From: Candidatus Micrarchaeota archaeon
Lineage (GTDB): Archaea; Micrarchaeota; Micrarchaeia; Micrarchaeales; CABMGC01
Length of the DNA stretch: 64,000 nucleotides
Assembly: GCA_021817325.1 (NCBI GenBank)
Contig: JAKAVK010000014.1
Coordinates: 8,678 to 72,677 of the forward strand
Direction: 5' to 3'
Below are positions 1-64,000 of the stretch, in pieces. The notes under the pieces are model-generated. The model ran no database searches, was not told the origin of the DNA, and saw nothing but the letters and a program-made list of their open reading frames with translations. How positions within the stretch are numbered: the stretch's first letter is position 1; each line of letters begins with the position of its first letter. The position numbers and the translations under genes were made by a program.

Positions 1-9
1 AGAGGCAAG

Positions 10-549
10 ATGAGAAGAAGAGGCTACACTGTGGTTAAGGCGTCACCTGAAGCTGCGGCAAACCATATGCTGCTCGATTTGGCCGCTAGCAGGAAGCTTT
101 CAGGAATGGCCCTAGATAAGGTCGGGGAGATAGTAACAAGAATGCACCCTGGTGCAGACCGCCATACAATAAGGGAGATTTCGCTTGCTTGGACTTCTAC
201 AGATCCTGCAGAACAGGCAAGACTCGCAGGCAAGGAAAACGACGATATAAACTATGCGCTGGTAAGCAGCGGGCAGGCGACTGGAGAGGTCATTGGAATC
301 ATAATGAGAACGAGCCAAAGCGAGGTTATCAGAGGGATGGCCGCGCAGCTAGAGCAAGCACCAGGCAGTGAACTTGGCGAAGTAATTACCAGCGGAGGAA
401 ATTTCGAGAAACTAATGGCGCTGGGAAATCCCAATGCGAGAGCAGATGCTGTTCTGCCAGAGATAAGCAATCCCGATGCAAATGTGCAAACGGCAATGGA
501 GTTGCGTTTTAGAAGCCTGTTTCGGAGGGCGGAAAGGAAGAAGCAGTAA
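10..549 (+). CDS. Hypothetical alpha-helical protein, possibly 5'-truncated by the window edge
   Basis: 179-aa ORF; the frame is open to position 1; no recognisable motif. Confidence 0.55.
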   Translation: MRRRGYTVVKASPEAAANHMLLDLAASRKLSGMALDKVGEIVTRMHPGADRHTIREISLAWTSTDPAEQARLAGKENDDINYALVSSGQATGEVIGIIMRTSQSEVIRGMAAQLEQAPGSELGEVITSGGNFEKLMALGNPNARADAVLPEISNPDANVQTAMELRFRSLFRRAERKKQ

Positions 550-627
550 TCTTATCCTAAGGAATCATTGCGTATAAATGCTTTGCGCGCATATATGGGA
601 CTACTAGTTGTACGCGGTTGGTGGGCA

Positions 628-2928
628 ATGATTACATCAATAGAGCTAAAGAACTGGAAAACGCACGGCGAGACCAGGCTCACATTCTCCAAAGGCACCA
701 ACATACTGATAGGCCAGATGGGCGCAGGCAAAAGCTCCATCATGGATGCAATCTCATTCGCTCTTTTCGGCACCTTTCCGTCAATTTACCATAGGAGAGT
801 CAGCGTGGGCGACGTGATACGAAGCAGGCCGTTGAAGATGGCGAAAGCCGAGGTGAAACTGGATTTCACCATGAACGGCAGCGAGTACAGCGTAGAGAGG
901 GAGGTTAGCGCGAAAGGCATCGGCAGGGCGCAGCTCAAGAAGAATGGCGTGTATGTCCAATCACAGCCGCAGCGCGTCAACGAAGAAATAGAAAAGATCC
1001 TCAAGATTGATTATGATGTGTTCTCAAAGGCAGTCTATGCAGAGCAGAACAGGCTAGACTACTTTCTTGAGCTCAGGGCGAACGATAGGAAGAAGCAAAT
1101 AGACGAACTGCTCGGCCTTGACAAGTTTGCGATGGCGCAGGACAACGTGACCTCTGTAATAAACAAGATAAGGGACATTGCAGACGAGGGCGAGAAGACC
1201 GCATCCGGATTCGATATCAAGAAGCTGGAGATCCAGCTAGACGAACTAGAGAAGGACATGGGCAAGCTGCTCTCAGAGAAATCTGCGATAGAGGCCGAGC
1301 TTGAAGGCATAGGCAAGTCGAAGAAGTCAGCTGAGGCCGAACTGAAGAGCCTGCGCGACCAGTACAACACCAAGGTGAGGATTGAGAGGGAGATAGCGGA
1401 GAACAAGAGCAAGGTCGGCGTTCTGGCATCCGAAATAGAGAAGATCGACTCGAGGAAACTTGAGGACCGGAGGGAGATAGCGGACAAGCTCAAAAAGGCA
1501 AAGGAGCGTTCAACTTCGTTAAAGGAAGAACAGAGGACAACTGCGCAGAAGGAGAGGAAGGTCGCAGAAGCGCTGGCAAACGCCAGGTTCGAGCTCTCAA
1601 CGCTTGAAAAACAGAAAGCGGAACTTGAGAAGCTTACAGAGCAATTGAAGAGCACGGACAGGAAGGCGCTAGAGGCCTCGATCAAAAGCAAAACCGCATC
1701 AATCGATAGGTGCAATGCGGAGATCGCAGGTGCCAATCTAGTCGTTGCAGAAAACACCAAATGGGTCGCCGAGCTCAAGAAGCACTCACAGAGATGCCCG
1801 GTTTGCGAGAGGGAGCTGGACGGCGTGATCGTCCAGAAGTTGATAGAGGGAAAGAATGCGCAGATATCCGAATCCTCGGCCAGGGCAAGGAAGGCTGAAG
1901 AGACCTTGCGTAGCGAGAAAAAGGAGCTGGAGCGTCTGACATCAGTGATAAACACTCTCTCGATGGTTGAGGATAAGATACGATCGTATGATGGGATCGG
2001 CACGAAGATGGATAAGGCAACGGCATCCCTCGCCTCCTACGAGGCCGAGAGCAAGGCGGTCAAAGCGGCGAGCGATGCTCTGGGCGACAGCATGGCGAAG
2101 ATCACAGAAGAGCTGGCTGGCCTGTCATCCGCAGAGGAGATGCTGCGCCGGAGGGATGATCACGCAAGCGAGATGTCCAAGGCGCAGGCCCTGGTAGATG
2201 CGAAGCAGAAAGAACTCTCGGAGATCAGGGTCGATCAGGACAAGCTGGATATGCTGCAGAAAGAGGTGACAGCGCTCAGCGCAAAGGAAGCGAAGCTTAG
2301 TGCCAACCTGAGCGCAAACCTGCGGTACAGAGCCGAGAAGAGAGCGCAGGCGGATGACAAGAGAAGTGAGATAAGGAAAGTAAGCGCGCTTTACGATGAT
2401 ATAAAGGCGAAGAGGAAAGTTGCCGAGAACCTGTCGAAATTCAAGATCTCGCTGCAGGAGACGCAGACAATGCTGCGGACGCAGCTTGTCGATTCGATAA
2501 ACAGCATAATGCACGAGATATGGCCTGAACTGTACCCCTATGGGGACTACACGAGCGTGATGCTCGAGCCGTCGTCTGACGATTACATACTCAGGGTGAA
2601 GTTGAACGGATCGCAGGACTGGGGGGAGGTCAACGCGATGGCAAGCGGCGGTGAGAGGAGCATAGCGTGCCTTGCGATGCGCATCGCGCTGGCCATGGTT
2701 CTCGCACCCAGCCTAAAGTGGATAATACTAGACGAACCAACGCACAACATAGACTCACAGGGGCTCCAGAAGTTCATCAAGATGTTCAGCGAATCGATGC
2801 CCCGCATAGTAGACCAGGTCTTCATAATAACGCACGATGAGGTGCTCAAGCAGACCTACAACTCAAAGGTGTACCTGTTCACGCGCAACAAGGAGCAGAA
2901 CGAGGAGACTGCAATACAGGAAGCATGA
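628..2928 (+). CDS. rad50: DNA double-strand break repair ATPase Rad50 (SMC-like)
   Basis: Start MITSIELKNWKTH at ATG 628; Walker A GQMGAGKSS; long coiled coil with central zinc hook CPVC; signature ASGGE; Walker B IILDEP; H-loop ITHD. Confidence 0.95.
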   Translation: MITSIELKNWKTHGETRLTFSKGTNILIGQMGAGKSSIMDAISFALFGTFPSIYHRRVSVGDVIRSRPLKMAKAEVKLDFTMNGSEYSVEREVSAKGIGRAQLKKNGVYVQSQPQRVNEEIEKILKIDYDVFSKAVYAEQNRLDYFLELRANDRKKQIDELLGLDKFAMAQDNVTSVINKIRDIADEGEKTASGFDIKKLEIQLDELEKDMGKLLSEKSAIEAELEGIGKSKKSAEAELKSLRDQYNTKVRIEREIAENKSKVGVLASEIEKIDSRKLEDRREIADKLKKAKERSTSLKEEQRTTAQKERKVAEALANARFELSTLEKQKAELEKLTEQLKSTDRKALEASIKSKTASIDRCNAEIAGANLVVAENTKWVAELKKHSQRCPVCERELDGVIVQKLIEGKNAQISESSARARKAEETLRSEKKELERLTSVINTLSMVEDKIRSYDGIGTKMDKATASLASYEAESKAVKAASDALGDSMAKITEELAGLSSAEEMLRRRDDHASEMSKAQALVDAKQKELSEIRVDQDKLDMLQKEVTALSAKEAKLSANLSANLRYRAEKRAQADDKRSEIRKVSALYDDIKAKRKVAENLSKFKISLQETQTMLRTQLVDSINSIMHEIWPELYPYGDYTSVMLEPSSDDYILRVKLNGSQDWGEVNAMASGGERSIACLAMRIALAMVLAPSLKWIILDEPTHNIDSQGLQKFIKMFSESMPRIVDQVFIITHDEVLKQTYNSKVYLFTRNKEQNEETAIQEA

Positions 2929-3119
2929 TCAGCCAAGCGGCTCCTCATCATGCCTGTGTACTAGCAGCAATGGCCTATGCTCCTGCTGCATCGAGTCAAA
3001 TGCACGCGAGATCAATCTGACTTCGGGCTCCGCAACCAGCTTCCCTCCAACAGCCGCCTTGATGCCTTTTCCTTTGCCGATTCAGGCACATCCTTCAGGT
3101 AACTCCTAACTCTATCCAT
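2929..3119 (-). pseudogene. Small frameshifted ORF (~63 aa if one base is restored)
   Basis: ATG 3119 reads MDRVRSYLKDVPESAKEKASRRLLEG, then continues in a shifted frame as KLVAEPEVRLISRAFDSMQQEHRPLLLVHRHDEEPLG* to a stop abutting the rad50 stop; span is 191 nt, 1 short of 192. Confidence 0.35.
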
Positions 3120-3163
3120 AAAAACCAGGTAAGCTTACAACAGGCGCTATAATAAGGTCTCTT

Positions 3164-4204
3164 TCAGATCTGTTCGAAGCCCATTCCAGATGCTGCCGTC
3201 TCAGACTCGTTGTTGCCAAGCACCGAACTTCCGCTTACCCCTGTGAATATGGCAATTACCTCGACCTTGCCGTTGTAAGACGGGTCAAGTCTGGCCCCCC
3301 ATATAACGTTGGCATTTGGGGATGCGCTCTCAGTGAGCTTGGAACCTATGGTGTTTGCCTCGCCTAGCGTCATGTCCGTGCCTCCGGTTATGTGAAGCAG
3401 TATGCCTGTCGCGTTCTCATAATCAACGTCAAGCAGCTTGTTCTTCAGTGTCCTCGCAACCACTTCCTCTACCCTGTTAGTGCCGCTCGCCTCCCCGACG
3501 CTTATCATAGCAAGGCCCCCGCCCCTCATTATGGTCCGCACGTCAGCAAAATCGGTATTGACAAGGCTGGGCTGCGTTATTGCCTCTGTTATGCCCCTCA
3601 CCGCCTTTGCGGTTATCTCATCTGCAAGTGCAAACGTCTTCTCTATGGGCAGGTTTGGATACAGCTTCACAAGCCTCTGGTTGTCTATAACTATCAGGGT
3701 GTCGAGGTTGTGCCTGAGTCTGTCTATTCCTCTTCTTGCGGTCTCGAGCCTGACCCTCTCCAGTGCAAACGGTATCGTTACGACACCAACAACTATTGCT
3801 CCAGATTCCTTAAGCACACGCGCCACTATCGGAGCTGCGCCTGTTCCTGTGCCACCTCCCATCCCCGCCGTAAGGAATGCAAGGTTAGTGTCCTTCACCA
3901 GCAGCTCAATGTCTCCGCGCGAAAGCTCTGCGGCTTTCTCTCCTACTTCGGGATAGCCTCCTGCCCCAAGCCCATGCGTTATCTGTTTGCCGAGCATTAG
4001 CCTTGTTATATTTGGATTGAGCATGTTGAGCTGCTTGCCATCGGTATTGAATGCAAATAGACCGGCGCCCTTTATCTCCATCGTACTGAGCCTATGTATC
4101 GTGTTATTGCCTCCTCCGCCAACTCCTACCACTGAGATTCTTGGCTTGAAGAATTCTGCTTCCTCGTTAAGCTTCTGGTTCTGCGAAATTATCGACTCAT
4201 ACAT
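3164..4204 (-). CDS. ftsZ: Cell division protein FtsZ (FtsZ2-type paralog)
   Basis: [10 protein letters not shown], tubulin signature [10 protein letters not shown]7-loop NTDFAD; start placed at MYESI (4204). Confidence 0.95.
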
Positions 4205-4671
4205 GCTGGACACCCTAATCACAATTGCATGGCAAGGTTAAATAGCTTTCTGCTCAGACGGTTGTAGCGTGCATGGCTCTTTGGCATGCTCCGGCTCCCT
4301 GCCGACCACTTCTGTTTAGGTCTGAGCACAGCCAGCTCCGGATCTAACGCATACTTCCTCAAACTGGATATTATCCTTCTTGCAACAGCCTCCGGATCGA
4401 TGTAATCAACATAGCCCTTGGAGCCTGGTCGTCGAAGAAGTCAGCCTTCATTCCACCCTGGCGGATGCCCGTCACCTCTATGCCAAGTCCCTTACCGCTA
4501 CTAGAGCTGATAACGGTTTTGCATCCATCCTCAAAAATGGCTCCACACGCGTATTTCCAGGCCGTTGCAGGCACCTGCTACGACTACTACCTTGCCATTC
4601 AGCTCTATACAATCGCACAATATCTAACGCCTGCTATTATAATTAATTACCTTTCCTGCGGAATAATAAGC

Positions 4672-6396
4672 ATGTATAACAAGAAGATCGCAGCCATGTT
4701 CAATGAGATCGCAGACATGATCGAGATCGAGGATGATACGCGCATCTTCGAGGTGCGTGCGTATAGGAAGGCGGCAATGACCATCGATACACTGCAGGAG
4801 GACGTTGAAGAGATTCTGGACAAAGGCGGCACGAAGGGCCTGATGGAGCTGCCCGGCATAGGTGAGGGCCTTGCAAAGAAGATCGAGGAGTTCATAAAGA
4901 CCGGGAGAATGAGGAAATACGACGATATGAAGAAGAAGTTCCCCATGGATCTTGACAAGCTCACGCTGATACAGGGACTGGGCGCGAAAAAGGCATTTAG
5001 GCTATACAACGAGCTGGGAGTGAAGACTATCGATGACCTGAAGAAGGCAATAGAAGCGCACAAGGTGCGCAGGCTTGAGGGCTTTGGCGAGAAGAGCGAG
5101 GCCGAGCTCGGAAAGGGGATCGGGCTCTATCAGGCGGGGATCAGCCGGATGCTTCTAGGTACGGCACTTCCCGAAGCCGAGACAATAATCCGGAAGATCA
5201 GGGGGTCGGGCCTTGCGGACAGGGTTGAACTTGCCGGGTCATCGCGAAGAATGAAGGAGACTGTCGGCGACCTGGATATCCTTGTCACATCATCAAAGCC
5301 TGAGAGCATCATGGATTTCGTAACCGGACTAAGCGAGGTTGAGAGCGTAACCCTAAAAGGGCCAACCAAGACCACCGTAAGGCTCAAGATAGGGCTCAGC
5401 TGCGACATAAGGGTCGTTGAGAGAAAGAGCTTCGGCGCTGGCATGCAGTACTTCATAGGCAACAAGGATCACAATGTGAAGGTGCGCCAGATTGCGATAA
5501 GGAAGGGATACAAACTGAACGAGTACGGCCTTTTTGGAAAGAACGGAAAGATAATCGCAGCCGAGGATGAGCGCGAGATATACGATAAACTGGGAATGCA
5601 GTATCCAGAGCCGGAGATGCGCGAAAACAGGGGGGAGATCGAGCTCTCCCTTGAGCACAAGCTGCCAACGCTGATACAGCTCGGCGATATCAAAGGCGAT
5701 TTGCATGTCCACACAAACAACAGCGACGGTGCAAACACGCTCGAGGAAATGGTCGCGCAGGCGGAGGCTTTGGGCTATTCCTACATCGGAATAACCGACC
5801 ACAGCAAGAGCGAGTATGTGGCAAGAGGCATGGACGAGGCGCGTTTTGAGCGATATTCGGACCAGATAGATAGGTTCAAAGACAAGTATGAAGGCAGGGT
5901 CAAGGTGCTCAAGAGCGCAGAAACTGACATACTAAAAGACGGCAGCCTTGATTTTAGCAACAAGAGCCTGGACAGTATGGACTATGTGCTTGGCAGCATA
6001 CATACCAACCTCAACATGGGCAGGGAGGAGATGACAAAGCGCATAATAAGGTGCATGGAGGGAGGCTACCTTGACATATGGGCGCACCCAACTGACAGGC
6101 TGATAAATGCAAGGCAGCCGATACAGGTGGACCTCGACAGGGTCTTTGAAGCTGCCAAGGACAACGGTGTGGTAATGGAGGTAGACGCGTTCCCGGACCG
6201 TCTTGATCTGAATGACGAGAACATAACGCGGGCCAGAAAGCATGACCTTAAGTTCTCAATAGATACCGACGCGCACAGGGGCGACCACATGCTGTTTATG
6301 CGGTACGGTATAGGCACCGCAAAGCGCGGCTGGCTGACAAAAAATGAAGTTATAAATACGATGCGCTACGAAGAACTTATGAAATATTTCAAGTAG
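4672..6396 (+). CDS. polX: DNA polymerase X / PHP 3'-5' exonuclease fusion
   Basis: 8-kDa lyase domain (RAYRKAA), HhH motifs LPGIGEG and IQGLGAK, GSSRRMKETVGDLDIL catalytic DxD, YFIGNKDHN, PHP motifs DLHVHT, ITDHS, WAHP, DTDAH. Confidence 0.95.
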   Translation: MYNKKIAAMFNEIADMIEIEDDTRIFEVRAYRKAAMTIDTLQEDVEEILDKGGTKGLMELPGIGEGLAKKIEEFIKTGRMRKYDDMKKKFPMDLDKLTLIQGLGAKKAFRLYNELGVKTIDDLKKAIEAHKVRRLEGFGEKSEAELGKGIGLYQAGISRMLLGTALPEAETIIRKIRGSGLADRVELAGSSRRMKETVGDLDILVTSSKPESIMDFVTGLSEVESVTLKGPTKTTVRLKIGLSCDIRVVERKSFGAGMQYFIGNKDHNVKVRQIAIRKGYKLNEYGLFGKNGKIIAAEDEREIYDKLGMQYPEPEMRENRGEIELSLEHKLPTLIQLGDIKGDLHVHTNNSDGANTLEEMVAQAEALGYSYIGITDHSKSEYVARGMDEARFERYSDQIDRFKDKYEGRVKVLKSAETDILKDGSLDFSNKSLDSMDYVLGSIHTNLNMGREEMTKRIIRCMEGGYLDIWAHPTDRLINARQPIQVDLDRVFEAAKDNGVVMEVDAFPDRLDLNDENITRARKHDLKFSIDTDAHRGDHMLFMRYGIGTAKRGWLTKNEVINTMRYEELMKYFK

Positions 6397-6404
6397 CGCA
6401 TATT

Positions 6405-7391
6405 ATGTTCGTTATCGATGCGATATATGGATACACGGAAATTAGCGAGCCAGTCCTTGTGGACTTGATAAACACTGCTGCCATGCAGAGGCTAAAGAAG
6501 GTCAACGAGGCTTCAAAGCTAGCGAATTTCAAGATCTCCTATGTCAGGTATGAGCACTGCGTGGGGGTGATGTTGCTCCTGCGCATGTTCGGGGCGTCTG
6601 TCGAAGAGCAGGCTGCGGGACTCCTACACGATGTTTCGCATGCCGCATTCTCGCATGCGATAGACAGGATGATGGGCAGCTCCGACAAGCAGGACTACCA
6701 AGACAATGTCCATGCTGATTTTATAAAAAAGAGTGCCATACCGGCAATACTTGAGATGCACGGTATGGACCCCGACCGCGTCATTGACATCAAGTCGCAC
6801 GGCCTGCTTGAGAGGGAACTCCCAGACATCTGTGCGGACAGGATAGACTACGCGCTGCGAAATTTCAAGGCGTGGGAAAATCCCCGGGCGGTAGCGCCTT
6901 CCCTGAGCGGCCTTGCTGTGCATGAGGGCCGGTTTGTCTTCAAATCAAAGGAAGCTGCGCTCATATTTGCAAACAACTATCTCACATGCCAGGTAACCTC
7001 ATGGGGACTGCTCGAGAACAATGTGCGCGAGCATGTGTTTTCCAAAATGCTTCTGGCCGCGATAGACAAGAAGGTCATTACGTTCGATGACATGTACACC
7101 GACGACGAGTATGTGATAGACAGAATAACAAAGTCCACCGACAGGGATATTAAGCTAATGCTCAGCGTCTTGGACGGGAAGCTGCGCTATCATGTGGCCG
7201 ATGAAGGGGAGGACACGGTGATAAAGATAAAGTACAGGTACACCGATCCGCTGTACCTTGATGGAAGCGGAATGCGCAGGATCAGTTCTGCAGACAGCGA
7301 ATTCAAGGCGCGCATCGAGAGCTACAAGACACCAACGCAGTATGGGATAAGGTTCGACTACGCGCCAGACATCGTAAGGCTCCTGGCCTAG
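6405..7391 (+). CDS. HD-domain phosphohydrolase (dNTPase/SAMHD1-like family)
   Basis: QRLK, RYEHCVG, LLHDVSH, CADRIDY motifs; starts 8 bp after polX. Confidence 0.85.
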   Translation: MFVIDAIYGYTEISEPVLVDLINTAAMQRLKKVNEASKLANFKISYVRYEHCVGVMLLLRMFGASVEEQAAGLLHDVSHAAFSHAIDRMMGSSDKQDYQDNVHADFIKKSAIPAILEMHGMDPDRVIDIKSHGLLERELPDICADRIDYALRNFKAWENPRAVAPSLSGLAVHEGRFVFKSKEAALIFANNYLTCQVTSWGLLENNVREHVFSKMLLAAIDKKVITFDDMYTDDEYVIDRITKSTDRDIKLMLSVLDGKLRYHVADEGEDTVIKIKYRYTDPLYLDGSGMRRISSADSEFKARIESYKTPTQYGIRFDYAPDIVRLLA

Positions 7392-7535
7392 TATTAGTCA
7401 ACTGGGAAGCACTGGCCACCTGTAAGACCTCTCACGCTTCGGGATGCCAGCCAAGCCCGCCTATCATACCTGGCCCACTGACGCATCCGGAGCCTGTCAC
7501 ACAGCGCCGCGCTCAGAATGTCTGCGGCGCGGCTT

Positions 7536-8801
7536 TCAGTACCATCCGCGCAGTTTCATCGCTGTCGCTACCCGCTCGACGGCTATTATGTATGCGGCTG
7601 TCCTTGGGCTTATTCTCTTCTTCGCTTCGCTGTATTTCTTCTGCGTAGCCATCATGTCGTTGAACGACGTGGTCACTATCTTGTCAAGCTTCTTGTAGAC
7701 ATCCTCCTCGGTCCAGAAGTAGCCTGCCATGTCCTGCGCCCACTCGAAGTAAGAGACTATGACTCCGCCAGAGTTTACCAGGAAGTCCGGCATATCAAGC
7801 ACATCCCTCTCAAGCAGTATTGCATCGGCCTCTGGGGTAACAGGTCCGTTTGCCAGCTCAAGTACGACATCTGCCTTTATCCTGTCGGCATTGGACTTTG
7901 TTATCTGGTTCTCAAGCGCTGCGGGTATGAGGACATCAACATCTAGCTCCAGCAGCTTGTCGTTGCTTATCTGCTTACCGCCTTCGAAGTTCTTCACGCT
8001 GCCCATCTCTTCCTTAGCCTTAGACAGCTTTGCAAAATCGAGCCCGCTCTCCGAATATACCCCACCAGCGGAGTCGCTCACAGCCACGACTTTGGCGCCT
8101 AGAAGCTTGTCTGCTATCTCGAATGCAAATTTGCCTGCGTTGCCGAATCCCTGTATAGCAACCTTGGCCTTCTTGAGATTCATCTTTCTGCGCTTTGCGG
8201 TCTCCCTGAGCACATACATACCACCTAGCGCTGTTGAGTCATACCTGCCTGCCGACCCGCCTATCTCAACAGGCTTGCCTGTTATCATGCCGGGCTCGTC
8301 ATGCCCGGTCATCTTGTCATACTCGTCCATCATCCATGCCATGATCTGCGGCGTTGTGTAAACGTCAGGTGCGGGTACGTCTATCCTGGAACCAACAAAT
8401 CTGCCTATAGCCCTCATGTATCCGCGGGACAGGCTCTCCAGCTCGGCATCGGTCATTGACTTCGGATCGCATATGACCCCGCCCTTTGCTCCGCCGAACG
8501 GTATGTTGGCAAGAGAGCACTTCCATGTCATCCAGGCAGAGAGCGCCTTGACAGTGCTGATGCTCTCCTTAGGGTGGAACCTGATACCCCCTTTTCCCGG
8601 ACCTCTCGCATTATTATAGAGCACTCTGAAGCCGTTGAAGACCTTTGTATTTCCGTCTCCCATCCTCACCGGTATATTTACGATTACGGTCTGCTTGGGC
8701 TCTCTTAGTATCGCATGCGCTTGCTTGTCCAAGTGCATAATCTCTGCAGCCGCGTCTAGCTGCTCTTGCGCTATCCTGAACGGGTCTAATTCTTCGGTCA
8801 T
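7536..8801 (-). CDS. gdhA: Glu/Leu/Phe/Val dehydrogenase (glutamate dehydrogenase)
   Basis: GPGKGGIRFHP, MTWKC, GGAKGG, VPAPDVYT, QGFGNAG, ELANGP, NSGGVIVSYFEW. Confidence 0.96.
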   Translation of the reverse strand: MTEELDPFRIAQEQLDAAAEIMHLDKQAHAILREPKQTVIVNIPVRMGDGNTKVFNGFRVLYNNARGPGKGGIRFHPKESISTVKALSAWMTWKCSLANIPFGGAKGGVICDPKSMTDAELESLSRGYMRAIGRFVGSRIDVPAPDVYTTPQIMAWMMDEYDKMTGHDEPGMITGKPVEIGGSAGRYDSTALGGMYVLRETAKRRKMNLKKAKVAIQGFGNAGKFAFEIADKLLGAKVVAVSDSAGGVYSESGLDFAKLSKAKEEMGSVKNFEGGKQISNDKLLELDVDVLIPAALENQITKSNADRIKADVVLELANGPVTPEADAILLERDVLDMPDFLVNSGGVIVSYFEWAQDMAGYFWTEEDVYKKLDKIVTTSFNDMMATQKKYSEAKKRISPRTAAYIIAVERVATAMKLRGWY

Positions 8802-8813
8802 TTTCTCACATCC

Positions 8814-9119
8814 TCATCTGATAAGCACATACTGTTCAGATACTTTTTCTATCGCGGCATTGGCCTGGTTTACGTCCTTGCTCTCTATTATGGTCCTCGC
8901 AGTTTCCCTGGTCATGGCCTGCGAAACCATTCTCTTCATCCTAGCCACATCCTCAGAGTATTTGCCATTTAGGTACTTGCTGACCGCAACCTGCGCTATG
9001 CCCAGTTTCTTTGCTATCTGCTGCTGCCTGTAGCCATACTCAATGCTCATTACTTCTGCAAGATATGCGCGAACTGCAGGGACTACCTCCCTGCTGATCC
9101 TCCTGCACTCCGGTTCCAT
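8814..9119 (-). CDS. Archaeal HTH transcriptional regulator
   Basis: EVVPAVRAYLA...RQQQIAKKLGIAQVAVSKYLNGK helix-turn-helix; ends 12 bp before the gdh start, same strand. Confidence 0.75.
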   Translation of the reverse strand: MEPECRRISREVVPAVRAYLAEVMSIEYGYRQQQIAKKLGIAQVAVSKYLNGKYSEDVARMKRMVSQAMTRETARTIIESKDVNQANAAIEKVSEQYVLIR

Positions 9120-9244
9120 GATCTGATATTTGGAGTGAAAGCTATTTATATCATAAAGTATCCAAAATCAATAATTACAGAAGGATGGGTTGTAGATAGT
9201 TATATATATAAGGAACATTCATATTCACCTTAATCTATGTACAG

Positions 9245-9493
9245 ATGGTTGTGATGAGAGGACGAGAACCGCCGGTCAATTGTGATAATTGCGGAAGAAG
9301 GATACCAAGAAACAAGGCAGTCGAAGACGAGCGGGTTATAAATCTAGGAACTGACCAGGGAGAGGGCAACATCAGGTTCTTGACGAGGAGGAAGGTGTAT
9401 TATTGTGTGAGCTGCGCAAAGCACAGGGGGGTCTTCGAGAAGAAGAAGAACGCAGCACAGAGGGCCGCAGCTCGCGGATTTGGGAGATATTAA
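9245..9493 (+). CDS. rps26e: Ribosomal protein eS26 (S26e)
   Basis: VNCDNCGRRIPRNKA ... YCVSCAKH zinc-finger pattern of S26e; basic, 82 aa. Confidence 0.75.
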   Translation: MVVMRGREPPVNCDNCGRRIPRNKAVEDERVINLGTDQGEGNIRFLTRRKVYYCVSCAKHRGVFEKKKNAAQRAAARGFGRY

Positions 9494-9520
9494 TAACTAA
9501 GTGAATAGGGGTGGGGACAT

Positions 9521-10612
9521 TTGGACCCTTCGAATCTGTTAATTTTCAAGAAAAGGGGCGCCAACGCGGCAAACGATGGAGTTGGGTTACAACCACCGCC
9601 AAAACTGCAGCATGAGGAGCTCATGACCGGCAGGCAGCCATCAATCATCTTCCCAAAAGGGTTCCCGGTTATAAAACAAAGGCCTGCGGCCCAGCCGCAG
9701 GCACAGCAAGAGAAAGCCCCCCAAGTCAGCACCCGGCCCCAAGTGCAAGCACCGTCTCCAGCCGAGACGAGCGCAGCGGCAGTCTACCAAGCCAAGCAAC
9801 CAGTAGTTGCAAAGGCAATGTACAGCGATGGCGAGAATGAGGAGGGAGTTGCGACAAAGGCGGCAGCCCAGACTGCTGTGCAAGCACCTGCCGTGCAAGC
9901 ACCGCAGGGTCAGCAGATAGAGGAGGCCCTCCATCCTGACGAGGCCAAGAAGGTCAGCAGGAGTGGCAGAGAGAACATAAAAGCAGCAGCAGGCCACACG
10001 TGCGTATACCATCCGTGGAGACCAGCATACGCTGCATGTGCATACTGCCATAGGACATTCTGCTACGCGGACATAGTAAAGCACAATGGCAACTTCTACT
10101 GCCTGGAAGACATCTCACAGATCAGCTCTACGGCAACAGCGACAAAGACCAGGCGCGCCAGTAACACTGTGGCCAGGATCGCCGCTGTTGTATTCCTGAT
10201 CACCATTGCAATATTCGCATACTACACTTATCCAAGCGTATCTCCGATGATAAAGCATATGCAAACGGTGGGTTATAGGGAGTTTGTCATAAGCCTTACC
10301 CCTGCCGCCCAGTACTTCTTCTCGTTTGTTGATACCGTGGCAATGGGGCTGCTCTTCACCGGTGCGATAGCAATAGCGAGCAACTCCAGAAAGGGCTATT
10401 ATTGGGGTGTACTGGTTACTATTGCAGTTCTGGCAATTGCAGGATACGGATACCTCTACAGCAACCTCTCATTCATGCTTTACATAAGCGTCGCTTCGAT
10501 ACTGAACCTTGCGCTAATGGCATATAGCAGAATAGGTGCGGTGGTAAGCGCTGCCGAAGAGGAGAACACCGCGCCATCAGACATAGCCTGGCCGCTGACA
10601 GAGACGTTCTAA
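9521..10612 (+). CDS. Membrane protein with Q/P/A-rich N-terminus, B-box-like zinc finger and 4-5 C-terminal TM helices
   Basis: CVYHPWRPAYAACAYCHRTFC...YCLED, followed by hydrophobic segments; TTG start. Confidence 0.65.
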   Translation: MDPSNLLIFKKRGANAANDGVGLQPPPKLQHEELMTGRQPSIIFPKGFPVIKQRPAAQPQAQQEKAPQVSTRPQVQAPSPAETSAAAVYQAKQPVVAKAMYSDGENEEGVATKAAAQTAVQAPAVQAPQGQQIEEALHPDEAKKVSRSGRENIKAAAGHTCVYHPWRPAYAACAYCHRTFCYADIVKHNGNFYCLEDISQISSTATATKTRRASNTVARIAAVVFLITIAIFAYYTYPSVSPMIKHMQTVGYREFVISLTPAAQYFFSFVDTVAMGLLFTGAIAIASNSRKGYYWGVLVTIAVLAIAGYGYLYSNLSFMLYISVASILNLALMAYSRIGAVVSAAEEENTAPSDIAWPLTETF

Positions 10613-10700
10613 ATCCTACGGGCACATTCAATCCCGTTCTGGCAATAATAGCAAAACAGTCTCGGCATAAAAGCAAGGGTCTAAATGAATCGTCAGACCT

Positions 10701-12644
10701 TCACTTAAGGCGCATGGAGTCCAGGTCTAGCGGCGCCCTGCCGTCAATCCTCATCTTTCCAGCAAGCGTCCTGGCGAGATCCTCGCATTTCGACTCCTCA
10801 CCGTGCATGGTGAATATCTTCCTGGCAAAAGGCCTCAGGTCGCTCACGAACCTCATTATTTCCTTCCTGTCGCTATGCCCTGAGAATCCCTCAACAGTCT
10901 TTACCTGCATGTTTATCTTGATGAGCACCTGCTTGCCATCCTCGCCTGGCAACGCGACTTCCCGTAGCCCGTTCTGCACCCTGCGCCCCAGGGAGCTCAC
11001 GCTGTTGTACCCTACGAATATTATCATGTTCTTCGGATCCTCCGCCATGGCCTTGAAGTAGTCAAGGCTCGCTCCGCCGTTCAGCATCCCGCCGCTTGCC
11101 AGTATCACTGCAGGACCCTTGTCAAGAATGTCTTGCCTTTCGCCCTTCGCGACCTCGAATATCTCGCTCTCAAACGGAGAGTTGTTGCTGAGTATCCTGT
11201 GCTGCAGGCTAGACCTGAGGTACTCTGGATAAGCGGTGTGTATCGCGCTTGCCTCAAGTATCATGCCGTCAAGGTATATCGGAACCTCGAGCTTGTACCT
11301 CGGATCGTTAGTCATATAGCTCTCGAGCACCAGCATGATCTCCTGGCTTCTTCCTACCGAGAAGAGGGGGACCAGAACCTTGCCCCCATTCTCAACTGTT
11401 CTCTTTATCGTCTCCATTAGTTCTATCTCAGCATCACGCCTGTTCTGCGTTATGTCCCTCGGGCCCCCGTAAGTGCTCTCAAGGAAGAGCGCGTCTATCC
11501 TTGGATACTTGGTATCAGCCTGGTCGAAGAGCCTTGTAAAGCCGTACTTGAAGTCGCCAGTGGAGACTATATTGTATAAGCCTTCCCCTATGTGGAGGTG
11601 CACTGTGCCGCTTCCAAGAATATGGCCCGCGTTGTGGTACGTGAGCTTTATCTCGTCGGTCACGTTAGTAACCTCGCCAAAATCCCTAGTTATCATGTGC
11701 ATGAGCATGTTCCTTATATCCTTCTCTCCATAGAGCGGCACGCCACCGCCCTTCTGCACAAGCCTGGCATAGTCATAGTGCAATAGCGCCACAAGATCCC
11801 TTGTTGGGGGTGTGCAATAGACCGGACCGTTATATCCAAACTTGAAGAGATACGGCACAAACCCGGAATGGTCCATGTGTGCATGAGTCAGTATGACAGC
11901 ATCCAAATCGTTTATGGTTATGTTCGCGCTGTCAAGATAAGGGAAGGCTTTGTTCTCCCCGCCGCCTGCGTTGGCCTCTGCTCCGCGTATACCCGGCTCA
12001 GGGCTGATTCCGCAGTCCACAAGTATCTTGGAATGATGCGTCTCTATCAGCAAGCTTGACCTGCCGACCTCCCTGAAACCACCAAGCGCAGTTGCCTTGA
12101 CCCATTCGCTCTTTACCACGTTCTGGTTAATCCTCTTGCCTATGCCAGAGAGGAATTTCTTCCTGAAGTCGCTCTCCTTGAAGAGCATCTGCCTCACGCC
12201 CTTTATGACATCGCTGTTCATAGTCGGCGTTCTGAGCACCTTTGGCACCCACGAGGTCTCCTTTACAATGCGCATGAGTGTGGTGCCGCCCTTGCCAATG
12301 ACAAGGCCCGGCTTGAGCGCCTCGATGTACACCTCGCAGAATTCAGGCACAAAGCGCATTCCTTCCTCGCTCACTCCTGCCTCGGGCGGTATTATCTCCC
12401 GTATCTTCTTCTGCGCTTCCTCTACATCCATCAGCTCGTTCGAATCCGATCTGACTATCAGCCTCTTCTTCACCGCTGCGCTGATGTTCTTTATTATGTT
12501 CTCATCGCTGTATAGATAGGCGATGTTCCTCACATAGAGCGCGACGTCAGGGCCCTCATACTCTACCTTAGAGAGTTTGGCCTCTCCAGGTGTCAGTTCC
12601 TTTATCTTTTCTAAAATTTCCTTGTTCTCTGTTTCTTCACTCAC
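10701..12644 (-). CDS. fttA: Archaeal CPSF1 / FttA beta-CASP ribonuclease with KH domains
   Basis: N-terminal KH (PGLVIGKGG), ALGGFREVGRS, THAHMDH, AGHILGS, ESTYG, FSGHSD, HGEE. Confidence 0.95.
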   Translation of the reverse strand: MSEETENKEILEKIKELTPGEAKLSKVEYEGPDVALYVRNIAYLYSDENIIKNISAAVKKRLIVRSDSNELMDVEEAQKKIREIIPPEAGVSEEGMRFVPEFCEVYIEALKPGLVIGKGGTTLMRIVKETSWVPKVLRTPTMNSDVIKGVRQMLFKESDFRKKFLSGIGKRINQNVVKSEWVKATALGGFREVGRSSLLIETHHSKILVDCGISPEPGIRGAEANAGGGENKAFPYLDSANITINDLDAVILTHAHMDHSGFVPYLFKFGYNGPVYCTPPTRDLVALLHYDYARLVQKGGGVPLYGEKDIRNMLMHMITRDFGEVTNVTDEIKLTYHNAGHILGSGTVHLHIGEGLYNIVSTGDFKYGFTRLFDQADTKYPRIDALFLESTYGGPRDITQNRRDAEIELMETIKRTVENGGKVLVPLFSVGRSQEIMLVLESYMTNDPRYKLEVPIYLDGMILEASAIHTAYPEYLRSSLQHRILSNNSPFESEIFEVAKGERQDILDKGPAVILASGGMLNGGASLDYFKAMAEDPKNMIIFVGYNSVSSLGRRVQNGLREVALPGEDGKQVLIKINMQVKTVEGFSGHSDRKEIMRFVSDLRPFARKIFTMHGEESKCEDLARTLAGKMRIDGRAPLDLDSMRLK

Positions 12645-12744
12645 TCAAATCACGAGAAAGAATACTACTGTACATTATGGGCTAGCATTTCATGCTGCAC
12701 TTCAGACTTGCTTGCCCCCTCAAAGCATGCAAAAAATACAAATG

Positions 12745-13389
12745 TCACTTTCCAATCAGCTTCTCCATCTCTTCCCTTGTATACTCCTTGTAGCCCTTCT
12801 TGGTTATTGCAACCAGCCTTGTGCTGTCACCAGTGGCATTATCCCTCCTCATGGCTATCCTTATTGCCTTCAGAACGTGCTTTGCCGCATCCTGGACAGA
12901 CATGTCATCTGTATATATGCCCTCAACATAGCCAAGCGCAGTGAGCGATCCGCTGCCTGTAGCGGTGAATTTCGATTCCTTGGTGTAACCGCCCAGCGGG
13001 TCTATGTTGAATATCTCAGGCACTCCGTTGTTTATGCCTGCAAGTATCAGCTGCACTAGAAACGGGAAGCCCTTGTTCTCCTGAAGTATGAGCGAGAGAA
13101 GCGATGTTGCAGATGTAGGTGAGAGCGGCTTACCCTCATCCATCTTGTACATCTCATTCTGCACCTTGAGCAGCTTGACAAGGTATTCGGCATCGCCGAC
13201 TCCCCCTGCGATTGTCATCCCTAAATTGTCTCCTATCTTATATACCTTTATCGCTTCAGTGCTGGCAATGAACGTGTCCATGGTAGCCCGTGAATCGGAA
13301 CCGATCACAACTCCATCACCGCACAATATACCGACAGTAGTTGTCCCCTTCTTGACAGCCTCGTAGAATTCCTTGTGGTCTATGTTCAT
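12745..13389 (-). CDS. psmB: Proteasome beta subunit
   Basis: Propeptide followed by GTTTVG (N-terminal Thr nucleophile), DSRAT, ATGSGS; upstream of aCPSF1, a known archaeal gene order. Confidence 0.97.
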   Translation of the reverse strand: MNIDHKEFYEAVKKGTTTVGILCGDGVVIGSDSRATMDTFIASTEAIKVYKIGDNLGMTIAGGVGDAEYLVKLLKVQNEMYKMDEGKPLSPTSATSLLSLILQENKGFPFLVQLILAGINNGVPEIFNIDPLGGYTKESKFTATGSGSLTALGYVEGIYTDDMSVQDAAKHVLKAIRIAMRRDNATGDSTRLVAITKKGYKEYTREEMEKLIGK

Positions 13390-13542
13390 GCAAAAAACCT
13401 GAAACACGCTCTCTCTATTATTAAATATCGAGAACTAATCTCTATGGCAATGCCAAAGTATTTAAACTCTCACAATGCTTCAGATGTAATTGAATAAAGA
13501 AAAATGAAAGCCGTCGCAGTGCAAGTGTAACTGAGGCCCCGC

Positions 13543-13788
13543 CTAAACTATTAAGCTACCATTACCTATAAATAGCTTGCTGTTCTCCTCAACAGGCTCG
13601 GCATATGCAAAGGTGCGATATAGTTTTGTTATCTTTACAGGGTACGTCTTTCCTGATCTGGTCTTCATATTCCTGACAAAGACGACTATGTCATTTATCT
13701 TCCCGATGCCTTCTCCCTTAGGGTTCCGCGCATCGACGCGGACATCGTATGTTCCCCCCTCTACTAACTCACGTTCTATTCCTTCCAT
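13543..13788 (-). CDS. Stand-alone TRAM-domain RNA-binding protein
   Basis: VEGGTYDVRVDARNPKGEGIGKINDIVVFV...VKITKLYRTFAYAE TRAM pattern; start placed at ATG 13788. Confidence 0.75.
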   Translation of the reverse strand: MEGIERELVEGGTYDVRVDARNPKGEGIGKINDIVVFVRNMKTRSGKTYPVKITKLYRTFAYAEPVEENSKLFIGNGSLIV

Positions 13789-14055
13789 TCTATCCACCAA
13801 ATAACCCACCGACTGGTACTTGATTAATAATATGGACAGAAATATATTTAAACCTTCCCTACAAACTACGTATCTTTTATTACGTATATCGTATTCCATG
13901 CCTGTTCTTATTCAACATTGCGTATCGGCGCTCCGAAAGCCAGCATACAAAACGTACAAGCACAGGGAGGGAGACGCGCTGAAGCCAGAAAGACACAAAA
14001 ACGTCAGCGCTAAGATAAGACTCATTTATATAGCTTGAACCTGAAAGGATAATTC

Positions 14056-14796
14056 ATGCTGCTTACCATCATACTGCCAGTTTATAACGAGAGAAAGAAC
14101 CTAGAATCCAACTTCATGAAAATATATAAGGAAGCCGGCGCTCTTGGCAACCTTGAGATCATACTCGCCGAGGACGGATCTACCGATGGGACAAGGGAGA
14201 TTGCGCGGCGATTCTCGAAGATGAATGGCGTCATCTTGCTTTCGAGTGAAAAGAGGCTTGGCAAGGGCGGCGCAATAAGGGAGGCTGCAAAGGTTGCGCA
14301 CGGCGATGTAATCGGCTACATGGACATAGACCTCGCGGTACCTCCAAGATACATAAAGAGCGCAGTGATGCATGTCGAAGAGGGGAACAAGGTCGTAATA
14401 GGCTCAAGATATGTGAGTGGATCGCAGACCAGCAGGTATCTCTCCAGGCTCATTCTAAGCCTATCCTATAACGCGATGCTCTTTCTCTTCTTCGGCTCAC
14501 GGGTGAGGGATCACCAGTGCGGATTCAAGTTCTTCGATGGCAAGTACTTCAAGCAGAAGATGAAACAGTCACATGACAGCAAATGGTTCTTCGACTCGGA
14601 GCTATTGATACTCGCACAGCGCGATGGCATAAGGCCATACGAGCTACCTGTGCAATGGAAAGAGCAGAAGACATCTACATTCAGGTACTCAGATATACTT
14701 CTCTTCGTGAAGGCAATGCTGAAGCTCAGGTTCGGGAGCCATGGCCGCAGCCTCGCACTGCATTCTGCAGGCTCGAATGCCAATCCGCAGGATTGA
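14056..14796 (+). CDS. GT2 glycosyltransferase (dolichol-phosphate glycosyltransferase-like)
   Basis: ILPVYNE, EDGSTDGT, GKGGA, YMDID, RDHQCGFK, WFFDSE. Confidence 0.9.
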   Translation: MLLTIILPVYNERKNLESNFMKIYKEAGALGNLEIILAEDGSTDGTREIARRFSKMNGVILLSSEKRLGKGGAIREAAKVAHGDVIGYMDIDLAVPPRYIKSAVMHVEEGNKVVIGSRYVSGSQTSRYLSRLILSLSYNAMLFLFFGSRVRDHQCGFKFFDGKYFKQKMKQSHDSKWFFDSELLILAQRDGIRPYELPVQWKEQKTSTFRYSDILLFVKAMLKLRFGSHGRSLALHSAGSNANPQD

Positions 14797-14830
14797 TGGC
14801 AGTGCAAGACGCTAATGCAAAACATATTTA

Positions 14831-15922
14831 ATGCTATATGGCAAGAGTGTTCAGGTGAGCAGAAGGCTGTGTGTTATGGGATTAACAAGGGAGCAACCAT
14901 CTAAAGACCCTCTAAAATTCTCAAGGGCGGGAAACGCGGCCAGAAGCAGAGGTCTATACGACGTAGCTGCGGATGCATTCGCCCTGGCAGCGCAATACGA
15001 GCGTCGCACCACGCAGCGACTCCTCTATATAGACGCTGCTCTGCGTGACGTGTACCGGGCCGGCGCGGATCTTACGCCATTGGCCGCAGAGCTAGTGGTC
15101 CTGAGATCTCAGACAGAACGCGCAGGCGCAGGCCCCTTCGAAGACTGTCGCTACAACTCGCGCCTACCAGCGAAAGTGGCCTTAGATTTCCGCATCGAGG
15201 AGCAGGCCAAACAGGCAGAAAGAGCCATCGAAGAGAACAAATATGACCTTGCGTTTCGGATGTACGCGGACTTGGCAAGGCTTGCACATCAGAAGCTCGA
15301 TAGTCCATTCCTCTGGGAAGAGTTTGCAAAGAGGGCAATAGATGCCAATGTAAGGAAATGCCGTGCTTCTGAGGATATAAATAATTTTGCAAACGCCATA
15401 CGCGTCTACGAGGAAACCATAGGCTATGCGAGAAAAATGGGCCTGCAGGATGGGATAACCGCACCGCGCAGCATGGCTGCTGGCGTATACTTCAGGGCTG
15501 GGCAGTTCACTGAACTGCAAGGCAACATGGCCGAAGCGGCAAAGTGGTATGTATCGGGCGCTGGTTACGCCATGAGGACGATGCTTACACAAGAGGCTGA
15601 ACTTAGCGATGCGGCAGTACGGGCATAACACGCAATTGCCAAAAATGCAATAGCGGCGCAGCACTTCGAGGAAGCCATCGAGACTTATAAGCATGCTGCA
15701 GCATACGCAGATTGCGCCGGAGCGCAGAACGTGGGAGAAAGGATGAGCCACGCCGTAATAGATACCTATAAGGATCTTGCAATGTACAGAGCCAGCACAG
15801 GGCATGACAACCTGTCCGCAGCTGCCGCATGCCTTGACGGAGCGCAGTACGCGGATGATGTTGGAATAAGCGACAGGGCTGCATCCATGCGCAAACTCGC
15901 ATCCAAGTTCGCAGGGACATAG
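14831..15922 (+). pseudogene. TPR/SNAP-like helical-repeat protein interrupted by one in-frame TAA (15626-15628)
   Basis: ORFs 14831-15628 and 15731-15922 share a frame; the intervening codons are open and read HAIAKNAIAAQHFEEAIETYKHAAAYA, a continuing TPR-like pattern. Confidence 0.6.
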
Positions 15923-15986
15923 GCAAGATACACTTGCGTTCGCATTGCCTGGCCTGCAAGTCGTAGGCAAACGCATTAATAAATGA

Positions 15987-18350
15987 TTGGAGAAGACTAT
16001 ATCTGACAAGTTTAGCGGAGGACGTGATACATTGGCAGAAGAACAAGACCATACGGTGCAGTCTGCTCCTGAAAAGAAGCGCACGCCGATACACCATCAT
16101 GTTAAGAGAGTGATAGAGCATGTGCGAAAGCACGAGGACTTTAGGTACTACTGCTACGCCACGCTGGCGTATACTGCAATAACCCTCCTCATGTTCTGGT
16201 ATCTGGTCATAAACCTGAGCAGCGGTGTCATAAACGGGGGAGGTGACGTATACCAGAGTATGTGGGAACTGTGGTGGGTGCCGCATGCGATAGCAAGTTC
16301 AAATCCAATCTACTTCACGAACCTGCTCTACTATCCGATAGGCGCAAGCCTTGTCACTGAGACGCTTATGCCTCTTGCAGGCATACTGAGCGCGCCGCTG
16401 CAACTGGTCAGCATTGCATTCGCGTACAACATCCTCTTTCTTCTCGGCTACATACTCTCCGGCCTGTTCGCTTGCATGTTGGTATTGCACATAACCAAGA
16501 ACAGGTACGCCGCATTCATAGGCGGCCTTATCTTCGCATTCAGCCCGATGCATATAGCGCAGTCAATAGGTCACCTCAACTGGACATCGATAGAGTTCAT
16601 ACCGCTCTTCGTGTTGCTGTTCATACTGATGATAAAGGAGAGCAGGAGGAGATATGTACTAGGCGCCGCGATAGCGTTCCTGCTTGTTGTCTTCGTAGGC
16701 GATCCGCTGCAGGGCATAATGGCGCTGCTATTCGCTGTTCTGCTCCTGCTTTACTATCTTGCCACCGAGCGCAAGGCCATACTCAACAGGCAGTTCGCGA
16801 TCCGGCTTGCTTCAATGGCCATCATAACCCTGGCGCTGGGCTCACCGTTCCTGATACCGCTGATAGGCGGGCTTCTCCAGCCGGGTACGCTCAGCACAGC
16901 AAACCAGCTCTCCAACATACCGCACAACATGCTGTGGAGCGACAACCTCCTCTCATATTTCCTGCCAAGCTACTACAATACAATATTCCATAATGCATCT
17001 TCAGCGTACTACAATCAGATATACGGCCTCACGTATAAGGGAGTGCAGTACATACCCAGCGTCAGCGAGAGGACGTCATACGCCGGTTATTCGGTGCTTT
17101 TTCTGGCTCTGTTAGCGATATACATTGACTATTCGAGGAACAAGCTCAAGCACATGCTCTTCTGGCTCATTGCGCTTGTAGTATTCTTCCTAATGTCTCT
17201 TGGTCCCTACATCCAGATCTACAGCTCAGTAACTGGCATACCTGGTCCATACATAATCTACCGGCTGCTGCCAATCCTCAACCTTGTGCGCGAGCCGGGC
17301 AGGTTCGACATGCTTGTCACGCTGGCGCTTTCGGTGCTTGCGGCATTCGGCTTTGCCAGCCTGCTTGAAGGTAAGGACAAGAAGCAGAGCATGATGTACA
17401 CGGCCGTACTTCTTGTAATAATAATGCTAGAATACGGCTCGATGCCGCTGACCGCAGCGTATACAAATATGCTGCTTGCCAATGCCACTATACCTTCTGC
17501 ATACGGTCAGATAGGGAGCGTGAACGGAAACTTCAGCACGCTGATACTGCCCGCCCTGCCAAATACCAACTCAACAACACCAGAACTCTACCCTGGCCTT
17601 GCCATGTACTATGATACTGCGATGCACAAGCCGATCATAGACGGCTACACAACCAGGGAAAACTACACCCAGTACGATTCAATGGAGTCGGTTCCGCTGG
17701 TGGTCTCAGCCCAGTACCTGCAGATCGGCGACGGTTTTATCTATCCATCGCCGCTGCTGATGAACTCCACAAACGCGACATTGCTGATGCTTGCAAATGA
17801 CAACACTGCGTTCATCTCTGTCATGGGGCAGGCGTATACTTATACCCAGATGGGAGACCTTTACACCTACCTGAACAATGTCTTCGGGCCTCCTGTGTAT
17901 ACCAATACCACCACGTCGACATATGTCTTTGCAACCGGAAATGCACTGCGCAGCAACGCGGGGAGATACCTGACTGCGTATACAGTAGGTACATGGATAC
18001 CGGGATTTCAGTTCTGCGGCCCGTATTCAGCATGCAACCAGAGCATCGCGACTATGTGGTGGGGATCCAACCAGCGTGGCATTGCGATCTACTCTCCAAA
18101 CACCACCTCTGTCAAGATGGGCTTCACTGCGATTCCGTATTCCAGCGGCATGCCGCTTGGCATCTTCCTGAGCAACTCCCAAAAGCCGGTAGCCATACTT
18201 AACCTGGCGCCTAGCGTCTCCAATTATACGGTCCAATTGAACCTGACTAGGGGGATGAATATCCTGGCATTCTATTCCAGCAACATAACCTCGCAGACAC
18301 AGAACCCGTACATAAACTACGGAATAAAGAATATAACGCTCACCAGATGA
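15987..18350 (+). CDS. Polytopic membrane protein, GT-C/YfhO-like glycosyltransferase
   Basis: Multiple TM helices, GGDVYQSMW, IFAFSPMH, REPGRF motifs; C-terminal extracellular domain rich in N-x-S/T; next to GT2 and flippase genes. Confidence 0.7.
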   Translation: MEKTISDKFSGGRDTLAEEQDHTVQSAPEKKRTPIHHHVKRVIEHVRKHEDFRYYCYATLAYTAITLLMFWYLVINLSSGVINGGGDVYQSMWELWWVPHAIASSNPIYFTNLLYYPIGASLVTETLMPLAGILSAPLQLVSIAFAYNILFLLGYILSGLFACMLVLHITKNRYAAFIGGLIFAFSPMHIAQSIGHLNWTSIEFIPLFVLLFILMIKESRRRYVLGAAIAFLLVVFVGDPLQGIMALLFAVLLLLYYLATERKAILNRQFAIRLASMAIITLALGSPFLIPLIGGLLQPGTLSTANQLSNIPHNMLWSDNLLSYFLPSYYNTIFHNASSAYYNQIYGLTYKGVQYIPSVSERTSYAGYSVLFLALLAIYIDYSRNKLKHMLFWLIALVVFFLMSLGPYIQIYSSVTGIPGPYIIYRLLPILNLVREPGRFDMLVTLALSVLAAFGFASLLEGKDKKQSMMYTAVLLVIIMLEYGSMPLTAAYTNMLLANATIPSAYGQIGSVNGNFSTLILPALPNTNSTTPELYPGLAMYYDTAMHKPIIDGYTTRENYTQYDSMESVPLVVSAQYLQIGDGFIYPSPLLMNSTNATLLMLANDNTAFISVMGQAYTYTQMGDLYTYLNNVFGPPVYTNTTTSTYVFATGNALRSNAGRYLTAYTVGTWIPGFQFCGPYSACNQSIATMWWGSNQRGIAIYSPNTTSVKMGFTAIPYSSGMPLGIFLSNSQKPVAILNLAPSVSNYTVQLNLTRGMNILAFYSSNITSQTQNPYINYGIKNITLTR

Positions 18351-18370
18351 ACTGGCAGGCAGTGTAATGT

Positions 18371-20008
18371 ATGGAGCCTATAAAGGAACAGACTGAGACA
18401 TTCGGCGCCAAGACCGCAAGCATGGTCTATTCGGTCACCACCGGGCAGTTCCTTTCCACAGTGATTACGCTGGCGATGTTCATAGCGCTCACAAGGATGC
18501 TCCAGCCCCAGAATTACGGACTTTATGCTTTTGCAATAGGATACGCCACCCTAATAGACGCCGTTTCCGGGTTCGGTGTGGGAGCCTACTTCAGCACGAA
18601 GATATCAATCAACATGTACAAGAAGGACAGCGAGCAGATATTCAGAGTTATACGGTCTGGCTTCGCGATCCTTCTGCCAGTGGCGGCCTTCCTCACCCTC
18701 TTTGGAATAGCGCTAAGCCCGTATATCGCCGATGTGGCTTTCAAGGGCGTCGGGATAGGGCCACTGACCCTGATGCTCGCATCGGCTACGATATTCTTCA
18801 CTATGCTGCAGGGCACAGCTTCGCATGCCCTGATAGGGTTCGGAAAGAGCTGGTACTTCAGCCTTGTAGGCACTATAGTCAACGTGATACAGCTTGTCAT
18901 AAGCATACTGCTGATTTATCTGGGATACGGGGTCAACGGCGCGATTGCGGGTTTGCTTGTCGGGTACATGGTCGGCTCTGTTCTGGGAGTATACTACCTG
19001 CTCAGGTTCTCATCAAGGTATGGCAAATTCAGATTCATTATGCCGGCCAGAAAGGACATAAAGGCAGCATTCAGCTTCTCGGCACCGATAGGGGTGAACA
19101 GATTCTTGACCTCATCGCTGCAGAACTTCTCAATAATCCTGCTCGGACTGTACGTAGTGACTGCTACCCTGGGCAACTACGGAGCTGCAATGAAGGGATA
19201 CAACTTCATGTTCTTTGTGTATGGCACAATGACAACCATACTCGTGCCCGCCTTCTCGATAGCAGGCGTTGTAAAGGAGAGAGGCACCCTTCATACATCG
19301 TATAACAGCCTTCTGCGGTACTCAATGCTACTTACCCTCCCTCTCATAGTATACCCTGCAGTCTTTGCAGGGCCAGGGGTGTATCTTTTCATATCCAGGA
19401 GCTATGCTACTGCAGGCATCTTCCTCTCGCTAATATCCCTGGGAACTGCCATTGGCATAGTCAACTCATATCTTGACAGCATGATGCTGGCCGCCGGAAA
19501 GACGCGCAAGACGATGGTCTATAATACAATATCAGGGATAATACAGCTTGCGCTTCTGGTCACTGTTGTTCCTTACGTGTATGCTGCTTCCGGCCACAGC
19601 CAGCTCCTGACTGTGATAGCCGCGATTCTCTCTGTATTCTTCGTAGGGAACATAATCAGCAACGTGCTCTTCCAGAATGGCGTAAGAAAGCACCTTGGCG
19701 TCAGCCTGAAGGAAGCCAAGATCCTGCGCGTCTTCGCAGCTAACGCTGTGCTTGGAGTCATACTGCTGGCCTTCCTAGTCGCAAGCGGAACCCTGCTCTC
19801 CTCTGCTGCCACATGGCTGCAAGATGTGGCGCAGCTGGTAGCTGGAATAACGATAACCATGATAGTCTATCCTATGCTAACGGTCTTCTTCAGGGCGCTG
19901 GACCGCGAGGACCTCAAGACGATAGGCGCATCGACTGCCAAGTTGCCGCTGATAAAAAAGCCGATAGCGCTCTTTCTGGGATACACGGCTCACTTTCTGC
20001 CTTCCTGA
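18371..20008 (+). CDS. Polysaccharide/oligosaccharide flippase (Wzx/MATE-like)
   Basis: About 14 TM helices; TRMLQPQNYGLY and LGNYGAA repeat motifs typical of Wzx. Confidence 0.85.
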   Translation: MEPIKEQTETFGAKTASMVYSVTTGQFLSTVITLAMFIALTRMLQPQNYGLYAFAIGYATLIDAVSGFGVGAYFSTKISINMYKKDSEQIFRVIRSGFAILLPVAAFLTLFGIALSPYIADVAFKGVGIGPLTLMLASATIFFTMLQGTASHALIGFGKSWYFSLVGTIVNVIQLVISILLIYLGYGVNGAIAGLLVGYMVGSVLGVYYLLRFSSRYGKFRFIMPARKDIKAAFSFSAPIGVNRFLTSSLQNFSIILLGLYVVTATLGNYGAAMKGYNFMFFVYGTMTTILVPAFSIAGVVKERGTLHTSYNSLLRYSMLLTLPLIVYPAVFAGPGVYLFISRSYATAGIFLSLISLGTAIGIVNSYLDSMMLAAGKTRKTMVYNTISGIIQLALLVTVVPYVYAASGHSQLLTVIAAILSVFFVGNIISNVLFQNGVRKHLGVSLKEAKILRVFAANAVLGVILLAFLVASGTLLSSAATWLQDVAQLVAGITITMIVYPMLTVFFRALDREDLKTIGASTAKLPLIKKPIALFLGYTAHFLPS

Positions 20009-21615
20009 TGCCTGACAAGTGCGGCGCCGACCAGGCTGACGAACAGCGGCGCAGGCGCTACGAGCCTTGATTTAAGTTCAGGATGGCCCTGCGTAGCCAC
20101 TCCAAACTGGCCAGTCCACTCGACAAACTCGACCAGCTTCTTGTCTGATGTCAGGCCGGTTGTCCTAAGGCCGGCTCCCTCAAGCGCTGATCTGTAGGCG
20201 TTGTTGTATTCATACCTGTGCCTGTGGCGTTCCTCTACCCCATTGCTTCTGTAAGAGCGGTACGCTATGGTGTCCTCGCCTACAAGCAGGCACCGCTCCG
20301 CCCCAAGGCGCATCGTTCCGCCCTTTTCCCGTACTCCCTTTTGACTGTCTAGCAGGTGGATGACCTGGTATTTCGAATCAGGGTCAAACTCCTGCGAATT
20401 TGCGCCATCCATCTTGCACACGTTTCTTGCAAACTCGACTACCATCATCTGCATGCCAAAGCAGATGCCCAGGTATGGTATGCGGTTCTCCCTGGCGTAG
20501 CGTATGGCGTTTATCATGCCCTCCGTTCCCCGCTTGCCGAATCCTCCGGGAACTATCAGCCCGTCAACGTCACTGAGTTTGGAGTAGTCCGAGCCCTCTT
20601 CGAAGTCTTCGGATTCCATCCATCGTATATCCACCTCCGAATCGTTCTGCGCCCCCGCATGGATCAACGCCTCCTTCACGCTCGCATAGGAGTCCTTGAG
20701 CCCGGTATACTTGCCAACAATCGCTATTGTTACCTTGCCCTTCGGCTTTATTATCCTGTCCACCTTCTCCTTCCACTGCAAGAGCTTCGCCTCGTTTATC
20801 CTCCTGTCCTCCAGCCCAAGGTCCTTTATAAGCATCTTGTCGAGATCCTGCTTCATTAGGTGCAGCGGCAGTTCGTACAGCGTCTTCCTGTCCGAATCAT
20901 CTATGATCCTCTCAATGCCAAGATTTGCGAAAAGCGCCAACTTCTTCCGTGTCTTCTCAAGCAGTTCGGCTTCGCTCCTGCATATGACATATCTTGGCAT
21001 GATGCCTGCCTGAAGAAGCAGCCTGAAGCCTATCTGCGCGGGCTTTGTCTTCTGTTCGCCAACCACGTCTATGCTCGGTACATACGTGAGATTGATGAAG
21101 ACCACTTCATGGTAGATGGAGAACTGCCTCATCGCTTCGATGAAATAGCTGTTCTCTATATCCCCAACAGTGCCCCCTACCTCTATTATCAGCACATCAG
21201 CCTTATTGCGTTCGGCGATCTCCTCAACCTTCTCACCTATCTCCCTTGTGAGATGCGGTATTATCTGCACGTCCTCGCCCAGATAATCGCCCTTCCTCTC
21301 CTTGTCGATCACTGAGCTAAAGAGCTTACCGCCGGTTATGGAAAGGTCACCGGTGAGGCTCTTGTCAAGGAACCTCTCGTATATCCCAAAGTCCATGTCG
21401 ACCTCGCTCTTGTCATCGAGGACGAAGACCTCGCCATGCCTGTATGGGTTCATTGTGCCGCAGTCGTAGTTGAGGTAACCGTCAAACTTCACAGGATAAA
21501 CATTGTAGTCGTAAAAATCGAGCATCTTCAGGATGGACGATGTCACGACGCCCTTTCCGAGCCCGCTCATCAATGAACCAAGCACAACAATATATTTTGT
21601 AGGCATGAAGCTCAT
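19990..21615 (-). CDS. pyrG: CTP synthase
   Basis: SGLGKG, GTMNPYRHGEVF, EVGGTVGDIE, GKYTGLKDSY, PGGFG, GICFGMQ, ERHRHRYE, HPE. Confidence 0.98.
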   Translation of the reverse strand: MSFMPTKYIVVLGSLMSGLGKGVVTSSILKMLDFYDYNVYPVKFDGYLNYDCGTMNPYRHGEVFVLDDKSEVDMDFGIYERFLDKSLTGDLSITGGKLFSSVIDKERKGDYLGEDVQIIPHLTREIGEKVEEIAERNKADVLIIEVGGTVGDIENSYFIEAMRQFSIYHEVVFINLTYVPSIDVVGEQKTKPAQIGFRLLLQAGIMPRYVICRSEAELLEKTRKKLALFANLGIERIIDDSDRKTLYELPLHLMKQDLDKMLIKDLGLEDRRINEAKLLQWKEKVDRIIKPKGKVTIAIVGKYTGLKDSYASVKEALIHAGAQNDSEVDIRWMESEDFEEGSDYSKLSDVDGLIVPGGFGKRGTEGMINAIRYARENRIPYLGICFGMQMMVVEFARNVCKMDGANSQEFDPDSKYQVIHLLDSQKGVREKGGTMRLGAERCLLVGEDTIAYRSYRSNGVEERHRHRYEYNNAYRSALEGAGLRTTGLTSDKKLVEFVEWTGQFGVATQGHPELKSRLVAPAPLFVSLVGAALVRHQEGRK

Positions 21616-21731
21616 GGCGCATGAAACGTTTTAAATCTAGATGCGTGCCGCATACCAATGCAGTAAAATGCCAGAAGCATTTAAAAGGCAAACGGACAAT
21701 TATAGATATACTCGCAATTTTGGGTAATAAG

Positions 21732-22247
21732 ATGGAGAGCTTAGACGCAGGCAAGGACGCACCTAAACTGGTCAACGCATTTATAGAGATACCAAAGCAG
21801 AGCAACGTCAAGTACGAGTACGATGAGAAGTCCGGAGCGATGAAGGTGGACAGGATACTACACACGTCGATGGTATACCCATACAACTACGGATTCATAC
21901 CTGGGACACTTGGCGAGGACGGAGACCCAATAGACATCATGGTCATCAGCACAGCAGCCTTTTCGCCGGGCAGCTTTGTGATTGCAAAGCCGATCGCCGT
22001 GCTACTCATGCGCGACGAAGAGGGCGTGGACTCCAAGCTTATAGCAGTACCAACCGAGAAAGTGGACCCGGAATACGGCAGGCTCAATGGAGTAAAGGAG
22101 ATCAGCGAGCACACAAAGAGCATGATTGCTCACTTCTTCTCATATTACAAGAGCATAGAACCAGGCAAGTGGGCCAAGGTGGAAGGCTGGGAGGACGCCG
22201 CCGTGGCCCAGGAACTCATTAAGAAGGCTATTGCCAATAAGAAGTGA
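21732..22247 (+). CDS. ppa: Inorganic pyrophosphatase (family I)
   Basis: EIPKQSNVKYE, YPYNYGFIPGT, DGDPID, DEEGVDSKLIAV; start ATG 21732. Confidence 0.95.
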   Translation: MESLDAGKDAPKLVNAFIEIPKQSNVKYEYDEKSGAMKVDRILHTSMVYPYNYGFIPGTLGEDGDPIDIMVISTAAFSPGSFVIAKPIAVLLMRDEEGVDSKLIAVPTEKVDPEYGRLNGVKEISEHTKSMIAHFFSYYKSIEPGKWAKVEGWEDAAVAQELIKKAIANKK

Positions 22248-22343
22248 TCGCAATGCCTGCGCGCAATCCTCCAGGCCGGCGAAATCAGACTTGTCTGCTC
22301 GCCTACCACGAGTAGCAGGCGGCAGGTGTGCGCCGCAGCGAAC

Positions 22344-23174
22344 CTATCTTGCAGAGAAACCGCCAGCCGGCAGGTGCTGCATCACGTAGTCGATGTCATC
22401 GAAACCTAGCTTTTTCGCTATGATTTTCGCTATATCCGACTTCTTCTTGCTCCCCGGGGTTATTGCGACGTAGTTGCTTATGTTGAGCGCCTTGCAGGCG
22501 TAGAACGGGGCAATCTGTATCTGGTTTGATTGTATCTCTATCGAGATTGTCTGCGTCTGTAAGACTGGGGTGGCTGACCTAATCAATTCCTGCCGGTTAT
22601 CGTACTTGAACGCGGCCAGTTCGAGAGGCATGTTCTTGTACCACTCCCTCTCTCCGCTGAGAAGGAAGCTTCCAGTGCCTAGCGAGCCTTTCTCCTTAGA
22701 CTTACTGACCTGGCTCCTTTTCAGAGAATATACATTTGCTGATGATGTTCCACCTTCCCATGCACGCGAGTAGCAGGCGGCAAATTGCGCTACCTCCTCC
22801 CTTATCTCTCTTGGCGCATTCTCGCCCATCTTCAATATGACTACCGATGCGCCAAAGACATCGGCATGGAAGAAGAGGTCGCCATCAGTGAAATACCTTG
22901 AATTTATAAGCTCGTTTTGCTGTGCGCTCCTCCCGCCTATGACAAGCATCGAGTTGCTGGTGAAGAACCAGTTGAATTTCTCATACCATTCTCTGCTTAC
23001 CATCCTTCTGACCTTATTCTTTGGCTCTGCTACCGCCTTCTCATCTCTCCTGGCTTCCAGCTCCTTGATGCTTCTCTGAGCTCCCTCCATCTTTCTCCTG
23101 GCCTTCTTAGAAAGCTCGAAATACCGCTCTGCATTCTGCTGCGCTGACTTAGTGAAGTCGATCTCTACATCCAT
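22344..23174 (-). CDS. NFACT-R (DUF814) RNA-binding protein, short Rqc2/RqcH-like
   Basis: SAQQNAERYF, WYEKFNWF, VIGGRSAQQNE, FFHADVFGAS, AACYSRAW, GSFLLSGER; no NFACT-N domain. Confidence 0.8.
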   Translation of the reverse strand: MDVEIDFTKSAQQNAERYFELSKKARRKMEGAQRSIKELEARRDEKAVAEPKNKVRRMVSREWYEKFNWFFTSNSMLVIGGRSAQQNELINSRYFTDGDLFFHADVFGASVVILKMGENAPREIREEVAQFAACYSRAWEGGTSSANVYSLKRSQVSKSKEKGSLGTGSFLLSGEREWYKNMPLELAAFKYDNRQELIRSATPVLQTQTISIEIQSNQIQIAPFYACKALNISNYVAITPGSKKKSDIAKIIAKKLGFDDIDYVMQHLPAGGFSAR

Positions 23175-23294
23175 ATTAGTATGATTAGGTGTGCTGCATT
23201 TAAAAAGAGGAGAGGACAACCATTAAAGCGCAGATCCGTGCATATCGAACCTTGTACAAGGAAGCCTATGGCATGGGGCCTTGCGGCGGGTATG

Positions 23295-23477
23295 TCAGCC
23301 GACAAGGCCAACTATGATTGATATCACATATCCAAGCACGCCAAGGATGAGTATCCCTATAACTACTATCTTCAGGGTTCTCTTGAACGTATCTGCATCT
23401 GGCCTGTAGCTCACGCTGAGCACGTGCCTAGAATCCGAATATAGGCTGCTGAGGCTTTTTATTGGGTCAAATCGCAT
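23295..23477 (-). CDS. secE: Protein translocase subunit SecE / Sec61-gamma
   Basis: RHVLSVSYRPDADTFKRTLKIVVIGILILGVLGY; directly after ftsZ. Confidence 0.9.
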   Translation of the reverse strand: MRFDPIKSLSSLYSDSRHVLSVSYRPDADTFKRTLKIVVIGILILGVLGYVISIIVGLVG

Positions 23478-23483
23478 TTGCGG

Positions 23484-24578
23484 CTACCTCTTCCTGATTG
23501 GCTTTTGTTCCTCGAAAATCTCATCGAGGTCGACGTCGGCACTCTCTTCTATCCTCTTTCGTAGGCCATCCTCTGTGTACTCTGCGAATGCCACGCCTCC
23601 GATTACCACCATTATCCTAAGTATATTCTTGTTCACTGTAGGATCTATTCTGGCGCCCCACTTGAGCATCGCATCCTTGCTTATCCTACCGGATACCTCC
23701 TGGAAGATATTTTCCGCTTCGCGTAGTGTAAGGTCGTCTCCGCCTACTATGTTGACTATCGCCTTCTTGGCGGTTGAGAGGTCAACGTCGAGAAGCGGGC
23801 TCTTGAGCGTATTCTCTATGGCAACCGCGGCCCTGTCATTGCTCTGCGTAGAGTTCGCCTCGCCGATGCCTATTACAGCATAGCCTGAATCCTTAAGCAC
23901 GCTTCGAAGATCTGCGAAGTCCAGATTAACCATGCCAGGCTTTGTCACCATCTCTATAATGCCCTTCGTGGCCTTGGCAAGTATCTCATCGCTTATCCTA
24001 AAGGCCATGTTCAGCGGCAGATCTGGCGCAACAGAAAGCAGTTTGTCATTAGGTATTATTATTGTGGTGTCGGCAACCTTTCGTAGCCTGGATAGCCCTT
24101 CCAGGGCATTTCTCATCCTGACCTTCCCCTCGCTGCTGAATGGAAGCGTGACTATGGCCACGGTCAGCGCACCTGACTCCTTCGCTTCGTGCGCGATCAC
24201 AGGTATCGAGCCGGTTCCAGTCCCCCCGCCAAGGCCGCAGGTAAGGAAGACAAGCTGTGCATCGCTCAGGAGATGCTTTATATCCTCCCTGCTCTCAGTA
24301 GCTGCCTCCTCTCCCACCTTAGGATCACTTCCTGCGCCAAGCCCCCTTGTAGATTTCTTGCCGAGCAGCACCTTCCTGGTAGACCTGGTCCTTGCAAGAT
24401 GCGGTGCGTCAGTATTCATGGCTATTATCGTCGCCCCATCGATGCTCAGTTCAGACATCCTTGTAGCGGTGTTTGAGCCGCTTCCGCCGGCGCCGACTAC
24501 GTATATCTTTGGTTTTGCAGATTCAATGAATTTAAGCAGTTCCTCGTCGTCAACCGACATGACGTTGTCTGGCATCAA
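23484..24578 (-). CDS. ftsZ: Cell division protein FtsZ (FtsZ1-type, secE-linked)
   Basis: VVGAGGSGSN, GLGAGSDP, GLGGGTGTG, NLDFAD. Confidence 0.97.
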   Translation of the reverse strand: MMPDNVMSVDDEELLKFIESAKPKIYVVGAGGSGSNTATRMSELSIDGATIIAMNTDAPHLARTRSTRKVLLGKKSTRGLGAGSDPKVGEEAATESREDIKHLLSDAQLVFLTCGLGGGTGTGSIPVIAHEAKESGALTVAIVTLPFSSEGKVRMRNALEGLSRLRKVADTTIIIPNDKLLSVAPDLPLNMAFRISDEILAKATKGIIEMVTKPGMVNLDFADLRSVLKDSGYAVIGIGEANSTQSNDRAAVAIENTLKSPLLDVDLSTAKKAIVNIVGGDDLTLREAENIFQEVSGRISKDAMLKWGARIDPTVNKNILRIMVVIGGVAFAEYTEDGLRKRIEESADVDLDEIFEEQKPIRKR

Positions 24579-25006
24579 ATTACCTTTTCGTTTTTATATA
24601 TATTCCAAAGGCATAAAAATACTCTGCCCATTGCTGACATCATTCAATGCAGTTGCAGGTCGCACAGTATCTTATCGTCAGTCAAGTTTATAACAGTAAT
24701 CGCCATGATCGCCAAGAGGCATACAACCGGGTCTGATTTGTGCTGTGCGCAAAATGACAAAACAGATTGCCAAAATTGCTATTTTTAATAGCATATATAA
24801 ACCAGATTGCGCATATTATAGATTGTGTTAAGGCATTTCAATCCCCACCAATCCTTAACACCTCATCCTATTTTCCCATAAAGAGCTGTAGAGCTTATGC
24901 TATGGCTTTTCATCCGGCAGCGCAGGCCGCAAGCGATGATAACATTGCAATGCTGCTGCCTGCCAACACTTTATAAGTTGGTGTGCAGAATAGTCTATCG
25001 ATCAGG

Positions 25007-26065
25007 ATGGACATTGAAGGCAAGATGGCGCTGATAAAATCCGAGCCTCTTGAGGAGATCATAACCGAGGAGCGGCTAAGACACCTCCTTGAGACAAACA
25101 AGTCGCCAATGCACTATCTGGGCCTTGAAATCAGCGGAATGCCGCATGTAGGCCACATCTTCGTTGCAGGCAAGAAGGTAAATGACCTGGACAAGGCAGG
25201 GGTGAAGACACAGATCCTTCTGGCTGACTGGCACACAATGGCCAACAACAAGTTGGGAGGCGACTGGGAGCGCATAATAAAAGTGGCTGACTTCTACAGG
25301 AGGCTATTCAAAATAGTCTGCCCAAACACAAAGGTGGTCCTCGGATCGGACCTCTACAAAAGCAATGACGAGTACTGGAAACTAATTATCAAGATGGCGC
25401 GCAAGGTCACCCTCGCTCGGGCGACAAGAACCATGATAATATTGGGGCGCGGCGAGAAGGATACGCTTTATGTGTCACAGTACATCTATCCTGTGATGCA
25501 GGTGGCAGACATAGCTGCCCTTGGCGTGGACATACCGCATGCAGGTATAGACCAACGGAAGGTCCACATGCTTGCACTAGAGCTCTTCAAAGAGATGAAG
25601 CTCAAGGAGATAGTGCCTGTCCACCATCACCTGCTGCCCAGTCTACTCGAACCGCCAAAGGCCGAGGGTGTGGAAAAGGAGGAGGTAGTCGCTGCGATGA
25701 AGATGTCAAAATCAAAGCCTGGGTCATCTATACCTATCCTTGCCAGTGCTGAGGAGGTAAGCGCCGTGCTAAAGAGCTCATGGTGTCCAGAAGGGACACT
25801 CGAGAACAATCCGGTCCTCGAGATGTGCAGGTACGTCATCTTCCCTTCGACCGGCAACCTGAAGATAGAGAGGAGTGCAAAGTACGGTGGCGACATCGAG
25901 TTCGCCTCGTACAGGGAGTTGGAAAAGGCATTTGCCGAAAGGAAGCTGCATCCGATGGACCTCAAGAGCGGCGTAGCAGTAGCACTGACCAGGATGATGG
26001 AGCCGATCACAAGGTCCCTTGGCAGGGAAAAGGGGGAGATCACAAGGCTTATAGAAGGAAGGTGA
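25007..26065 (+). CDS. tyrS: Tyrosyl-tRNA synthetase (archaeal type)
   Basis: YLGLEISGMPHVGH (HIGH), LADWH, YPVMQVAD, GIDQRKVH, KMSKS, LHPMDLK; start ATG 25007. Confidence 0.95.
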   Translation: MDIEGKMALIKSEPLEEIITEERLRHLLETNKSPMHYLGLEISGMPHVGHIFVAGKKVNDLDKAGVKTQILLADWHTMANNKLGGDWERIIKVADFYRRLFKIVCPNTKVVLGSDLYKSNDEYWKLIIKMARKVTLARATRTMIILGRGEKDTLYVSQYIYPVMQVADIAALGVDIPHAGIDQRKVHMLALELFKEMKLKEIVPVHHHLLPSLLEPPKAEGVEKEEVVAAMKMSKSKPGSSIPILASAEEVSAVLKSSWCPEGTLENNPVLEMCRYVIFPSTGNLKIERSAKYGGDIEFASYRELEKAFAERKLHPMDLKSGVAVALTRMMEPITRSLGREKGEITRLIEGR

Positions 26066-26137
26066 TATGGCATCTGCCATAGTCCATATAAAGCAGGGAT
26101 ATTATAACTAGGTTATAAAATTGAACAAGGAGTTATT

Positions 26138-26908
26138 TTGATAAACGCATACGTCACGCTTGGGCTCTCACTGGTGATGGCATTCGCCATCTTCCTGTCC
26201 ATGCCGATAGTATTCTACAGGAAGCTGACCACCAGGCAGATGCTCTTTCTGAATGCTGGAGCCATAGGGATACTAGTCTTCCTATTGATGGATATATACG
26301 GGGACGTCGCCGCGGTTTTTGGCAACAACACCATATTGAACCCATACCTGATAATATTCATGGCCGGCTTTGTGTTGATGTACCTCTTCTTCGTGACTCC
26401 AAAGTCGAGCAGGGATCCTGAAGAGAACCCCAAAAGGACCTCCACACTCGCAGCCATAGGGATAGGTTTCCAGAACCTCACGGAGGGCCTGCTCTTCGGC
26501 TCTGCCGGTGCCGCCGGACTGGTGTCAATATATGTGCTCTCGATTACGGCATTCACGCTCCAAAATTTCACTGAGGGATTCCCAATTGCGGCTCCATTGA
26601 TGGGGATGAAGCGTAAGGTAGAGAAGAGGTTCATGGCCGGCGCGTTCCTCATTGGCGGCCTGCCAACAGTGATGGGAACAGTGATAGGCCTGGTCTTCTT
26701 TTCAAACTACTTCCTGGTCTTCTTTGACGGGTTGGCAAGCGCCGCCATACTATACGTGGTGTTTGTCCTGTTTCATGTCAACATAAACAGGGGTGCGCGC
26801 GAAGCAAAAGACCAGAAGGAGAAGAGCAACTACATCTGGCTTACATACCTTGGCATACTTGTGGGTTTTGTCATTGCATACATACTGAATTACGCCATCG
26901 CGTACTGA
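26138..26908 (+). CDS. ZIP-family divalent metal transporter
   Basis: About 8 TM helices; paired motifs FQNLTEG and LQNFTEG. Confidence 0.8.
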   Translation: MINAYVTLGLSLVMAFAIFLSMPIVFYRKLTTRQMLFLNAGAIGILVFLLMDIYGDVAAVFGNNTILNPYLIIFMAGFVLMYLFFVTPKSSRDPEENPKRTSTLAAIGIGFQNLTEGLLFGSAGAAGLVSIYVLSITAFTLQNFTEGFPIAAPLMGMKRKVEKRFMAGAFLIGGLPTVMGTVIGLVFFSNYFLVFFDGLASAAILYVVFVLFHVNINRGAREAKDQKEKSNYIWLTYLGILVGFVIAYILNYAIAY

Positions 26909-26960
26909 ACTGCGGGCACTGGTCAGATGACGATGGCAAGATCCACTAATGCACCAGGAT

Positions 26961-27365
26961 CTATCCAAGTGCGATCACATCACCTATCTTCATGCCATAC
27001 GCATCAGATGCGCCGCTTGCGATCTCAAGGACATACTTCGCAGCTTTCCTTGGCTTGTAGACCTCCGATGCGAATGATGATCTCGCAGGCTTAACACCCT
27101 TTTTGATATCGACGATTTTTCCGCTGCCGCTAACCCAGAGTATATCTATGCCGAAGTTCATATTCGGCATCCAGATACCCCATCTCGATTCCCTGCCGAA
27201 AACAAAGAGCATCCCCTCCTCCCTGCCGATGCTGTCCCTGTACATCAGGCCGACAAGCTGCTTTGGCAGGGTATCGGCTATATCTACCCTGAGCCTCCTG
27301 CCTCTGAACTTAAGCTCCCTGCTCTTGAATCTGGTAAGTTTGTATGCAAGCCACGTGATTACCAT
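26961..27365 (-). CDS. DUF192 family protein
   Basis: VDIADT...GLMYRD...GMLFVF...IWMPNM...DILW...YVLEIASG. Confidence 0.85.
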   Translation of the reverse strand: MVITWLAYKLTRFKSRELKFRGRRLRVDIADTLPKQLVGLMYRDSIGREEGMLFVFGRESRWGIWMPNMNFGIDILWVSGSGKIVDIKKGVKPARSSFASEVYKPRKAAKYVLEIASGASDAYGMKIGDVIALG

Positions 27366-27388
27366 ATGCCGATACCCTACTGCTATCC

Positions 27389-27826
27389 TCAGCCGCCGAG
27401 TTCCCCGAATGCGCGGAGCATGGCAAACTTGAAGTCAGTTAGCGCCTCAAGCGCATACATCCCTTCCATGGTAAACCGGTGCATCTCTGGAGGATCCACG
27501 TTGACCTGGGCACAGGCCATCTCGCCCGCCTGTTCTCCGAGAGAGAGCATGCCAAAACGTACGTGCCCTTTGTTGTCTATGCACTGATTGCCACCATCAA
27601 GTATTACGAGCGGCATTGGGACCTCATGCAAATGCGCATCAGAAGAAGGCATGCGCCAGTTTGCATGTGGGTCTATAAGCCTGGTTTTATAGCAGGTCTC
27701 CTCAAGCGTCTCCCTGGTTGCTGCTTCGTTGGGCAACTCTCCACCTCCGGCCCGGCCTGCGGGCTCCAGCCACTTGCCAAGCTTCTTGCCGCCCTTTACT
27801 ACGCTGCAGCTGCCGCATATGTACAT
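27389..27826 (-). CDS. Degenerate NUDIX hydrolase (possibly pseudogenising)
   Basis: Nudix box-like GRAGGGELPNEAATRETLEETC with the terminal Gly replaced by Cys; the segment before KKLGKWL appears shortened. Confidence 0.55.
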   Translation of the reverse strand: MYICGSCSVVKGGKKLGKWLEPAGRAGGGELPNEAATRETLEETCYKTRLIDPHANWRMPSSDAHLHEVPMPLVILDGGNQCIDNKGHVRFGMLSLGEQAGEMACAQVNVDPPEMHRFTMEGMYALEALTDFKFAMLRAFGELGG

Positions 27827-27839
27827 GGTTACCACACAA

Positions 27840-28469
27840 TCACATGTTCTCGTATAATTCCGCAATTCCCCTGAGGACTATATAGGCTACCAGTACCACC
27901 ACCAGCGCATAACCCACCAATGCCGGGGCTCCCCAGATGTACATGAATGCGAGATATGAGAACGCAAGGAACTTCACAACGTTTATGCCGCCGCGCCCCA
28001 GAGGTGAGGAGTACACAACCTCGGCAAACCTGGTTTTCATCTTTGATGACGTGCCCTTGTTTGCCATGACAGCATCGACGAAGGAGTGCCTTATGACTAT
28101 TATGAGCAGGACGTAAAGCGGCAGCACGTTTAGATATGTAAATACGATCCAGAACGAGTATTCGACCACCCTGTCACCTGCAACGTCCATGCGCGCGCCG
28201 TGCTTGGAGCTCTTGGCAACCTTCTGCTTCCACCCCTTTACTACTGCTGCGGCTGCCTTGTTACCTGCTGCCGCACTCATGTAAGTGGCAAAGCTCACCT
28301 TGCCCTTACTGATTTCCCTCACCGCCAGGTAGCCGTCAAATGCGTCAAGCAGCATTGTCACCGCTATTAGCGCGGCAATCAGTATAGGACTTACCTTTGC
28401 TATAACCAGATAGACAACAAGTATTGCAAGAAGCGTCCTGAAGACCGTTGCCATGTCAGCGGATCTCAT
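27840..28469 (-). CDS. CDP-alcohol phosphatidyltransferase family protein
   Basis: LDAFDGYLA ... GARMDVAGD signature with an insertion; TM helices. Confidence 0.75.
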   Translation of the reverse strand: MRSADMATVFRTLLAILVVYLVIAKVSPILIAALIAVTMLLDAFDGYLAVREISKGKVSFATYMSAAAGNKAAAAVVKGWKQKVAKSSKHGARMDVAGDRVVEYSFWIVFTYLNVLPLYVLLIIVIRHSFVDAVMANKGTSSKMKTRFAEVVYSSPLGRGGINVVKFLAFSYLAFMYIWGAPALVGYALVVVLVAYIVLRGIAELYENM

Positions 28470-28550
28470 CCCAATGACCTAACGTGTATCGTTCCCATAG
28501 AATTTAATACTATCGATTCCTAATCTAACACGAATAAAACCAGTGTCAGC

Positions 28551-31500
28551 ATGCCAGATCTGAATGCAAGCGAGGAGGAGATACTTGGGTACTGGAAGGA
28601 GCATGGAATAATGGAGATGGTTAGGGAGAAGAACAGAGGCGGCAAGCCTTTCTACTTCCTGGACGGCCCTCCATTCGTGAGCGGCGATCTCCATCCCGGC
28701 CAGATGTGGGTCAAATCGATGAAGGACGTGGAGCTACGATACCGCAGGTTCCGTGGCTTCGATGTATATGACAGGGCCGGATACGATGTACACGGTCTAC
28801 CAATCGAAAAGAAGGTCGAAGCAAAGCTCCAGGTAAGGTCGAAGAAAGAGATAGAGACAAGGATAGGTATAGGCGAGTTCATCAGGAACTGTAAGGAGTA
28901 TGTCAATGCATACATAGGCAGGATGGATGCAGACTACGAGCGCTTCGGCATATCGCTTGATTTCTCAAATCCATACATACCTTCGACAAAGCAGTACATG
29001 GAGACCGAATGGGGCATGCTGAAACGGATATACGAAAAAGGCCTGCTCTATAAGGGTCTGAGGTCGACGCCGTACTGTACAAGTTGCGAAACAGCAGTAT
29101 CCCAGGGGAGTACTGAGGTGGAGTACAGGGACGACGAGGACCCGTCGCTCTATATCGCCTACAAAGTGATACCATCTACGTCGTCGAAAGCGAAATTACG
29201 CGGCGAGATATACCTGTTGATATGGACCACAACGCCCTGGACGCTTCCTGCGAACATGGCTGTTGCGGCAAACCCGAAGGAGCTTTATGCGCTGGCAAAG
29301 ATCGGCAAGCGCAGATACATCATGATGAAGAGCAGGCTTGACGATATCTCAAAGATGCTTGGAGAGAGCGCGATAGTAGAAGGCGAGTTCTATGGCAGCG
29401 AGCTGCAGGGGCTGGGGTATGTTTCCCCGCTTGAAGGCAAGATTCCAAAACAGAAGGAATTCGGAGCATACCATAAAATAGTTCTTGCCGAAGAACTTGT
29501 AAGTAAGGGAGAGGGAAGCGGACTTGTGCACATCGCTCCGGGGCACGGCCTCGAAGACTATCTTGTCGGGAAGAGGTATGGCATACCAATATTCTCACCC
29601 ATAGATCAACATGGCGACTATACGCATGATGCCGGTGAGTACAATGGATTGCATGTGCCAGGAGAGGCCAACGAGCGCGTCATTACAGATCTGGAAGCGC
29701 TCGGCGCCGTAGTGTATCTGTCAAAACTGAGGCACAGCTATCCGCACTGCTGGAGATGCGATACGAAGCTAATCTTCATGGCAACAAGACAATGGTTCGT
29801 CAACATACAGAAGGTGAAGAAGAAGATACTCTCAGAGAACAGCAAGGTCTCCTGGCATCCTGTGGAAGCGCAGAGGTGGGAAGAGGAGGTGCTGCAAGGA
29901 TCCCCTGACTGGACCATCTCCAGGCAGAGATATTGGGGGGTGCCAATGCCGATCTGGGAGTGCGGGTGCGGCGAGATAACCGTGATAGGAAGCTTAGGCG
30001 AGCTGCGCGGGCTTGCGACTGACGGTGCCGCTGTAGATGCGCTCTCAGATATACACAGGCCTCATATCGACGGCATAAAGGTGCGCTGCAGAAAATGCGG
30101 CAGTGAAGTATCCAGGGTGAAGGACGTCCTGGACGTCTGGTTCGATTCTGGAGTCGCATACAGGGCTAGCCTCACATCTGAGCAGTTCGAAAAGCTCTTC
30201 CCAATGGATTTCATACTGGAAGGCGTGGATCAGCTCAGGGCATGGTTCTCCTACCAGATAAAGGTCAGTGTCATTGTAAATGGGAAGAGGCCTTTTGACA
30301 ACGTAGTTACGCATGGCATGATGCTCGGTCAGGACGGGGGGGAGATGCACAAGAAGCTTGGCAACTACGTGCCACTTCCGGAATTGATGAAGACTACAAC
30401 AGCGGACTCGTTCAGGCTCTGGTGTACCTCGCATGCGCCGCAGCTTGACCTGTATTTCAATACTGAGAAGATTAACGAGGCAAACAAGACGGTGAAGCTG
30501 CTATACAATATCTCAAACCTCTACAGTGAGTATTCGGATGCCGCAAGCTACAAGCCTGGAAAGGTAAAAAGGGCCTGGGATCCCTCCTCCCTGCCCCTTG
30601 AGGACGCGTGGATACTCTCGAGGATGAACAGCTGCATAAGGTCAGTGACACAGAGCCTTGACAATTACGAGATATACAAGGGAGCTGCTGCGATAAGGAA
30701 CTTTGTCACCGAGGATTTCAGCAGGATCTATCTGAGGATGGCAAAGAAGAGGATACTCTACTCGAATAGGCGGGCCGCCAAGGCTACGCTTGGGATCATC
30801 AATTACCTTCTTTTCAACACCCTAATACTGCTGGCCCCTTACATGCCCTTCTCAACAGAGAAGGTCTATCTTGATAATTATGCAAAGAAGAGTGTATTCC
30901 TCGAGGATTGGCCCAGATTCAACACAAAGCTGATCAACGCTGATGCAGAGAAGGATTTTGCCATAGCCATGGATGCGATAACTGCAATACTATACAGCAG
31001 GGAGAAGGAGAACCTCAAGCTGAGGCAGCCCCTCACGAAGGCCACTGTGGAGACGACAGATGATTCCGCTCTCGCCGCGCTGCAACGACTCGCGTATGTG
31101 ATAGAGGACTATACAAACATCAAGCATCTCGAAGTGAGAAAGGCGCAGTCGCTCAACGCTGAGATCAAACCAAACTTCGGAAGGATAGGCCCCGACTTCA
31201 AGGACAAGGCAGCCGCCGTGGCCCAGGCGCTAAGAGCCTGCGATGCAAACAAGATGCTCGAAGAGATAGACAGGAATGGGTACTACCAATTGCATACGGA
31301 CATGGGCGCGGTGCAGGTGACGCAGGATCATTTTACCGTGATAAAGAGGCTTCAGAACGAGGATGCAGTGCAGTTCAGGCACGGTGTTGCGTACATAGAC
31401 CGGGAGATCAGCAGGGAGCTGCGTGATGAGGCCATAATAAGGGAGTTTGAGAGGGCCGTGCAGGTTGCAAGGAAGGAGTTGCAGCTTAAGAAGATAGACA

Positions 31501-31679
31501 GGATAGCGCTTCATTACCTGGCAGGCAAGGACATAACAGACGTGATAAGCGCAAATGCAAGGAACGTCAAGAAGGCGGTGAACGCAAAGGAGATAAGGGG
31601 TGCGATAGAGCCTGGCTCCGAGGCCAAGGAATTTGACATAAACGGGAGCGGCGTAAGGATATCGATAAGAAAGCTCTGA
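28551..31679 (+). CDS. ileS: Isoleucyl-tRNA synthetase with variant HIGH/KMSKS motifs
   Basis: FLDGPPF, GYDVHGLPIE, WTTTPWTLPAN, GSGLVHIAPGHG, DWTISRQRYWG, DVWFDSG, EGVDQLRAWF; HIGH reads HPGQ, KMSKS reads EMHKK. Confidence 0.95.
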   Translation: MPDLNASEEEILGYWKEHGIMEMVREKNRGGKPFYFLDGPPFVSGDLHPGQMWVKSMKDVELRYRRFRGFDVYDRAGYDVHGLPIEKKVEAKLQVRSKKEIETRIGIGEFIRNCKEYVNAYIGRMDADYERFGISLDFSNPYIPSTKQYMETEWGMLKRIYEKGLLYKGLRSTPYCTSCETAVSQGSTEVEYRDDEDPSLYIAYKVIPSTSSKAKLRGEIYLLIWTTTPWTLPANMAVAANPKELYALAKIGKRRYIMMKSRLDDISKMLGESAIVEGEFYGSELQGLGYVSPLEGKIPKQKEFGAYHKIVLAEELVSKGEGSGLVHIAPGHGLEDYLVGKRYGIPIFSPIDQHGDYTHDAGEYNGLHVPGEANERVITDLEALGAVVYLSKLRHSYPHCWRCDTKLIFMATRQWFVNIQKVKKKILSENSKVSWHPVEAQRWEEEVLQGSPDWTISRQRYWGVPMPIWECGCGEITVIGSLGELRGLATDGAAVDALSDIHRPHIDGIKVRCRKCGSEVSRVKDVLDVWFDSGVAYRASLTSEQFEKLFPMDFILEGVDQLRAWFSYQIKVSVIVNGKRPFDNVVTHGMMLGQDGGEMHKKLGNYVPLPELMKTTTADSFRLWCTSHAPQLDLYFNTEKINEANKTVKLLYNISNLYSEYSDAASYKPGKVKRAWDPSSLPLEDAWILSRMNSCIRSVTQSLDNYEIYKGAAAIRNFVTEDFSRIYLRMAKKRILYSNRRAAKATLGIINYLLFNTLILLAPYMPFSTEKVYLDNYAKKSVFLEDWPRFNTKLINADAEKDFAIAMDAITAILYSREKENLKLRQPLTKATVETTDDSALAALQRLAYVIEDYTNIKHLEVRKAQSLNAEIKPNFGRIGPDFKDKAAAVAQALRACDANKMLEEIDRNGYYQLHTDMGAVQVTQDHFTVIKRLQNEDAVQFRHGVAYIDREISRELRDEAIIREFERAVQVARKELQLKKIDRIALHYLAGKDITDVISANARNVKKAVNAKEIRGAIEPGSEAKEFDINGSGVRISIRKL

Positions 31680-31874
31680 TTAGGAAGTGGCTACATTCAT
31701 GCTTTTGAATACATTTCTGGCAGGCATCTTTGACCAGCAGTCCTTGCAGATTACTATCCTCATAGTCTTGCTGACGCGCCTTGAACTCTTGACGCAGTCG
31801 AAGCATATCTTCCTCCTGCAGGATCTGCAGACCTCATTCTTGAAGATGTCCGCGCTACATCTCTCGCATAGCAT
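31680..31874 (-). CDS. Small Cys-rich zinc-finger protein (4 CxxC)
   Basis: CERC, CRSC, CFDC, CKDC in 64 aa. Confidence 0.7.
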   Translation of the reverse strand: MLCERCSADIFKNEVCRSCRRKICFDCVKSSRRVSKTMRIVICKDCWSKMPARNVFKSMNVATS

Positions 31875-32093
31875 AGCATCACAGTTGTCTATTACTCTGT
31901 ATTAGAGTGTACCAACTATAATAAAAGGGTAACGTTTGCCTGGCTCTTGCAATACCACAGCATAACCATTATAAGCAAATATACTGATTAGTAAAGCATA
32001 GCATAAAGGATAGCCGGTTAAACTCTGGTTTTTAAGGTAAACCTGGGGGTTCGCCATTCTAACTTGGCATGTCCATATGCGCTTGTGATTCCG

Positions 32094-32906
32094 ATGATTA
32101 CTAACAGCAAAGCCAGGAAGGTTCCTACAACTGCTGCAAACGCTGACGGCTTGGCAAATTTGCTCAGGCCGACCATTGGCATGGCGGTTTTTGCCGCTGG
32201 TCTTGGCACGAGAATGCGGGAAGAAACAAGGGATCTGATACCAAAGCCACTTGTGTCTGTTGGCGGCAAGGAACTCATTCGCCATAATCTGGATCTGGTG
32301 CCCCCCGCGGTCACCGCAGTGGCCTTAATTATTGGCCATCATTCGGATATGATGAAGGAATGGGCAGATCAGCTGAGCATGCCGTACAAAGTACTTACTA
32401 TAATGGCTGCAGACAAGAATATGGCAGATATGACAGCCCAGGCTGCGGCGGTACTGCGCGCTGACCACTTAATCATTGCTAACGGGGACGAGGTAATATT
32501 GAACTTCTCTTTAGAGAGCGCCATAAATCAGCATCTTGACAGGGGCGCAATTGCAACAACTGTAATGACATCCCCTTCCAATGCATTTGGGGGAAGTGCA
32601 TTGTTTCATGTTCTCGGAGAACGCGGCAGCGTGGAGCGCGCAGAGTTTCCAGACAACGTTTCAAAAAAGGAATTGAGTTCGGAAGGATGGCTTCAGAATG
32701 CGGGAATCACAATACTCAGAAAAGACGCAATCAGACTGCTAGGATCACAGCAGGATTGGTACGGTGCGATACACTTTCCACTTGTCAATGCAGGCGTGCA
32801 AGAAGCATACATAGACAGGAATATAGTCTATTTCAACATAAACTCGCCCAGTAACATAAGGCAGTTCAACGATTATGTGTCAGGGCGCAAACCAGAGCGT
32901 CTATAG
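32094..32906 (+). CDS. Sugar-phosphate nucleotidyltransferase (NTP_transferase family)
   Basis: FAAGLGTRM...PKPLVSVGGKELI, NGDE, NAGITIL, FNINSP. Confidence 0.85.
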   Translation: MITNSKARKVPTTAANADGLANLLRPTIGMAVFAAGLGTRMREETRDLIPKPLVSVGGKELIRHNLDLVPPAVTAVALIIGHHSDMMKEWADQLSMPYKVLTIMAADKNMADMTAQAAAVLRADHLIIANGDEVILNFSLESAINQHLDRGAIATTVMTSPSNAFGGSALFHVLGERGSVERAEFPDNVSKKELSSEGWLQNAGITILRKDAIRLLGSQQDWYGAIHFPLVNAGVQEAYIDRNIVYFNINSPSNIRQFNDYVSGRKPERL

Positions 32907-32916
32907 TGGTTTTAAG

Positions 32917-33507
32917 ATGAATTGGGAAAAAAGCCTTAAAGTGCAGGCAAGGGCGTTCGAAACTGTATTGGGCAACAGGTCAATCAAAACGCAAGTGAAG
33001 CGATTGATAAGCATAAGCAAGAATACCACCGGGTTCCATTACTTTACCGGTGTTGGAAAAAACAGTTTTATAGCGCAGAAGATTGCCGCTACATATAACT
33101 CCCTTGGGATAAGGAGCATGTTTATGGATCCTGGGAATGCGCTGCACGGAGACATGAATATGTTTACGAAGGACGATGTGGTCATTGCGATATCAAAGAG
33201 CGGCGAGACCAGCGAACTTATAACATTCGAGAAGGCGCTGATAAGGATCAGCCCTAGGTCAACACGCGTAGCGATAACCTCTGCAAGTGGGTCTACGCTC
33301 TCAAAACTGTCCAACTGCACAGTAACGCTGCCAGTAGCACACGAGGGCGACCATCTGAATCTGGCTCCGATGTCCTCTACACTGGTGTACATGGGAGTCT
33401 TGCAAGCAATAGCTGTCGATTTAAGTTCCAGCAAGAAATTCTCGAAATACGATTTTATGAGGTCGCATCCTGGCGGCAGCATCGGAGAACGCGGATTTAC
33501 TCCCTGA
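32917..33507 (+). CDS. SIS-domain sugar-phosphate isomerase, KdsD/GutQ-like without CBS domains
   Basis: TGVGKNSFIAQKIAAT, ALHGDM, AISKSGETSE, NLAPMSST, RSHPGGSIG. Confidence 0.88.
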   Translation: MNWEKSLKVQARAFETVLGNRSIKTQVKRLISISKNTTGFHYFTGVGKNSFIAQKIAATYNSLGIRSMFMDPGNALHGDMNMFTKDDVVIAISKSGETSELITFEKALIRISPRSTRVAITSASGSTLSKLSNCTVTLPVAHEGDHLNLAPMSSTLVYMGVLQAIAVDLSSSKKFSKYDFMRSHPGGSIGERGFTP

Positions 33508-33529
33508 CTAGGTTTCAATCAGATGAATC

Positions 33530-34489
33530 ATGAGCTCTGGGATTTCTATGCTGGGCGCGCCTAATGGCTCTTTGGCATCAAGTTCGATAAACGAGATACT
33601 GATGACAAATAAGTATGTGACCAAACGCCTGGTAAACAAGGATTATGCAAAACAATTCGGCTATGAGGTTGGATGGTACAGGTTCGTCGAACAGCATGGT
33701 TATCCGAACATACCCAGAGTATTTGCATATAATCCGTTGAAAATGGAAAGAATACGCGGCATGCATCCTAATGCGATGAAGGAGTCATCCCCGCGCAAGA
33801 CAGAAATAATGAATAATATACTTGATGCGATAGAGCTGTTGCACAGTATCGGCAGCGCGCCGGCGTGCATAGAAGACATGAAAGAGGTTTACTTATACAA
33901 AACAATAGATAGAATGAGGAGAATAAAAAAGTCAATTCCAGCTCACAACGCCTCCAACTATACGGTAAACGGGAGGAGGGTAAAAAACCTGCTGAACCCG
34001 CATCATACCGGTATGATAAGCAGGCTATTCCGATGTATACGGGTGCCAAAGAGGTTTACTGTAATACATGGTGATCCGACTTTTTCGAATACGCTTATAG
34101 ACAGTGCATTGCGGGTATTCTTTATCGACCCCAGGGGGTATTTTGGTGGCTCGCGGGTATATGGTGATCCATTATACGATTATGCCAAACTCTTCTATTC
34201 CATCTCAGGTAGCTACGATGAATTCAATGAGCGCAGGTTCAAACTTGATATCGACAGCTCAGAGGTGGGAATCTCGATAAATAAGTCCGGATGGGAAAAC
34301 ATGGTCGGGGCTTATGAATCAAGGATCGGAGGGGACATATCATCGATACAATTACTCCAACCCCTAATCTGGCTTTCCCTCGCCGGCTCTGGTAAGCACG
34401 CCGCAGACAACGAGGCATCAATCAGGGCAGCATTCTTCCATGGGTTAGAGTTGTTCGATCAGGCATACGAGCAAGCAGGGCTCTCCTAA
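33530..34489 (+). CDS. APH/choline-kinase-like phosphotransferase
   Basis: EVGWY, IHGDPTFSN (Brenner-type motif), FIDPRGYFG, YGDPLYDYAKL, IWLSL. Confidence 0.8.
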   Translation: MSSGISMLGAPNGSLASSSINEILMTNKYVTKRLVNKDYAKQFGYEVGWYRFVEQHGYPNIPRVFAYNPLKMERIRGMHPNAMKESSPRKTEIMNNILDAIELLHSIGSAPACIEDMKEVYLYKTIDRMRRIKKSIPAHNASNYTVNGRRVKNLLNPHHTGMISRLFRCIRVPKRFTVIHGDPTFSNTLIDSALRVFFIDPRGYFGGSRVYGDPLYDYAKLFYSISGSYDEFNERRFKLDIDSSEVGISINKSGWENMVGAYESRIGGDISSIQLLQPLIWLSLAGSGKHAADNEASIRAAFFHGLELFDQAYEQAGLS

Positions 34490-35043
34490 AACAAGACCCC
34501 GGCCACGGCCAGGGCACCCAACGTCGCCGTGCTCTCGATCTGATCATCAAGTATCATCCTCTTAAGCTGGGCCTTTGTAACAAACTTCATTCCAGTAATG
34601 CCCTCCGTTTCTTCCAGATGCGCCTCTCCGCGGTTCCCTATATCGGTAACTAGGACAATGTATCCGGTGTGCGTGTCAGTGGAGCCGTAGTCTGACATGG
34701 TGCCAATTAATTTAAATGTGCCCTTGCGAAACCCTGTCTCTTCAGCCAATTCCCTCTTCGCAGCTTCAACAGGACTCTCTTTGCCGTCTATAAAGCCGCC
34801 GCATGTCTCCCATAAGTACTTGCCCTGCGCGTGCCTGTATTCCCGCATTAGGAGTACCCTGCCTCTCTTGTCCACAGGTACCATCTTCACATAGCTCGGC
34901 TTCTCCACCACGCTGTAGTCTTTTATTTCCTTCCCGTTCGGTAGGGCCACGTGATCGAGGTACACCTTCACTATCCTGGTCTTGCATATGAGCTTCCTGC
35001 TGATTCTCCTCCATTTTCTCTCCTGCAACAGATCACCTGCCAA
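34486..35043 (-). CDS. NUDIX hydrolase, ADP-ribose pyrophosphatase-like
   Basis: Nudix box GGFIDGKESPVEAAKRELAEETG; REYRH and HLEETE match NudF-like proteins. Confidence 0.85.
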   Translation of the reverse strand: MAGDLLQERKWRRISRKLICKTRIVKVYLDHVALPNGKEIKDYSVVEKPSYVKMVPVDKRGRVLLMREYRHAQGKYLWETCGGFIDGKESPVEAAKRELAEETGFRKGTFKLIGTMSDYGSTDTHTGYIVLVTDIGNRGEAHLEETEGITGMKFVTKAQLKRMILDDQIESTATLGALAVAGVLF

Positions 35044-35257
35044 TTCTATGCATTGTAAGTTTATATGCGCGTACCATTAAGATAGCAGAGGCCCGTCCAG
35101 TCCGGCCTGACCGGCTGGTCTTGTTTTATGGGCCCAAAAACCCTGTCATCCTATATATAAGCATGACAGGGGCACCAAGAATCATAATAGCAAGCTTCCT
35201 TGATGAAATTGGTAATAATTGATACCATTAAATAAGAGAACAGGCAGGAAGTAAATA

Positions 35258-35890
35258 GTGAAAAACATGGCGTTCAGGGGCAAGGCGATCAGTGAAGTAG
35301 GCAAGCAAGACGCACTGGAGCATGCGCACAGGCCTGCAAACTCCCACAGTACGGCAAGGAACGCGTTAAGCATCGCGACTGCATCGGCGCTGACTATAGG
35401 GGGCAGTTTCGCGGTGGGTATGACGGGCTATTTGGCATTCGAATCAGCAGGGATAAAAGTCTGGCCCGCGCATGCCGGACGTGTAGCCGCCGCAGTTGCG
35501 AGCGAGACCACAGTACGCAATAGCCATGCGCAGGCAAGTAGCGTGCCTGTGCGAAATGTATCGGCCGGTCAGGTAAATGCCCGTATGAGAACCTATGAGA
35601 CTGCGATTAGGCCTATTCAGCAGACAGGTACTGGGCAGACCACCGCCACGCCGATTGTGATAAGGAGATATCCGGTTGCCGTTGGCAATGAGAATATGCA
35701 TGCACAGATCGACGTAGTACGCGTAGGGACGGCGGGAGGGGCGTCTCTGTGCAAGGATATAACAGTCAGCGCGAACAATGCAACAACAACCACGCTTATA
35801 AACAGCGAGCACAACAGAGACGCAGAGATAACCTCATGCGCACTGGCCATCCGGATGGCAATGAGGGATGCAGGCCTTGCGCGCGGTTGA
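35258..35890 (+). CDS. Hypothetical secreted/membrane-anchored protein
   Basis: N-terminal hydrophobic segment, T-rich linker, two Cys in the C-terminal part. Confidence 0.6.
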   Translation: MKNMAFRGKAISEVGKQDALEHAHRPANSHSTARNALSIATASALTIGGSFAVGMTGYLAFESAGIKVWPAHAGRVAAAVASETTVRNSHAQASSVPVRNVSAGQVNARMRTYETAIRPIQQTGTGQTTATPIVIRRYPVAVGNENMHAQIDVVRVGTAGGASLCKDITVSANNATTTTLINSEHNRDAEITSCALAIRMAMRDAGLARG

Positions 35891-36006
35891 TATGCCTTTC
35901 GGATCCAGTGTCCAATGCAGGAGTCCAATATCCCGCGTCCGATGTGCCGCAGGCAGGCTGCAGCCTCGAAGGTGGAAGGTGCATGATTAATTAGGAGTTA
36001 AGGTGT

Positions 36007-36816
36007 TTGCAAACGGAGCTGCGATTCAATGACAGAGGAATATCGATTAAGGGGCACGGTTATGCGACAGGGTTAATGGATCTTGCGCGCGAGGCCGCAA
36101 GGGATGGATACCCTGAAGAGGCAAGGAGGCTGTATTCCGATGCTGCTGATGTTTACCTGCGATTCGGGCCTCTTGGCTCAGCGCGTTCCGCGCTGGAGAA
36201 GGCCGGCCGGCGCAGGGAGGCAAACCGCATAAGCGAGTTCCTGAAGACCTCGATGGACGGCTATTTGCTCAATGAAATGAGAATGCTGGAAAGAAAAGTC
36301 AGAAAGCTGCCTGAGAAGCGGCAGAGCAAGAGCCCGTGGATATTCAGCAACTGGCTACAAGGCGCATCGCATAGCTGGTCTTATTTCTTCGGCAATCAAA
36401 GCGATGCAAGCGGCGCAAGGATAAGCGAGCATGCTGCCTCGCGCGCAAGCGAGGCTTTCATAGACGCGGTAACGGCGCAGCGTGCCGGAAAGGAGGACGA
36501 AGCGAGAATGCACTACTCGAATGCGGCAGACGCGTACCTAAAAGAGGGTCTTCTTGTGGACATGCTGAATTCGCTTTACAAAGGCGGCAGAGAAGAAGAG
36601 GCCCGCGCGCTCAAGAAGCGCATGCTTGCGCAGCTGGCGGATCTCGAAAGGCGGAAGGCGCTCTCTCTGACCCAGCGTGTGCAGGCCATGCCGGATTGGT
36701 CATGGCAAAAAGACCCGATAATGAGGCTGGTCAACGGAATCCTGCGGGATCGCCCAGTAGCAAGGGGCAGCGCAGAGCCACAAGGAGGGTGCGGGCAGAT
36801 CCTAGCGAGGGGCTAA
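36007..36816 (+). CDS. Hypothetical protein with a duplicated TPR/SNAP-like helical module
   Basis: Two internal repeats: AARDGYPEEARRLYSDAADVYLRFG...AGRRREANR and AQRAGKEDEARMHYSNAADAYLKEG...GGREEEARA. Confidence 0.65.
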   Translation: MQTELRFNDRGISIKGHGYATGLMDLAREAARDGYPEEARRLYSDAADVYLRFGPLGSARSALEKAGRRREANRISEFLKTSMDGYLLNEMRMLERKVRKLPEKRQSKSPWIFSNWLQGASHSWSYFFGNQSDASGARISEHAASRASEAFIDAVTAQRAGKEDEARMHYSNAADAYLKEGLLVDMLNSLYKGGREEEARALKKRMLAQLADLERRKALSLTQRVQAMPDWSWQKDPIMRLVNGILRDRPVARGSAEPQGGCGQILARG

Positions 36817-36819
36817 TCC

Positions 36820-37599
36820 ATGCGAGAACGACAACCAAGAAACAGGCCGCTGCCGACAGAGCTTATAACAGGGATGCTTGAGAGGGGAATCAGCGACGCG
36901 ATAGCCGTGCATGGCGCATGCACCCAAGCCGCGCTGGACTTCTTCGTGACAGGCGTTGTAAGAAGAAGCGGCCCTGACATACCGCATCCTGGCAGAATAT
37001 ACCTGATGCCCCTTATCTTTGACCAGGATTTCAAGGAGCTCCTAAGGGAGCGAATGGCAAGATACGTGGTAGAGCATCCGACCAGGCTGATGCGGGATAT
37101 GGACCAAGAGATGCGACGGAAACTCGATTCAGGAAGCCATATAGAGATGAGCGAATATGACGCCCTGATGCCTTCTGCACACTGGTCCATCACAAAGGCT
37201 ATGGCATATGCGGCTGACTCGGAGTCGGAATTCGATTACAGGATGCTGCTGCAAACTCATGGCGTACCCTACGGGCGCATCAGCAGGTATGCACCTGAAG
37301 TAGATAGGCCACAGGATATACCAATACCTGCAGATCTGGGCCTGGCTCAATCAACAGCGCGCGAGATACAGGCGTTCCTGTACAATTCGCAAAAAGAGAA
37401 TCCATACAACATGCAAAGGGGCGTGCTCATAGCCGCCGGCAGGAAACTGATGAAGCTTGGCATAGAGATAGATCCAGAGGAATCTGAGTCGATAGTTGTA
37501 AGGACATCGGGGCTTACAGCAGAATATGTGAGCGGCATAGTGCCGCTGGGCAGGGAGAGCAACGAGGCAATAATGCGGTATCTTGCAAGCAGGAGATGA
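36820..37599 (+). CDS. Hypothetical protein, putative ADP-ribosyltransferase fold (H-Y-E type)
   Basis: Ordered motifs AVHGA, GRIYL, KAMAYA, GVLI, ESESIVV; fold call is inference only. Confidence 0.45.
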   Translation: MRERQPRNRPLPTELITGMLERGISDAIAVHGACTQAALDFFVTGVVRRSGPDIPHPGRIYLMPLIFDQDFKELLRERMARYVVEHPTRLMRDMDQEMRRKLDSGSHIEMSEYDALMPSAHWSITKAMAYAADSESEFDYRMLLQTHGVPYGRISRYAPEVDRPQDIPIPADLGLAQSTAREIQAFLYNSQKENPYNMQRGVLIAAGRKLMKLGIEIDPEESESIVVRTSGLTAEYVSGIVPLGRESNEAIMRYLASRR

Positions 37600-37649
37600 G
37601 AGGAAATCTTTATTAAGAATGGAAAACTGATTTATAAGTTGTAGATTAC

Positions 37650-38456
37650 ATGACAGCGAGATTAAGGAGCGGCATAGAGAAGGCACATGCAGTGGAAAGG
37701 AACATAATCGACCATACCCTGCCTGCCCTCAGACGACTCAGCGCAGGAACGCCTACTGGCATAAAGGTAGCGGTTGGTGTATTCGCAGTCGGAGCCGCAG
37801 CGGCTTACGCCATACCTGCCACGCTCGCTTCGGGGCCCGCCAGAAGCACTCGCCCTAGCAGCGAGGTGAGGGCACAGATAATAGACGAGGCAGAATCGCA
37901 GCTGGGCGTGCCTTACTGCTGGGGCAGCGAAGCTCCAGCGGGAACGGCTCCAAAGGGCTATAGAAATGGCAACCCATGCTCTGATAACCCTAGCTATCCA
38001 GCAGGTTATCCAGTCTATATCAAGCAGAAGTGGACCAGCCGGTCAGGCGGCTTCGACAATTCCGGGCTTGTCGACTGGGCTGTGTCCGCAGCCGGGGTCA
38101 AGACATTTGGCACTTATGGAAACGATGTTCACGGCCTTGATACGGCCCAGCAGTGGGCAAAGGTGCAGCAATACCTGGTAGCTAAACCCAGCGCAGGTGA
38201 CCTTGTGTTTTTCACTTCAGGTTCAAATCCGCAGCCAACCTTCGTCGGCATATGCGCGATACCAAACTGCAATGCAATTGTAGCGGCCCCCGCAACTGGC
38301 GGAGTGGTAGCAAACATGGCGATCCGGACAGGAGAGGTAACCTCAAAAGAGGGCCTTGCGGGTTACATGCAGGCAGAACCTCTTGCGAACGGCAGCCTCA
38401 CCCCTTTCGGTAAGATCGCAGGTTATGCCGATCTGACCATCTCCAAGAGAAGCTAA
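37650..38456 (+). CDS. Membrane-anchored/secreted NlpC/P60-family protein lacking catalytic Cys and His
   Basis: N-terminal TM; AESQLGVPYCWG, GFDNSGLV (canonical FDCSG), GDLVFF, TFVGI (canonical HVGI). Confidence 0.8.
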   Translation: MTARLRSGIEKAHAVERNIIDHTLPALRRLSAGTPTGIKVAVGVFAVGAAAAYAIPATLASGPARSTRPSSEVRAQIIDEAESQLGVPYCWGSEAPAGTAPKGYRNGNPCSDNPSYPAGYPVYIKQKWTSRSGGFDNSGLVDWAVSAAGVKTFGTYGNDVHGLDTAQQWAKVQQYLVAKPSAGDLVFFTSGSNPQPTFVGICAIPNCNAIVAAPATGGVVANMAIRTGEVTSKEGLAGYMQAEPLANGSLTPFGKIAGYADLTISKRS

Positions 38457-38825
38457 GGAATGAATTCACGTCTGCAACGGTCTGGCAGAAACAAAAGCCA
38501 GACTCTCCAAAGGAATTGCCAGCAATAATGATCGCGAGAACTCGTAACTTAACGTAGATTTATCCGCGCTGTAGAAAAGACGGCCCATGCTGTCCGAGTT
38601 CCTTAACGTGGTGCATGGTGACCTATGCGGGAAGTACGACAACGTTATTCTTCCAGGAGATGGGCTTTGCATCCTGACAGGTCCTATAGTCAATTTGCAT
38701 GCGTTGCAATTAGATAAGCAAGCAGTAGATTAGGCCAAAACGAAGATAAATCTTTTTAATGGTGTCCTCTAAATATCACTTTATGTATAAGAAAAGAGGT
38801 AAATGTGCAAATATGGATTGAGTTT

Positions 38826-39467
38826 ATGTCAAGAGCAAAGTTAACTAGACAGGAAAAAACAGACTATCTCGTTGCAGGCCTGGGGATGTTAGCCGAGGCA
38901 GACAGGAGGGGCGGCCCTGCCAACCTTGACCCTGCGACAATTCTGAAGCTAACAATGCGCGCAATGCCCTCTGTGGCAAGCATTCGCAGGAGTGCGCAGG
39001 GCAGGGGCTTATCACGCGATGAGGTCGAGAGAGAGCTCGCGGGGCTTATTCACGAAGTCAGGCGGATAGCAGGCCCAATGGGCTTGAAGACGCATGCGGA
39101 GATGCTGGAGAGAGTAGATGAACTTGTAGAGAAGCTCGAGTATCCTCCTTTCCGGACCCTGGCACCCTCACTAACAGATCCTGAATTGAAGAAGGCGCTA
39201 GAGCTTCTTGTTACGGGAATGGCAAAGTGGACAGGCAGAAGAGTTGGCGAAGCAGAACGCCAGAAGGCATTAAGAGAATTTGATGCATACCTAGCGTCCG
39301 TAGCAAGAGAAAAAGGACGTAGCAGGAGGGAGATTGGCGATGAATTCAGGATGGTCATGAGAAAGATCGAACCCATGGCTAAGGGATATGTCGCGTTAGT
39401 GCAGACAAGGGCCATTACTGCTGACCAAGCGGCACAGAGCCTTTTAAATTTCCTTGAAGGCGCCTGA
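38826..39467 (+). CDS. Hypothetical alpha-helical protein
   Basis: Long ORF with coding-like composition; no motif recognised. Confidence 0.6.
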   Translation: MSRAKLTRQEKTDYLVAGLGMLAEADRRGGPANLDPATILKLTMRAMPSVASIRRSAQGRGLSRDEVERELAGLIHEVRRIAGPMGLKTHAEMLERVDELVEKLEYPPFRTLAPSLTDPELKKALELLVTGMAKWTGRRVGEAERQKALREFDAYLASVAREKGRSRREIGDEFRMVMRKIEPMAKGYVALVQTRAITADQAAQSLLNFLEGA

Positions 39468-39648
39468 GACCAGAAGGAGCGGCGCAGGCGCGCCGCAAGG
39501 AGCGCAGAAGCAATAAATTAGAATCTCTAAAAGAATGTTAGAGTACATGTAATATGGGCTGCAATGAACGACTGAGACAAAGAAGGCAGAGAAGCGGAGG
39601 ATGACTTCTGGAAAAACAGTATAAACACGGGAAAAAGGGACAGATGAG

Positions 39649-40269
39649 ATGCAAATAAAATCACGATTAAGGCCTGAAAAGGCAGTGATAGGCGTTGTTC
39701 ACGAGGACTGGAATCTTGGTGAGACCCTGGCAGAGCTTGCAGCAATGAGATTCAAGCGCCTTGGCCTGGAAGTGCCCTCTGATTATAAAGAAAGAAAGTT
39801 AACTCACAAAATTGCCTTCTTCGATTCAATTGCAGCGGCATATTGCGGCACAAAAGTTGAGATAGTCCCGCTGGATGATGCGGCGCTCAATGTCGCAGCT
39901 ATGCGCCATTCTAGCGCAATTGAGATTGCAGTAGAAATATTGGTGTCTGGCATTACTTATGGCACCTTCCCTAAGAGTGTCGTGCAGTCAGTAGGCAATT
40001 ATATTCGCTCAACAGATCCTGCTTATTTTGAGAAGGAAGCCAGGATACTAACTGAGGGGGTTGATGATGTGCTGAGAAATGGCCTTGCTAGCCAATGGAT
40101 AAATACTTTTCATGTAATAAACGGTCAGAGGACCAAGAAGATGCTGGAAACGGTGCAGAGAAGGAGGGTTGATGTAGTTGTGGTTGGTGATATGCATGCA
40201 AAAGACCTGGCGCGTCACCTGCCAAGATACCGTTACATACAGCTGCTCGGCTCCGCAGCGCGTCCATGA
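39649..40269 (+). CDS. TraB/GumN/Tiki-like (EreA/ChaN superfamily) protein
   Basis: N-terminal VIGVVHE and C-terminal VVVVGDMH bracket motifs. Confidence 0.5.
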   Translation: MQIKSRLRPEKAVIGVVHEDWNLGETLAELAAMRFKRLGLEVPSDYKERKLTHKIAFFDSIAAAYCGTKVEIVPLDDAALNVAAMRHSSAIEIAVEILVSGITYGTFPKSVVQSVGNYIRSTDPAYFEKEARILTEGVDDVLRNGLASQWINTFHVINGQRTKKMLETVQRRRVDVVVVGDMHAKDLARHLPRYRYIQLLGSAARP

Positions 40270-41574
40270 ATTTGGAAGTTAAGCAAATAGCCTGCGAGAT
40301 GCGTTAGATTCCATATTTTTGGAGATGAAAAGCATCTGATAAAAGTTGCATATTGCATATTTTTGGAATACGCCTTGTTTTGGTGAGCCCATCCCCCTTG
40401 TGCTGAAAAACAGGCAGAAAAGAGTGCCTCTCTCTCATGCGCACATTTTTCTGCCAGTTATATGGAACTCATGCTTTTTATTCCGAAAAAATGAAAGATA
40501 AGAACCGTGCCACAAGAAATAGTGGAAGTGTGGTGCAGAGACTGTCTCCGACGTCAAAATATTGCATGCAAAAGGGCGTAATTCAACACATCTTTATTCA
40601 TTCGACTAATTAAGCGCTTGGAAGAAGCATGCATTAAAGCTCAAATATAGAAGAAATCTGCCAGTGCTAAGAATATCTAAGAAAAACTCAAAGATTTCTT
40701 ATCAAGCATTCTGAGTCTGCTGCATAGGAATCGAGCAAAGATCTCCAAAGATATCGCATAAAGCGTGACCCACCAACTCTGACAATTGCACAGCCTTCCT
40801 ACCCCTTAGAGCCATCTTCGGATGCCATCCAATTATCCTGGCCGAGAACGGCAGTCTGCCTGCATAGAAAATCGCATCGTTTGCTGCTTTTGTAGCGCCA
40901 TTATTCATGCCATTCCAGCTGCAGCCTGCCGTCCATCCTGTTTAAATTTATCTATCGCAGCAAATTCTCCATCCAACTCCCTCTTGGTCTCTTTGAGTAT
41001 CGCATGCTGTATCCCATTCTCGCTCTCATGCAAAGTCCTACTCATAATTTGTTGGATTTACTAGAATAGTTTAAGTATATCCCAAGAAGTGCTCATTTCT
41101 GTTCAACAAGACATATCTAATAACACCAATACCCTGTATGATATCTTATTGATGGCACATGCATATGTGGCTCACCTGCCTGCGCAGGTCGGGAAGTAAT
41201 AACACCCTTTCCAACAGACCATTAAATATGTGGAAAGCCTGCTCCTGAAAACGCAAATGCACATAGAAACAGATTAATCTGAAAAATTGCTAGAGAAACT
41301 AATATACTTTTAGAAGCCGATAACGGATCAGCAATACCTCATTCTTGCTATTATACCAATACCTTCAGGTTTCAGGCAAACGGATAGCGGTTTTACCAAA
41401 CAATATCTGGTATCTATAGAATCCATTCTGCGTAAAGTCGCCAGATCGGTGTGTGCAGCTAGTTGGCTTCTTTCCTATCCCAGATACGACTCCAATTCTG
41501 CAGCCTGTATAACTTCTCCTAATGCGACAGTTCGCACCTGACATAGGCGCCCACAAAGAGATTACCATGACTGC

Positions 41575-42219
41575 TCAGACTGCTAATAGTCCTTTCAGCT
41601 CCGCAACGTGCTCCATTTCCGCCCTGTTTGCTAGCCTGGAATTCCTCTTCCTTACAAACTGCATCGTAGTCATGCCGTCAAAGATGGTCATGGCTGCGGC
41701 GCTGTTGTTCATAACATCTAAGCTTATAGGCACATAGAACAGGTATGGAAGAAACTCCGGTATGCTGGCCTGAGCCTGCACGGCCTGTGCAAGCATGCGC
41801 TTGTAGGACGCTTCACTCTCCTTGCCGCTTGTATAAAGGTTTACCTCCTCCTTCGGAAAACCAAGGGCCAGCCCTATGCTTCTGTTGCTCCTTGCCGCAC
41901 GCAATCTCTTCAGCGCGCCGCTGTCAACAGCTACCTCGTATGACATTCTTGATCGTCCTGTCCCATCGACATTCTCTCCCCTGCTGACGCTGAGTCCTAG
42001 CCTTCTCATCATGCGAATCTCGGTCCGCTCCTCTATTAGATTCTTGATCCAGTTCTGCGTCTCCCTCCTCTCCAGCAGCCCGTCGATGCGCAGTATTGCA
42101 GCCGGTTTTCTCCGAGTTACAACCAAATACAATGCGAGTTCCTGCCTTGCATTCAGCTCAAGCTTCCGTGCAAGCTTTGCCACTGCGTCTTCAGTAGTAA
42201 GCATTGTTCTATTAGCCAT
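41575..42219 (-). CDS. Hypothetical protein (DUF483-like GxxLGF/YP motif)
   Basis: KPAA and IGLALGFPKEEV motifs; family assignment tentative. Confidence 0.55.
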   Translation of the reverse strand: MANRTMLTTEDAVAKLARKLELNARQELALYLVVTRRKPAAILRIDGLLERRETQNWIKNLIEERTEIRMMRRLGLSVSRGENVDGTGRSRMSYEVAVDSGALKRLRAARSNRSIGLALGFPKEEVNLYTSGKESEASYKRMLAQAVQAQASIPEFLPYLFYVPISLDVMNNSAAAMTIFDGMTTMQFVRKRNSRLANRAEMEHVAELKGLLAV

Positions 42220-42418
42220 GATCTATAACGCCTCCTCTGTCCGCACCAAGTGCGATTCTATGCGGCAAATCCGGCAGGCCTGCCTGGGCACCACCGTGGT
42301 CTGCGGCATGCTCTGCGCGTCCTTCTATGTTTCTAATACTGGCCCATTCTTATTTTAAGCTTTTGTTCTAAGGCCGTATTCCTCCATGTTGCCTGCCACA
42401 TGCATTCCAGGCGCCGGC

Positions 42419-43030
42419 CTATTGCGGCAGATTGCCGTCTGATACATTTTGCGTGCTCATTGAAATGAAGTATGTATGTCCAACGCCAGATACATACCTG
42501 CGCGCAGCCTTAAGCGACGCCGCACACTGCGCCGGCGTATCCCTCTTGTTCTCAGCAGGCCAGGTATATAATGCCCCATTATTCTTCTCTCTGAGTAAAG
42601 CAGGCAGTCCCATCTTCGAGTATTCTTCTACCAGCTGAGTGCTCTGCACTCTTGGCCATATTCTAATATAATAAAATTGTGTGTCTGATAGCTCTACGAC
42701 CAGACGCTTGTCTCTTCCTGCGGGCCTCTTGCTGCTTACCTCCACCCCGTCTACGTAGATGTCAAGCATGTTTCCCTTTCCTCCATATGTCATGAATTCC
42801 TGCGTCAGCCTGCCTTTTGGAGTGAGCCTGTCCTCTACAACCACACTAAACTGCGCCGTTGCAGGGAAGCCTATCTCAACTACGCTTCCCTTTGGCACTG
42901 TCGCAACGCAGGTTTTGGAATCGGTACTCAAAGAGCCAAGTGCCGTGCCTGACTGAAATGGCTGTATTATGGAAGCCGCTGCAATTGCAGCTGCAGCAAA
43001 TGGCCTCGGTTTTCTATCATTAAATCTCAT
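42419..43030 (-). CDS. Hypothetical secreted protein
   Basis: Basic N-terminus plus Ala-rich hydrophobic signal; beta-rich body; two Cys. Confidence 0.6.
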   Translation of the reverse strand: MRFNDRKPRPFAAAAIAAASIIQPFQSGTALGSLSTDSKTCVATVPKGSVVEIGFPATAQFSVVVEDRLTPKGRLTQEFMTYGGKGNMLDIYVDGVEVSSKRPAGRDKRLVVELSDTQFYYIRIWPRVQSTQLVEEYSKMGLPALLREKNNGALYTWPAENKRDTPAQCAASLKAARRYVSGVGHTYFISMSTQNVSDGNLPQ

Positions 43031-43218
43031 AGTTATTACTTCAGATGATTATCGGAATTGGTGGTACTTATACCTTTCCTATAATACCCAAATAATGATG
43101 TTATTTTGTCACAATGCAACACAGAAACAAAAAAGCCGCTTGACTCATGGTTGCCCTGCCGCAATGCCACCAGCCAAAAAGCTATTTATGCATGCGCTGG
43201 CAATAAGATTGTGATTAT

Positions 43219-43473
43219 ATGATAAGTGCAGTCATTACTTCACTGGATAAGGACAAGCTTCTGGCCACCCCATCTGGAAATATTGATCCAGCTGAACTTG
43301 TAGGCAGAAAGGCAAGATACTTGGATAAAAACGGCAAGATATGGCCCGGCACAATCAGAGGTGCAGATGATCCGTTTGTCATAGTGGCGTTCGAGACCTT
43401 TCCAAGCGGCCTTGGGCAGGGGCAGCTCCTTGACATATGGGAGGACGGCGACAGCGAAGCTGATTTCGCATAA
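43219..43473 (+). CDS. Divergent ribosomal protein eL33 (L35Ae)-like beta-barrel protein
   Basis: ELVGRKARYLDKNGKIWPGTI...VIVAFETFPSGLGQGQLLDI parallels the L35Ae pattern (liGr.v.w...Gk...G.I...V...Fe..lPg.alG...I). Confidence 0.5.
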   Translation: MISAVITSLDKDKLLATPSGNIDPAELVGRKARYLDKNGKIWPGTIRGADDPFVIVAFETFPSGLGQGQLLDIWEDGDSEADFA

Positions 43474-43564
43474 GGTCGCATTCATGCGGCAATGCCCTAA
43501 GATACCTGGTACACATGCTTCACGAGATGCAACGGTAGAAGCGTTATATACTTTTAGCTCTTAG

Positions 43565-44428
43565 TTGGATGTCATGGGAAAGCTTGTCGAGATCCTCAAG
43601 CTGACAAGGATAGAGCACAGCCTGCTTCTTCTTGTAGCTGTGGTCTCCGCAGAGCTTATCGCAGGATGGCATATCGGCCCCCTGAAGCTAGCGCTGAGCC
43701 TGATAACGCCGGTATTTATAAGCATGGCTGCATTTGCGATAAACGATTACTTCGACATAAAAGTTGACAAGCTGAACCACCGCACGAGGCCTCTCGTCAC
43801 AGGGACTATAAAGCCCGGCGAGGCGATCAATATAACGATAGCAAGCCTGATAATAGGTGTGGGCGCAAGCGCGTTCATAAACCCCGGCAGCTTTGCAATA
43901 GCAGCGATATTCGGCCTTCTTGCGCTTCTATACAGCTACAAGCTCAAGGAGAAGCTCTTCTGGGGCAATGCATACATAGCATTCTCGATGGCCATACCAT
44001 TCATATACGGGAGCTATGTTGCAGGCAACGCGGTAAGGTTGAACATACTGCTTGTCGCAATCATGATCTTCCTCAGCGGCCTTGCGCGCGAGATACACGG
44101 TACAATACGCGATTACAGCGGAGATGTACTTATCAGGAATGCGCATACAATACCGAAGAAGGTGGGTATCAAGGCATCTGCCTATCTTGCAGCAATTCTG
44201 TACGCCTCGGCAATACTCCTAAGCATCTACCTCTTTGCAGCAGTCCCCCCATTTAGGCTCAACGTCGCATATGGCCTGTTCGTGTTCTTCACAGACGCGA
44301 TGCTGGTATACGTAAGCCTGATATACTTTTCCAGGCATGCCAGCAGATACTATGACCTTGCAAGGAACCTCTCGCTGTTTGCCATGGGGCTGGCCCTGGT
44401 CGCGATACTTCTCTCTCCGCTAATCTGA
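43565..44428 (+). CDS. UbiA-family prenyltransferase, likely digeranylgeranylglyceryl phosphate synthase
   Basis: NDYFDIKVDKLNHRTRPLVTG, YSYKLK, REIHGTIRDYSGD; about 8 TM helices. Confidence 0.85.
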   Translation: MDVMGKLVEILKLTRIEHSLLLLVAVVSAELIAGWHIGPLKLALSLITPVFISMAAFAINDYFDIKVDKLNHRTRPLVTGTIKPGEAINITIASLIIGVGASAFINPGSFAIAAIFGLLALLYSYKLKEKLFWGNAYIAFSMAIPFIYGSYVAGNAVRLNILLVAIMIFLSGLAREIHGTIRDYSGDVLIRNAHTIPKKVGIKASAYLAAILYASAILLSIYLFAAVPPFRLNVAYGLFVFFTDAMLVYVSLIYFSRHASRYYDLARNLSLFAMGLALVAILLSPLI

Positions 44429-46234
44429 CTGCCTGCGTCCCCTTGCTGCCCGCTTAGTCTCATTCCTAGTCCCATTGCCAGGCGCCCTGACCAGCTGAGC
44501 TATCATTACAATGAGCATTATGACCACTACAACCAGGAGGATCAATAGTATGTAGTATACCTGGCTTATCTCAACCTTGATGCCTGTTATCTGCGCCTCT
44601 ACACTTATCCCAGTCGGCGCAGCCTGATACAGTGGCGTTGTGCTGTGCACAAACGAGGCTGTGATCTGCCGGTTTGCGTATTGTAGTCCCTGTGCAAGCT
44701 GCATTGTGGTGTACGCCGAGTATACATACGCGCTCCTGTTGCTCGCGTTAGTGCTGAGGCCGGCCTCGTACAGATAGAACTGCGACTGTTTTGCGAACTG
44801 CGAAGGCCATACACCGTAGTTGTACGCTGAAAGATTCGATGCTATTGCGCCTGCGCTTATTGGCGAGGCATTGAACTGCCTGCTCTGGTTGTCAAACGTA
44901 TTAGCGTATACGGCTGCATACAGCGCAGCGCCGTACAGGCCCTCCTGATAATCCTGCACCGCCGCATTCTTGTACATGCCGTTGCTTATGTCTGGGCTCT
45001 GTATGTAAGAGGCGGCTAGCGCCTTTATTGATTGCGATGTATTTACATAATCGGTCCCGCCAATGCGGGTGGCTATGCTGTACATCTGATTTGCGGCATT
45101 GCACCATCCAGCAGACGACGCAGCCACGTCAAGGCTGCTCAGTACGCCATCCGAGGATTCGGACTGATTGAGCAGCTGCTCCGAGTATCCGAGGTTTATC
45201 TCCCCCCACGTCTGGCGCATCTCCCCTCCTATCACATACTCGTAATTGGCGCTTGTCATCGGTGGCGGCGCCAGTGAGGTGCAATAAGAGTCCAGGTTCT
45301 CCATGACCTGGAGCGCATGCGCAAAGGTCGCATTGCCAGAGTTTGCGAACATAAATGCATTTATGTACTCAAGATATGCCAGATCCGAAGCACTGTAGAG
45401 ATATCCCTTTGCCCCAAGCTGCCTGTACTGGTCAAGCTGCCCCATCATCTGGCGCTTCACCGCGCTATAATTGTCGCTGAGTAGATTTACCTCTGCGGCA
45501 GTTGCGTTCAGCGTGTAGTTGGCAAGCAGCGCAAACGCGCTGTTGTTGCAGGCGGTGCAGGCCAGGTTGGTTGCCGGTAGCGATCCTACGCTGTAGTTCT
45601 CAGACAGGTTGAAGCTGAGAGGCTCAGAACTCACATCCCCAAATGCGTACGGCAGTGCCTGCGTGACATTGGCCACCTCTACGAGGGGCACGTTGAAATG
45701 CTGCTGCGCTATGTAATAGAACTCCTCTTCGAAACTGTACGGCGGTGCATACGGCACAAGCACAAACCTCATGCCCTGCTCCTTTGCCGCTTCCACCTTA
45801 TTGTAAACGCCTCCTATCTCGCCTACGCTTCCATTGGAAGCTATGGTACCAGTGACAGTGAAGTTGTCGGCAAGGGGCCTGTGCTGCAGCGCCGAGATGG
45901 CAAGTAGGGTGAATGCAAGGCCCGCGCTCGGCCCGGAGATGTTGCTGCTGTTATCGATCCTGTACTTGAAGGTATAGTTGTTCTCGTTGTAGCCCAGGTA
46001 CTCTGACGCGTAGGCCGCAGCTGTTATCGCGGAATCGGTGGTGCTTGAGCCTACGTTGTTTGGCCCGACGACATATACCATGCCATGGCCCGGAGTCACG
46101 TTCAAGGACACGTACGTCAGTATGCCGTTGTCCGCATTTAGCAGCACTGCAGGCGCGCGTATATACGAGGTATACGCGCCTGCCCAGCCGAGCAAAAGCA
46201 CGGCTGCAAGCATGATCACTAGTAGACTCTTCAT
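44420..46234 (-). CDS. Secreted, C-terminally anchored S16 (Lon-like) serine protease without ATPase domain
   Basis: Signal peptide; ISGPSAG (catalytic Ser), TGTIASNGSVGEIGGVYNKVEAA (catalytic Lys); C-terminal TM plus basic tail. Confidence 0.85.
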   Translation of the reverse strand: MKSLLVIMLAAVLLLGWAGAYTSYIRAPAVLLNADNGILTYVSLNVTPGHGMVYVVGPNNVGSSTTDSAITAAAYASEYLGYNENNYTFKYRIDNSSNISGPSAGLAFTLLAISALQHRPLADNFTVTGTIASNGSVGEIGGVYNKVEAAKEQGMRFVLVPYAPPYSFEEEFYYIAQQHFNVPLVEVANVTQALPYAFGDVSSEPLSFNLSENYSVGSLPATNLACTACNNSAFALLANYTLNATAAEVNLLSDNYSAVKRQMMGQLDQYRQLGAKGYLYSASDLAYLEYINAFMFANSGNATFAHALQVMENLDSYCTSLAPPPMTSANYEYVIGGEMRQTWGEINLGYSEQLLNQSESSDGVLSSLDVAASSAGWCNAANQMYSIATRIGGTDYVNTSQSIKALAASYIQSPDISNGMYKNAAVQDYQEGLYGAALYAAVYANTFDNQSRQFNASPISAGAIASNLSAYNYGVWPSQFAKQSQFYLYEAGLSTNASNRSAYVYSAYTTMQLAQGLQYANRQITASFVHSTTPLYQAAPTGISVEAQITGIKVEISQVYYILLILLVVVVIMLIVMIAQLVRAPGNGTRNETKRAARGRRQSD

Positions 46235-46369
46235 CGGAATTATCTTTACTACTCAAGATTTAAAACAGTTGCGCAGTATTTAGTCTTTTCAATGCCAATG
46301 CGCCCCCACGCGCATGCGGCATTGCCACCGTAAGCACGCTACGCGCTGCAGGCATTCCATCGGCAGCCT

Positions 46370-47656
46370 CTAGAAGTCGCTTATCCTGCTTTGTCTGTTA
46401 CTCTTGTTCTCGTTGCTTATCGTATTTGATATATCCACAATTCCGAACACGCCGTCGTATCCCGGAATCACACGCACGCGCTCGGCCCTGACATTACCTA
46501 TGGCATTTGCCAGTTCCTGGTCGGCTTTCCCAAGCTCATCGAGTCTTACGCGCAGAAGGATATCGAATTCCGTCCCGAACCTGGCTATCAGGTCGTCATA
46601 TGCCTTGTTTACGTATGCGGTTCCTACGCCCTTCTTCTTGACGTGCGCTATTATCTCCTGAAGCGGCACCGTATGCACGAACGGTGGCCGGGCTGCAGGC
46701 CTGTATCCTTCCTCCCTGTCGGCAAGTTCCTCGACCCTATGAAGGACGCCTATGGTGAGCCTCTTCCTGCACACAGGGCAGAGGTTGTTGTACTTCTTTG
46801 CCTCTGCGGGAGGCAGTGAGATATTACAATTTCTGTGTCCGTCGTAATGATACTTGCCCTCCTCAGGGTAGAAGTCCACTGTCATCTTTATCTTCTGCCC
46901 CCGTATTGCGGATATTATCGAGTCGTAAGACGGGCTGCTGCCCAGCTCGAAGACCGTGGCTTTTCTCCCCATCTTCTGCAGCGAGTGCGCATCGCTGGTC
47001 CCTATCAGTGCGTACCTGTCAAGTTTCGAGACACGCCAGTTCATGGCCGGATCGCTGCTCAGTCCCATGTCTATGGCGCTGATGTGCCTTGCCTGGTCCC
47101 CGTAGGCCTCCTCCACCGAGTTGAATCCCGAGAACGCCCCGAGCGCACCGAACCAAGGAGTCCAGAGATGCGCAGGGAAGATAAAATTGCGCTTGTCGAC
47201 CGCCATGACTGCCTCGACAAGCTCGCTTGCGGTTATCTTCAGTATGGGCCTTCCGTCAATCGAGAGGTCGCCGTACTTTGCAAGGCTCTCGTTGATCTGC
47301 TCAACAGCGCCTATGTCAGGTGCGAGAAGCACATGGTGTATCTTCTTGACATGCCCCTCGGTGCTGAACATGCCCAGCTTCTGCGATGTGCCCGTGCCGT
47401 CGTTGAATATAGTGCATATCTCACTGCCTAGCAAAAACCTGGTGTCCGAGGCTCCGCCCATTATCCTGTAAAGGCCACCATCCTCCTCAAGCGTAGACTT
47501 TATATCCTTGAGCCAGAGGGGGTGGGTGAAGTCTCCTGTAGCTATTATACTGATGCCTTTCTTCTGCGCAGTCTCTGCCATTGCAGGAAGGAGAAGGCGC
47601 TCGCTGCATGCCCCCGCGTACTTGGAATGAAGATGCAGATCCGCTATGTATTCCAT
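46370..47656 (-). CDS. endoQ: Endonuclease Q family (PHP domain plus zinc finger)
   Basis: ADLHLHSKY, IATGDFTHP, PAHLWTPW, SDAHS, FYPEEGKYHYDGHRNC, CPVC, GVLHRVEEL, PGYDGVFG. Confidence 0.9.
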   Translation of the reverse strand: MEYIADLHLHSKYAGACSERLLLPAMAETAQKKGISIIATGDFTHPLWLKDIKSTLEEDGGLYRIMGGASDTRFLLGSEICTIFNDGTGTSQKLGMFSTEGHVKKIHHVLLAPDIGAVEQINESLAKYGDLSIDGRPILKITASELVEAVMAVDKRNFIFPAHLWTPWFGALGAFSGFNSVEEAYGDQARHISAIDMGLSSDPAMNWRVSKLDRYALIGTSDAHSLQKMGRKATVFELGSSPSYDSIISAIRGQKIKMTVDFYPEEGKYHYDGHRNCNISLPPAEAKKYNNLCPVCRKRLTIGVLHRVEELADREEGYRPAARPPFVHTVPLQEIIAHVKKKGVGTAYVNKAYDDLIARFGTEFDILLRVRLDELGKADQELANAIGNVRAERVRVIPGYDGVFGIVDISNTISNENKSNRQSRISDF

Positions 47657-47660
47657 TTGC

Positions 47661-48317
47661 CTACCCCGACTTCGTTACCCCGTTCCTCTGGCAGAGCCCG
47701 GCAATTGGGCATTTGCTGCAGAGCGGGATTTGCGACTGGCAGATCCTCTTGCCATGCGCCTTGAATACGTATGCGATATTATGCCAGTGCTTCTTCTCCA
47801 CAAGCCGCATCAGGTCTTCTTCGATGACCTGTGGATCCTTGCTCCTGGTAAGGCCAATCCTTCCGGGAACCTTGATGACCCATGTGTCGACAGGTATGCC
47901 CACAACTATCCTGTAGGCATTGATCAGTATCGTGTTCGCCGTCTTCCTGCCTACTCCAGGCAGTTCAACCAGCTCCTCCATGCTTCTTGGCACCTCTCCG
48001 TTGTACCGCTCATCTATCGATTTGCACGTGGCGATGATATTCTTTGCCTTGCTGCCTGCGAACGAGACTGCCTTGACATGGTTGTAGAGCTCACCTGGGT
48101 CTGCACTGGCATAGTCCTTTGCAGTCCTGTACTTCCTGAAGAGCGCAGGGGTCAGCGCATTGACGACCTCATCGCGCGTCTGTGCCGAGAGTATTGCTGC
48201 AACCAAGAGGTCTATAGGCGTCTTGAAATCGAGGTAGTAATGGGCATTTGGATACTCGTTAAGCAGTATGCCTATCGCCTCCCTTGCCCTGTCCCCATCA
48301 AGCAGCTTCGCCTGCAT
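47661..48317 (-). CDS. nth: Endonuclease III
   Basis: ILSAQTRD, HhH LPGVGRKTAN, VDTW, 4Fe-4S motif CQSQIPLCSKCPIAGLC. Confidence 0.95.
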   Translation of the reverse strand: MQAKLLDGDRAREAIGILLNEYPNAHYYLDFKTPIDLLVAAILSAQTRDEVVNALTPALFRKYRTAKDYASADPGELYNHVKAVSFAGSKAKNIIATCKSIDERYNGEVPRSMEELVELPGVGRKTANTILINAYRIVVGIPVDTWVIKVPGRIGLTRSKDPQVIEEDLMRLVEKKHWHNIAYVFKAHGKRICQSQIPLCSKCPIAGLCQRNGVTKSG

Positions 48318-48321
48318 AAAT

Positions 48322-48807
48322 TCACATCTTATATCCTATGTCGCGCAGGAATTTCCTTCTTGCAGCCTTATCGCCCTGCGTCTCGACGCCCTTGGGGGGC
48401 AAGCCATCAACTACCCCAAGGATGCTCCTCCCCTGCCCTGTCTCAGCCACCACAACCTCGACAGGGTTTGCGGTGGAGCAGTATATGTTAACTACTTCAG
48501 GCACGCCCTTGACCGCATTGTTGACATTTATCGGATAGCCGCTCTTGAAGACTATTACAAACGCGTGGCCTGCACCTATGGCAAGCGCGTTGCGCTTCGC
48601 AAGTTCAACGAGCTCTGGGTCATTCCCCTCCTCCCTCACAAGGCACGGCCCGCTGGCTTCTAAGAATGCCAGGCCAAACTTCATCCCCGGCACTGCTCCT
48701 GCAAGCGCTTCGTATAAGTCCTCTGCAGTCTTGATGAAGCCGGCATGGCCTATCATAACCTGCACGCCGTCCTCTTTTTCCACCTTCACAAGCCTGATGT
48801 CTGCCAT
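48322..48807 (-). CDS. Adenosine-specific kinase / AMP-binding family (COG1839-like)
   Basis: IGHAGFIKTAEDLYE, FGLAFLEASG, YPINV, STANPVEV, ILGVVDG, FLRDIGYK. Confidence 0.85.
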   Translation of the reverse strand: MADIRLVKVEKEDGVQVMIGHAGFIKTAEDLYEALAGAVPGMKFGLAFLEASGPCLVREEGNDPELVELAKRNALAIGAGHAFVIVFKSGYPINVNNAVKGVPEVVNIYCSTANPVEVVVAETGQGRSILGVVDGLPPKGVETQGDKAARRKFLRDIGYKM

Positions 48808-48811
48808 AGAA

Positions 48812-50110
48812 TCACGGCCTTACCCTATCCCTGTCTCTTGGGAAGAGTGCGCACTCCCGTATGTTCTGCCTGTTCGTGATCTTCATCGCGAATCTCTCGG
48901 CGCCTATGCTCCAGCCTGCATGCGGCGGAGCTCCCTGCTTGAATGCGTTGATGTAGAAGCTAAATGCATTCTCATCAAGGCCGCGCTTCCTTATTGCGTC
49001 GACAAGAATGGCTGGGTCGTGTATACGCTGGGCTCCGCTGGATATCTCAATTCCCTTGTAGATAAGGTCGTAGCTATTCGACACCTCAGGGTCCTTTTCG
49101 TTCGGCATGCTGTAGAATGCGCGCACTGCTGTCGGATACTCCTTGACCACCAGCAGCTCCCCATATAGTTCGCAGAGCCTTGCCTCATGCTCCCGTGTGA
49201 AATCCTCGCCGAACTCCATCTTGATTCCGTTGGCATTCAGCTTCGATAAGGCCTGCTTGTACGTGATTACCCTGGGCTTTGGCACCACGAACTGTGCATC
49301 CAGTGTTTTCAGATCTTGTGCATTGGCCTTTGCCACATCTTTGAGTATGCCTACGACAACCTTCTTCAGCAGCATTATGGCATCATCCGGCGTGGCAAAG
49401 CCCATCTCTATATCCATCTGCGTCGACTCGTTAAGATGGTAAATTGTGTTGTGCTTCTCCGCCCTGTAGACTGGCATGATCATGAAGACGCGGTCCATTC
49501 CGCCTATTACGGCAAGCTGCTTATAGAGCTGGGGAGACTGTGCGAGGTACGCCTTCTTCTCGAAGTACTGCAGCTGAAAGAGGTCTGTCCCGCCTTCAGT
49601 CGCCTCCTCGACGATGCCCGGCGTGCGTATCTCCTGGAAGCCCTCCTTAGAAACTATCTTCCTAAACGATCCAAGGACTGTTGAAACAACGTTGAATACT
49701 GCAGTTGTCTCGAGGCGCCTTAGGTCAATATGCCGATAGTCCAGCCTTACATCTATCTCTGCCGGTACTTTGCCCGTGACTTCGAACGGTATCATCGACG
49801 CAAGGGGGTTTATGTTCCTTATCTCCTTGGGTATTATCTCAAAACCTGCGTGCGCCTGGGGATTTGCCTTGACCACCCCTCTCACGCTTATTACACTCTC
49901 CTTTGGCAGCTTTGAAGCCTCAATGAGAGCCTGGCTGGCCTCGCCCATCTTGACAGTCACCTGCACAATGCCGCTGTGATCCCTGAGCTGGATGAATATT
50001 ATCTTGCCAATATCCCTGATCTCATGCACCCAGCCTGCAAGCACAACCTCCTTGCCCTCCATCTGCGCGTTGAGCTGCCCAACATAATGGGTACGATAAG
50101 GACTCTTCAA
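48812..50110 (-). CDS. aspS: Aspartyl-tRNA synthetase (archaeal type)
   Basis: YRTHY, GWVHEIRD, LAQSPQLYKQ, YRAEKH, EISSGAQRIHD, GAPPHAGWSIGAER, FPRD; start placed at TTG 50110 after a GGTG site. Confidence 0.95.
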   Translation of the reverse strand: MKSPYRTHYVGQLNAQMEGKEVVLAGWVHEIRDIGKIIFIQLRDHSGIVQVTVKMGEASQALIEASKLPKESVISVRGVVKANPQAHAGFEIIPKEIRNINPLASMIPFEVTGKVPAEIDVRLDYRHIDLRRLETTAVFNVVSTVLGSFRKIVSKEGFQEIRTPGIVEEATEGGTDLFQLQYFEKKAYLAQSPQLYKQLAVIGGMDRVFMIMPVYRAEKHNTIYHLNESTQMDIEMGFATPDDAIMLLKKVVVGILKDVAKANAQDLKTLDAQFVVPKPRVITYKQALSKLNANGIKMEFGEDFTREHEARLCELYGELLVVKEYPTAVRAFYSMPNEKDPEVSNSYDLIYKGIEISSGAQRIHDPAILVDAIRKRGLDENAFSFYINAFKQGAPPHAGWSIGAERFAMKITNRQNIRECALFPRDRDRVRP

Positions 50111-50183
50111 AGGAACACCGCTGTTTGTAAACTTGGACGGCAAACCTTTAAAGGATTGGGGTTGATGTGTAATTGGTAAGGAC

Positions 50184-50549
50184 ATGGCCTCTGTAGGGGA
50201 GCTCATGCAGAAGCATGCTGTAGGCGTAGCTGCGACTGCGAAGGTCTCCAATGCGGTGCGGCTAATGAAGGCAGCCCATGTCTCACTCATGCCGGTTGTC
50301 GAGGGCGGCAGACTGGTAGGACTGGTGACAAAGGAGGTGGCATCGATATCAGGCAACTCGACGCGCTTGGTCTCTGAGGTCATGCTCAAGCCTGATCTCT
50401 TCGTCGAGGAGGGTATGAACATCGAAGCCGCTGCCGACCTTATGATCAGAAGGCATGCGAGCAGGGTGCCTGTAATAAACAACAGAAACCAGATGCTCTT
50501 CCTCGGTATAGTGACCGCATCTGACATAGTGAAGGAGATGAAGAAATAG
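50184..50549 (+). CDS. CBS-domain pair protein
   Basis: VGELM...MPVVEGGRLVGLVT...VSEVM...RVPVI...LGIVTASDI. Confidence 0.9.
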   Translation: MASVGELMQKHAVGVAATAKVSNAVRLMKAAHVSLMPVVEGGRLVGLVTKEVASISGNSTRLVSEVMLKPDLFVEEGMNIEAAADLMIRRHASRVPVINNRNQMLFLGIVTASDIVKEMKK

Positions 50550-50565
50550 CGGCCTTTAAGATATC

Positions 50566-50871
50566 TTATCTGCCCAGTGTTATCTCTATTGCACTGACCT
50601 TCGATCTGCTGCCGTCCTCGTTGGAGAGCTCCTCGGAACTTATTGCTATCCCGTTTACCCTGGCGTCAGTGACAAACCTGTTTCTAGAAATCTCAGCAAC
50701 ATCGACAGCTCTGGAGATGGCGTTCCCCCTTGCCCGTATCTTGACGCTGCGTGCGCCGTTGTTGAACTGCGTCACCACTGCCAGCACATAATTCATCTGC
50801 GGTTTCTTTCCTATCAGGACAATGTTCTCGGCCACTGTCCCGCCTGCGTTTCCATCCTCTTCGTTTGCCAT
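50566..50871 (-). CDS. albA: Chromatin/RNA-binding protein Alba
   Basis: [15 protein letters not shown]...[19 protein letters not shown]...SAIEITL. Confidence 0.95.
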
Positions 50872-51039
50872 CCACTCACCAATTTGTTAAAGCATCTCTG
50901 TTGAATTGCTGCAGTTATGTTATTATCTCGGTCATATTATATAAACTTTGTGGGTTTTTCTGAGGATACCGATCCGGCGCCGGCGCGATCTCGCAGCATA
51001 AGCCGGATGAAGACACGCACCGGCAGATAAAGCTGCAGA

Positions 51040-51552
51040 TTACCTCACCATCCGCCTCCCGCTCTTTGCCCTGTTTATCACATCGTGTATGGAGTACTTC
51101 CTGATCACCATGGCCTTGAGGCCCTCTACGTCATCGTATCGGTTGTCCTTGGCTATGCGTTCAGCCTGGCTGAGTTTGTTTCTGTATGAATTGTAGGCCG
51201 CCTTTGCAGCAGAGAGCGCGTCGCGGCCGTGCAGGTTCTCAACCTGCGGTGCGTTTACCAGCGGCATCTTCTTCTTTACGCTAATGTCGTATTGGGGAGT
51301 GAAGAGCACTGCATCGAAGATCGTGGCCAGCTTGCTGACAGTCTCTGTGGCCCTCCTCTTGTCGCTTGCGATAACAACCGGTGTGCCGCTCCTCTTTATC
51401 TCGTCCACGAACCATTCAAGCCCGCCGTATCTCTGCGATGATATTCTGACTGTTTCTCCTGAGAGGTCGAGGCTGGCAAGGGCAGCGGTCTTACCCGTAT
51501 CCACGCCTATTATAAGAGGCCTTGTGCGCTTAGCAGAAGGTGCTGTTTGCAT
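51040..51552 (-). CDS. DUF460-like RNase H-fold protein
   Basis: IIGVDTGKTAALA, PVVIASD, HGRDALSAA; start ATG 51552. Confidence 0.75.
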   Translation of the reverse strand: MQTAPSAKRTRPLIIGVDTGKTAALASLDLSGETVRISSQRYGGLEWFVDEIKRSGTPVVIASDKRRATETVSKLATIFDAVLFTPQYDISVKKKMPLVNAPQVENLHGRDALSAAKAAYNSYRNKLSQAERIAKDNRYDDVEGLKAMVIRKYSIHDVINRAKSGRRMVR

Positions 51553-52630
51553 AGCATGCCGCCCTGATGGCTCCCTGCGGCTGCGAGAGGTACTCGCAGT
51601 CTGTGACAACTGCAGGTGTAAAGCTGATATTATAGTGGTCTGCGAGTAGAGATTGCTCGTTTATGATGGTGTCCGTGCCGCTGTTGAGTATGCTGACACA
51701 ATTAGCTAGCGCAGTCGTGTTGAGTCCCGCGCCCTGCGCTGCGCTCTGCAGCGTGTTTGGCGAGAGATAGCCTCCGCTGTACAGGGCGTTTACCGCAGAA
51801 ACGTATTCCTTGAAATTTCTCTGTGTCGTAGAGCAAAGAAGGTACCTGCCCAGTGCCTGTGCGCTGCTGTTGCCGACCTGCCTTCCTATATCGGCAGTGT
51901 AGCTGCTGTACAGTATCTTAAGCGTAGCGTTGATGGTTCCGTTGTACGCGCTGTCAATGCCTGCCATCTGGACAAGGCTCTGCATTCCACCTGGCGCATA
52001 CGGGTCGATAAACCACCATTCCCGCAGAGGGCCTGCTATTCCGCAGGCTGGCTGGTTTACCTGTATCACTCCCTGTGCCACGACCTTGTTACTCGAGATA
52101 GTAGACGGGGCGGGCAATTGATAGTATGGCGTTACCTGCGACAGGTTCTTGTCGTTTATAAGCATGGCGATGTGGAATGTCTGGTTGTTTGCCGGATTGA
52201 CCGATGGAACCGTCACTAGCCATGCATTCTCTCCGGGCACGTACAGCTCTGTCATCTGCAAAACATTGGTCACATAAGCAAGCACCGAGAGCGAACTGTT
52301 GGTGTTTGCGTATGTAGCAAGGAGTCGCTGCGCAACACCGCCTATCTGGCTGGCATTATGCATTGGCACAACGCAGCTGCCGTTCACCGCGCCGTATGTG
52401 CAGTTGGACAGCGTCTCGTTGCGTATAGCCACTGGCGGCTTTGAGTACGTGATCACAAGGAGCAGCAGTATCAGTACTACGACAAGGGCTATGAGTGCAA
52501 CGTGTATGTTGTCAAGACCCCCTAGCTTTGAGATCGGCTTTACGATTATTGTAGGCTCCTTTATGTTGCTTAGCCTTCTCTCCATATCCCTGTTATGCTC
52601 CCTGTCCTTTTCCTTCGACTTGCTTGCCAT
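51530..52630 (-). CDS. Membrane-anchored extracellular protein with a DsbA/thioredoxin-like fold lacking CxxC
   Basis: N-terminal TM; WWFIDPYAP where FxDxxCPxC is expected; LNTTALANCV and ISFTPAVV (TP motif). Confidence 0.55.
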   Translation of the reverse strand: MASKSKEKDREHNRDMERRLSNIKEPTIIVKPISKLGGLDNIHVALIALVVVLILLLLVITYSKPPVAIRNETLSNCTYGAVNGSCVVPMHNASQIGGVAQRLLATYANTNSSLSVLAYVTNVLQMTELYVPGENAWLVTVPSVNPANNQTFHIAMLINDKNLSQVTPYYQLPAPSTISSNKVVAQGVIQVNQPACGIAGPLREWWFIDPYAPGGMQSLVQMAGIDSAYNGTINATLKILYSSYTADIGRQVGNSSAQALGRYLLCSTTQRNFKEYVSAVNALYSGGYLSPNTLQSAAQGAGLNTTALANCVSILNSGTDTIINEQSLLADHYNISFTPAVVTDCEYLSQPQGAIRAACYANSTFC

Positions 52631-52649
52631 TCATCCACCATTACAGATA

Positions 52650-52753
52650 CGGGGCCGACGGGATTTTCATATATATCAAATATGCAGGATATTTTGAACC
52701 CGTGACCATCACCTTAGGACGGTGCTGCTCTATCCAAGCTGAGCTACGGCCCC
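52650..52753 (-). tRNA. tRNA-Arg(CCT) with a 29-nt intron at position 59/60 (52664-52692)
   Basis: GGGGCCG/CGGCCCC acceptor stem; D-arm GCTC..GAGC; anticodon loop GT-CCT-AA; T-stem ACGGG/CCCGT; removing the intron restores TTCAAAT; BHB motif present. Confidence 0.92.
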
Positions 52754-52777
52754 GTAATAAGTTACCGCAGTATACAA

Positions 52778-52784
52778 ATATAAA
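52778..52784 (-). promoter_or_regulatory. TATA box of the tRNA-Arg promoter
   Basis: TTTATAT on the minus strand, 25-31 nt upstream of the mature tRNA 5' end. Confidence 0.55.
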
Positions 52785-52992
52785 TGCCTCATTCTGCGCA
52801 TAAATTAGAAGGATTTGGCCGATAAAGACGCAATAAGGATAAGGATGGCAACTAATCCTTCTTCGCGAAGGCATTAGCATTCTTCACTATTTCCAGTATG
52901 ACTCGCTTCAGGGTGTTTAGTTCACCTGAAGTTATCTATTCGCTTAGTTGGCGGTGTACTTTACCGTTTAAATGAACGCAACGTAGACACTA

Positions 52993-54150
52993 TCATTTAG
53001 GGCATCCTCCATAAGGATGCATTTCTCTCAAAAACGGTAGTTTATCACCTACCTTCCTCCAAAATACTATATCTCCGCCAGCGGAAATCCACGCTTTAGT
53101 CATTGCATCAAGAACGAAAGAAAGATCATCATCTTCTTTTGGAGGTCTAATTACAATTTCTCGGTCACCAAATCTGATAATCTTCGAATTCTTGTCTAGT
53201 TCTTTAGCATCTGTTACTTCTTCCTTCCTTTTAACACTGGTCAGGAGTTCATACACTACTGCTCCTACTGTTGTATTGAAATAATAATCTTTCATATTCA
53301 ACACATCCTCATAGTTCAATAACCCTAATGCTATTTCTGGTTGTCTAACTGCCATTGCTAGTGCCACAGATCTGCCCATATTATCAGTCAATTTAAGTAC
53401 ATCTGGCCTATCTAAGAGTGCATATGCAACTCTTTGGTGGTGCCAGACTGCAGTATGTGCTGCCGTAGATCCGTTTTCATTCTTCGCTACCAACAGAAGA
53501 GAGTTAGATAATATGCCATTTGCAATTTTAGGATGTCTCCATATTATAGCATCCAATAGTGTTTCTCCGTATCCATTTATTGTCATTGAAATAAGTTCAA
53601 AGTTGTTTAGTGCTTCTACAGCAACATTCTCATGTCTAATTGCAAAAAAAGCAATTGGCGGTCTAACACCAGGTAATGTTCGGAATGCAAGATTATTATC
53701 TCTAATAACTTCATAGGCAAGTTCCTCGTGTTTCATTATGTCATGTATCATTGGCAGTTCGTTAGTTTCTCTGTACCTACCGAAAAAATCCAAATCTCTA
53801 TGATATAGGGCTGCACGTGCAGCAGATAAATATAAACGTGCAGCTGTATTACCAAATCTTGCGTCATCCGCTTCAAGTATCGGCAACCTGGGGTTATCTC
53901 CAAAAATACTTATTGCAGCGTGTTCGTTAGACCTAACAAGCTCTAATAGTATTGTGCTGTCTCTATCCAATTCTGCAAATCCTTTTACCCATTCTTCGTC
54001 TCTCTCTGAACCAATCTTTTCGTTTTGTACTCTTGTCCAGAAAAAATCAGCGAGTCTGCCACCTGCAATTAAAACTATTTTCTGAGCAGTTTCTTTTTCT
54101 ATATTTGCAAGATTAACTCCCCCAAGTCTCAATTTCAGATTCATTTTCAC
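52993..54150 (-). CDS. Ankyrin-repeat protein
   Basis: Repeats of ~33-35 aa: NGYGETLLDAII, KNENGSTAAHTAV, TDNMGRSVALAMA, KDYYFNTTVGAVV. Confidence 0.75.
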   Translation of the reverse strand: MKMNLKLRLGGVNLANIEKETAQKIVLIAGGRLADFFWTRVQNEKIGSERDEEWVKGFAELDRDSTILLELVRSNEHAAISIFGDNPRLPILEADDARFGNTAARLYLSAARAALYHRDLDFFGRYRETNELPMIHDIMKHEELAYEVIRDNNLAFRTLPGVRPPIAFFAIRHENVAVEALNNFELISMTINGYGETLLDAIIWRHPKIANGILSNSLLLVAKNENGSTAAHTAVWHHQRVAYALLDRPDVLKLTDNMGRSVALAMAVRQPEIALGLLNYEDVLNMKDYYFNTTVGAVVYELLTSVKRKEEVTDAKELDKNSKIIRFGDREIVIRPPKEDDDLSFVLDAMTKAWISAGGDIVFWRKVGDKLPFLREMHPYGGCPK

Positions 54151-54161
54151 ACCTACAAAGA

Positions 54162-55793
54162 TTAGTTGTCTTTACGTAATTCGAAATCGTTTCTATTCAC
54201 AGGGCATGTCATGCACCTTGGTCCTCCACCGCCTTTTATTAAGTCTGGCATATTGACTTCTATGACTTCTACTCCTTCTTCTACAAGCCGTCCTTTTGTT
54301 TTTGTATTTCCTTCAGCTGCAATAACTTTATTGTTATCTATTGCAACAACATTGCAACCTAGAGAGATCTGCTCCTTAGGATCTGCCTCTATCACCCTAA
54401 ATTGCATTTCTGTCTTTAGCCAATGGAGAAACTTAGGAGGCAGTCTTCCGGTATCTGCAAGTGCCTTTCTTTTCCCCACAAGAGTAAACAGAACATCTAA
54501 GTGCAATTCATCATGCTTGACTCCTACAAACAGATAGGATTTGAATTTGTCAGCAAGCTCGTAAAATCCCTCCAAATTTGTGCGGGCTCCAATCCCCACC
54601 ACAACTGTAGACTCATTTAGCAGAGTCACATCTCCACCTTCAATTAAAGAACCTTTTCCCGATATCTTTACAAAATCTCTAACAACTTTCTCTATGCCTT
54701 CTGCCTCATAAGCTCTGTTCTCCATTGCCATTTTGCCAATGACAAAAACATTGCCTATCGCAAATCCGGGATCCCTGGTGAATATGCCTGCCTTTCCGGC
54801 TTCGTTACTGTATCCATTTGAAAATGTAACCTTAACACCATTGTCTCTTAGTGCCTCTACAAAATCTCTGTGTTGTTTGATATATGCTATTCTGTCTGTT
54901 ATGGTCTCTGCCGCCTTTGAAACTTCGTTGTTCGGATAGCCTTGCCCTTTTATCGGGGGCGTAATACTTACTATTACCTCACTAAGCCTTTGCCACTCGC
55001 TGTTCACTAAAACTGGCAATGCCAATCTGCTCTCAGTAATGGCCTTTTGGAAATAGACGTACGGAACTGTTTCGCGCACGTGAAATCCTGTTCCGACATA
55101 GCCTAACAGCGTCGCTCTTTGCATCTTGCTTATATGTCCGGCTGGGATCGCAACCTCCGGAATCGCCGGGTCCAGTAACATGTTGCCAGTTATTATCGGA
55201 GTTGCGCCATTGGCAAGCTTATTCTGTTGCATGACACCGTCTGAGGGCATATGTTTGCGCCTCAGGCTCTTCTCAAAGACCACAAGACTTCTCTCTGTAT
55301 GCGCGTATGTCAACCTCATTCCGGATTCAAACAGTGCTGCATAGTTTGCATTTTTCTGTAGTGGCACATCTAAAGATACAGATAGAGTTGCTTTATCATA
55401 ATGAATTGCAATCAGTTCTGCTGCCTTTAATGCTACTAGGATGTCAACAGTTGCAGGGATGCCACGAAGATCCATAGCTAATGTGTGAATAAATGGATTG
55501 TTGGCCCTGCTTTTATCAGAAGTAAGCTTGATTTCTCTTGATGGCGTAAAACTAAGCCTCGAGGCGTTCTCCCCTGCAAAAACATTAAATTTGTAGGATG
55601 TGCCATCGTGAACCACATCTACCGAAGTTACGTCCCCGGAAGACGAAGAAACGACCCTATTACGAACTCCTGGAAATTCAGCGAACCGGGCCAAAATTTC
55701 TTCCTTTGTTGGTTTTTGGCGTCTGCCTTCATGCATGTCAAAAATCGCTACTATATTGCGGGGTGCCTGCGAGCGCTGCATCTCCTTCTCCAT
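54162..55793 (-). CDS. Amidinotransferase/DDAH-like (pentein) domain fused to a ~270-aa uncharacterised N-terminal region
   Basis: SEWQRLSEV, FTRD, IEGGDV, GARTN, LHLD, GGGPRCMTCP (complete Cys-His-Asp/Glu set). Confidence 0.85.
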   Translation of the reverse strand: MEKEMQRSQAPRNIVAIFDMHEGRRQKPTKEEILARFAEFPGVRNRVVSSSSGDVTSVDVVHDGTSYKFNVFAGENASRLSFTPSREIKLTSDKSRANNPFIHTLAMDLRGIPATVDILVALKAAELIAIHYDKATLSVSLDVPLQKNANYAALFESGMRLTYAHTERSLVVFEKSLRRKHMPSDGVMQQNKLANGATPIITGNMLLDPAIPEVAIPAGHISKMQRATLLGYVGTGFHVRETVPYVYFQKAITESRLALPVLVNSEWQRLSEVIVSITPPIKGQGYPNNEVSKAAETITDRIAYIKQHRDFVEALRDNGVKVTFSNGYSNEAGKAGIFTRDPGFAIGNVFVIGKMAMENRAYEAEGIEKVVRDFVKISGKGSLIEGGDVTLLNESTVVVGIGARTNLEGFYELADKFKSYLFVGVKHDELHLDVLFTLVGKRKALADTGRLPPKFLHWLKTEMQFRVIEADPKEQISLGCNVVAIDNNKVIAAEGNTKTKGRLVEEGVEVIEVNMPDLIKGGGGPRCMTCPVNRNDFELRKDN

Positions 55794-55999
55794 ATGACAA
55801 TTTCTCCCTTTCCTGATATTTAAACGTTGTTATCTGTTCGATTTCACTTTATGATAATGTCTTAAAGGGTATACTTTCGGTGCTGTTTTGTACCATTTGC
55901 TACATGGTGTTAATATATGCCTGATTAGCTATGTTATTAGACGTAATAGCAGCGCTGTTAGAACGGAGAGTAACAAAACCAGAAACACAAGGTTTGCAT

Positions 56000-57421
56000 A
56001 TGATAACAAGATCCATTAATGGCAATTCCTATGCTGGACACCAGATCACTAGTAAGGAGGATGTTCTGAACCTCTATAAAGATGCGTTCCAAGCAAGGCC
56101 TATGAATGGCGACCTGCTCATGGGGCCAGAGACAGAGGTCCAGTTAGCTGATGGCAGAACAGGAATAAGCGTATATCCTTCAGGAATCAGACAGGTAATA
56201 AGCAAAATCGCGGAGCTTGACAGAAGCTGGACCCAAACCGATGATTTTGTGCTGGAGAGGATGAAAGGCGGGTGGAAGCAGACCATAGGAACAGACATGG
56301 GAGCGCTCGAATTCAGCACACCTCCAACAACATCGCGAAGCGCGGCGCTAGCCAATGTGGTTGAGGTACTGGATATCATAAAAGAAGCAGCGAGACCTTT
56401 CGGGTGGGTGATACTAGAGTATGGTCAGCAACCATTCACAAATCCGAGCCAATCAACGATAATACCAAAGGGCAGGTATTTTGCGCTTGGCGCTTTCGTT
56501 GGTCCGGAGATGTGCAAAGATTCCATAACAGCTGCCGCGCAGATACATTTCCAGCCACAGGATGTGAAAGAAGCAATTATGATGCTGGCCATACTGAACG
56601 GCGCGGCTCCAGCTGAAACTGCAATGTGTGGAAACGCAGCCGTATACAATGGCGAACCTAGCGGATACCTAGATCTAAGGCGATCCCTATTTGCAGATTT
56701 GATGATAAGAATAGATCCTGTCAGGGTCAGCGTCTTTCCCAGGGTCTCAGACATAGAGGAATTTGTTGATGTAATTCTTAAAACAAAATTCATCATGACC
56801 AAAGTTCCTGGAGAGGGGCATGAACTCGCAGAAGGATACAAAGTCGTCTCAGGTTCCCCGACACTCGAAAATTTCATCCAGAATGGAGGTACAATGTATC
56901 CAATAAAGGCGATTCGCAATGGATCATACCGGTACGAGATAGATAAGCAAGCGGGATATAATGTTGAAGCTTTGACTTCAGAGGATGTCCTCTCGCATTC
57001 CAGGACCATATGGAACTCGGCAAGACTGAACCTTACTTATGGAACTGTTGAGTGGAGGCAGCCATCCTTCCAATGCGATCAAGGTCTAGAGGCAACATAT
57101 GCCTTTGCGCAGGGGCTCTTGCTCAATCCGCAGGATGCACTGTCCAGGGTTTCAGTTTACACCGTGCAGCAGCTTAGGCAAGCTGAACAAGACGCGATAA
57201 AGGTTGGCATGAATGCAACAATAGGTGGACTCCCTATTCGTTATTACGCTGAAGACCTTGTTGCAATATCTGAGCAGGGACTGCGAAATGCAAGGCAGGA
57301 TCCAGGACCACTTGAATACTTCAAGCCAAGTCTTAGGAAATCAACAAACCCTGCAGAGATGAGCCTCGAGATATTCATTGACAAGGGTAAGGATGAATTC
57401 TTAAGAGCAATATCCAGATGA
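56000..57421 (+). CDS. Glutamate-cysteine ligase family 2 (GshA/EgtA-like carboxylate-amine ligase)
   Basis: GPETE, GALEFSTPP, GQQP, PKGRY, TAAAQIH, VEWRQ; start placed at ATG 56000 (upstream ATG 55931 possible). Confidence 0.8.
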   Translation: MITRSINGNSYAGHQITSKEDVLNLYKDAFQARPMNGDLLMGPETEVQLADGRTGISVYPSGIRQVISKIAELDRSWTQTDDFVLERMKGGWKQTIGTDMGALEFSTPPTTSRSAALANVVEVLDIIKEAARPFGWVILEYGQQPFTNPSQSTIIPKGRYFALGAFVGPEMCKDSITAAAQIHFQPQDVKEAIMMLAILNGAAPAETAMCGNAAVYNGEPSGYLDLRRSLFADLMIRIDPVRVSVFPRVSDIEEFVDVILKTKFIMTKVPGEGHELAEGYKVVSGSPTLENFIQNGGTMYPIKAIRNGSYRYEIDKQAGYNVEALTSEDVLSHSRTIWNSARLNLTYGTVEWRQPSFQCDQGLEATYAFAQGLLLNPQDALSRVSVYTVQQLRQAEQDAIKVGMNATIGGLPIRYYAEDLVAISEQGLRNARQDPGPLEYFKPSLRKSTNPAEMSLEIFIDKGKDEFLRAISR

Positions 57422-57429
57422 GCCTCACG

Positions 57430-58563
57430 CTAGAATTTCTCAAAGAGATGAGTCATTACTTCCTTTACCTTCCTGAGCTCCCTTATGCTTACATATTCAT
57501 TTGGGCCATGCACAGAGTCGTTTAGGCACCCGTAGGATACGGTTGGTATGCCTGCATTGCTGAGATACCCTCCATCATCCCCACCGTAGGCCCCGTATAT
57601 TTTCTCCATGCCTGTTATCTGCATCATCTTCATCATTATCTTTGAATTTTGATTAGACTCATATCCTGGTGTAAGGCCTACAAAATCAAGGCTTGCATCA
57701 ACGCCAAAGCGCTTACTCCATAAATTAAAGTATTTCTTGAACTCTGCAGACATCTTCTCTATTTCGTAACCCGGGGGGCTGCGCATATCAAATCCCGCAT
57801 TGAGCAACCCGGGAATTATATTATTCCCGGATCCCGATTTTATTGTCGTGATGCTGAACCTGCCGTTTATTTTTTTACCGTAAATACCACTGTATCTAGA
57901 CGTCTTTGTTCCTGCTACTTTTTCAAATTCCTGCAATTTCTGCAAAAATGGCATAGCAGACAGAATCGCATTTCTGCCCAAAAAGGGATAGCCTGCATGG
58001 GATTCTTTGCCCCTGACTGTTATAGTGCCAGACGCTACGCCACTTGTTCCTCCAATTAACCTCATTCTCCCATCCAATACTACTGCATAGTTACTTCTTA
58101 CAAGACGTCTCCTGTTTTTCATAATCCACGCTAGCCCATATTCCGACCCGACTTCTTCATCGCAAGTGTACAGAAGTTCGATGTTAACTCTGCTTCTCGA
58201 TCCGCTAGCCGCAAGCAATGAAGCTACAATATTGCCTTTATCATCAGCTGCGCCTCTACCGAACGCTTTGTCACCAGAAATATAGAGCTCGAAAGGATTC
58301 CGTCTCCATTCCTGCCTAGTGGCTGGAACAACATCAAAATGTGCATTAATTCCTAGCGTATCGTCCTTTCCATTGTCAAAATAGCCAATGACGTTAGGCC
58401 GACTATTTCCATCCTTCGCTTTTGCATGTACGATTATCGTCCTAGCTCCTGCATCGTTCAGTGCTTCTTTGAGTATCAAAGCAATCTGATCATAATTCTT
58501 CTGTTCATTGCAGTTTGTGTCTATACCCACTAATTTACTCAGAAGATCCAGATCTCTCTCCAT
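57430..58563 (-). CDS. M20 metallopeptidase, ArgE/DapE/LysK-like deacylase
   Basis: NAHFDVVP, GRGAADDKG, DEEVG, GKESHAG, VHGPNEY. Confidence 0.9.
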   Translation of the reverse strand: MERDLDLLSKLVGIDTNCNEQKNYDQIALILKEALNDAGARTIIVHAKAKDGNSRPNVIGYFDNGKDDTLGINAHFDVVPATRQEWRRNPFELYISGDKAFGRGAADDKGNIVASLLAASGSRSRVNIELLYTCDEEVGSEYGLAWIMKNRRRLVRSNYAVVLDGRMRLIGGTSGVASGTITVRGKESHAGYPFLGRNAILSAMPFLQKLQEFEKVAGTKTSRYSGIYGKKINGRFSITTIKSGSGNNIIPGLLNAGFDMRSPPGYEIEKMSAEFKKYFNLWSKRFGVDASLDFVGLTPGYESNQNSKIMMKMMQITGMEKIYGAYGGDDGGYLSNAGIPTVSYGCLNDSVHGPNEYVSIRELRKVKEVMTHLFEKF

Positions 58564-58578
58564 GACATGCCGCCCCTC

Positions 58579-59763
58579 TTATTTAAACTCCGCGGAAACT
58601 TTTTTGTAGGCCTCCCTGAATGGCACCCCACTCTCAACTAGTTTGTATGCCATAGCCGTGGCGTATAACTCTTTTGTCATTGCCTTTTTGCAGCTCTCTT
58701 TGTTCACCTTCAGTTTCGTAAAGAGCAGAGCTGCAATGCCCAGGCTCTGTTCTGTTATATCAAAGCCTTTCATTATTGGTTCCTTGGTGAGAGAGGTGTC
58801 AAGATTGTAACCTGTAGGCAGATTACCTGCTAGATTATGGATTAGAGCCTCCTGCGCGGCTACTATGTGGTAGCTTGCCCTGAGGCGCTCTAGGAAGTCA
58901 GGGTTCTTCTTGTGGGGCATCATTGAGCTCCCTGTCGTAAAGCTTTGGGGCAGCTCGTAATATCCGAATTCAGGCATGCTGAAGATTATGAGGTCCGTAG
59001 CTATCTTGTTGAGGTCCAGCATCACCTGGCACATCGCGTGCAGCAGAGTTGCTTCGAACTTGCCCCTGCTCAGCTGCGTATATATGGGATTATTCTGCAC
59101 TCTCACGAATCCCAACTCCTTTGCGGTGAACTCCCTATCCAGAGATATCGGAGAACCGTAACCTGCGCCTGTTCCAAGCGGTGATTGATCAATCAATACT
59201 AGGGAGAATTCAAGTATCTTTATGTTATCTTCCATTGACTCGATGAACGCGCCAGTCCAGAGTTTGATGGATGAAGGCATCGCCTTCCTTGTGTGGGTAT
59301 AGCCGGGAAGAATTATGCTTCCATACTTGCTTGAAAAGGCATCGGCATTCTTTATGAACAGTTTGGCAAGTCTGATCAACTCCTTAAGGTTATCCATGTA
59401 GTATAGGCGCAGCGCTACAAGCACCTGATCATTCCTTGACCTACCCGTGTGTATCTTCTTTCCTACATCCTCCAATTCTTCAGTCAAGAAATTCTCTATG
59501 GCTGTGTGTACATCCTCCTGTTCTTGCGATATTTTGAACTTACCTTGTTCGTCAAGCTTTATTATCTCATTTAGCGCTCTTATGAGCTCCTTGGCCTCTT
59601 TTTGTGTCAGTATGCCTATCTTTGCCAGCATCTTGGCATGCGCTATGGATGCAATTGCATCGTATTTGACCAATCGCGCGTCGAGAAGGTACTCCTGTCC
59701 AACTACAAAAGCCTCGACAGTCTTGTCCATCTGGTAGCCTTTATCCCACAATTTAGCTTTCAT
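58579..59763 (-). CDS. argH: Argininosuccinate lyase (short form)
   Basis: [51 protein letters not shown]. Confidence 0.95.
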
Positions 59764-61042
59764 CCTTTCCCTTTTTCTTCAGCCAGTCATAAGCAATGTG
59801 GCCTTTCATTGCTATGAAATGCGCCTTAAGCCGTATTGCATTTATGTTGATGAATCCTTGCGAATCTATTGCATTAAAGCCACCTTCAGCATCCATGCTG
59901 GAAAGCTTCTGGTCGTATAGTGGAATAGCCGCCTTTCTTCCGACTACGACAACGTTGCCTTTTATGAGCGATATAGTGACCTCACCGTCTATTGCCTCCT
60001 GGCTCTTATTGAATGCGCTCATGAGGAAGTCCATCTCTGGCGAGAACCAGAATCCGTTGTAGACTAGCTCGGCAAATTTTGGAACTAGGGAGTCGCGCAA
60101 GTGCATTACCTCTTTGTCCATGGCTATGCCTTCCAGGTCTTTGTGCGCAGCCCAGAGTATCGTGGCTCCAGGTGTCTCGTATATTCCGCGTGACTTTATT
60201 CCTATGTACCTGTTCTCTACCATGTCCACCCTGCCTATCCCGTTTGCGCTGCCTATCTCGTTAAGGTACATGAACATCTGCAATGGATCCGTTTTGGATA
60301 TTCCTGCCTTTTTATTCATGACCTTGGTAAGATTTCCATCCTTGAAGTGTATCTCGAGCAGCGTCTCCTCGTTTGGAGCGCTCTGGATCGATGATGTCCT
60401 TGAGAATACATGTTCTGGAGGTCTGAACGCAGGATCCTCCAGTATCCCCGCCTCGTGGCTTATGTGCATCAGGTTTCCATCCTCGCTGTATGGCTTTGCC
60501 GCTGTTGCCTTTACCGGTATGTCGTACTTCTTTGCGTATGCAAGCAGGTCGCTCCTTCCCTTGAACTCCGCAAGAAACTCCGGATCTCTCCAAGGCGCAA
60601 TTACCTTTATCGATGGGTTAAGTGCATAGTAGGTAAGTTCGAACCTTACCTGGTCGTTGCCCTTGCCTGTCGAGCCATGAGAAACGTACTGTGCATTCTC
60701 CTTCTTGGCTATCTCCATCTGTGCCCTTGCAAGGCACGGCCTCGCAAGCGAGGTGCCCAAGAAATACCTGCCCTCATACAGCGCGTTGCAGCGCATCGCG
60801 GGGAAGATATAACCTGTCACGAACTCCTCCTTCAGGTCAACTACATAGACCTTAGAAGCTCCGCAGCTAAGCGCCTTCTTCTCTATAGCCTGGAAATCGT
60901 CCTGCTGCCCTATCTCCCCGACAAAGCATACCACATCATAGCCCTTGTTTACAAGCCACTTTAATATCACTGATGTATCCAGACCTCCGCTATATGCCAG
61001 CACAACCTTCTTTTTCTCCACACTATCACCCTTGATTATCAT
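59753..61042 (-). CDS. argG: Argininosuccinate synthase
   Basis: [48 protein letters not shown]. Confidence 0.97.
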
Positions 61043-61081
61043 GCTACATCTTTATATTTACGTTTCTGCGGCGCTGGACCG

Positions 61082-61324
61082 TTACCTTATGTAAGATGGC
61101 ACTTCAGACGGATTATACGCATTCTTCTTATGCTTGGCAAAGTGTATTATCACGGTATTCTTCTTGTTGGTAGGGAACTGGAAGGTCAGTATAGGATTGT
61201 TCTTCTCAAGGAATTTGCTCAACTCCTTCGGTATTCCAGGGTCATCGAAGTCTATTGGAAGCTCTATCTTTCCATCTTCCTCAAGTTTCACGTACTGTTT
61301 GTTGTTTTTGTTCTTTGGCTGCAT
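61082..61324 (-). CDS. Small protein with AbrB/MazE-like N-terminus
   Basis: YVKLEEDGKIELP resembles the swapped-hairpin start; sits in the arg operon. Confidence 0.45.
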   Translation of the reverse strand: MQPKNKNNKQYVKLEEDGKIELPIDFDDPGIPKELSKFLEKNNPILTFQFPTNKKNTVIIHFAKHKKNAYNPSEVPSYIR

Positions 61325-61453
61325 CTGCTCACCTGATCCTATTGCCTTCCATATACTAATTGGCGCGAACCGGTATATAAAGGATATGGCATATTTGTTA
61401 TAAAATTAGCCTAATTTGTCTCATTTGAAACGTAATAACCCGAGCCAGTTTTG

Positions 61454-62023
61454 TTATCTCCTGAATACATCATTGAAAACCATCGTTCTGTAGGCCTCTA
61501 TATCCAGTACAAATGCGCGTCTGCCGGTAGGGTCTTGCAACACAAGTTCCATTTCAAGAACGTTCTTGAGAGGCACTTCAACAAAGCCTTGCTTCTTTAT
61601 CAGGTCCGCTCCTCCGCTATTCTCGTTCTTTATCATAACCACCGTTGCATGCGGATCTGTGTCAAATATAGAAGATATCACTGCATCTGACATGCTGGTG
61701 TATATGCCCATGCCTCTGTAAGCGCCATCTACAACTACGGAGCGCATTTCGTAGCATCCTGGCCACTTGACAACTGCCATGTGCGCGACAACGGCTGGTA
61801 TGGCGCTGTCAATTGCTACAAACGAGCTTCCGTTGCGTATCCATTGGCTAACCTGCTGGTTGCTCACCTTCAGCACCGCACCGGATCTCCTGCTCTCCCT
61901 ATTCACCAAGTCCAATATTGCAGGCGCATCGCAATCAAGCGCCCTTGACAGCGTTATGCTCCCCCCACAAGATGCTATCCTGTCGATCTGCGGCCCATGG
62001 GGGCTCCTGAAATTCAATAGCAT
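61454..62023 (-). CDS. GNAT N-acetyltransferase, short ArgA-like
   Basis: RALDCDAPAILDLVN, EMRSVVVDGAYRGMGI (acetyl-CoA motif A), KKQGF; heads the argG-argH operon. Confidence 0.8.
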   Translation of the reverse strand: MLLNFRSPHGPQIDRIASCGGSITLSRALDCDAPAILDLVNRESRRSGAVLKVSNQQVSQWIRNGSSFVAIDSAIPAVVAHMAVVKWPGCYEMRSVVVDGAYRGMGIYTSMSDAVISSIFDTDPHATVVMIKNENSGGADLIKKQGFVEVPLKNVLEMELVLQDPTGRRAFVLDIEAYRTMVFNDVFRR

Positions 62024-62066
62024 GCACTCGCATTATTGGTTTATTTTTAGGTATATTAATCATGCG

Positions 62067-62081
62067 TTGTAATTAATACAA
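62067..62081. promoter_or_regulatory. 15-bp palindromic operator TTGTA-ATTAA-TACAA
   Basis: Inverted repeat TTGTA/TACAA with an AT-only spacer, in the divergent promoter between the GNAT gene and the ACT regulator. Confidence 0.55.
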
Positions 62082-62162
62082 GATGCAACCTTGAAGTCTC
62101 ATTTGATACATGTCTATTGTAAAATGAACGAATGGTTAATAAGCTTTTAAGGCAACCTGTAA

Positions 62163-62765
62163 ATGTTCAATATGAGCATCTCCGATACAGTGCGCATGTA
62201 CCTCAAGAACAAGCCATATACCCTTGAGGCAATGGAGAACGGGATCGTCAACTTCAGCGCTCTTGCAAGGCTTGTGCAGAAGGAACTTGGCATACGCAAT
62301 TATCAAGCTGTGAAGGCAGCCATACGCAGATACGCCGGGCACCTCGAGTCAGTTAAGGGCACGATAGAGGCAAGGGCCCTGAGGGTGCTCAAGGAGAACA
62401 GGATCTCGCTTTTTGACGGCGTGCACGTGATCATAAGCGACAGCGAACTTGAGATAGAGAACGATGCAAAGGTAAAGATAGAAAGGTATTGGGTATACCT
62501 GACAAGGAAGGACGTAATGAAGGGCCTTGGCAGGAAGGCGAGGGAGAGCATAGTGAAGGCGCACAGCAATTGTTCTACGATAATCGTGTACTCAGAGGAG
62601 AACCTTGAGAGCTCATCTGGAGTTGTGGCGTTCCTCACATCCCTCCTCGCTGAACAGAACATAAACGTGATGGAGTTCATCTCCTGCTACACCGAGACGA
62701 TCATAGTCGTGGGCAAGGAGGATGCGCTGCGCAGCTATGAGATACTTTCTGGCATAGTTAAGTAG
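62163..62765 (+). CDS. Archaeal HTH-like plus ACT-domain amino-acid-sensing regulator
   Basis: GIVNFSALAR...AVKAAIRRY N-terminus; ACT motif SGVVAFLTSLLAEQNINVMEFISCYTETIIVV. Confidence 0.85.
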   Translation: MFNMSISDTVRMYLKNKPYTLEAMENGIVNFSALARLVQKELGIRNYQAVKAAIRRYAGHLESVKGTIEARALRVLKENRISLFDGVHVIISDSELEIENDAKVKIERYWVYLTRKDVMKGLGRKARESIVKAHSNCSTIIVYSEENLESSSGVVAFLTSLLAEQNINVMEFISCYTETIIVVGKEDALRSYEILSGIVK

Positions 62766-62896
62766 ATAACCTGTTTATGGAGTTTATTATGGCCAGAAGC
62801 AGCGCTTCAGTTCTTATCGGTTCAGTGTATCCATCCGTTTCTTCCCGTAATGCTTCCCATCCTGCGCACTTCTGGCTTTAACTACGTGAGCGGGAA

Positions 62897-62937
62897 ATCC
62901 CACGCCCTCTTTAGAGGGTTCCCTTTAGGGGTGGGAT
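62897..62937 (+). repeat. IS605 left-end subterminal hairpin (branched)
   Basis: Outer stem ATCCCAC/GTGGGAT enclosing two TTTA-loop hairpins, CCCTC-TTTA-GAGGG and CCC-TTTA-GGG. Confidence 0.8.
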
Positions 62938-63007
62938 GGGAGCGAACCGCTGTCATATGGAGTATGATGACAATAGTTATATATAAGAGTATGCTCATAT
63001 ATTAGTC

Positions 63008-63406
63008 ATGCCAAAAGGATATAGTGCTTCCGAGACAAGTGTTCATTTCATGGGCTATCATTTTGTCTGGTGTCCGAAGTATAGAAGAAAGGTATTGGTT
63101 GGTAAAGTGGAACAACGACTAAAGGAACTGATAAAGGAAAAGGCAGAACGATTAGAGTGTAAAGTCCTTGCACTTGAAGTCATGCCAGACCACGTTCATC
63201 TCTTCATAGAAGGCAAACCTCTCCAGACACCGAACTACATAATCGGGCAGATAAAGGGATACACCTCTCATCAACTAAGGGAAGAATTCGCAGACCTGCG
63301 ACTAAAACTTCCGACACTGTGGACAAGGAGTTATTTTGTGTCAACACATGGGCATATTTCAGATGCTCTAATCAAGAAATACATAGATGAACAAAAGGGG
63401 ATGTAA
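63008..63406 (+). CDS. tnpA: IS200/IS605 Y1 (HUH) transposase TnpA
   Basis: YHFVWCPKYRRKVL, MPDHVHLF (HUH), IKGYTS, LWTRSYFVST, KYIDEQ (catalytic Tyr). Confidence 0.97.
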   Translation: MPKGYSASETSVHFMGYHFVWCPKYRRKVLVGKVEQRLKELIKEKAERLECKVLALEVMPDHVHLFIEGKPLQTPNYIIGQIKGYTSHQLREEFADLRLKLPTLWTRSYFVSTHGHISDALIKKYIDEQKGM

Positions 63407-63651
63407 TGAAAAAGAACCTGCTTTTATTGGCTCTCATAGGGATTGTCCTAATTGTTATTGGAATCTATCTGGTTCAGGCTGATTATGGGTCTTGCCCTGC
63501 ACAAACTACAAACACAGGTTGTTACCATATCTTATTTGGTTTCTTACCGATGTCTCCAACAGGGTGGTTATTGATAATCATCGGTATAATTCTAAATATA
63601 CGCAGTATCTTGATTGATTATATTGTATCAAAAGAGAAGAGGAAGAGATAA
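63406..63651 (+). CDS. Small two-TM membrane protein carried inside the IS
   Basis: 81 aa: TM - loop with two Cys - TM - basic tail; start and stop overlap tnpA and tnpB by one base. Confidence 0.7.
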   Translation: MKKNLLLLALIGIVLIVIGIYLVQADYGSCPAQTTNTGCYHILFGFLPMSPTGWLLIIIGIILNIRSILIDYIVSKEKRKR

Positions 63652-64000
63652 TGGAAGTGGCAAGAGCTTATAAGTTCAGAATCTACCCTGATGCCACAAG
63701 GCAGGAGGAGATAGATGAACGTCTAATCCTTGCACAGCAATTCTACAACAAGATTCTTGAGAAGTCAATCGAATCCCATAAAAAAGGAAAGACAAAGGTT
63801 TCGATGGCTCAGTTCAACAGGTTTGTAAAAGAGATAATCCGAGAAGACAAGAAATACCTAAAACTCTATTCGCAGACAAGATGTGAGATAGAATTCAGGC
63901 TTCTCAAGGCATACCAGAACTTCTTCAGAAGAATCAAGGAAGGAAACAAGAAGGCAGGGTTCCCAAGATTCAGGTCAAGGGAAAGGTACAAGTCAATAAC
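63651..64000 (+). CDS. tnpB: RNA-guided endonuclease TnpB, N-terminal part (runs off the window)
   Basis: Manual translation from ATG 63651: MEVARAYKFRIYPD...AYQNFFRRIKEGNKKAGFPRFRS. Confidence 0.95.
   Translation, partial: MEVARAYKFRIYPDATRQEEIDERLILAQQFYNKILEKSIESHKKGKTKVSMAQFNRFVKEIIREDKKYLKLYSQTRCEIEFRLLKAYQNFFRRIKEGNKKAGFPRFRSRERYKSI

Follow-up and report, generated by a model that had tools for sequence, protein, structure and literature searches.

Closest described systems

DDAH, argininosuccinate synthase and argininosuccinate lyase recycle methylarginine and citrulline to arginine in animals, and a bacterial DDAH is found in P. aeruginosa. The arginine succinyltransferase (AST) pathway combines the acyltransferase AstA with the pentein dihydrolase AstB, and includes the AstC and AstD steps. 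An arginine dihydrolase, ArgZ/AgrE, serves the cyanobacterial ornithine-ammonia cycle (PMC8092223). For Micrarchaeota, PMC8407392 reports ArgG/ArgH in 13% and an 'arginine deiminase' in 29%, and the deiminase is read there as an aid to acid adaptation.

The locus described here lies in a 64,000-nucleotide window (the whole stretch of DNA that was analysed) from a Candidatus Micrarchaeota archaeon. All nine genes named in the initial annotation lie at the coordinates given there, and the operon layout proposed there fits the observed gene spacing. We read the locus, with a probability of about 0.55, as a relic ornithine/citrulline/arginine node with an ADI-type branch, next to which a GCS2-family gene and an ankyrin-like (Ank-like) gene are unrelated cargo. 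The arginine metabolism it encodes is of a known kind in an unusual variant; a new pathway is not demonstrated.

Core genes, synteny and composition

The core encodes a canonical argininosuccinate synthase (argG, 59753-61042, minus strand; NF001770, 534 bits, cut-off 334) and a short-form argininosuccinate lyase of 394 aa (argH, 58579-59763, minus strand; TIGR00838, 295.8 bits, cut-off 279.5), whose genes overlap by 11 nt. Both exceed their equivalog cut-offs, a likeness to canonical terminal arginine biosynthesis that extends to an OTC encoded elsewhere in the genome. ArgH differs from the canonical form in lacking ~70 C-terminal residues: it covers positions 10-386 of the 455 in the TIGR00838 profile and aligns with residues 28-391 of duck delta-crystallin (468 residues). 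Short ArgH forms (386-411 aa) were found in ~30 metagenomic loci, and this clade also occurs within complete argG-argF-argH...argB-argD-argC operons that carry an ACT/DUF7523 gene of the same type. Thus, the Micrarchaeota set looks like a cut-down version of such operons.

Next to argG lies orf80 (80 aa, 61082-61324, minus strand), a conserved gene with an invariant C-terminal tail (...P-S-Y-I-R) and orthologs in the related loci G001, G004, G008 and L005. Its earlier label, AbrB-like, found no support, as searches of Pfam, NCBIfam and the PDB returned no family or structure match. The 189-aa GNAT (61454-62023, minus strand) was assigned by profile search to the amino-acid N-alpha-acetyltransferase type and is ArgA-like. 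A profile built from 13 sequences, orthologs and paralogs together, matches the M. tuberculosis short N-acetylglutamate synthase (5yge/5yo2) as well as phosphinothricin acetyltransferases. Family members also hit ArgA, PRK07922 and, in ArgH-ArgA fusions, the GNAT half; this too resembles canonical biosynthesis. The GNAT gene stands beside argG in nearly all related loci. Divergent from it, across 139 bp, is a gene for a 200-aa DUF7523 + ACT_7 protein (62163-62765, plus strand; Pfam ACT_7 1.3e-08, DUF7523 5e-08), which is a predicted amino-acid-sensing regulator. This gene is divergently placed in all family loci (49-82% identical), and in the wider short-ArgH clade argG has homologs of it upstream (27-58% identity).

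Identical gene order was observed on 16 contigs from independent assemblies, so the locus is not an assembly artefact. Eleven related loci share a backbone that runs from ArgRS and the HTH/ACT regulator through GNAT-(orf80)-argG-short argH and a variable slot to tRNA-Arg(CCU)-366-aa gene-DUF460-Alba-AspRS, with ArgRS adjacent and the tRNA gene at a fixed place; identities across them are 70-77% for ArgG, 57-70% for ArgH and 49-82% for the ACT protein. An IS200/IS605 element (63008-64000, plus strand) with TnpA, an 81-aa passenger ORF and the start of TnpB (NF033573, 142 bits; TnpB family match) separates the ACT gene from ArgRS. In the sister assembly L124 the two genes directly adjoin without it, and the element is outside the arginine locus.

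The tRNA-Arg gene proposed earlier is real. Read from the sequence, 52650-52753 (minus strand) takes the fold of tRNA-Arg(CCU) when ~28 nt of the T-loop are left out, and it is because of this intron that ARAGORN and Rfam found no tRNA on the raw sequence; ARAGORN calls tRNA-Arg(cct) after removal of 27-31 nt. The gene lies at the matching position in eight other loci (L005, L007, G001, G004, G006, G009, G030 and G036) and is a fixed landmark at the border of the variable slot.

The initial annotation had described one arginine island, visibly AT-richer at 53-58.6 kb. The AT-richness was confirmed, and GC3 sharpened its limits to 52.99-58.56 kb, where genes have values of 0.27-0.45 vs 0.63±0.07 for the genome (507 genome ORFs as reference for z scores). 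The pentein gene is at 0.40, GCS2 at 0.45 and M20 at 0.43, and the Ank-like gene is the most foreign by composition at 0.27 (z = -4.9; range for the four genes -2.4 to -4.9). argH (0.55), argG (0.59), GNAT (0.56) and ACT (0.68) are within ~1 SD of the genome. The block is compositionally foreign, whereas these four genes look native. Because the AT-rich genes are recent imports and the argGH core is native, the supposed single island is two things of different age.

The genome (90% complete, ~1 Mb, symbiont type) holds no argB/LysZ, argC/LysY or carB; its sole match to the argC model is asd, and models for the three genes gave matches in all 14 control genomes. This difference from canonical biosynthesis bears out the earlier statement that the pathway is not the standard one. 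The absences noted earlier for the window extend to the genome for argB and argC, but not for OTC, of which a good copy (334 bits, above cut-off) lies outside the window. Also present are a carbamate-kinase-like gene (263 bits, below the 358 cut-off), ATCase and a class-III aminotransferase of the 'acetylornithine aminotransferase family' (C2:54681-56084; PRK05769, 521 bits; argD, 293 bits, cut-off 410). With OTC and the carbamate-kinase-like gene encoded elsewhere, an ordinary explanation by a citrulline node or ADI-type route is available.

The pentein fusion and its neighbours in the slot

The 543-aa pentein fusion (54162-55793, minus strand; Pfam ADI 1.3e-29, DDAH_eukar 2.4e-24) joins a decayed GNAT-fold N-domain (residues ~1-255) to a compact ADI/DDAH-like hydrolase domain (~300-534) with the invariant pentein residues Cys527, His431, Glu385, Asp341, Arg360 and Arg404. 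It is the only pentein match in its genome. Its motifs (FTRDP, HLDVLFT and GGGGPRCMTCP) and best family scores are ADI-like, and Foldseek gives P. aeruginosa DDAH (1h70, TM 0.80) as the best structural match; the amidinotransferases SxtG, AGAT and HsvA are also returned with probability 1.0, at TM ~0.6. The protein is far below the equivalog cut-offs for arcA (92 vs 489 bits) and DDAH (58 vs 340 bits), so its substrate is not assignable from family scores. The N-domain matches PaiA by profile (1tiq, E = 4e-4), and the homolog L011 has a Pfam GNAT match; the AcCoA-loop segment is deleted in the window's protein. GNAT-pentein fusions were found among archaeal proteins and bacterial homologs. The bacterial GNAT domain retains an R-G-x-G-type loop, and these homologs have unrelated gene contexts.

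In the ADI pathway (arcA-arcB-arcC), a comparable set of enzymes is encoded: the genome has an ADI-motif pentein, OTC and a carbamate-kinase-like gene, with no carbamoyl-phosphate synthetase. However, the three genes are unlinked here, and the pentein is DDAH-sized, without the ADI helical insert, fused to a GNAT remnant, low-scoring against arcA and grouped with argG/argH, which run the opposite way. The DDAH-ArgG-ArgH recycling route is resembled by G001, G004 and G009, where a DDAH-like pentein lies directly 3' of argG-argH, and by the window enzyme in structure, but not in its scores or its ADI-like motifs; we know of no methylarginine source for this organism. A DDAH-like pentein together with OTC, ArgG and ArgH also recalls the ornithine-ammonia cycle, with a weak Arg_dihydro match (26 bits, cut-off 450), but CPS and an ornithine cyclodeaminase domain are absent here.

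A pentein occupies the slot in seven of ten informative related loci and belongs to one of two subfamilies: the ADI-like form carries a decayed GNAT domain, as in the window, and the DDAH-like form (290-336 aa) stands alone. In one relative it lies inside the operon (argG-argH-pentein-GNAT-M20), and in L005 and G009 a stand-alone ArgA-like GNAT directly adjoins it. Where the pentein is co-oriented, and probably co-transcribed, with argG-argH (L005, G001 and G004), an arginine-degrading deiminase would create a futile cycle, an observation that speaks against our preferred reading; this orientation would better fit citrulline made from a substrate other than free arginine.

Fifteen nucleotides downstream of argH is an M20 metallohydrolase gene (377 aa, 57430-58563, minus strand; TIGR01910, 197 bits, cut-off 217.6; Peptidase_M20 and M20_dimer). 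Its ArgE/DapE type is shared with canonical biosynthesis, which differs in that the window gene is a recent import, is no ortholog of the PepT-like M20 genes that relatives carry (22-26% identity) and has a guanidino hydrolase in or beside its operon. Homologs at 43-53% identity reside mostly in housekeeping contexts without arg genes. Co-oriented GNAT and M20 genes, overlapping or a few nucleotides apart, are adjacent in L005, G036, G006, G030 and G023. In three loci a pentein occurs with no M20 gene, and in three the reverse holds. It also counts against the relic reading that, with argB and argC absent, it assigns a role neither to the ArgA-like GNAT nor to these GNAT-M20 pairs.

The GCS2-family carboxylate-amine ligase (496 aa, 55931-57421, plus strand; Pfam GCS2 2.9e-13) is divergent from the pentein gene, with 137 bp between them. 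In the PDB it comes closest to plant glutamate-cysteine ligase (31-32 bits). No close homolog was found among 5.8 billion clusters; in a set of 1.84 billion representative proteins the nearest relatives, all uncharacterised, reach at most 33% identity, and none of the related loci has the gene. Of this gene and the 'amidinotransferase' of the initial annotation, only the pentein is co-conserved with argGH; GCS2, like the Ank-like gene, is limited to this strain's lineage, and the divergent pair is therefore not a conserved unit. An 11-nt gap separates the pentein gene from the Ank-like gene (385 aa, 52993-54150, minus strand), which has a weak ankyrin-repeat region at residues ~185-317 (Ank_2, 19.1 bits, cut-off 27; PDB sequence matches to ankyrin/DARPin repeats only, E = 5e-4 to 0.5) and no counterpart in related loci. 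GCS2, an orphan, and the Ank-like gene are best read as unrelated strain-specific cargo.

Alternative readings and the proposed role of the locus

The repeated linkage of GNAT, pentein and M20 is unexplained, and it keeps alive an acyl-protected, AST-like route put forward in the initial annotation, which we nevertheless regard as unlikely. The GNAT would acetylate the alpha-amino group of arginine (or ornithine/citrulline), the pentein would hydrolyse the N-acetyl compound at its guanidino group, M20 would remove the acetyl group to give citrulline or ornithine, and ArgG and ArgH would yield arginine. Such a scheme would account for the archaeal and bacterial GNAT-pentein fusions, for the GNAT genes directly beside penteins or paired with M20, and for the closeness of the GNAT family to amino-acid N-alpha-acetyltransferases; as in the AST pathway, an acyltransferase would be coupled to an arginine-acting pentein, with a deacylase at the locus. 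However, the fused GNAT domain has lost its AcCoA-binding-loop segment, the M20 genes are non-orthologous and members of the window's M20 family lie mainly in housekeeping contexts, pentein and M20 each occur without the other, and canonical ArgG/ArgH suggest that the intermediate is free citrulline. Family searches of the window proteins gave no match to AstA or AstB, the AstC/AstD steps are absent, and the acyl group would be acetyl, at an acetyl-CoA cost with no evident gain.

Incomplete assembly could instead hide an ordinary biosynthetic operon, with argB, argC, argD and argJ in the 10% of the genome that was not assembled, the GNAT acting as ArgA and M20 as ArgE. The linear pathway has eight steps, of which five would then be represented (ArgA-like GNAT, ArgE-type M20, OTC, ArgG and ArgH), a class-III aminotransferase is present and short-ArgH relatives sit in complete operons. 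We consider this very improbable given the simultaneous lack of argB, argC and carB in a ~1 Mb symbiont-type genome, an aminotransferase under the argD cut-off and the lack of argB, argC or argD beside argGH in any of the 11 related loci; where PMC8407392 discusses how DPANN make arginine, it names ArgG and ArgH alone.

Equally improbable is integration of the AT-rich block as a mobile element, site-specifically at tRNA-Arg and with genes unrelated to arginine. Its foreign composition, its position next to a tRNA gene and the variable slot content among relatives are as expected for such an element, but the family search found no integrase or other mobility gene within the block, a direct repeat of the tRNA end was not found, the block is located 5' of the tRNA, and the incoming genes include pentein and M20, functions that relatives hold at the locus.

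Least probable of all is synthesis of a guanidino/gamma-glutamyl small molecule, also suggested earlier, with the pentein as an amidinotransferase using arginine as donor, OTC, ArgG and ArgH regenerating that donor from ornithine (possible with the carbamate kinase) and GCS2, GNAT and M20 tailoring the product: the Foldseek amidinotransferase matches and the divergent GCS2/pentein transcription favour it, but the pentein is ADI-like in motifs and scores and nearer DDAH in structure, recurs without the strain-specific GCS2 and has bacterial homologs in unrelated contexts, and no exporter or further tailoring genes are present.

The relic node with an ADI-type branch remains our preferred reading. 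It builds on what was observed: the identities of the genes, their synteny and composition, and an assembly that lacks argB, argC and carB; the substrates, the direction of flux and the part played by the regulator are those we infer. Weighing against it are the pentein's low family scores, the sub-threshold match of the carbamate-kinase-like gene and a genome that is 90% complete. The archaeon is a DPANN member with a small genome, and this is its conserved arginine locus, whose native core (HTH/ACT regulator, ArgA-like GNAT, orf80, argG and short argH) may be what genome reduction has left of a canonical arginine operon. In this reading the genome has lost ornithine synthesis from glutamate and has no carbamoyl-phosphate synthetase, but it keeps ArgG and ArgH, along with OTC and the carbamate-kinase-like enzyme elsewhere; with OTC, ArgG and ArgH retained, host- or peptide-derived ornithine or citrulline could be converted to arginine. 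Gene content turns over in the slot between argH and the tRNA, which holds a pentein guanidino hydrolase in most relatives. In this strain it has recently been refilled with a foreign M20, an orphan GCS2, a GNAT-remnant/mini-ADI fusion and an Ank-like gene, imports of which only the pentein and M20 functions recur at the locus in relatives. The pentein may convert arginine or a modified arginine to citrulline; with OTC and carbamate kinase it would form a route of the ADI type that yields ATP, ammonia and carbamoyl phosphate, and ArgG and ArgH would provide the return path from citrulline to arginine. Where the pentein is DDAH-like, it would form a self-contained salvage route with ArgG and ArgH.

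Gene content and integrity of the locus

The ORF map and family scans recovered all nine genes that the initial annotation had placed here, at the same coordinates. Nearest the tRNA lies an Ank-like gene of 385 aa with a weak ankyrin-like region (52993-54150, minus strand; family scan), for which a family scan and a PDB sequence search gave sub-threshold matches alone. It is followed by the 543-aa pentein fusion P0001 (54162-55793, minus), a 496-aa GCS2-family ligase (55931-57421, plus) and an M20 hydrolase of the ArgE/DapE type (57430-58563, minus). The next two genes, argH (58579-59763, minus) and argG (59753-61042, minus), score 295.8 and 534 bits against curated equivalog cut-offs of 279.5 and 334, respectively. 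Upstream of these are an 80-aa ORF, orf80 (61082-61324, minus; ORF map), the 189-aa acetyltransferase GNAT189 (61454-62023, minus) and a divergent ACT_7+DUF7523 gene (62163-62765, plus). Judged by the gaps between genes, GNAT-orf80-argG-argH-M20 would form one co-directional unit and pentein-Ank another, GCS2 being on its own on the opposite strand.

Base composition was compared with that of 507 long ORFs of the same genome (GC 0.521±0.034; GC3 0.627±0.074). GC3 is an outlier in each of the four genes that separate argH from the tRNA (Ank 0.27, pentein 0.40, GCS2 0.45, M20 0.43), so that the GC profile agrees with the earlier description of this part as AT-richer. GC3 is typical of the genome for argH (0.55), argG (0.59), the GNAT gene (0.56) and the ACT gene (0.68), which puts the compositional boundary at the M20/argH junction (~58.57 kb). 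An assembly chimera was rejected because 16 contigs, taken from independent assemblies, show the identical gene order; the locus is thus real DNA. Nor does the region have the marks of a tRNA-targeted integrative element: a Pfam scan found no integrase domain among the slot proteins (those encoded in the variable gap between argH and the tRNA), and no direct repeat of the tRNA end was detected within 52.5-64 kb, at the far border or elsewhere, where repeats are of chance size only. An IS200/IS605 element (63008-64000, plus) encoding TnpA, an 81-aa membrane-like passenger ORF and TnpB sits between the ACT gene and ArgRS. It is missing from the sister assembly L124, in which ArgRS directly adjoins the ACT gene, and the insertion is therefore polymorphic.

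The tRNA-Arg(CCU) proposed in the initial annotation (52650-52753, minus) is borne out. A perfect acceptor stem, D arm and CCU anticodon loop can be read in the sequence, and ARAGORN calls tRNA-Arg(cct) once 27-31 nt are cut from the T-loop, corresponding to an intron of ~28 nt. In the raw window, no tRNA was reported by ARAGORN or by Rfam (the latter even at E = 1), a false negative that results from the T-loop intron. In relatives this tRNA mostly carries the intron as well, and ARAGORN fails there too; the copy in the homologous locus L007 is intron-free. Such T-loop introns fit the broad-specificity splicing endonuclease reported for ARMAN-2/Micrarchaeum (PMC3488258, PMC12397907).

The pentein fusion and its neighbouring proteins

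P0001 is the single pentein of the genome, and its pentein domain is C-terminal (about residues 300-534). Six residues (C527, H431, E385, D341, R360 and R404) do not vary across 8 homologs and correspond in the alignment to C249, H162, E114, D66, R85 and R132 of Pseudomonas aeruginosa DDAH. In this alignment Cys527 is the nucleophile, and the two arginines equivalent to DDAH Arg85 and Arg132 are predicted to bind the substrate carboxylate. A first structure model built from 4 sequences was discarded (pLDDT 53), and a second, built from 8, reached pLDDT 70.6. Foldseek matched the latter with probability 1.0 to DDAH, ADI and AGAT, matches that are dominated by the pentein domain. As modelled, the C-terminal domain belongs to the pentein superfamily, with its catalytic residues and five-blade alpha/beta propeller.

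Its place within that superfamily is mixed. The motifs FTRDP, HLDVLFT and GGGGPRCMTCP and the best family scores are ADI-like; the size and the best structural overlap (TM 0.80 to 1h70) are DDAH-like, and the helical insert of ADI is missing. The arcA equivalog model TIGR01078 gives 91.8 bits in two partial stretches against a cut-off of 489, and the DDAH equivalogs give 57.7 against 340 and 51.7 against 450. An arginine-deiminase function is possible for P0001.

For the N-terminal domain, Pfam GNAT matches the homolog L011 at 23.4 bits (cut-off 20.7), and a domain profile finds the GNAT protein PaiA (1tiq) at E = 4e-4, with further GNATs ranked below; hhalign of this domain against the locus GNATs was not significant. 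These profile matches support a GNAT fold. The domain is probably non-catalytic, because the segment carrying the acetyl-CoA pyrophosphate loop (R/Q-x-x-G-x-G/A) is deleted in both P0001 and its closest relative, P0004. The GNAT/mini-ADI fusion is rare, its family numbering about ten known proteins. A search of 5.8 billion protein clusters yielded three full-length relatives, and bacterial MAGs contributed four more. The bacterial proteins (L008, L009 and L010 from Calditrichia, L011 from Solirubrobacterales) are 565-584 aa long with an apparently intact GNAT, and share 29-37% identity with the archaeal protein. Their gene neighbourhoods (FTHFS, M1 peptidase, AsnB-like and polysaccharide genes) have no partner in common.

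A profile of 13 separate locus GNATs lies nearest to amino-acid N-alpha-acetyltransferases, among them the short N-acetylglutamate synthase of Mycobacterium tuberculosis and phosphinothricin acetyltransferases. For several of the 13, ArgA models also give matches, as does the GNAT portion of ArgH-ArgA fusions, and by these resemblances "ArgA-like" seems a fair label for GNAT189. When aligned to delta-crystallin (468 residues), the window ArgH stops near residue 391. It belongs to a clade of ~30 metagenomic relatives (L044-L073; 386-411 aa, 51-63% identical) that are without ~70 C-terminal residues, most of Pfam ASL_C2. Some of these relatives are encoded within complete argG-argF-argH...argB-argD-argC operons, frequently together with a divergent ACT/DUF7523-like gene. 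The shortened form thus seems able to function, and the Micrarchaeota genes resemble an abridged canonical operon.

The protein encoded by orf80 had been described as AbrB-like, a label for which the searches gave no support: no AbrB/MazE/SpoVT family or structure was matched, and a 5-sequence profile found nothing in Pfam, NCBIfam or PDB even at E = 10. LysW proteins are recognized by zinc-finger cysteines and an acidic Glu tail; orf80 has no such cysteines and ends in PSYIR, which gives no support to a LysW-like identity. It is a conserved small protein occurring solely beside argG in the closest relatives, with a nearly invariant tail that ends in arginine (Y-[DN]-P-[SA]-E-[VI]-P-S-Y-I-R). 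For GCS2, a word-based search returned only the window protein itself, and an exhaustive search returned only distant, uncharacterised relatives (<=33% identity).

Arginine genes in related loci and elsewhere in the genome

Among 60 related genomes, argG is present in 7 of the 12 genomes of the same genus (the window's included). It also occurs in five further genera of that family, and the other two families lack it (0 of 24 genomes). Two TGA stops break argG in one genus of the window's family (G017:C18:1383-2529), as would be expected if some lineages are still losing the module. Eleven loci were fetched and mapped with BLAST. Their common backbone is ArgRS, a divergent ACT/DUF7523 gene, GNAT, orf80 in some, argG and the short argH, then the slot, then tRNA-Arg(CCU), a 366-aa gene, DUF460, Alba and AspRS. 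The slot is empty in two genomes (G006 and G030), contains a DDAH-like pentein of 290-336 aa in three (G001, G004 and G009) and an ADI-like fusion in L005, G036, L007 and the window. The short penteins score 88 against the DDAH equivalog cut-off of 450. Fusions of the P0001 type were seen in only one other genus (G036) among the 60 relatives.

Gene order around the fusion varies, being argG-argH-fusion-GNAT-M20 in L005 and argG-argH-GNAT-M20-fusion in G036. A GNAT gene followed by an M20 gene, overlapping or a few nt apart, recurs in L005, G036, G006, G030 and G023. The M20 proteins of these pairs are PepT-like, with 22-26% identity to the ArgE/DapE-type M20 of the window, whose nearest relatives (43-53% identical) have housekeeping neighbours and no arg genes close by. 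The closest homolog of the window M20 in a named assembly (51% identical) is tail-to-tail, at 4 nt, with a ligase-like gene of ~485 aa that has a weak ATP-grasp match (L040:1813-4411). This gene was rejected as a GCS2 homolog on testing, and the arrangement may be a coincidence or an analogous ligase/hydrolase pairing. No GCS2 or Ank-like counterpart was found in any related locus mapped. Thus, of the GCS2 and amidinotransferase genes that the initial annotation had linked to argGH, the pentein recurs in the slot but GCS2 does not.

The whole genome (991 kb in 32 contigs, 90% complete) was searched for the remaining steps. Several of its features, including Alba, DUF460, Sec61-beta (in relatives), an archaeal-type UMP kinase, Asd and the intron-bearing tRNA, fit a DPANN archaeon. 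In this 90%-complete assembly, the only match to the ArgB model TIGR00761 is a carbamate-kinase-like gene (31.6 bits at genome and 48.9 at protein level; cut-off 151.3), and phmmer with two ArgB queries reached only 20 bits. The sole TIGR01850 (ArgC) match is the aspartate-semialdehyde dehydrogenase gene asd (57.6 bits; cut-off 233.6), and the CarB model TIGR01369, which matched 14 of 14 control genomes, has no match. When ArgB, ArgC and ArgD proteins of related metagenomic operons served as phmmer queries, the outcome was the same. LysZ and LysY, which the ArgB and ArgC models also detect (the control Sulfolobus was matched), were likewise not found. As far as the assembly shows, therefore, neither the acetyl nor the LysW route from glutamate to ornithine would be possible, and the earlier view that the pathway is not the standard one is upheld.

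Of the genes searched for, argB, argC and carB were not found; an OTC gene at C11:86240-87154 scores 334 bits (cut-off 281). The phmmer searches also retrieved a class-III aminotransferase (C2:54681-56084, minus), which belongs to the "acetylornithine aminotransferase family" and scores below the cut-offs for argD (293 bits against 410) and PRK05769 (521 against 552); it could link ornithine to glutamate semialdehyde. The carbamate-kinase-like gene (C15:12912-13784) gives 263 bits with TIGR00746 (arcC; cut-off 358). OTC overlaps the start of pyrH, the archaeal-type UMP kinase gene, by one base (pair at C11:85557-87154, minus), and ATCase is present by model search. Together with the missing carbamoyl-phosphate synthase, these observations hint that OTC may supply carbamoyl phosphate to, or share it with, pyrimidine metabolism.

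Models for arginine metabolism at the locus

The locus is an unusual variant of known arginine metabolism, and the simplest account of it has three parts. The native core would be a relic of arginine biosynthesis that still converts citrulline to arginine, and ornithine as well by means of OTC, for which the carbamate-kinase-like enzyme would provide carbamoyl phosphate, and that adjoins genes consuming arginine in translation. The slot enzyme would be a guanidino hydrolase yielding citrulline, and with OTC and carbamate kinase it could generate ATP, ammonia and carbamoyl phosphate in the manner of the ADI pathway. GCS2 and Ank would be passengers. The ADI-type idea has already been proposed for Micrarchaeota at the level of annotation (PMC8407392).

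Two features sit uneasily with this account. If it acted on free arginine, a deiminase sharing the orientation of argG-argH would be futile, and the recurring GNAT-pentein fusion or adjacency and the GNAT-M20 pairs are left without a role when argB and argC are absent. Because of these misfits, an AST-like acetyl-protected route and a DDAH-type salvage of modified arginine are both live alternatives; no AstA or AstB model of Pfam or NCBIfam matches any of the nine locus proteins. A fuller version, which we regard as unlikely, is an undescribed acetyl-protected module for arginine salvage or turnover in reduced-genome symbionts such as these Micrarchaeota. Here the ArgA-like GNAT, the compact pentein (sometimes GNAT-fused) and the M20 deacylase would convert an arginine derivative, such as host-derived N-alpha-acetyl- or N-omega-modified arginine, to citrulline. 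ArgG and the short ArgH would then make arginine for the neighbouring ArgRS and tRNA-Arg, with the HTH-ACT regulator controlling all of them. What survives of the initial interpretation is a non-standard pathway in which the pentein, but not GCS2, is conserved with argGH.

DPANN archaea are generally regarded as dependent on metabolites of their hosts, so that the steps they retain reveal what is imported. The loci compared here indicate that one Micrarchaeota lineage has kept the ornithine/citrulline-to-arginine steps physically tied to ArgRS and tRNA-Arg, and that it repeatedly recruits a putative guanidino hydrolase, often with a GNAT and M20 pair, to one spot. The short ArgH clade suggests that the C-terminal subdomain is dispensable for argininosuccinate lyase function, and the GNAT/mini-ADI fusion represents an uncharacterised protein family. 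If the GNAT, pentein and M20 trio acts on acylated or otherwise modified arginine, this would be new salvage chemistry; if it does not, the locus would be a clear case of a relic pathway combined with an ADI-type branch for energy or acid resistance.

Follow-up and report, generated by a model that had tools for sequence, protein, structure and literature searches.

The insertion sequences of the IS200/IS605 family are taken as minimal elements, in which TnpA provides movement and TnpB together with an omegaRNA provides retention. In the closest described members, IS608 from Helicobacter pylori and ISDra2 from Deinococcus radiodurans, the gene for a Y1 HUH transposase, TnpA, is followed on the same strand by the gene for TnpB. 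The ends of these elements carry subterminal hairpins and not inverted repeats, and insertion takes place beside a short specific sequence, TTAC and TTGAT being the targets in IS608/ISDra2. In the canonical IS605 subgroup a structured 3′ region abuts the right end. To our knowledge no passenger gene has been placed at the tnpA/tnpB junction in this family.

Accessory genes in IS200/IS605 elements have come under study only lately. Arc, a ribbon-helix-helix protein, is a small conserved accessory protein inside IS605-family elements, and the overlapping genes in Arc-type elements are thought to affect expression; the word “membrane” is absent from that paper (bioRxiv 10.64898/2026.09.24.754181). 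Arc is a soluble DNA-binding repressor whose gene lies beside tnpA/tnpB or is divergent from them. A different kind of extension is found in the passenger-gene insertion sequences (tIS), which have a gene unrelated to transposition between their ends and mobilise it with them. The literature searched contains no account of an IS605-type element in which a membrane protein, or any other gene product, is encoded between TnpA and TnpB.

The window analysed here is the whole stretch of 64,000 nucleotides comprising positions 8678-72677 of contig C24 in a 991-kb assembly of 32 contigs from a Candidatus Micrarchaeota archaeon of acid mine drainage. At its right-hand side it runs into what is, by its sequence features, an insertion sequence of the IS200/IS605 family that is complete and seems to be active. 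Like IS608 and ISDra2 this element has tnpA and tnpB on the same strand and subterminal hairpins. It differs from them by a conserved third gene, coupled at both ends, by a DPANN host and by a presumed target TTAAC (Table 1). The tnpA stop overlaps the start of the third gene in the sequence TAATG at 63404-63408, and the stop of the third gene overlaps the tnpB start in a second TAATG at 63649-63653. The product of this middle gene has a pair of cysteines, C30-x8-C39. A first-pass annotation of the window had described the three open reading frames, the cysteine pair and the two overlaps exactly in this form; it let the element begin at 63008, the tnpA start, whereas the left boundary is at 62883 and the right boundary lies outside the window. 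We conclude that the middle gene very probably belongs to an intact IS605 element as a genuine accessory gene, and a conserved one.

Table 1. Positions of the element features in the window.
Feature	Position	Strand	Remarks
TTAAC pentanucleotide	62878..62882	+	directly left of the element; presumed insertion target and TnpB TAM
left end (LE)	62883..63007	+	imperfect subterminal hairpin at ~62897-62937
TATA-box-like archaeal motif TTATATATAAG	62977..62987	+	centre ~26 nt upstream of the tnpA ATG
tnpA	63008..63406	+	132-aa Y1 HUH transposase, H62-V-H64 and Y125
middle gene	63406..63651	+	81-aa small membrane protein (predicted), between tnpA and tnpB
tnpB	63651..64000 in window (first 116 codons)	+	full gene 403 aa

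The boundaries of the element were taken as the limits of similarity between aligned copies from differing sites. To the left, T(T/A)AAC is found 5′ of the left end in six of seven elements at differing sites, and the flank alignment loses similarity left of there; by the paradigm of IS608 and ISDra2 the TTAAC would be both the insertion target and the TAM. To the right, similarity between copies stops at ...GGATGTCAC, position 73582 of C24 (equivalent to 64905), which gives a total length of 2,023 bp. The element thus extends 905 bases beyond the end of the window, and C24 itself 1,080 bases beyond. Comparison of the copies reveals no target duplication at the right end and no terminal inverted repeats. 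An empty site was sought in species of the same genus; none of them spans the junction, and the flanking gene is just 68-79% identical there. The GC content is 41% for the element and 36% for the middle gene, compared to 51% for the genome.

The left end shows almost no variation between relatives, and as DNA it folds with −14.5 kcal/mol (z −2.1). The left- and right-end hairpins both have a z of about −2 and have a CCCAC...GTGGG stem in common, and in the right-end stem compensatory changes are seen between element lineages within one genome. The TATA-box-like motif, as read from the sequence, is unchanged in every aligned copy, and a promoter function would agree with the known position of archaeal TATA-boxes; its spacing from the tnpA ATG suggests that the operon mRNA is leaderless.

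The TnpA protein matches Pfam Y1_Tnp with an E of 1.2e-39 and NCBIfam transpos_IS200 with 142 bits (cut-off 55), and its gene gives dN/dS values of 0.01-0.06 against close relatives. The part of tnpB inside the window matches HTH_OrfB_IS605. The full open reading frame (C24 72328-73539, with its end equivalent to window position 64862) has a dN/dS of 0.10-0.15, and its product reaches 258 bits with NCBIfam guided_TnpB (cut-off 100). It aligns in full length with the ISDra2 TnpB structures 8h1j and 8exa (E 1.8e-53), the most similar among the solved natural structures, with which it shares the RuvC triad, intact as D188/E273/D353, and the zinc finger, present as C325xxC...C343xxC. The last 180 nt have a conserved multi-stem fold of 44 pairs, 7 compensatory, which abuts the right end as in the canonical IS605 subgroup and fits an omegaRNA scaffold. 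An Rfam search of this omegaRNA-like region gave zero matches at E ≤ 1. One RNA run has a high contig depth over the region; this depth comes from related elements and is confounded by flanking genes. The first-pass annotation had supposed an RNA-guided TnpB, and the recovered remainder of tnpB with its D-E-D triad and omegaRNA-like region is in agreement with that supposition. The features which define the IS200/IS605 family are accordingly present, target specificity and omegaRNA being supported and not proven.

A chimeric assembly at the junctions can be ruled out. Logan contigs from four separate mine-drainage/tailings runs span the junctions with 0 differences, covering the flank, the left end, tnpA, the middle open reading frame and the start of tnpB (one contig of 11,010 nt from X1, for example, covers L001 2300-3379), and the depth over these parts equals that of the flank. 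The assembly has one single element with a tnpA, in one copy. Contigs of the same assembly are interrupted by several elements that have tnpB alone and belong to a different lineage (50-65% identity). The loci closest by TnpA are in MAGs labelled Candidatus Micrarchaeota, and the runs which contain sequence of the element are mine-drainage, tailings and sediment metagenomes.

The middle protein consists of a basic N-terminus, helix 1, a loop with the pattern D-x-GSCP-x8-C-YH-x-LFGFLPM-x-PTG, helix 2 and a basic SKEKRKR tail. AlphaFold places the two helices at residues 2-28 and 52-80 with a mean pLDDT of 69. According to the positive-inside rule the protein would be an N-in/C-in hairpin with the Cys loop on the outside and both basic ends presumably in the cytoplasm. 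A signal peptide in place of helix 1, cleaved between VQA or IQA and the following D, is in our view less likely, since the residue at position −1 is Q, M or L in distant homologues. Searches against Pfam, PHROGs, PADLOC and NCBIfam gave nothing above threshold, and Foldseek found no fold match in the PDB, a search which a two-helix query model of pLDDT 69 makes uninformative. It should be noted that neither the ribbon-helix-helix which characterizes the Arc-containing elements nor any other Pfam domain was found in the protein, the model having two long hydrophobic helices, so that a predicted membrane hairpin encoded between both genes here stands against a soluble repressor encoded beside or divergent from them.

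Homologues of the middle protein with the same motifs were found at 42-99% identity, among them groups at 74-99% and at 47-49%, and those with enough context sit between tnpA and tnpB. Their products are 76-87 aa long, and the loop varies in length with a conserved Cys pair. The alignment shows conservation of D-x-GSCP, of LFGFLPM-x-PTG, of a glycine-rich helix 2 and of the basic tail; the second Cys is found 8-13 residues past D-x-GSCP or 4 residues ahead of it, and every difference in loop length is a whole number of codons. Pairwise dN/dS for the middle gene is 0.15-0.38 at dS values from 0.2 to more than 1, with 0.19-0.38 in the comparisons at dS 0.2-1.6, which indicates that the gene is under purifying selection. 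The constraint, judged by the higher dN/dS, is weaker than on tnpA and tnpB, and the middle gene is the fastest-evolving part of the element.

The three-gene layout was found in G060 (same order, different family), in G383, in G030 and in the metagenome contigs L010-L012, L013-L018, L019 and L117. The same coupled position is thus occupied in at least nine diverged elements at differing insertion sites, in several Micrarchaeota families. Both overlaps are retained in eight of the nine full elements even though synonymous sites of the middle gene have diverged to a dS of 1 or above, which makes the arrangement more than a matter of chance; the exception is G030, which has a 7-nt spacer at the second junction in place of the overlap. 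Near-identical copies (1-2 mismatches over ~2 kb) carry three different left flanks, and the three-gene unit must therefore have moved recently as a whole. These observations bear out the suggestion made in the first pass that a selected three-gene operon is present and not a one-off insertion: the middle gene is subject to purifying selection, it keeps its coupled place in elements that have diverged and are inserted at many sites, other copies carry it and independent assemblies confirm the junctions. By its properties the element also agrees with the passenger-gene insertion sequences, as the gene lies within the boundaries of all full copies, near-identical copies occupy differing sites and close relatives have no such gene.

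The middle gene belongs to a rare family. Among 1.84 billion representative proteins searched with a profile there are 3 clusters below 1e-10 and 14 below 1e-3, and the gene is present in 5 of 401 sampled genomes of the phylum, belonging to four genera in two families. Among the best 80 TnpA relatives in a species-level genome collection, 76 have a tnpB match which starts at or beside the tnpA stop with no middle gene, and the few apparent gaps between tnpA and tnpB in these 80 loci are tnpB reading frames and not added genes. The relatives described here were recovered by genome search and by the TnpA scan; a scan of genome contigs with the middle-protein alignment gave no confirmed relative.

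Relatives both with and without the middle gene, for which the first-pass annotation proposed a search, were found. In L021, a Micrarchaeota MAG with a TnpA 94% identical to the present one, tnpA is joined directly to tnpB via ...ATGTAATGGAA, and in a contig from run X21 the direct join is a TGATG, again with no gene between. Seen from these joins the middle gene occupies exactly the place of the ancestral overlap, with a TAATG now on both sides. In G364, from another family of the class, an in-frame internal deletion of 141 nt leaves an open reading frame of 37 aa, in which helix 1 is fused to the tail and which overlaps both neighbours; the TnpB of G364 groups with the TnpBs that accompany a middle gene, and the deletion is therefore secondary. 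The copy in L020 has an in-frame TGA in the middle gene, on a contig with 1.3x coverage. A relic in G018, located between ProRS and an EamA gene, has two degenerate ends, left and right, and between them, in this order, the final codons of tnpA, an intact middle gene of 80 aa and the initial bases of tnpB. It is laid out like a MITE or PATE, with both ends and a short insert, but has an intact open reading frame, typical PATEs being non-coding. Three assemblies have this reading frame in identical form, and its dN/dS is 0.15 against P0007, the element-borne relative nearest to it; there is just the one relic locus, and some of its divergence arose before the decay. The gene-less, truncated and relic variants argue that the element can do without the middle gene, which transposition probably does not require. 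The variants together with the relic suggest that the gene may be retained for its own sake.

The first-pass annotation had asked whether the gene occurs in IS605 context only. Distant homologues (33-40% identity, pattern GSCP...C...G-x-x-P-x-x-P-x-G) were found in loci with neither tnpA nor tnpB. Genes for further small Cys-loop membrane proteins are among the neighbours of these homologues. Two of the homologues, which may themselves be mobile, are close to unrelated transposases, and upstream of one homologue, overlapping it by 4 nt, is a weak RHH-like open reading frame (E 0.026, below cut-off). The homologues outside IS605, the 76 relatives with no middle gene and an element richer in AT than the genome together make the capture of a free-standing small archaeal membrane-protein gene the simplest and most likely reading, its direction not being proven.

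Divergence differs from part to part of the element. Between this copy and L013, the middle gene has a dS of 1.08, compared to 0.53 in tnpB and 0.27 in tnpA, and the near-identical tnpA of L021 is combined with a clearly different N-terminus of tnpB; the modules thus seem to recombine at the gene junctions. Further, the element in L010-L012 adjoins a gene for 84 aa, typical of Thermoplasmata, whose relatives, at 62-77% identity, are labelled Thermoplasmata, Ferroplasma and Cuniculiplasma; of 251 Micrarchaeota genomes only one has it, at 48% identity. One gene beside the L013 element shares a cluster, at 90% or more, with a protein that is labelled Marsarchaeota. Micrarchaeota have hosts among the Thermoplasmata, Cuniculiplasma for example. 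The element family probably crosses between DPANN and other archaea of the same acidic habitats, the hosts assigned from short contigs being provisional, and is probably present in Thermoplasmata.

The explanation which we find best supposes that a lineage gained a third gene exactly at the ancestral stop-start overlap of tnpA and tnpB. Translation could then run from tnpA through the middle gene to tnpB by way of the two TAATG overlaps, on an operon mRNA that is probably leaderless. Once captured, the gene would move along with the element from one Micrarchaeota lineage to another, and probably to Thermoplasmata as well, the middle protein behaving as cargo with a membrane function that could be selected separately from transposition. 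We lean slightly toward such a cargo, independent of transposition, as opposed to an addiction toxin or a pure coupling device. Several observations weigh against it. The RNA runs searched for expression of the middle gene matched solely relatives which lack it; no family, fold or context points to a function; and dN/dS is higher than for tnpA and tnpB. In addition the relic is one locus, L020 has its in-frame TGA, and no empty site was found for the single genomic copy. A neutral hitchhiker or spurious open reading frame, kept because its deletion would disturb the expression of tnpB, would account for the patchy occurrence in 5 of 401 genomes, for the loss or breakage in several relatives and for the fast evolution compared to the rest of the element. 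It is nevertheless highly improbable: dN/dS stays at 0.15-0.38 over dS values up to more than 1, the changes in loop length are all in frame, distant homologues have the motifs in common, and an open frame of 81 codons in DNA of 36% GC is not to be expected by chance.

The middle gene could also be a translated spacer, such that reading through it sets the TnpA:TnpB ratio or delays TnpB, the peptide being secondary. The stop-start overlaps at both junctions in eight of nine full elements would agree with this, and so would the deletion in G364, which is in frame with the overlaps kept, and the gene-less elements, which use the same overlap directly; in IS91, orf121 is cited as acting on transposase expression via gene overlap (bioRxiv 10.64898/2026.09.24.754181). 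An in-frame deletion arises by chance one time in three, however, and selection acts on the amino acids, with Cys, GSCP and LFGFLPM kept down to the 33% homologues outside IS605. The relic keeps the reading frame with no tnpB to couple to, and G030 manages with 7 nt at its second junction. We find a spacer unlikely for these reasons. Nor did the toxin, exclusion or addiction role that the first pass had put forward become established, since no toxin, holin or defence family was matched. In such a model the gene would encode a selfish protein acting on the membrane, be it as an addiction toxin, as an exclusion factor or in the manner of a holin, which penalises loss of the element or blocks rivals on top of the homing by TnpB. 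The protein resembles class II holins and some membrane toxins in that it is small, has two hydrophobic helices and ends in a C-terminal tail that is highly basic; the gene belongs to a selfish element and is kept after the transposition genes decay, and the distant homologue behind the weak RHH-like frame has a layout like that of a toxin-antitoxin pair. There is, on the other hand, no sequence or profile similarity to holins or toxins, and what marks the middle-protein family is a conserved extracytoplasmic Cys-loop motif, atypical of simple depolarising toxins. The 2-kb element has neither an antitoxin candidate nor any further open reading frame, and no lysis cassette; the G018 relic retains the gene alone with no partner, and relatives in which the gene is missing or deleted persist. 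We consider a toxin-like role rather doubtful, and it is quite improbable that the element encodes a selfish membrane module in the wider sense, either an addiction/exclusion factor or a surface aid to passage between Micrarchaeota symbionts and Thermoplasmata hosts. Should that be true, it would be the first IS200/IS605 element to add a membrane-acting function to the mobility given by TnpA and the homing given by TnpB.

As a structure the three-gene arrangement is well documented from the sequences. One community provides a natural series: elements with the gene, elements without it, one with an in-frame remnant, and a relic in which the gene alone is left. With these one can ask what the third gene may add and how expression of TnpB is coupled to that of TnpA. 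The candidates for testing gain a compact TnpB from an archaeon, the TAM of which is likely to be TTAAC. The element is also a marker of gene flow, both within the DPANN archaea and, probably, between these and their Thermoplasmata hosts.

Elsewhere in the same genome, outside the window, there is a multi-copy family of elements carrying only tnpB (IS1341-like), and many contigs of the assembly are broken by its copies. The TnpB proteins of this family are 50-65% identical to the TnpB of the IS200/IS605 element studied here. The left end of the family starts with TGATAAATAATTCGCCCCGC... and differs from that of our element, and its apparent target is also unlike the presumed one of our element. 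The right-end terminus GGAGGATGTCAC is common to both, and the stem of the right-end hairpin in the tnpB-only family carries a compensatory change relative to our element. The tnpB-only copies might be mobilised in trans by the single tnpA of the assembly. The ends of the family are listed in the table together with the other features.

Coordinates of the features (loci in their own numbering)
Feature	Contig or locus	Position
Repeat beyond the right end	C24	~73614-73757 (window-equivalent ~64937-65080, past the window)
tnpB-only family, left ends	C5, C1, C23, C20, C11	contig ends
tnpB-only family, right ends	C4, C23, C24, C25, C11, C31, C3, C15	contig ends (C24: 1-177)
omegaRNA-like/right-end region	L001 (element studied)	4491-4583
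In-frame TGA in the middle gene	L020	3396-3496
Mosaic TnpA	L010	3322-4001
P0021 and the 77-aa ORF upstream of it	L109	3403-3881
Small two-helix neighbours	L106	4283-4555
Small two-helix neighbours	L107	3495-3860

Some 32 nt past the right end of the element a repeat begins, of which C7 carries further copies (98-100% identical) at both its ends and C30 one at its end; a second repeated element thus adjoins the element studied and terminates contig C24.

The omegaRNA-like/right-end region is matched by contigs of X21, a mine-drainage transcriptomic run from 2015. The depth of these contigs on related elements is 48-305 near the right end versus ~13 on tnpA, a comparison in which flanking genes and the reliance on contig-level depth are confounding factors; it is consistent with plentiful guide-RNA-like transcripts.

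In the Micrarchaeota copy in L020, whose TnpA is 97% identical, codon 16 of the middle gene is an in-frame TGA; this may reflect a pseudogene or a sequencing error, since the coverage of the contig is only 1.3x. In L010 the overall identity of TnpA is 73%: its C-terminal half is identical to that of the family, and its N-terminal half derives from another IS200 lineage. TGATG is shared between the called start of tnpA and the stop of a conserved gene of Thermoplasmata type for an 84-aa two-helix membrane protein. No left end is visible in this copy, which is a recombinant or else has been rearranged and immobilised.

Outside IS605 elements, the distant homologue P0021 (40% identical to the middle protein) is preceded in L109 by a 77-aa ORF overlapping it by 4 nt. 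This ORF gives a weak, below cut-off match to a ribbon-helix-helix family (PF21432, E 0.026), and an IS240-type transposase adjoins the pair, whose toxin-antitoxin-like layout makes it a possible system of that kind. In L106 and L107 the distant homologues lie beside other small two-helix membrane proteins, each with its own Cys-pair loop, which hints that some archaeal genomes hold small Cys-loop membrane proteins in arrays.
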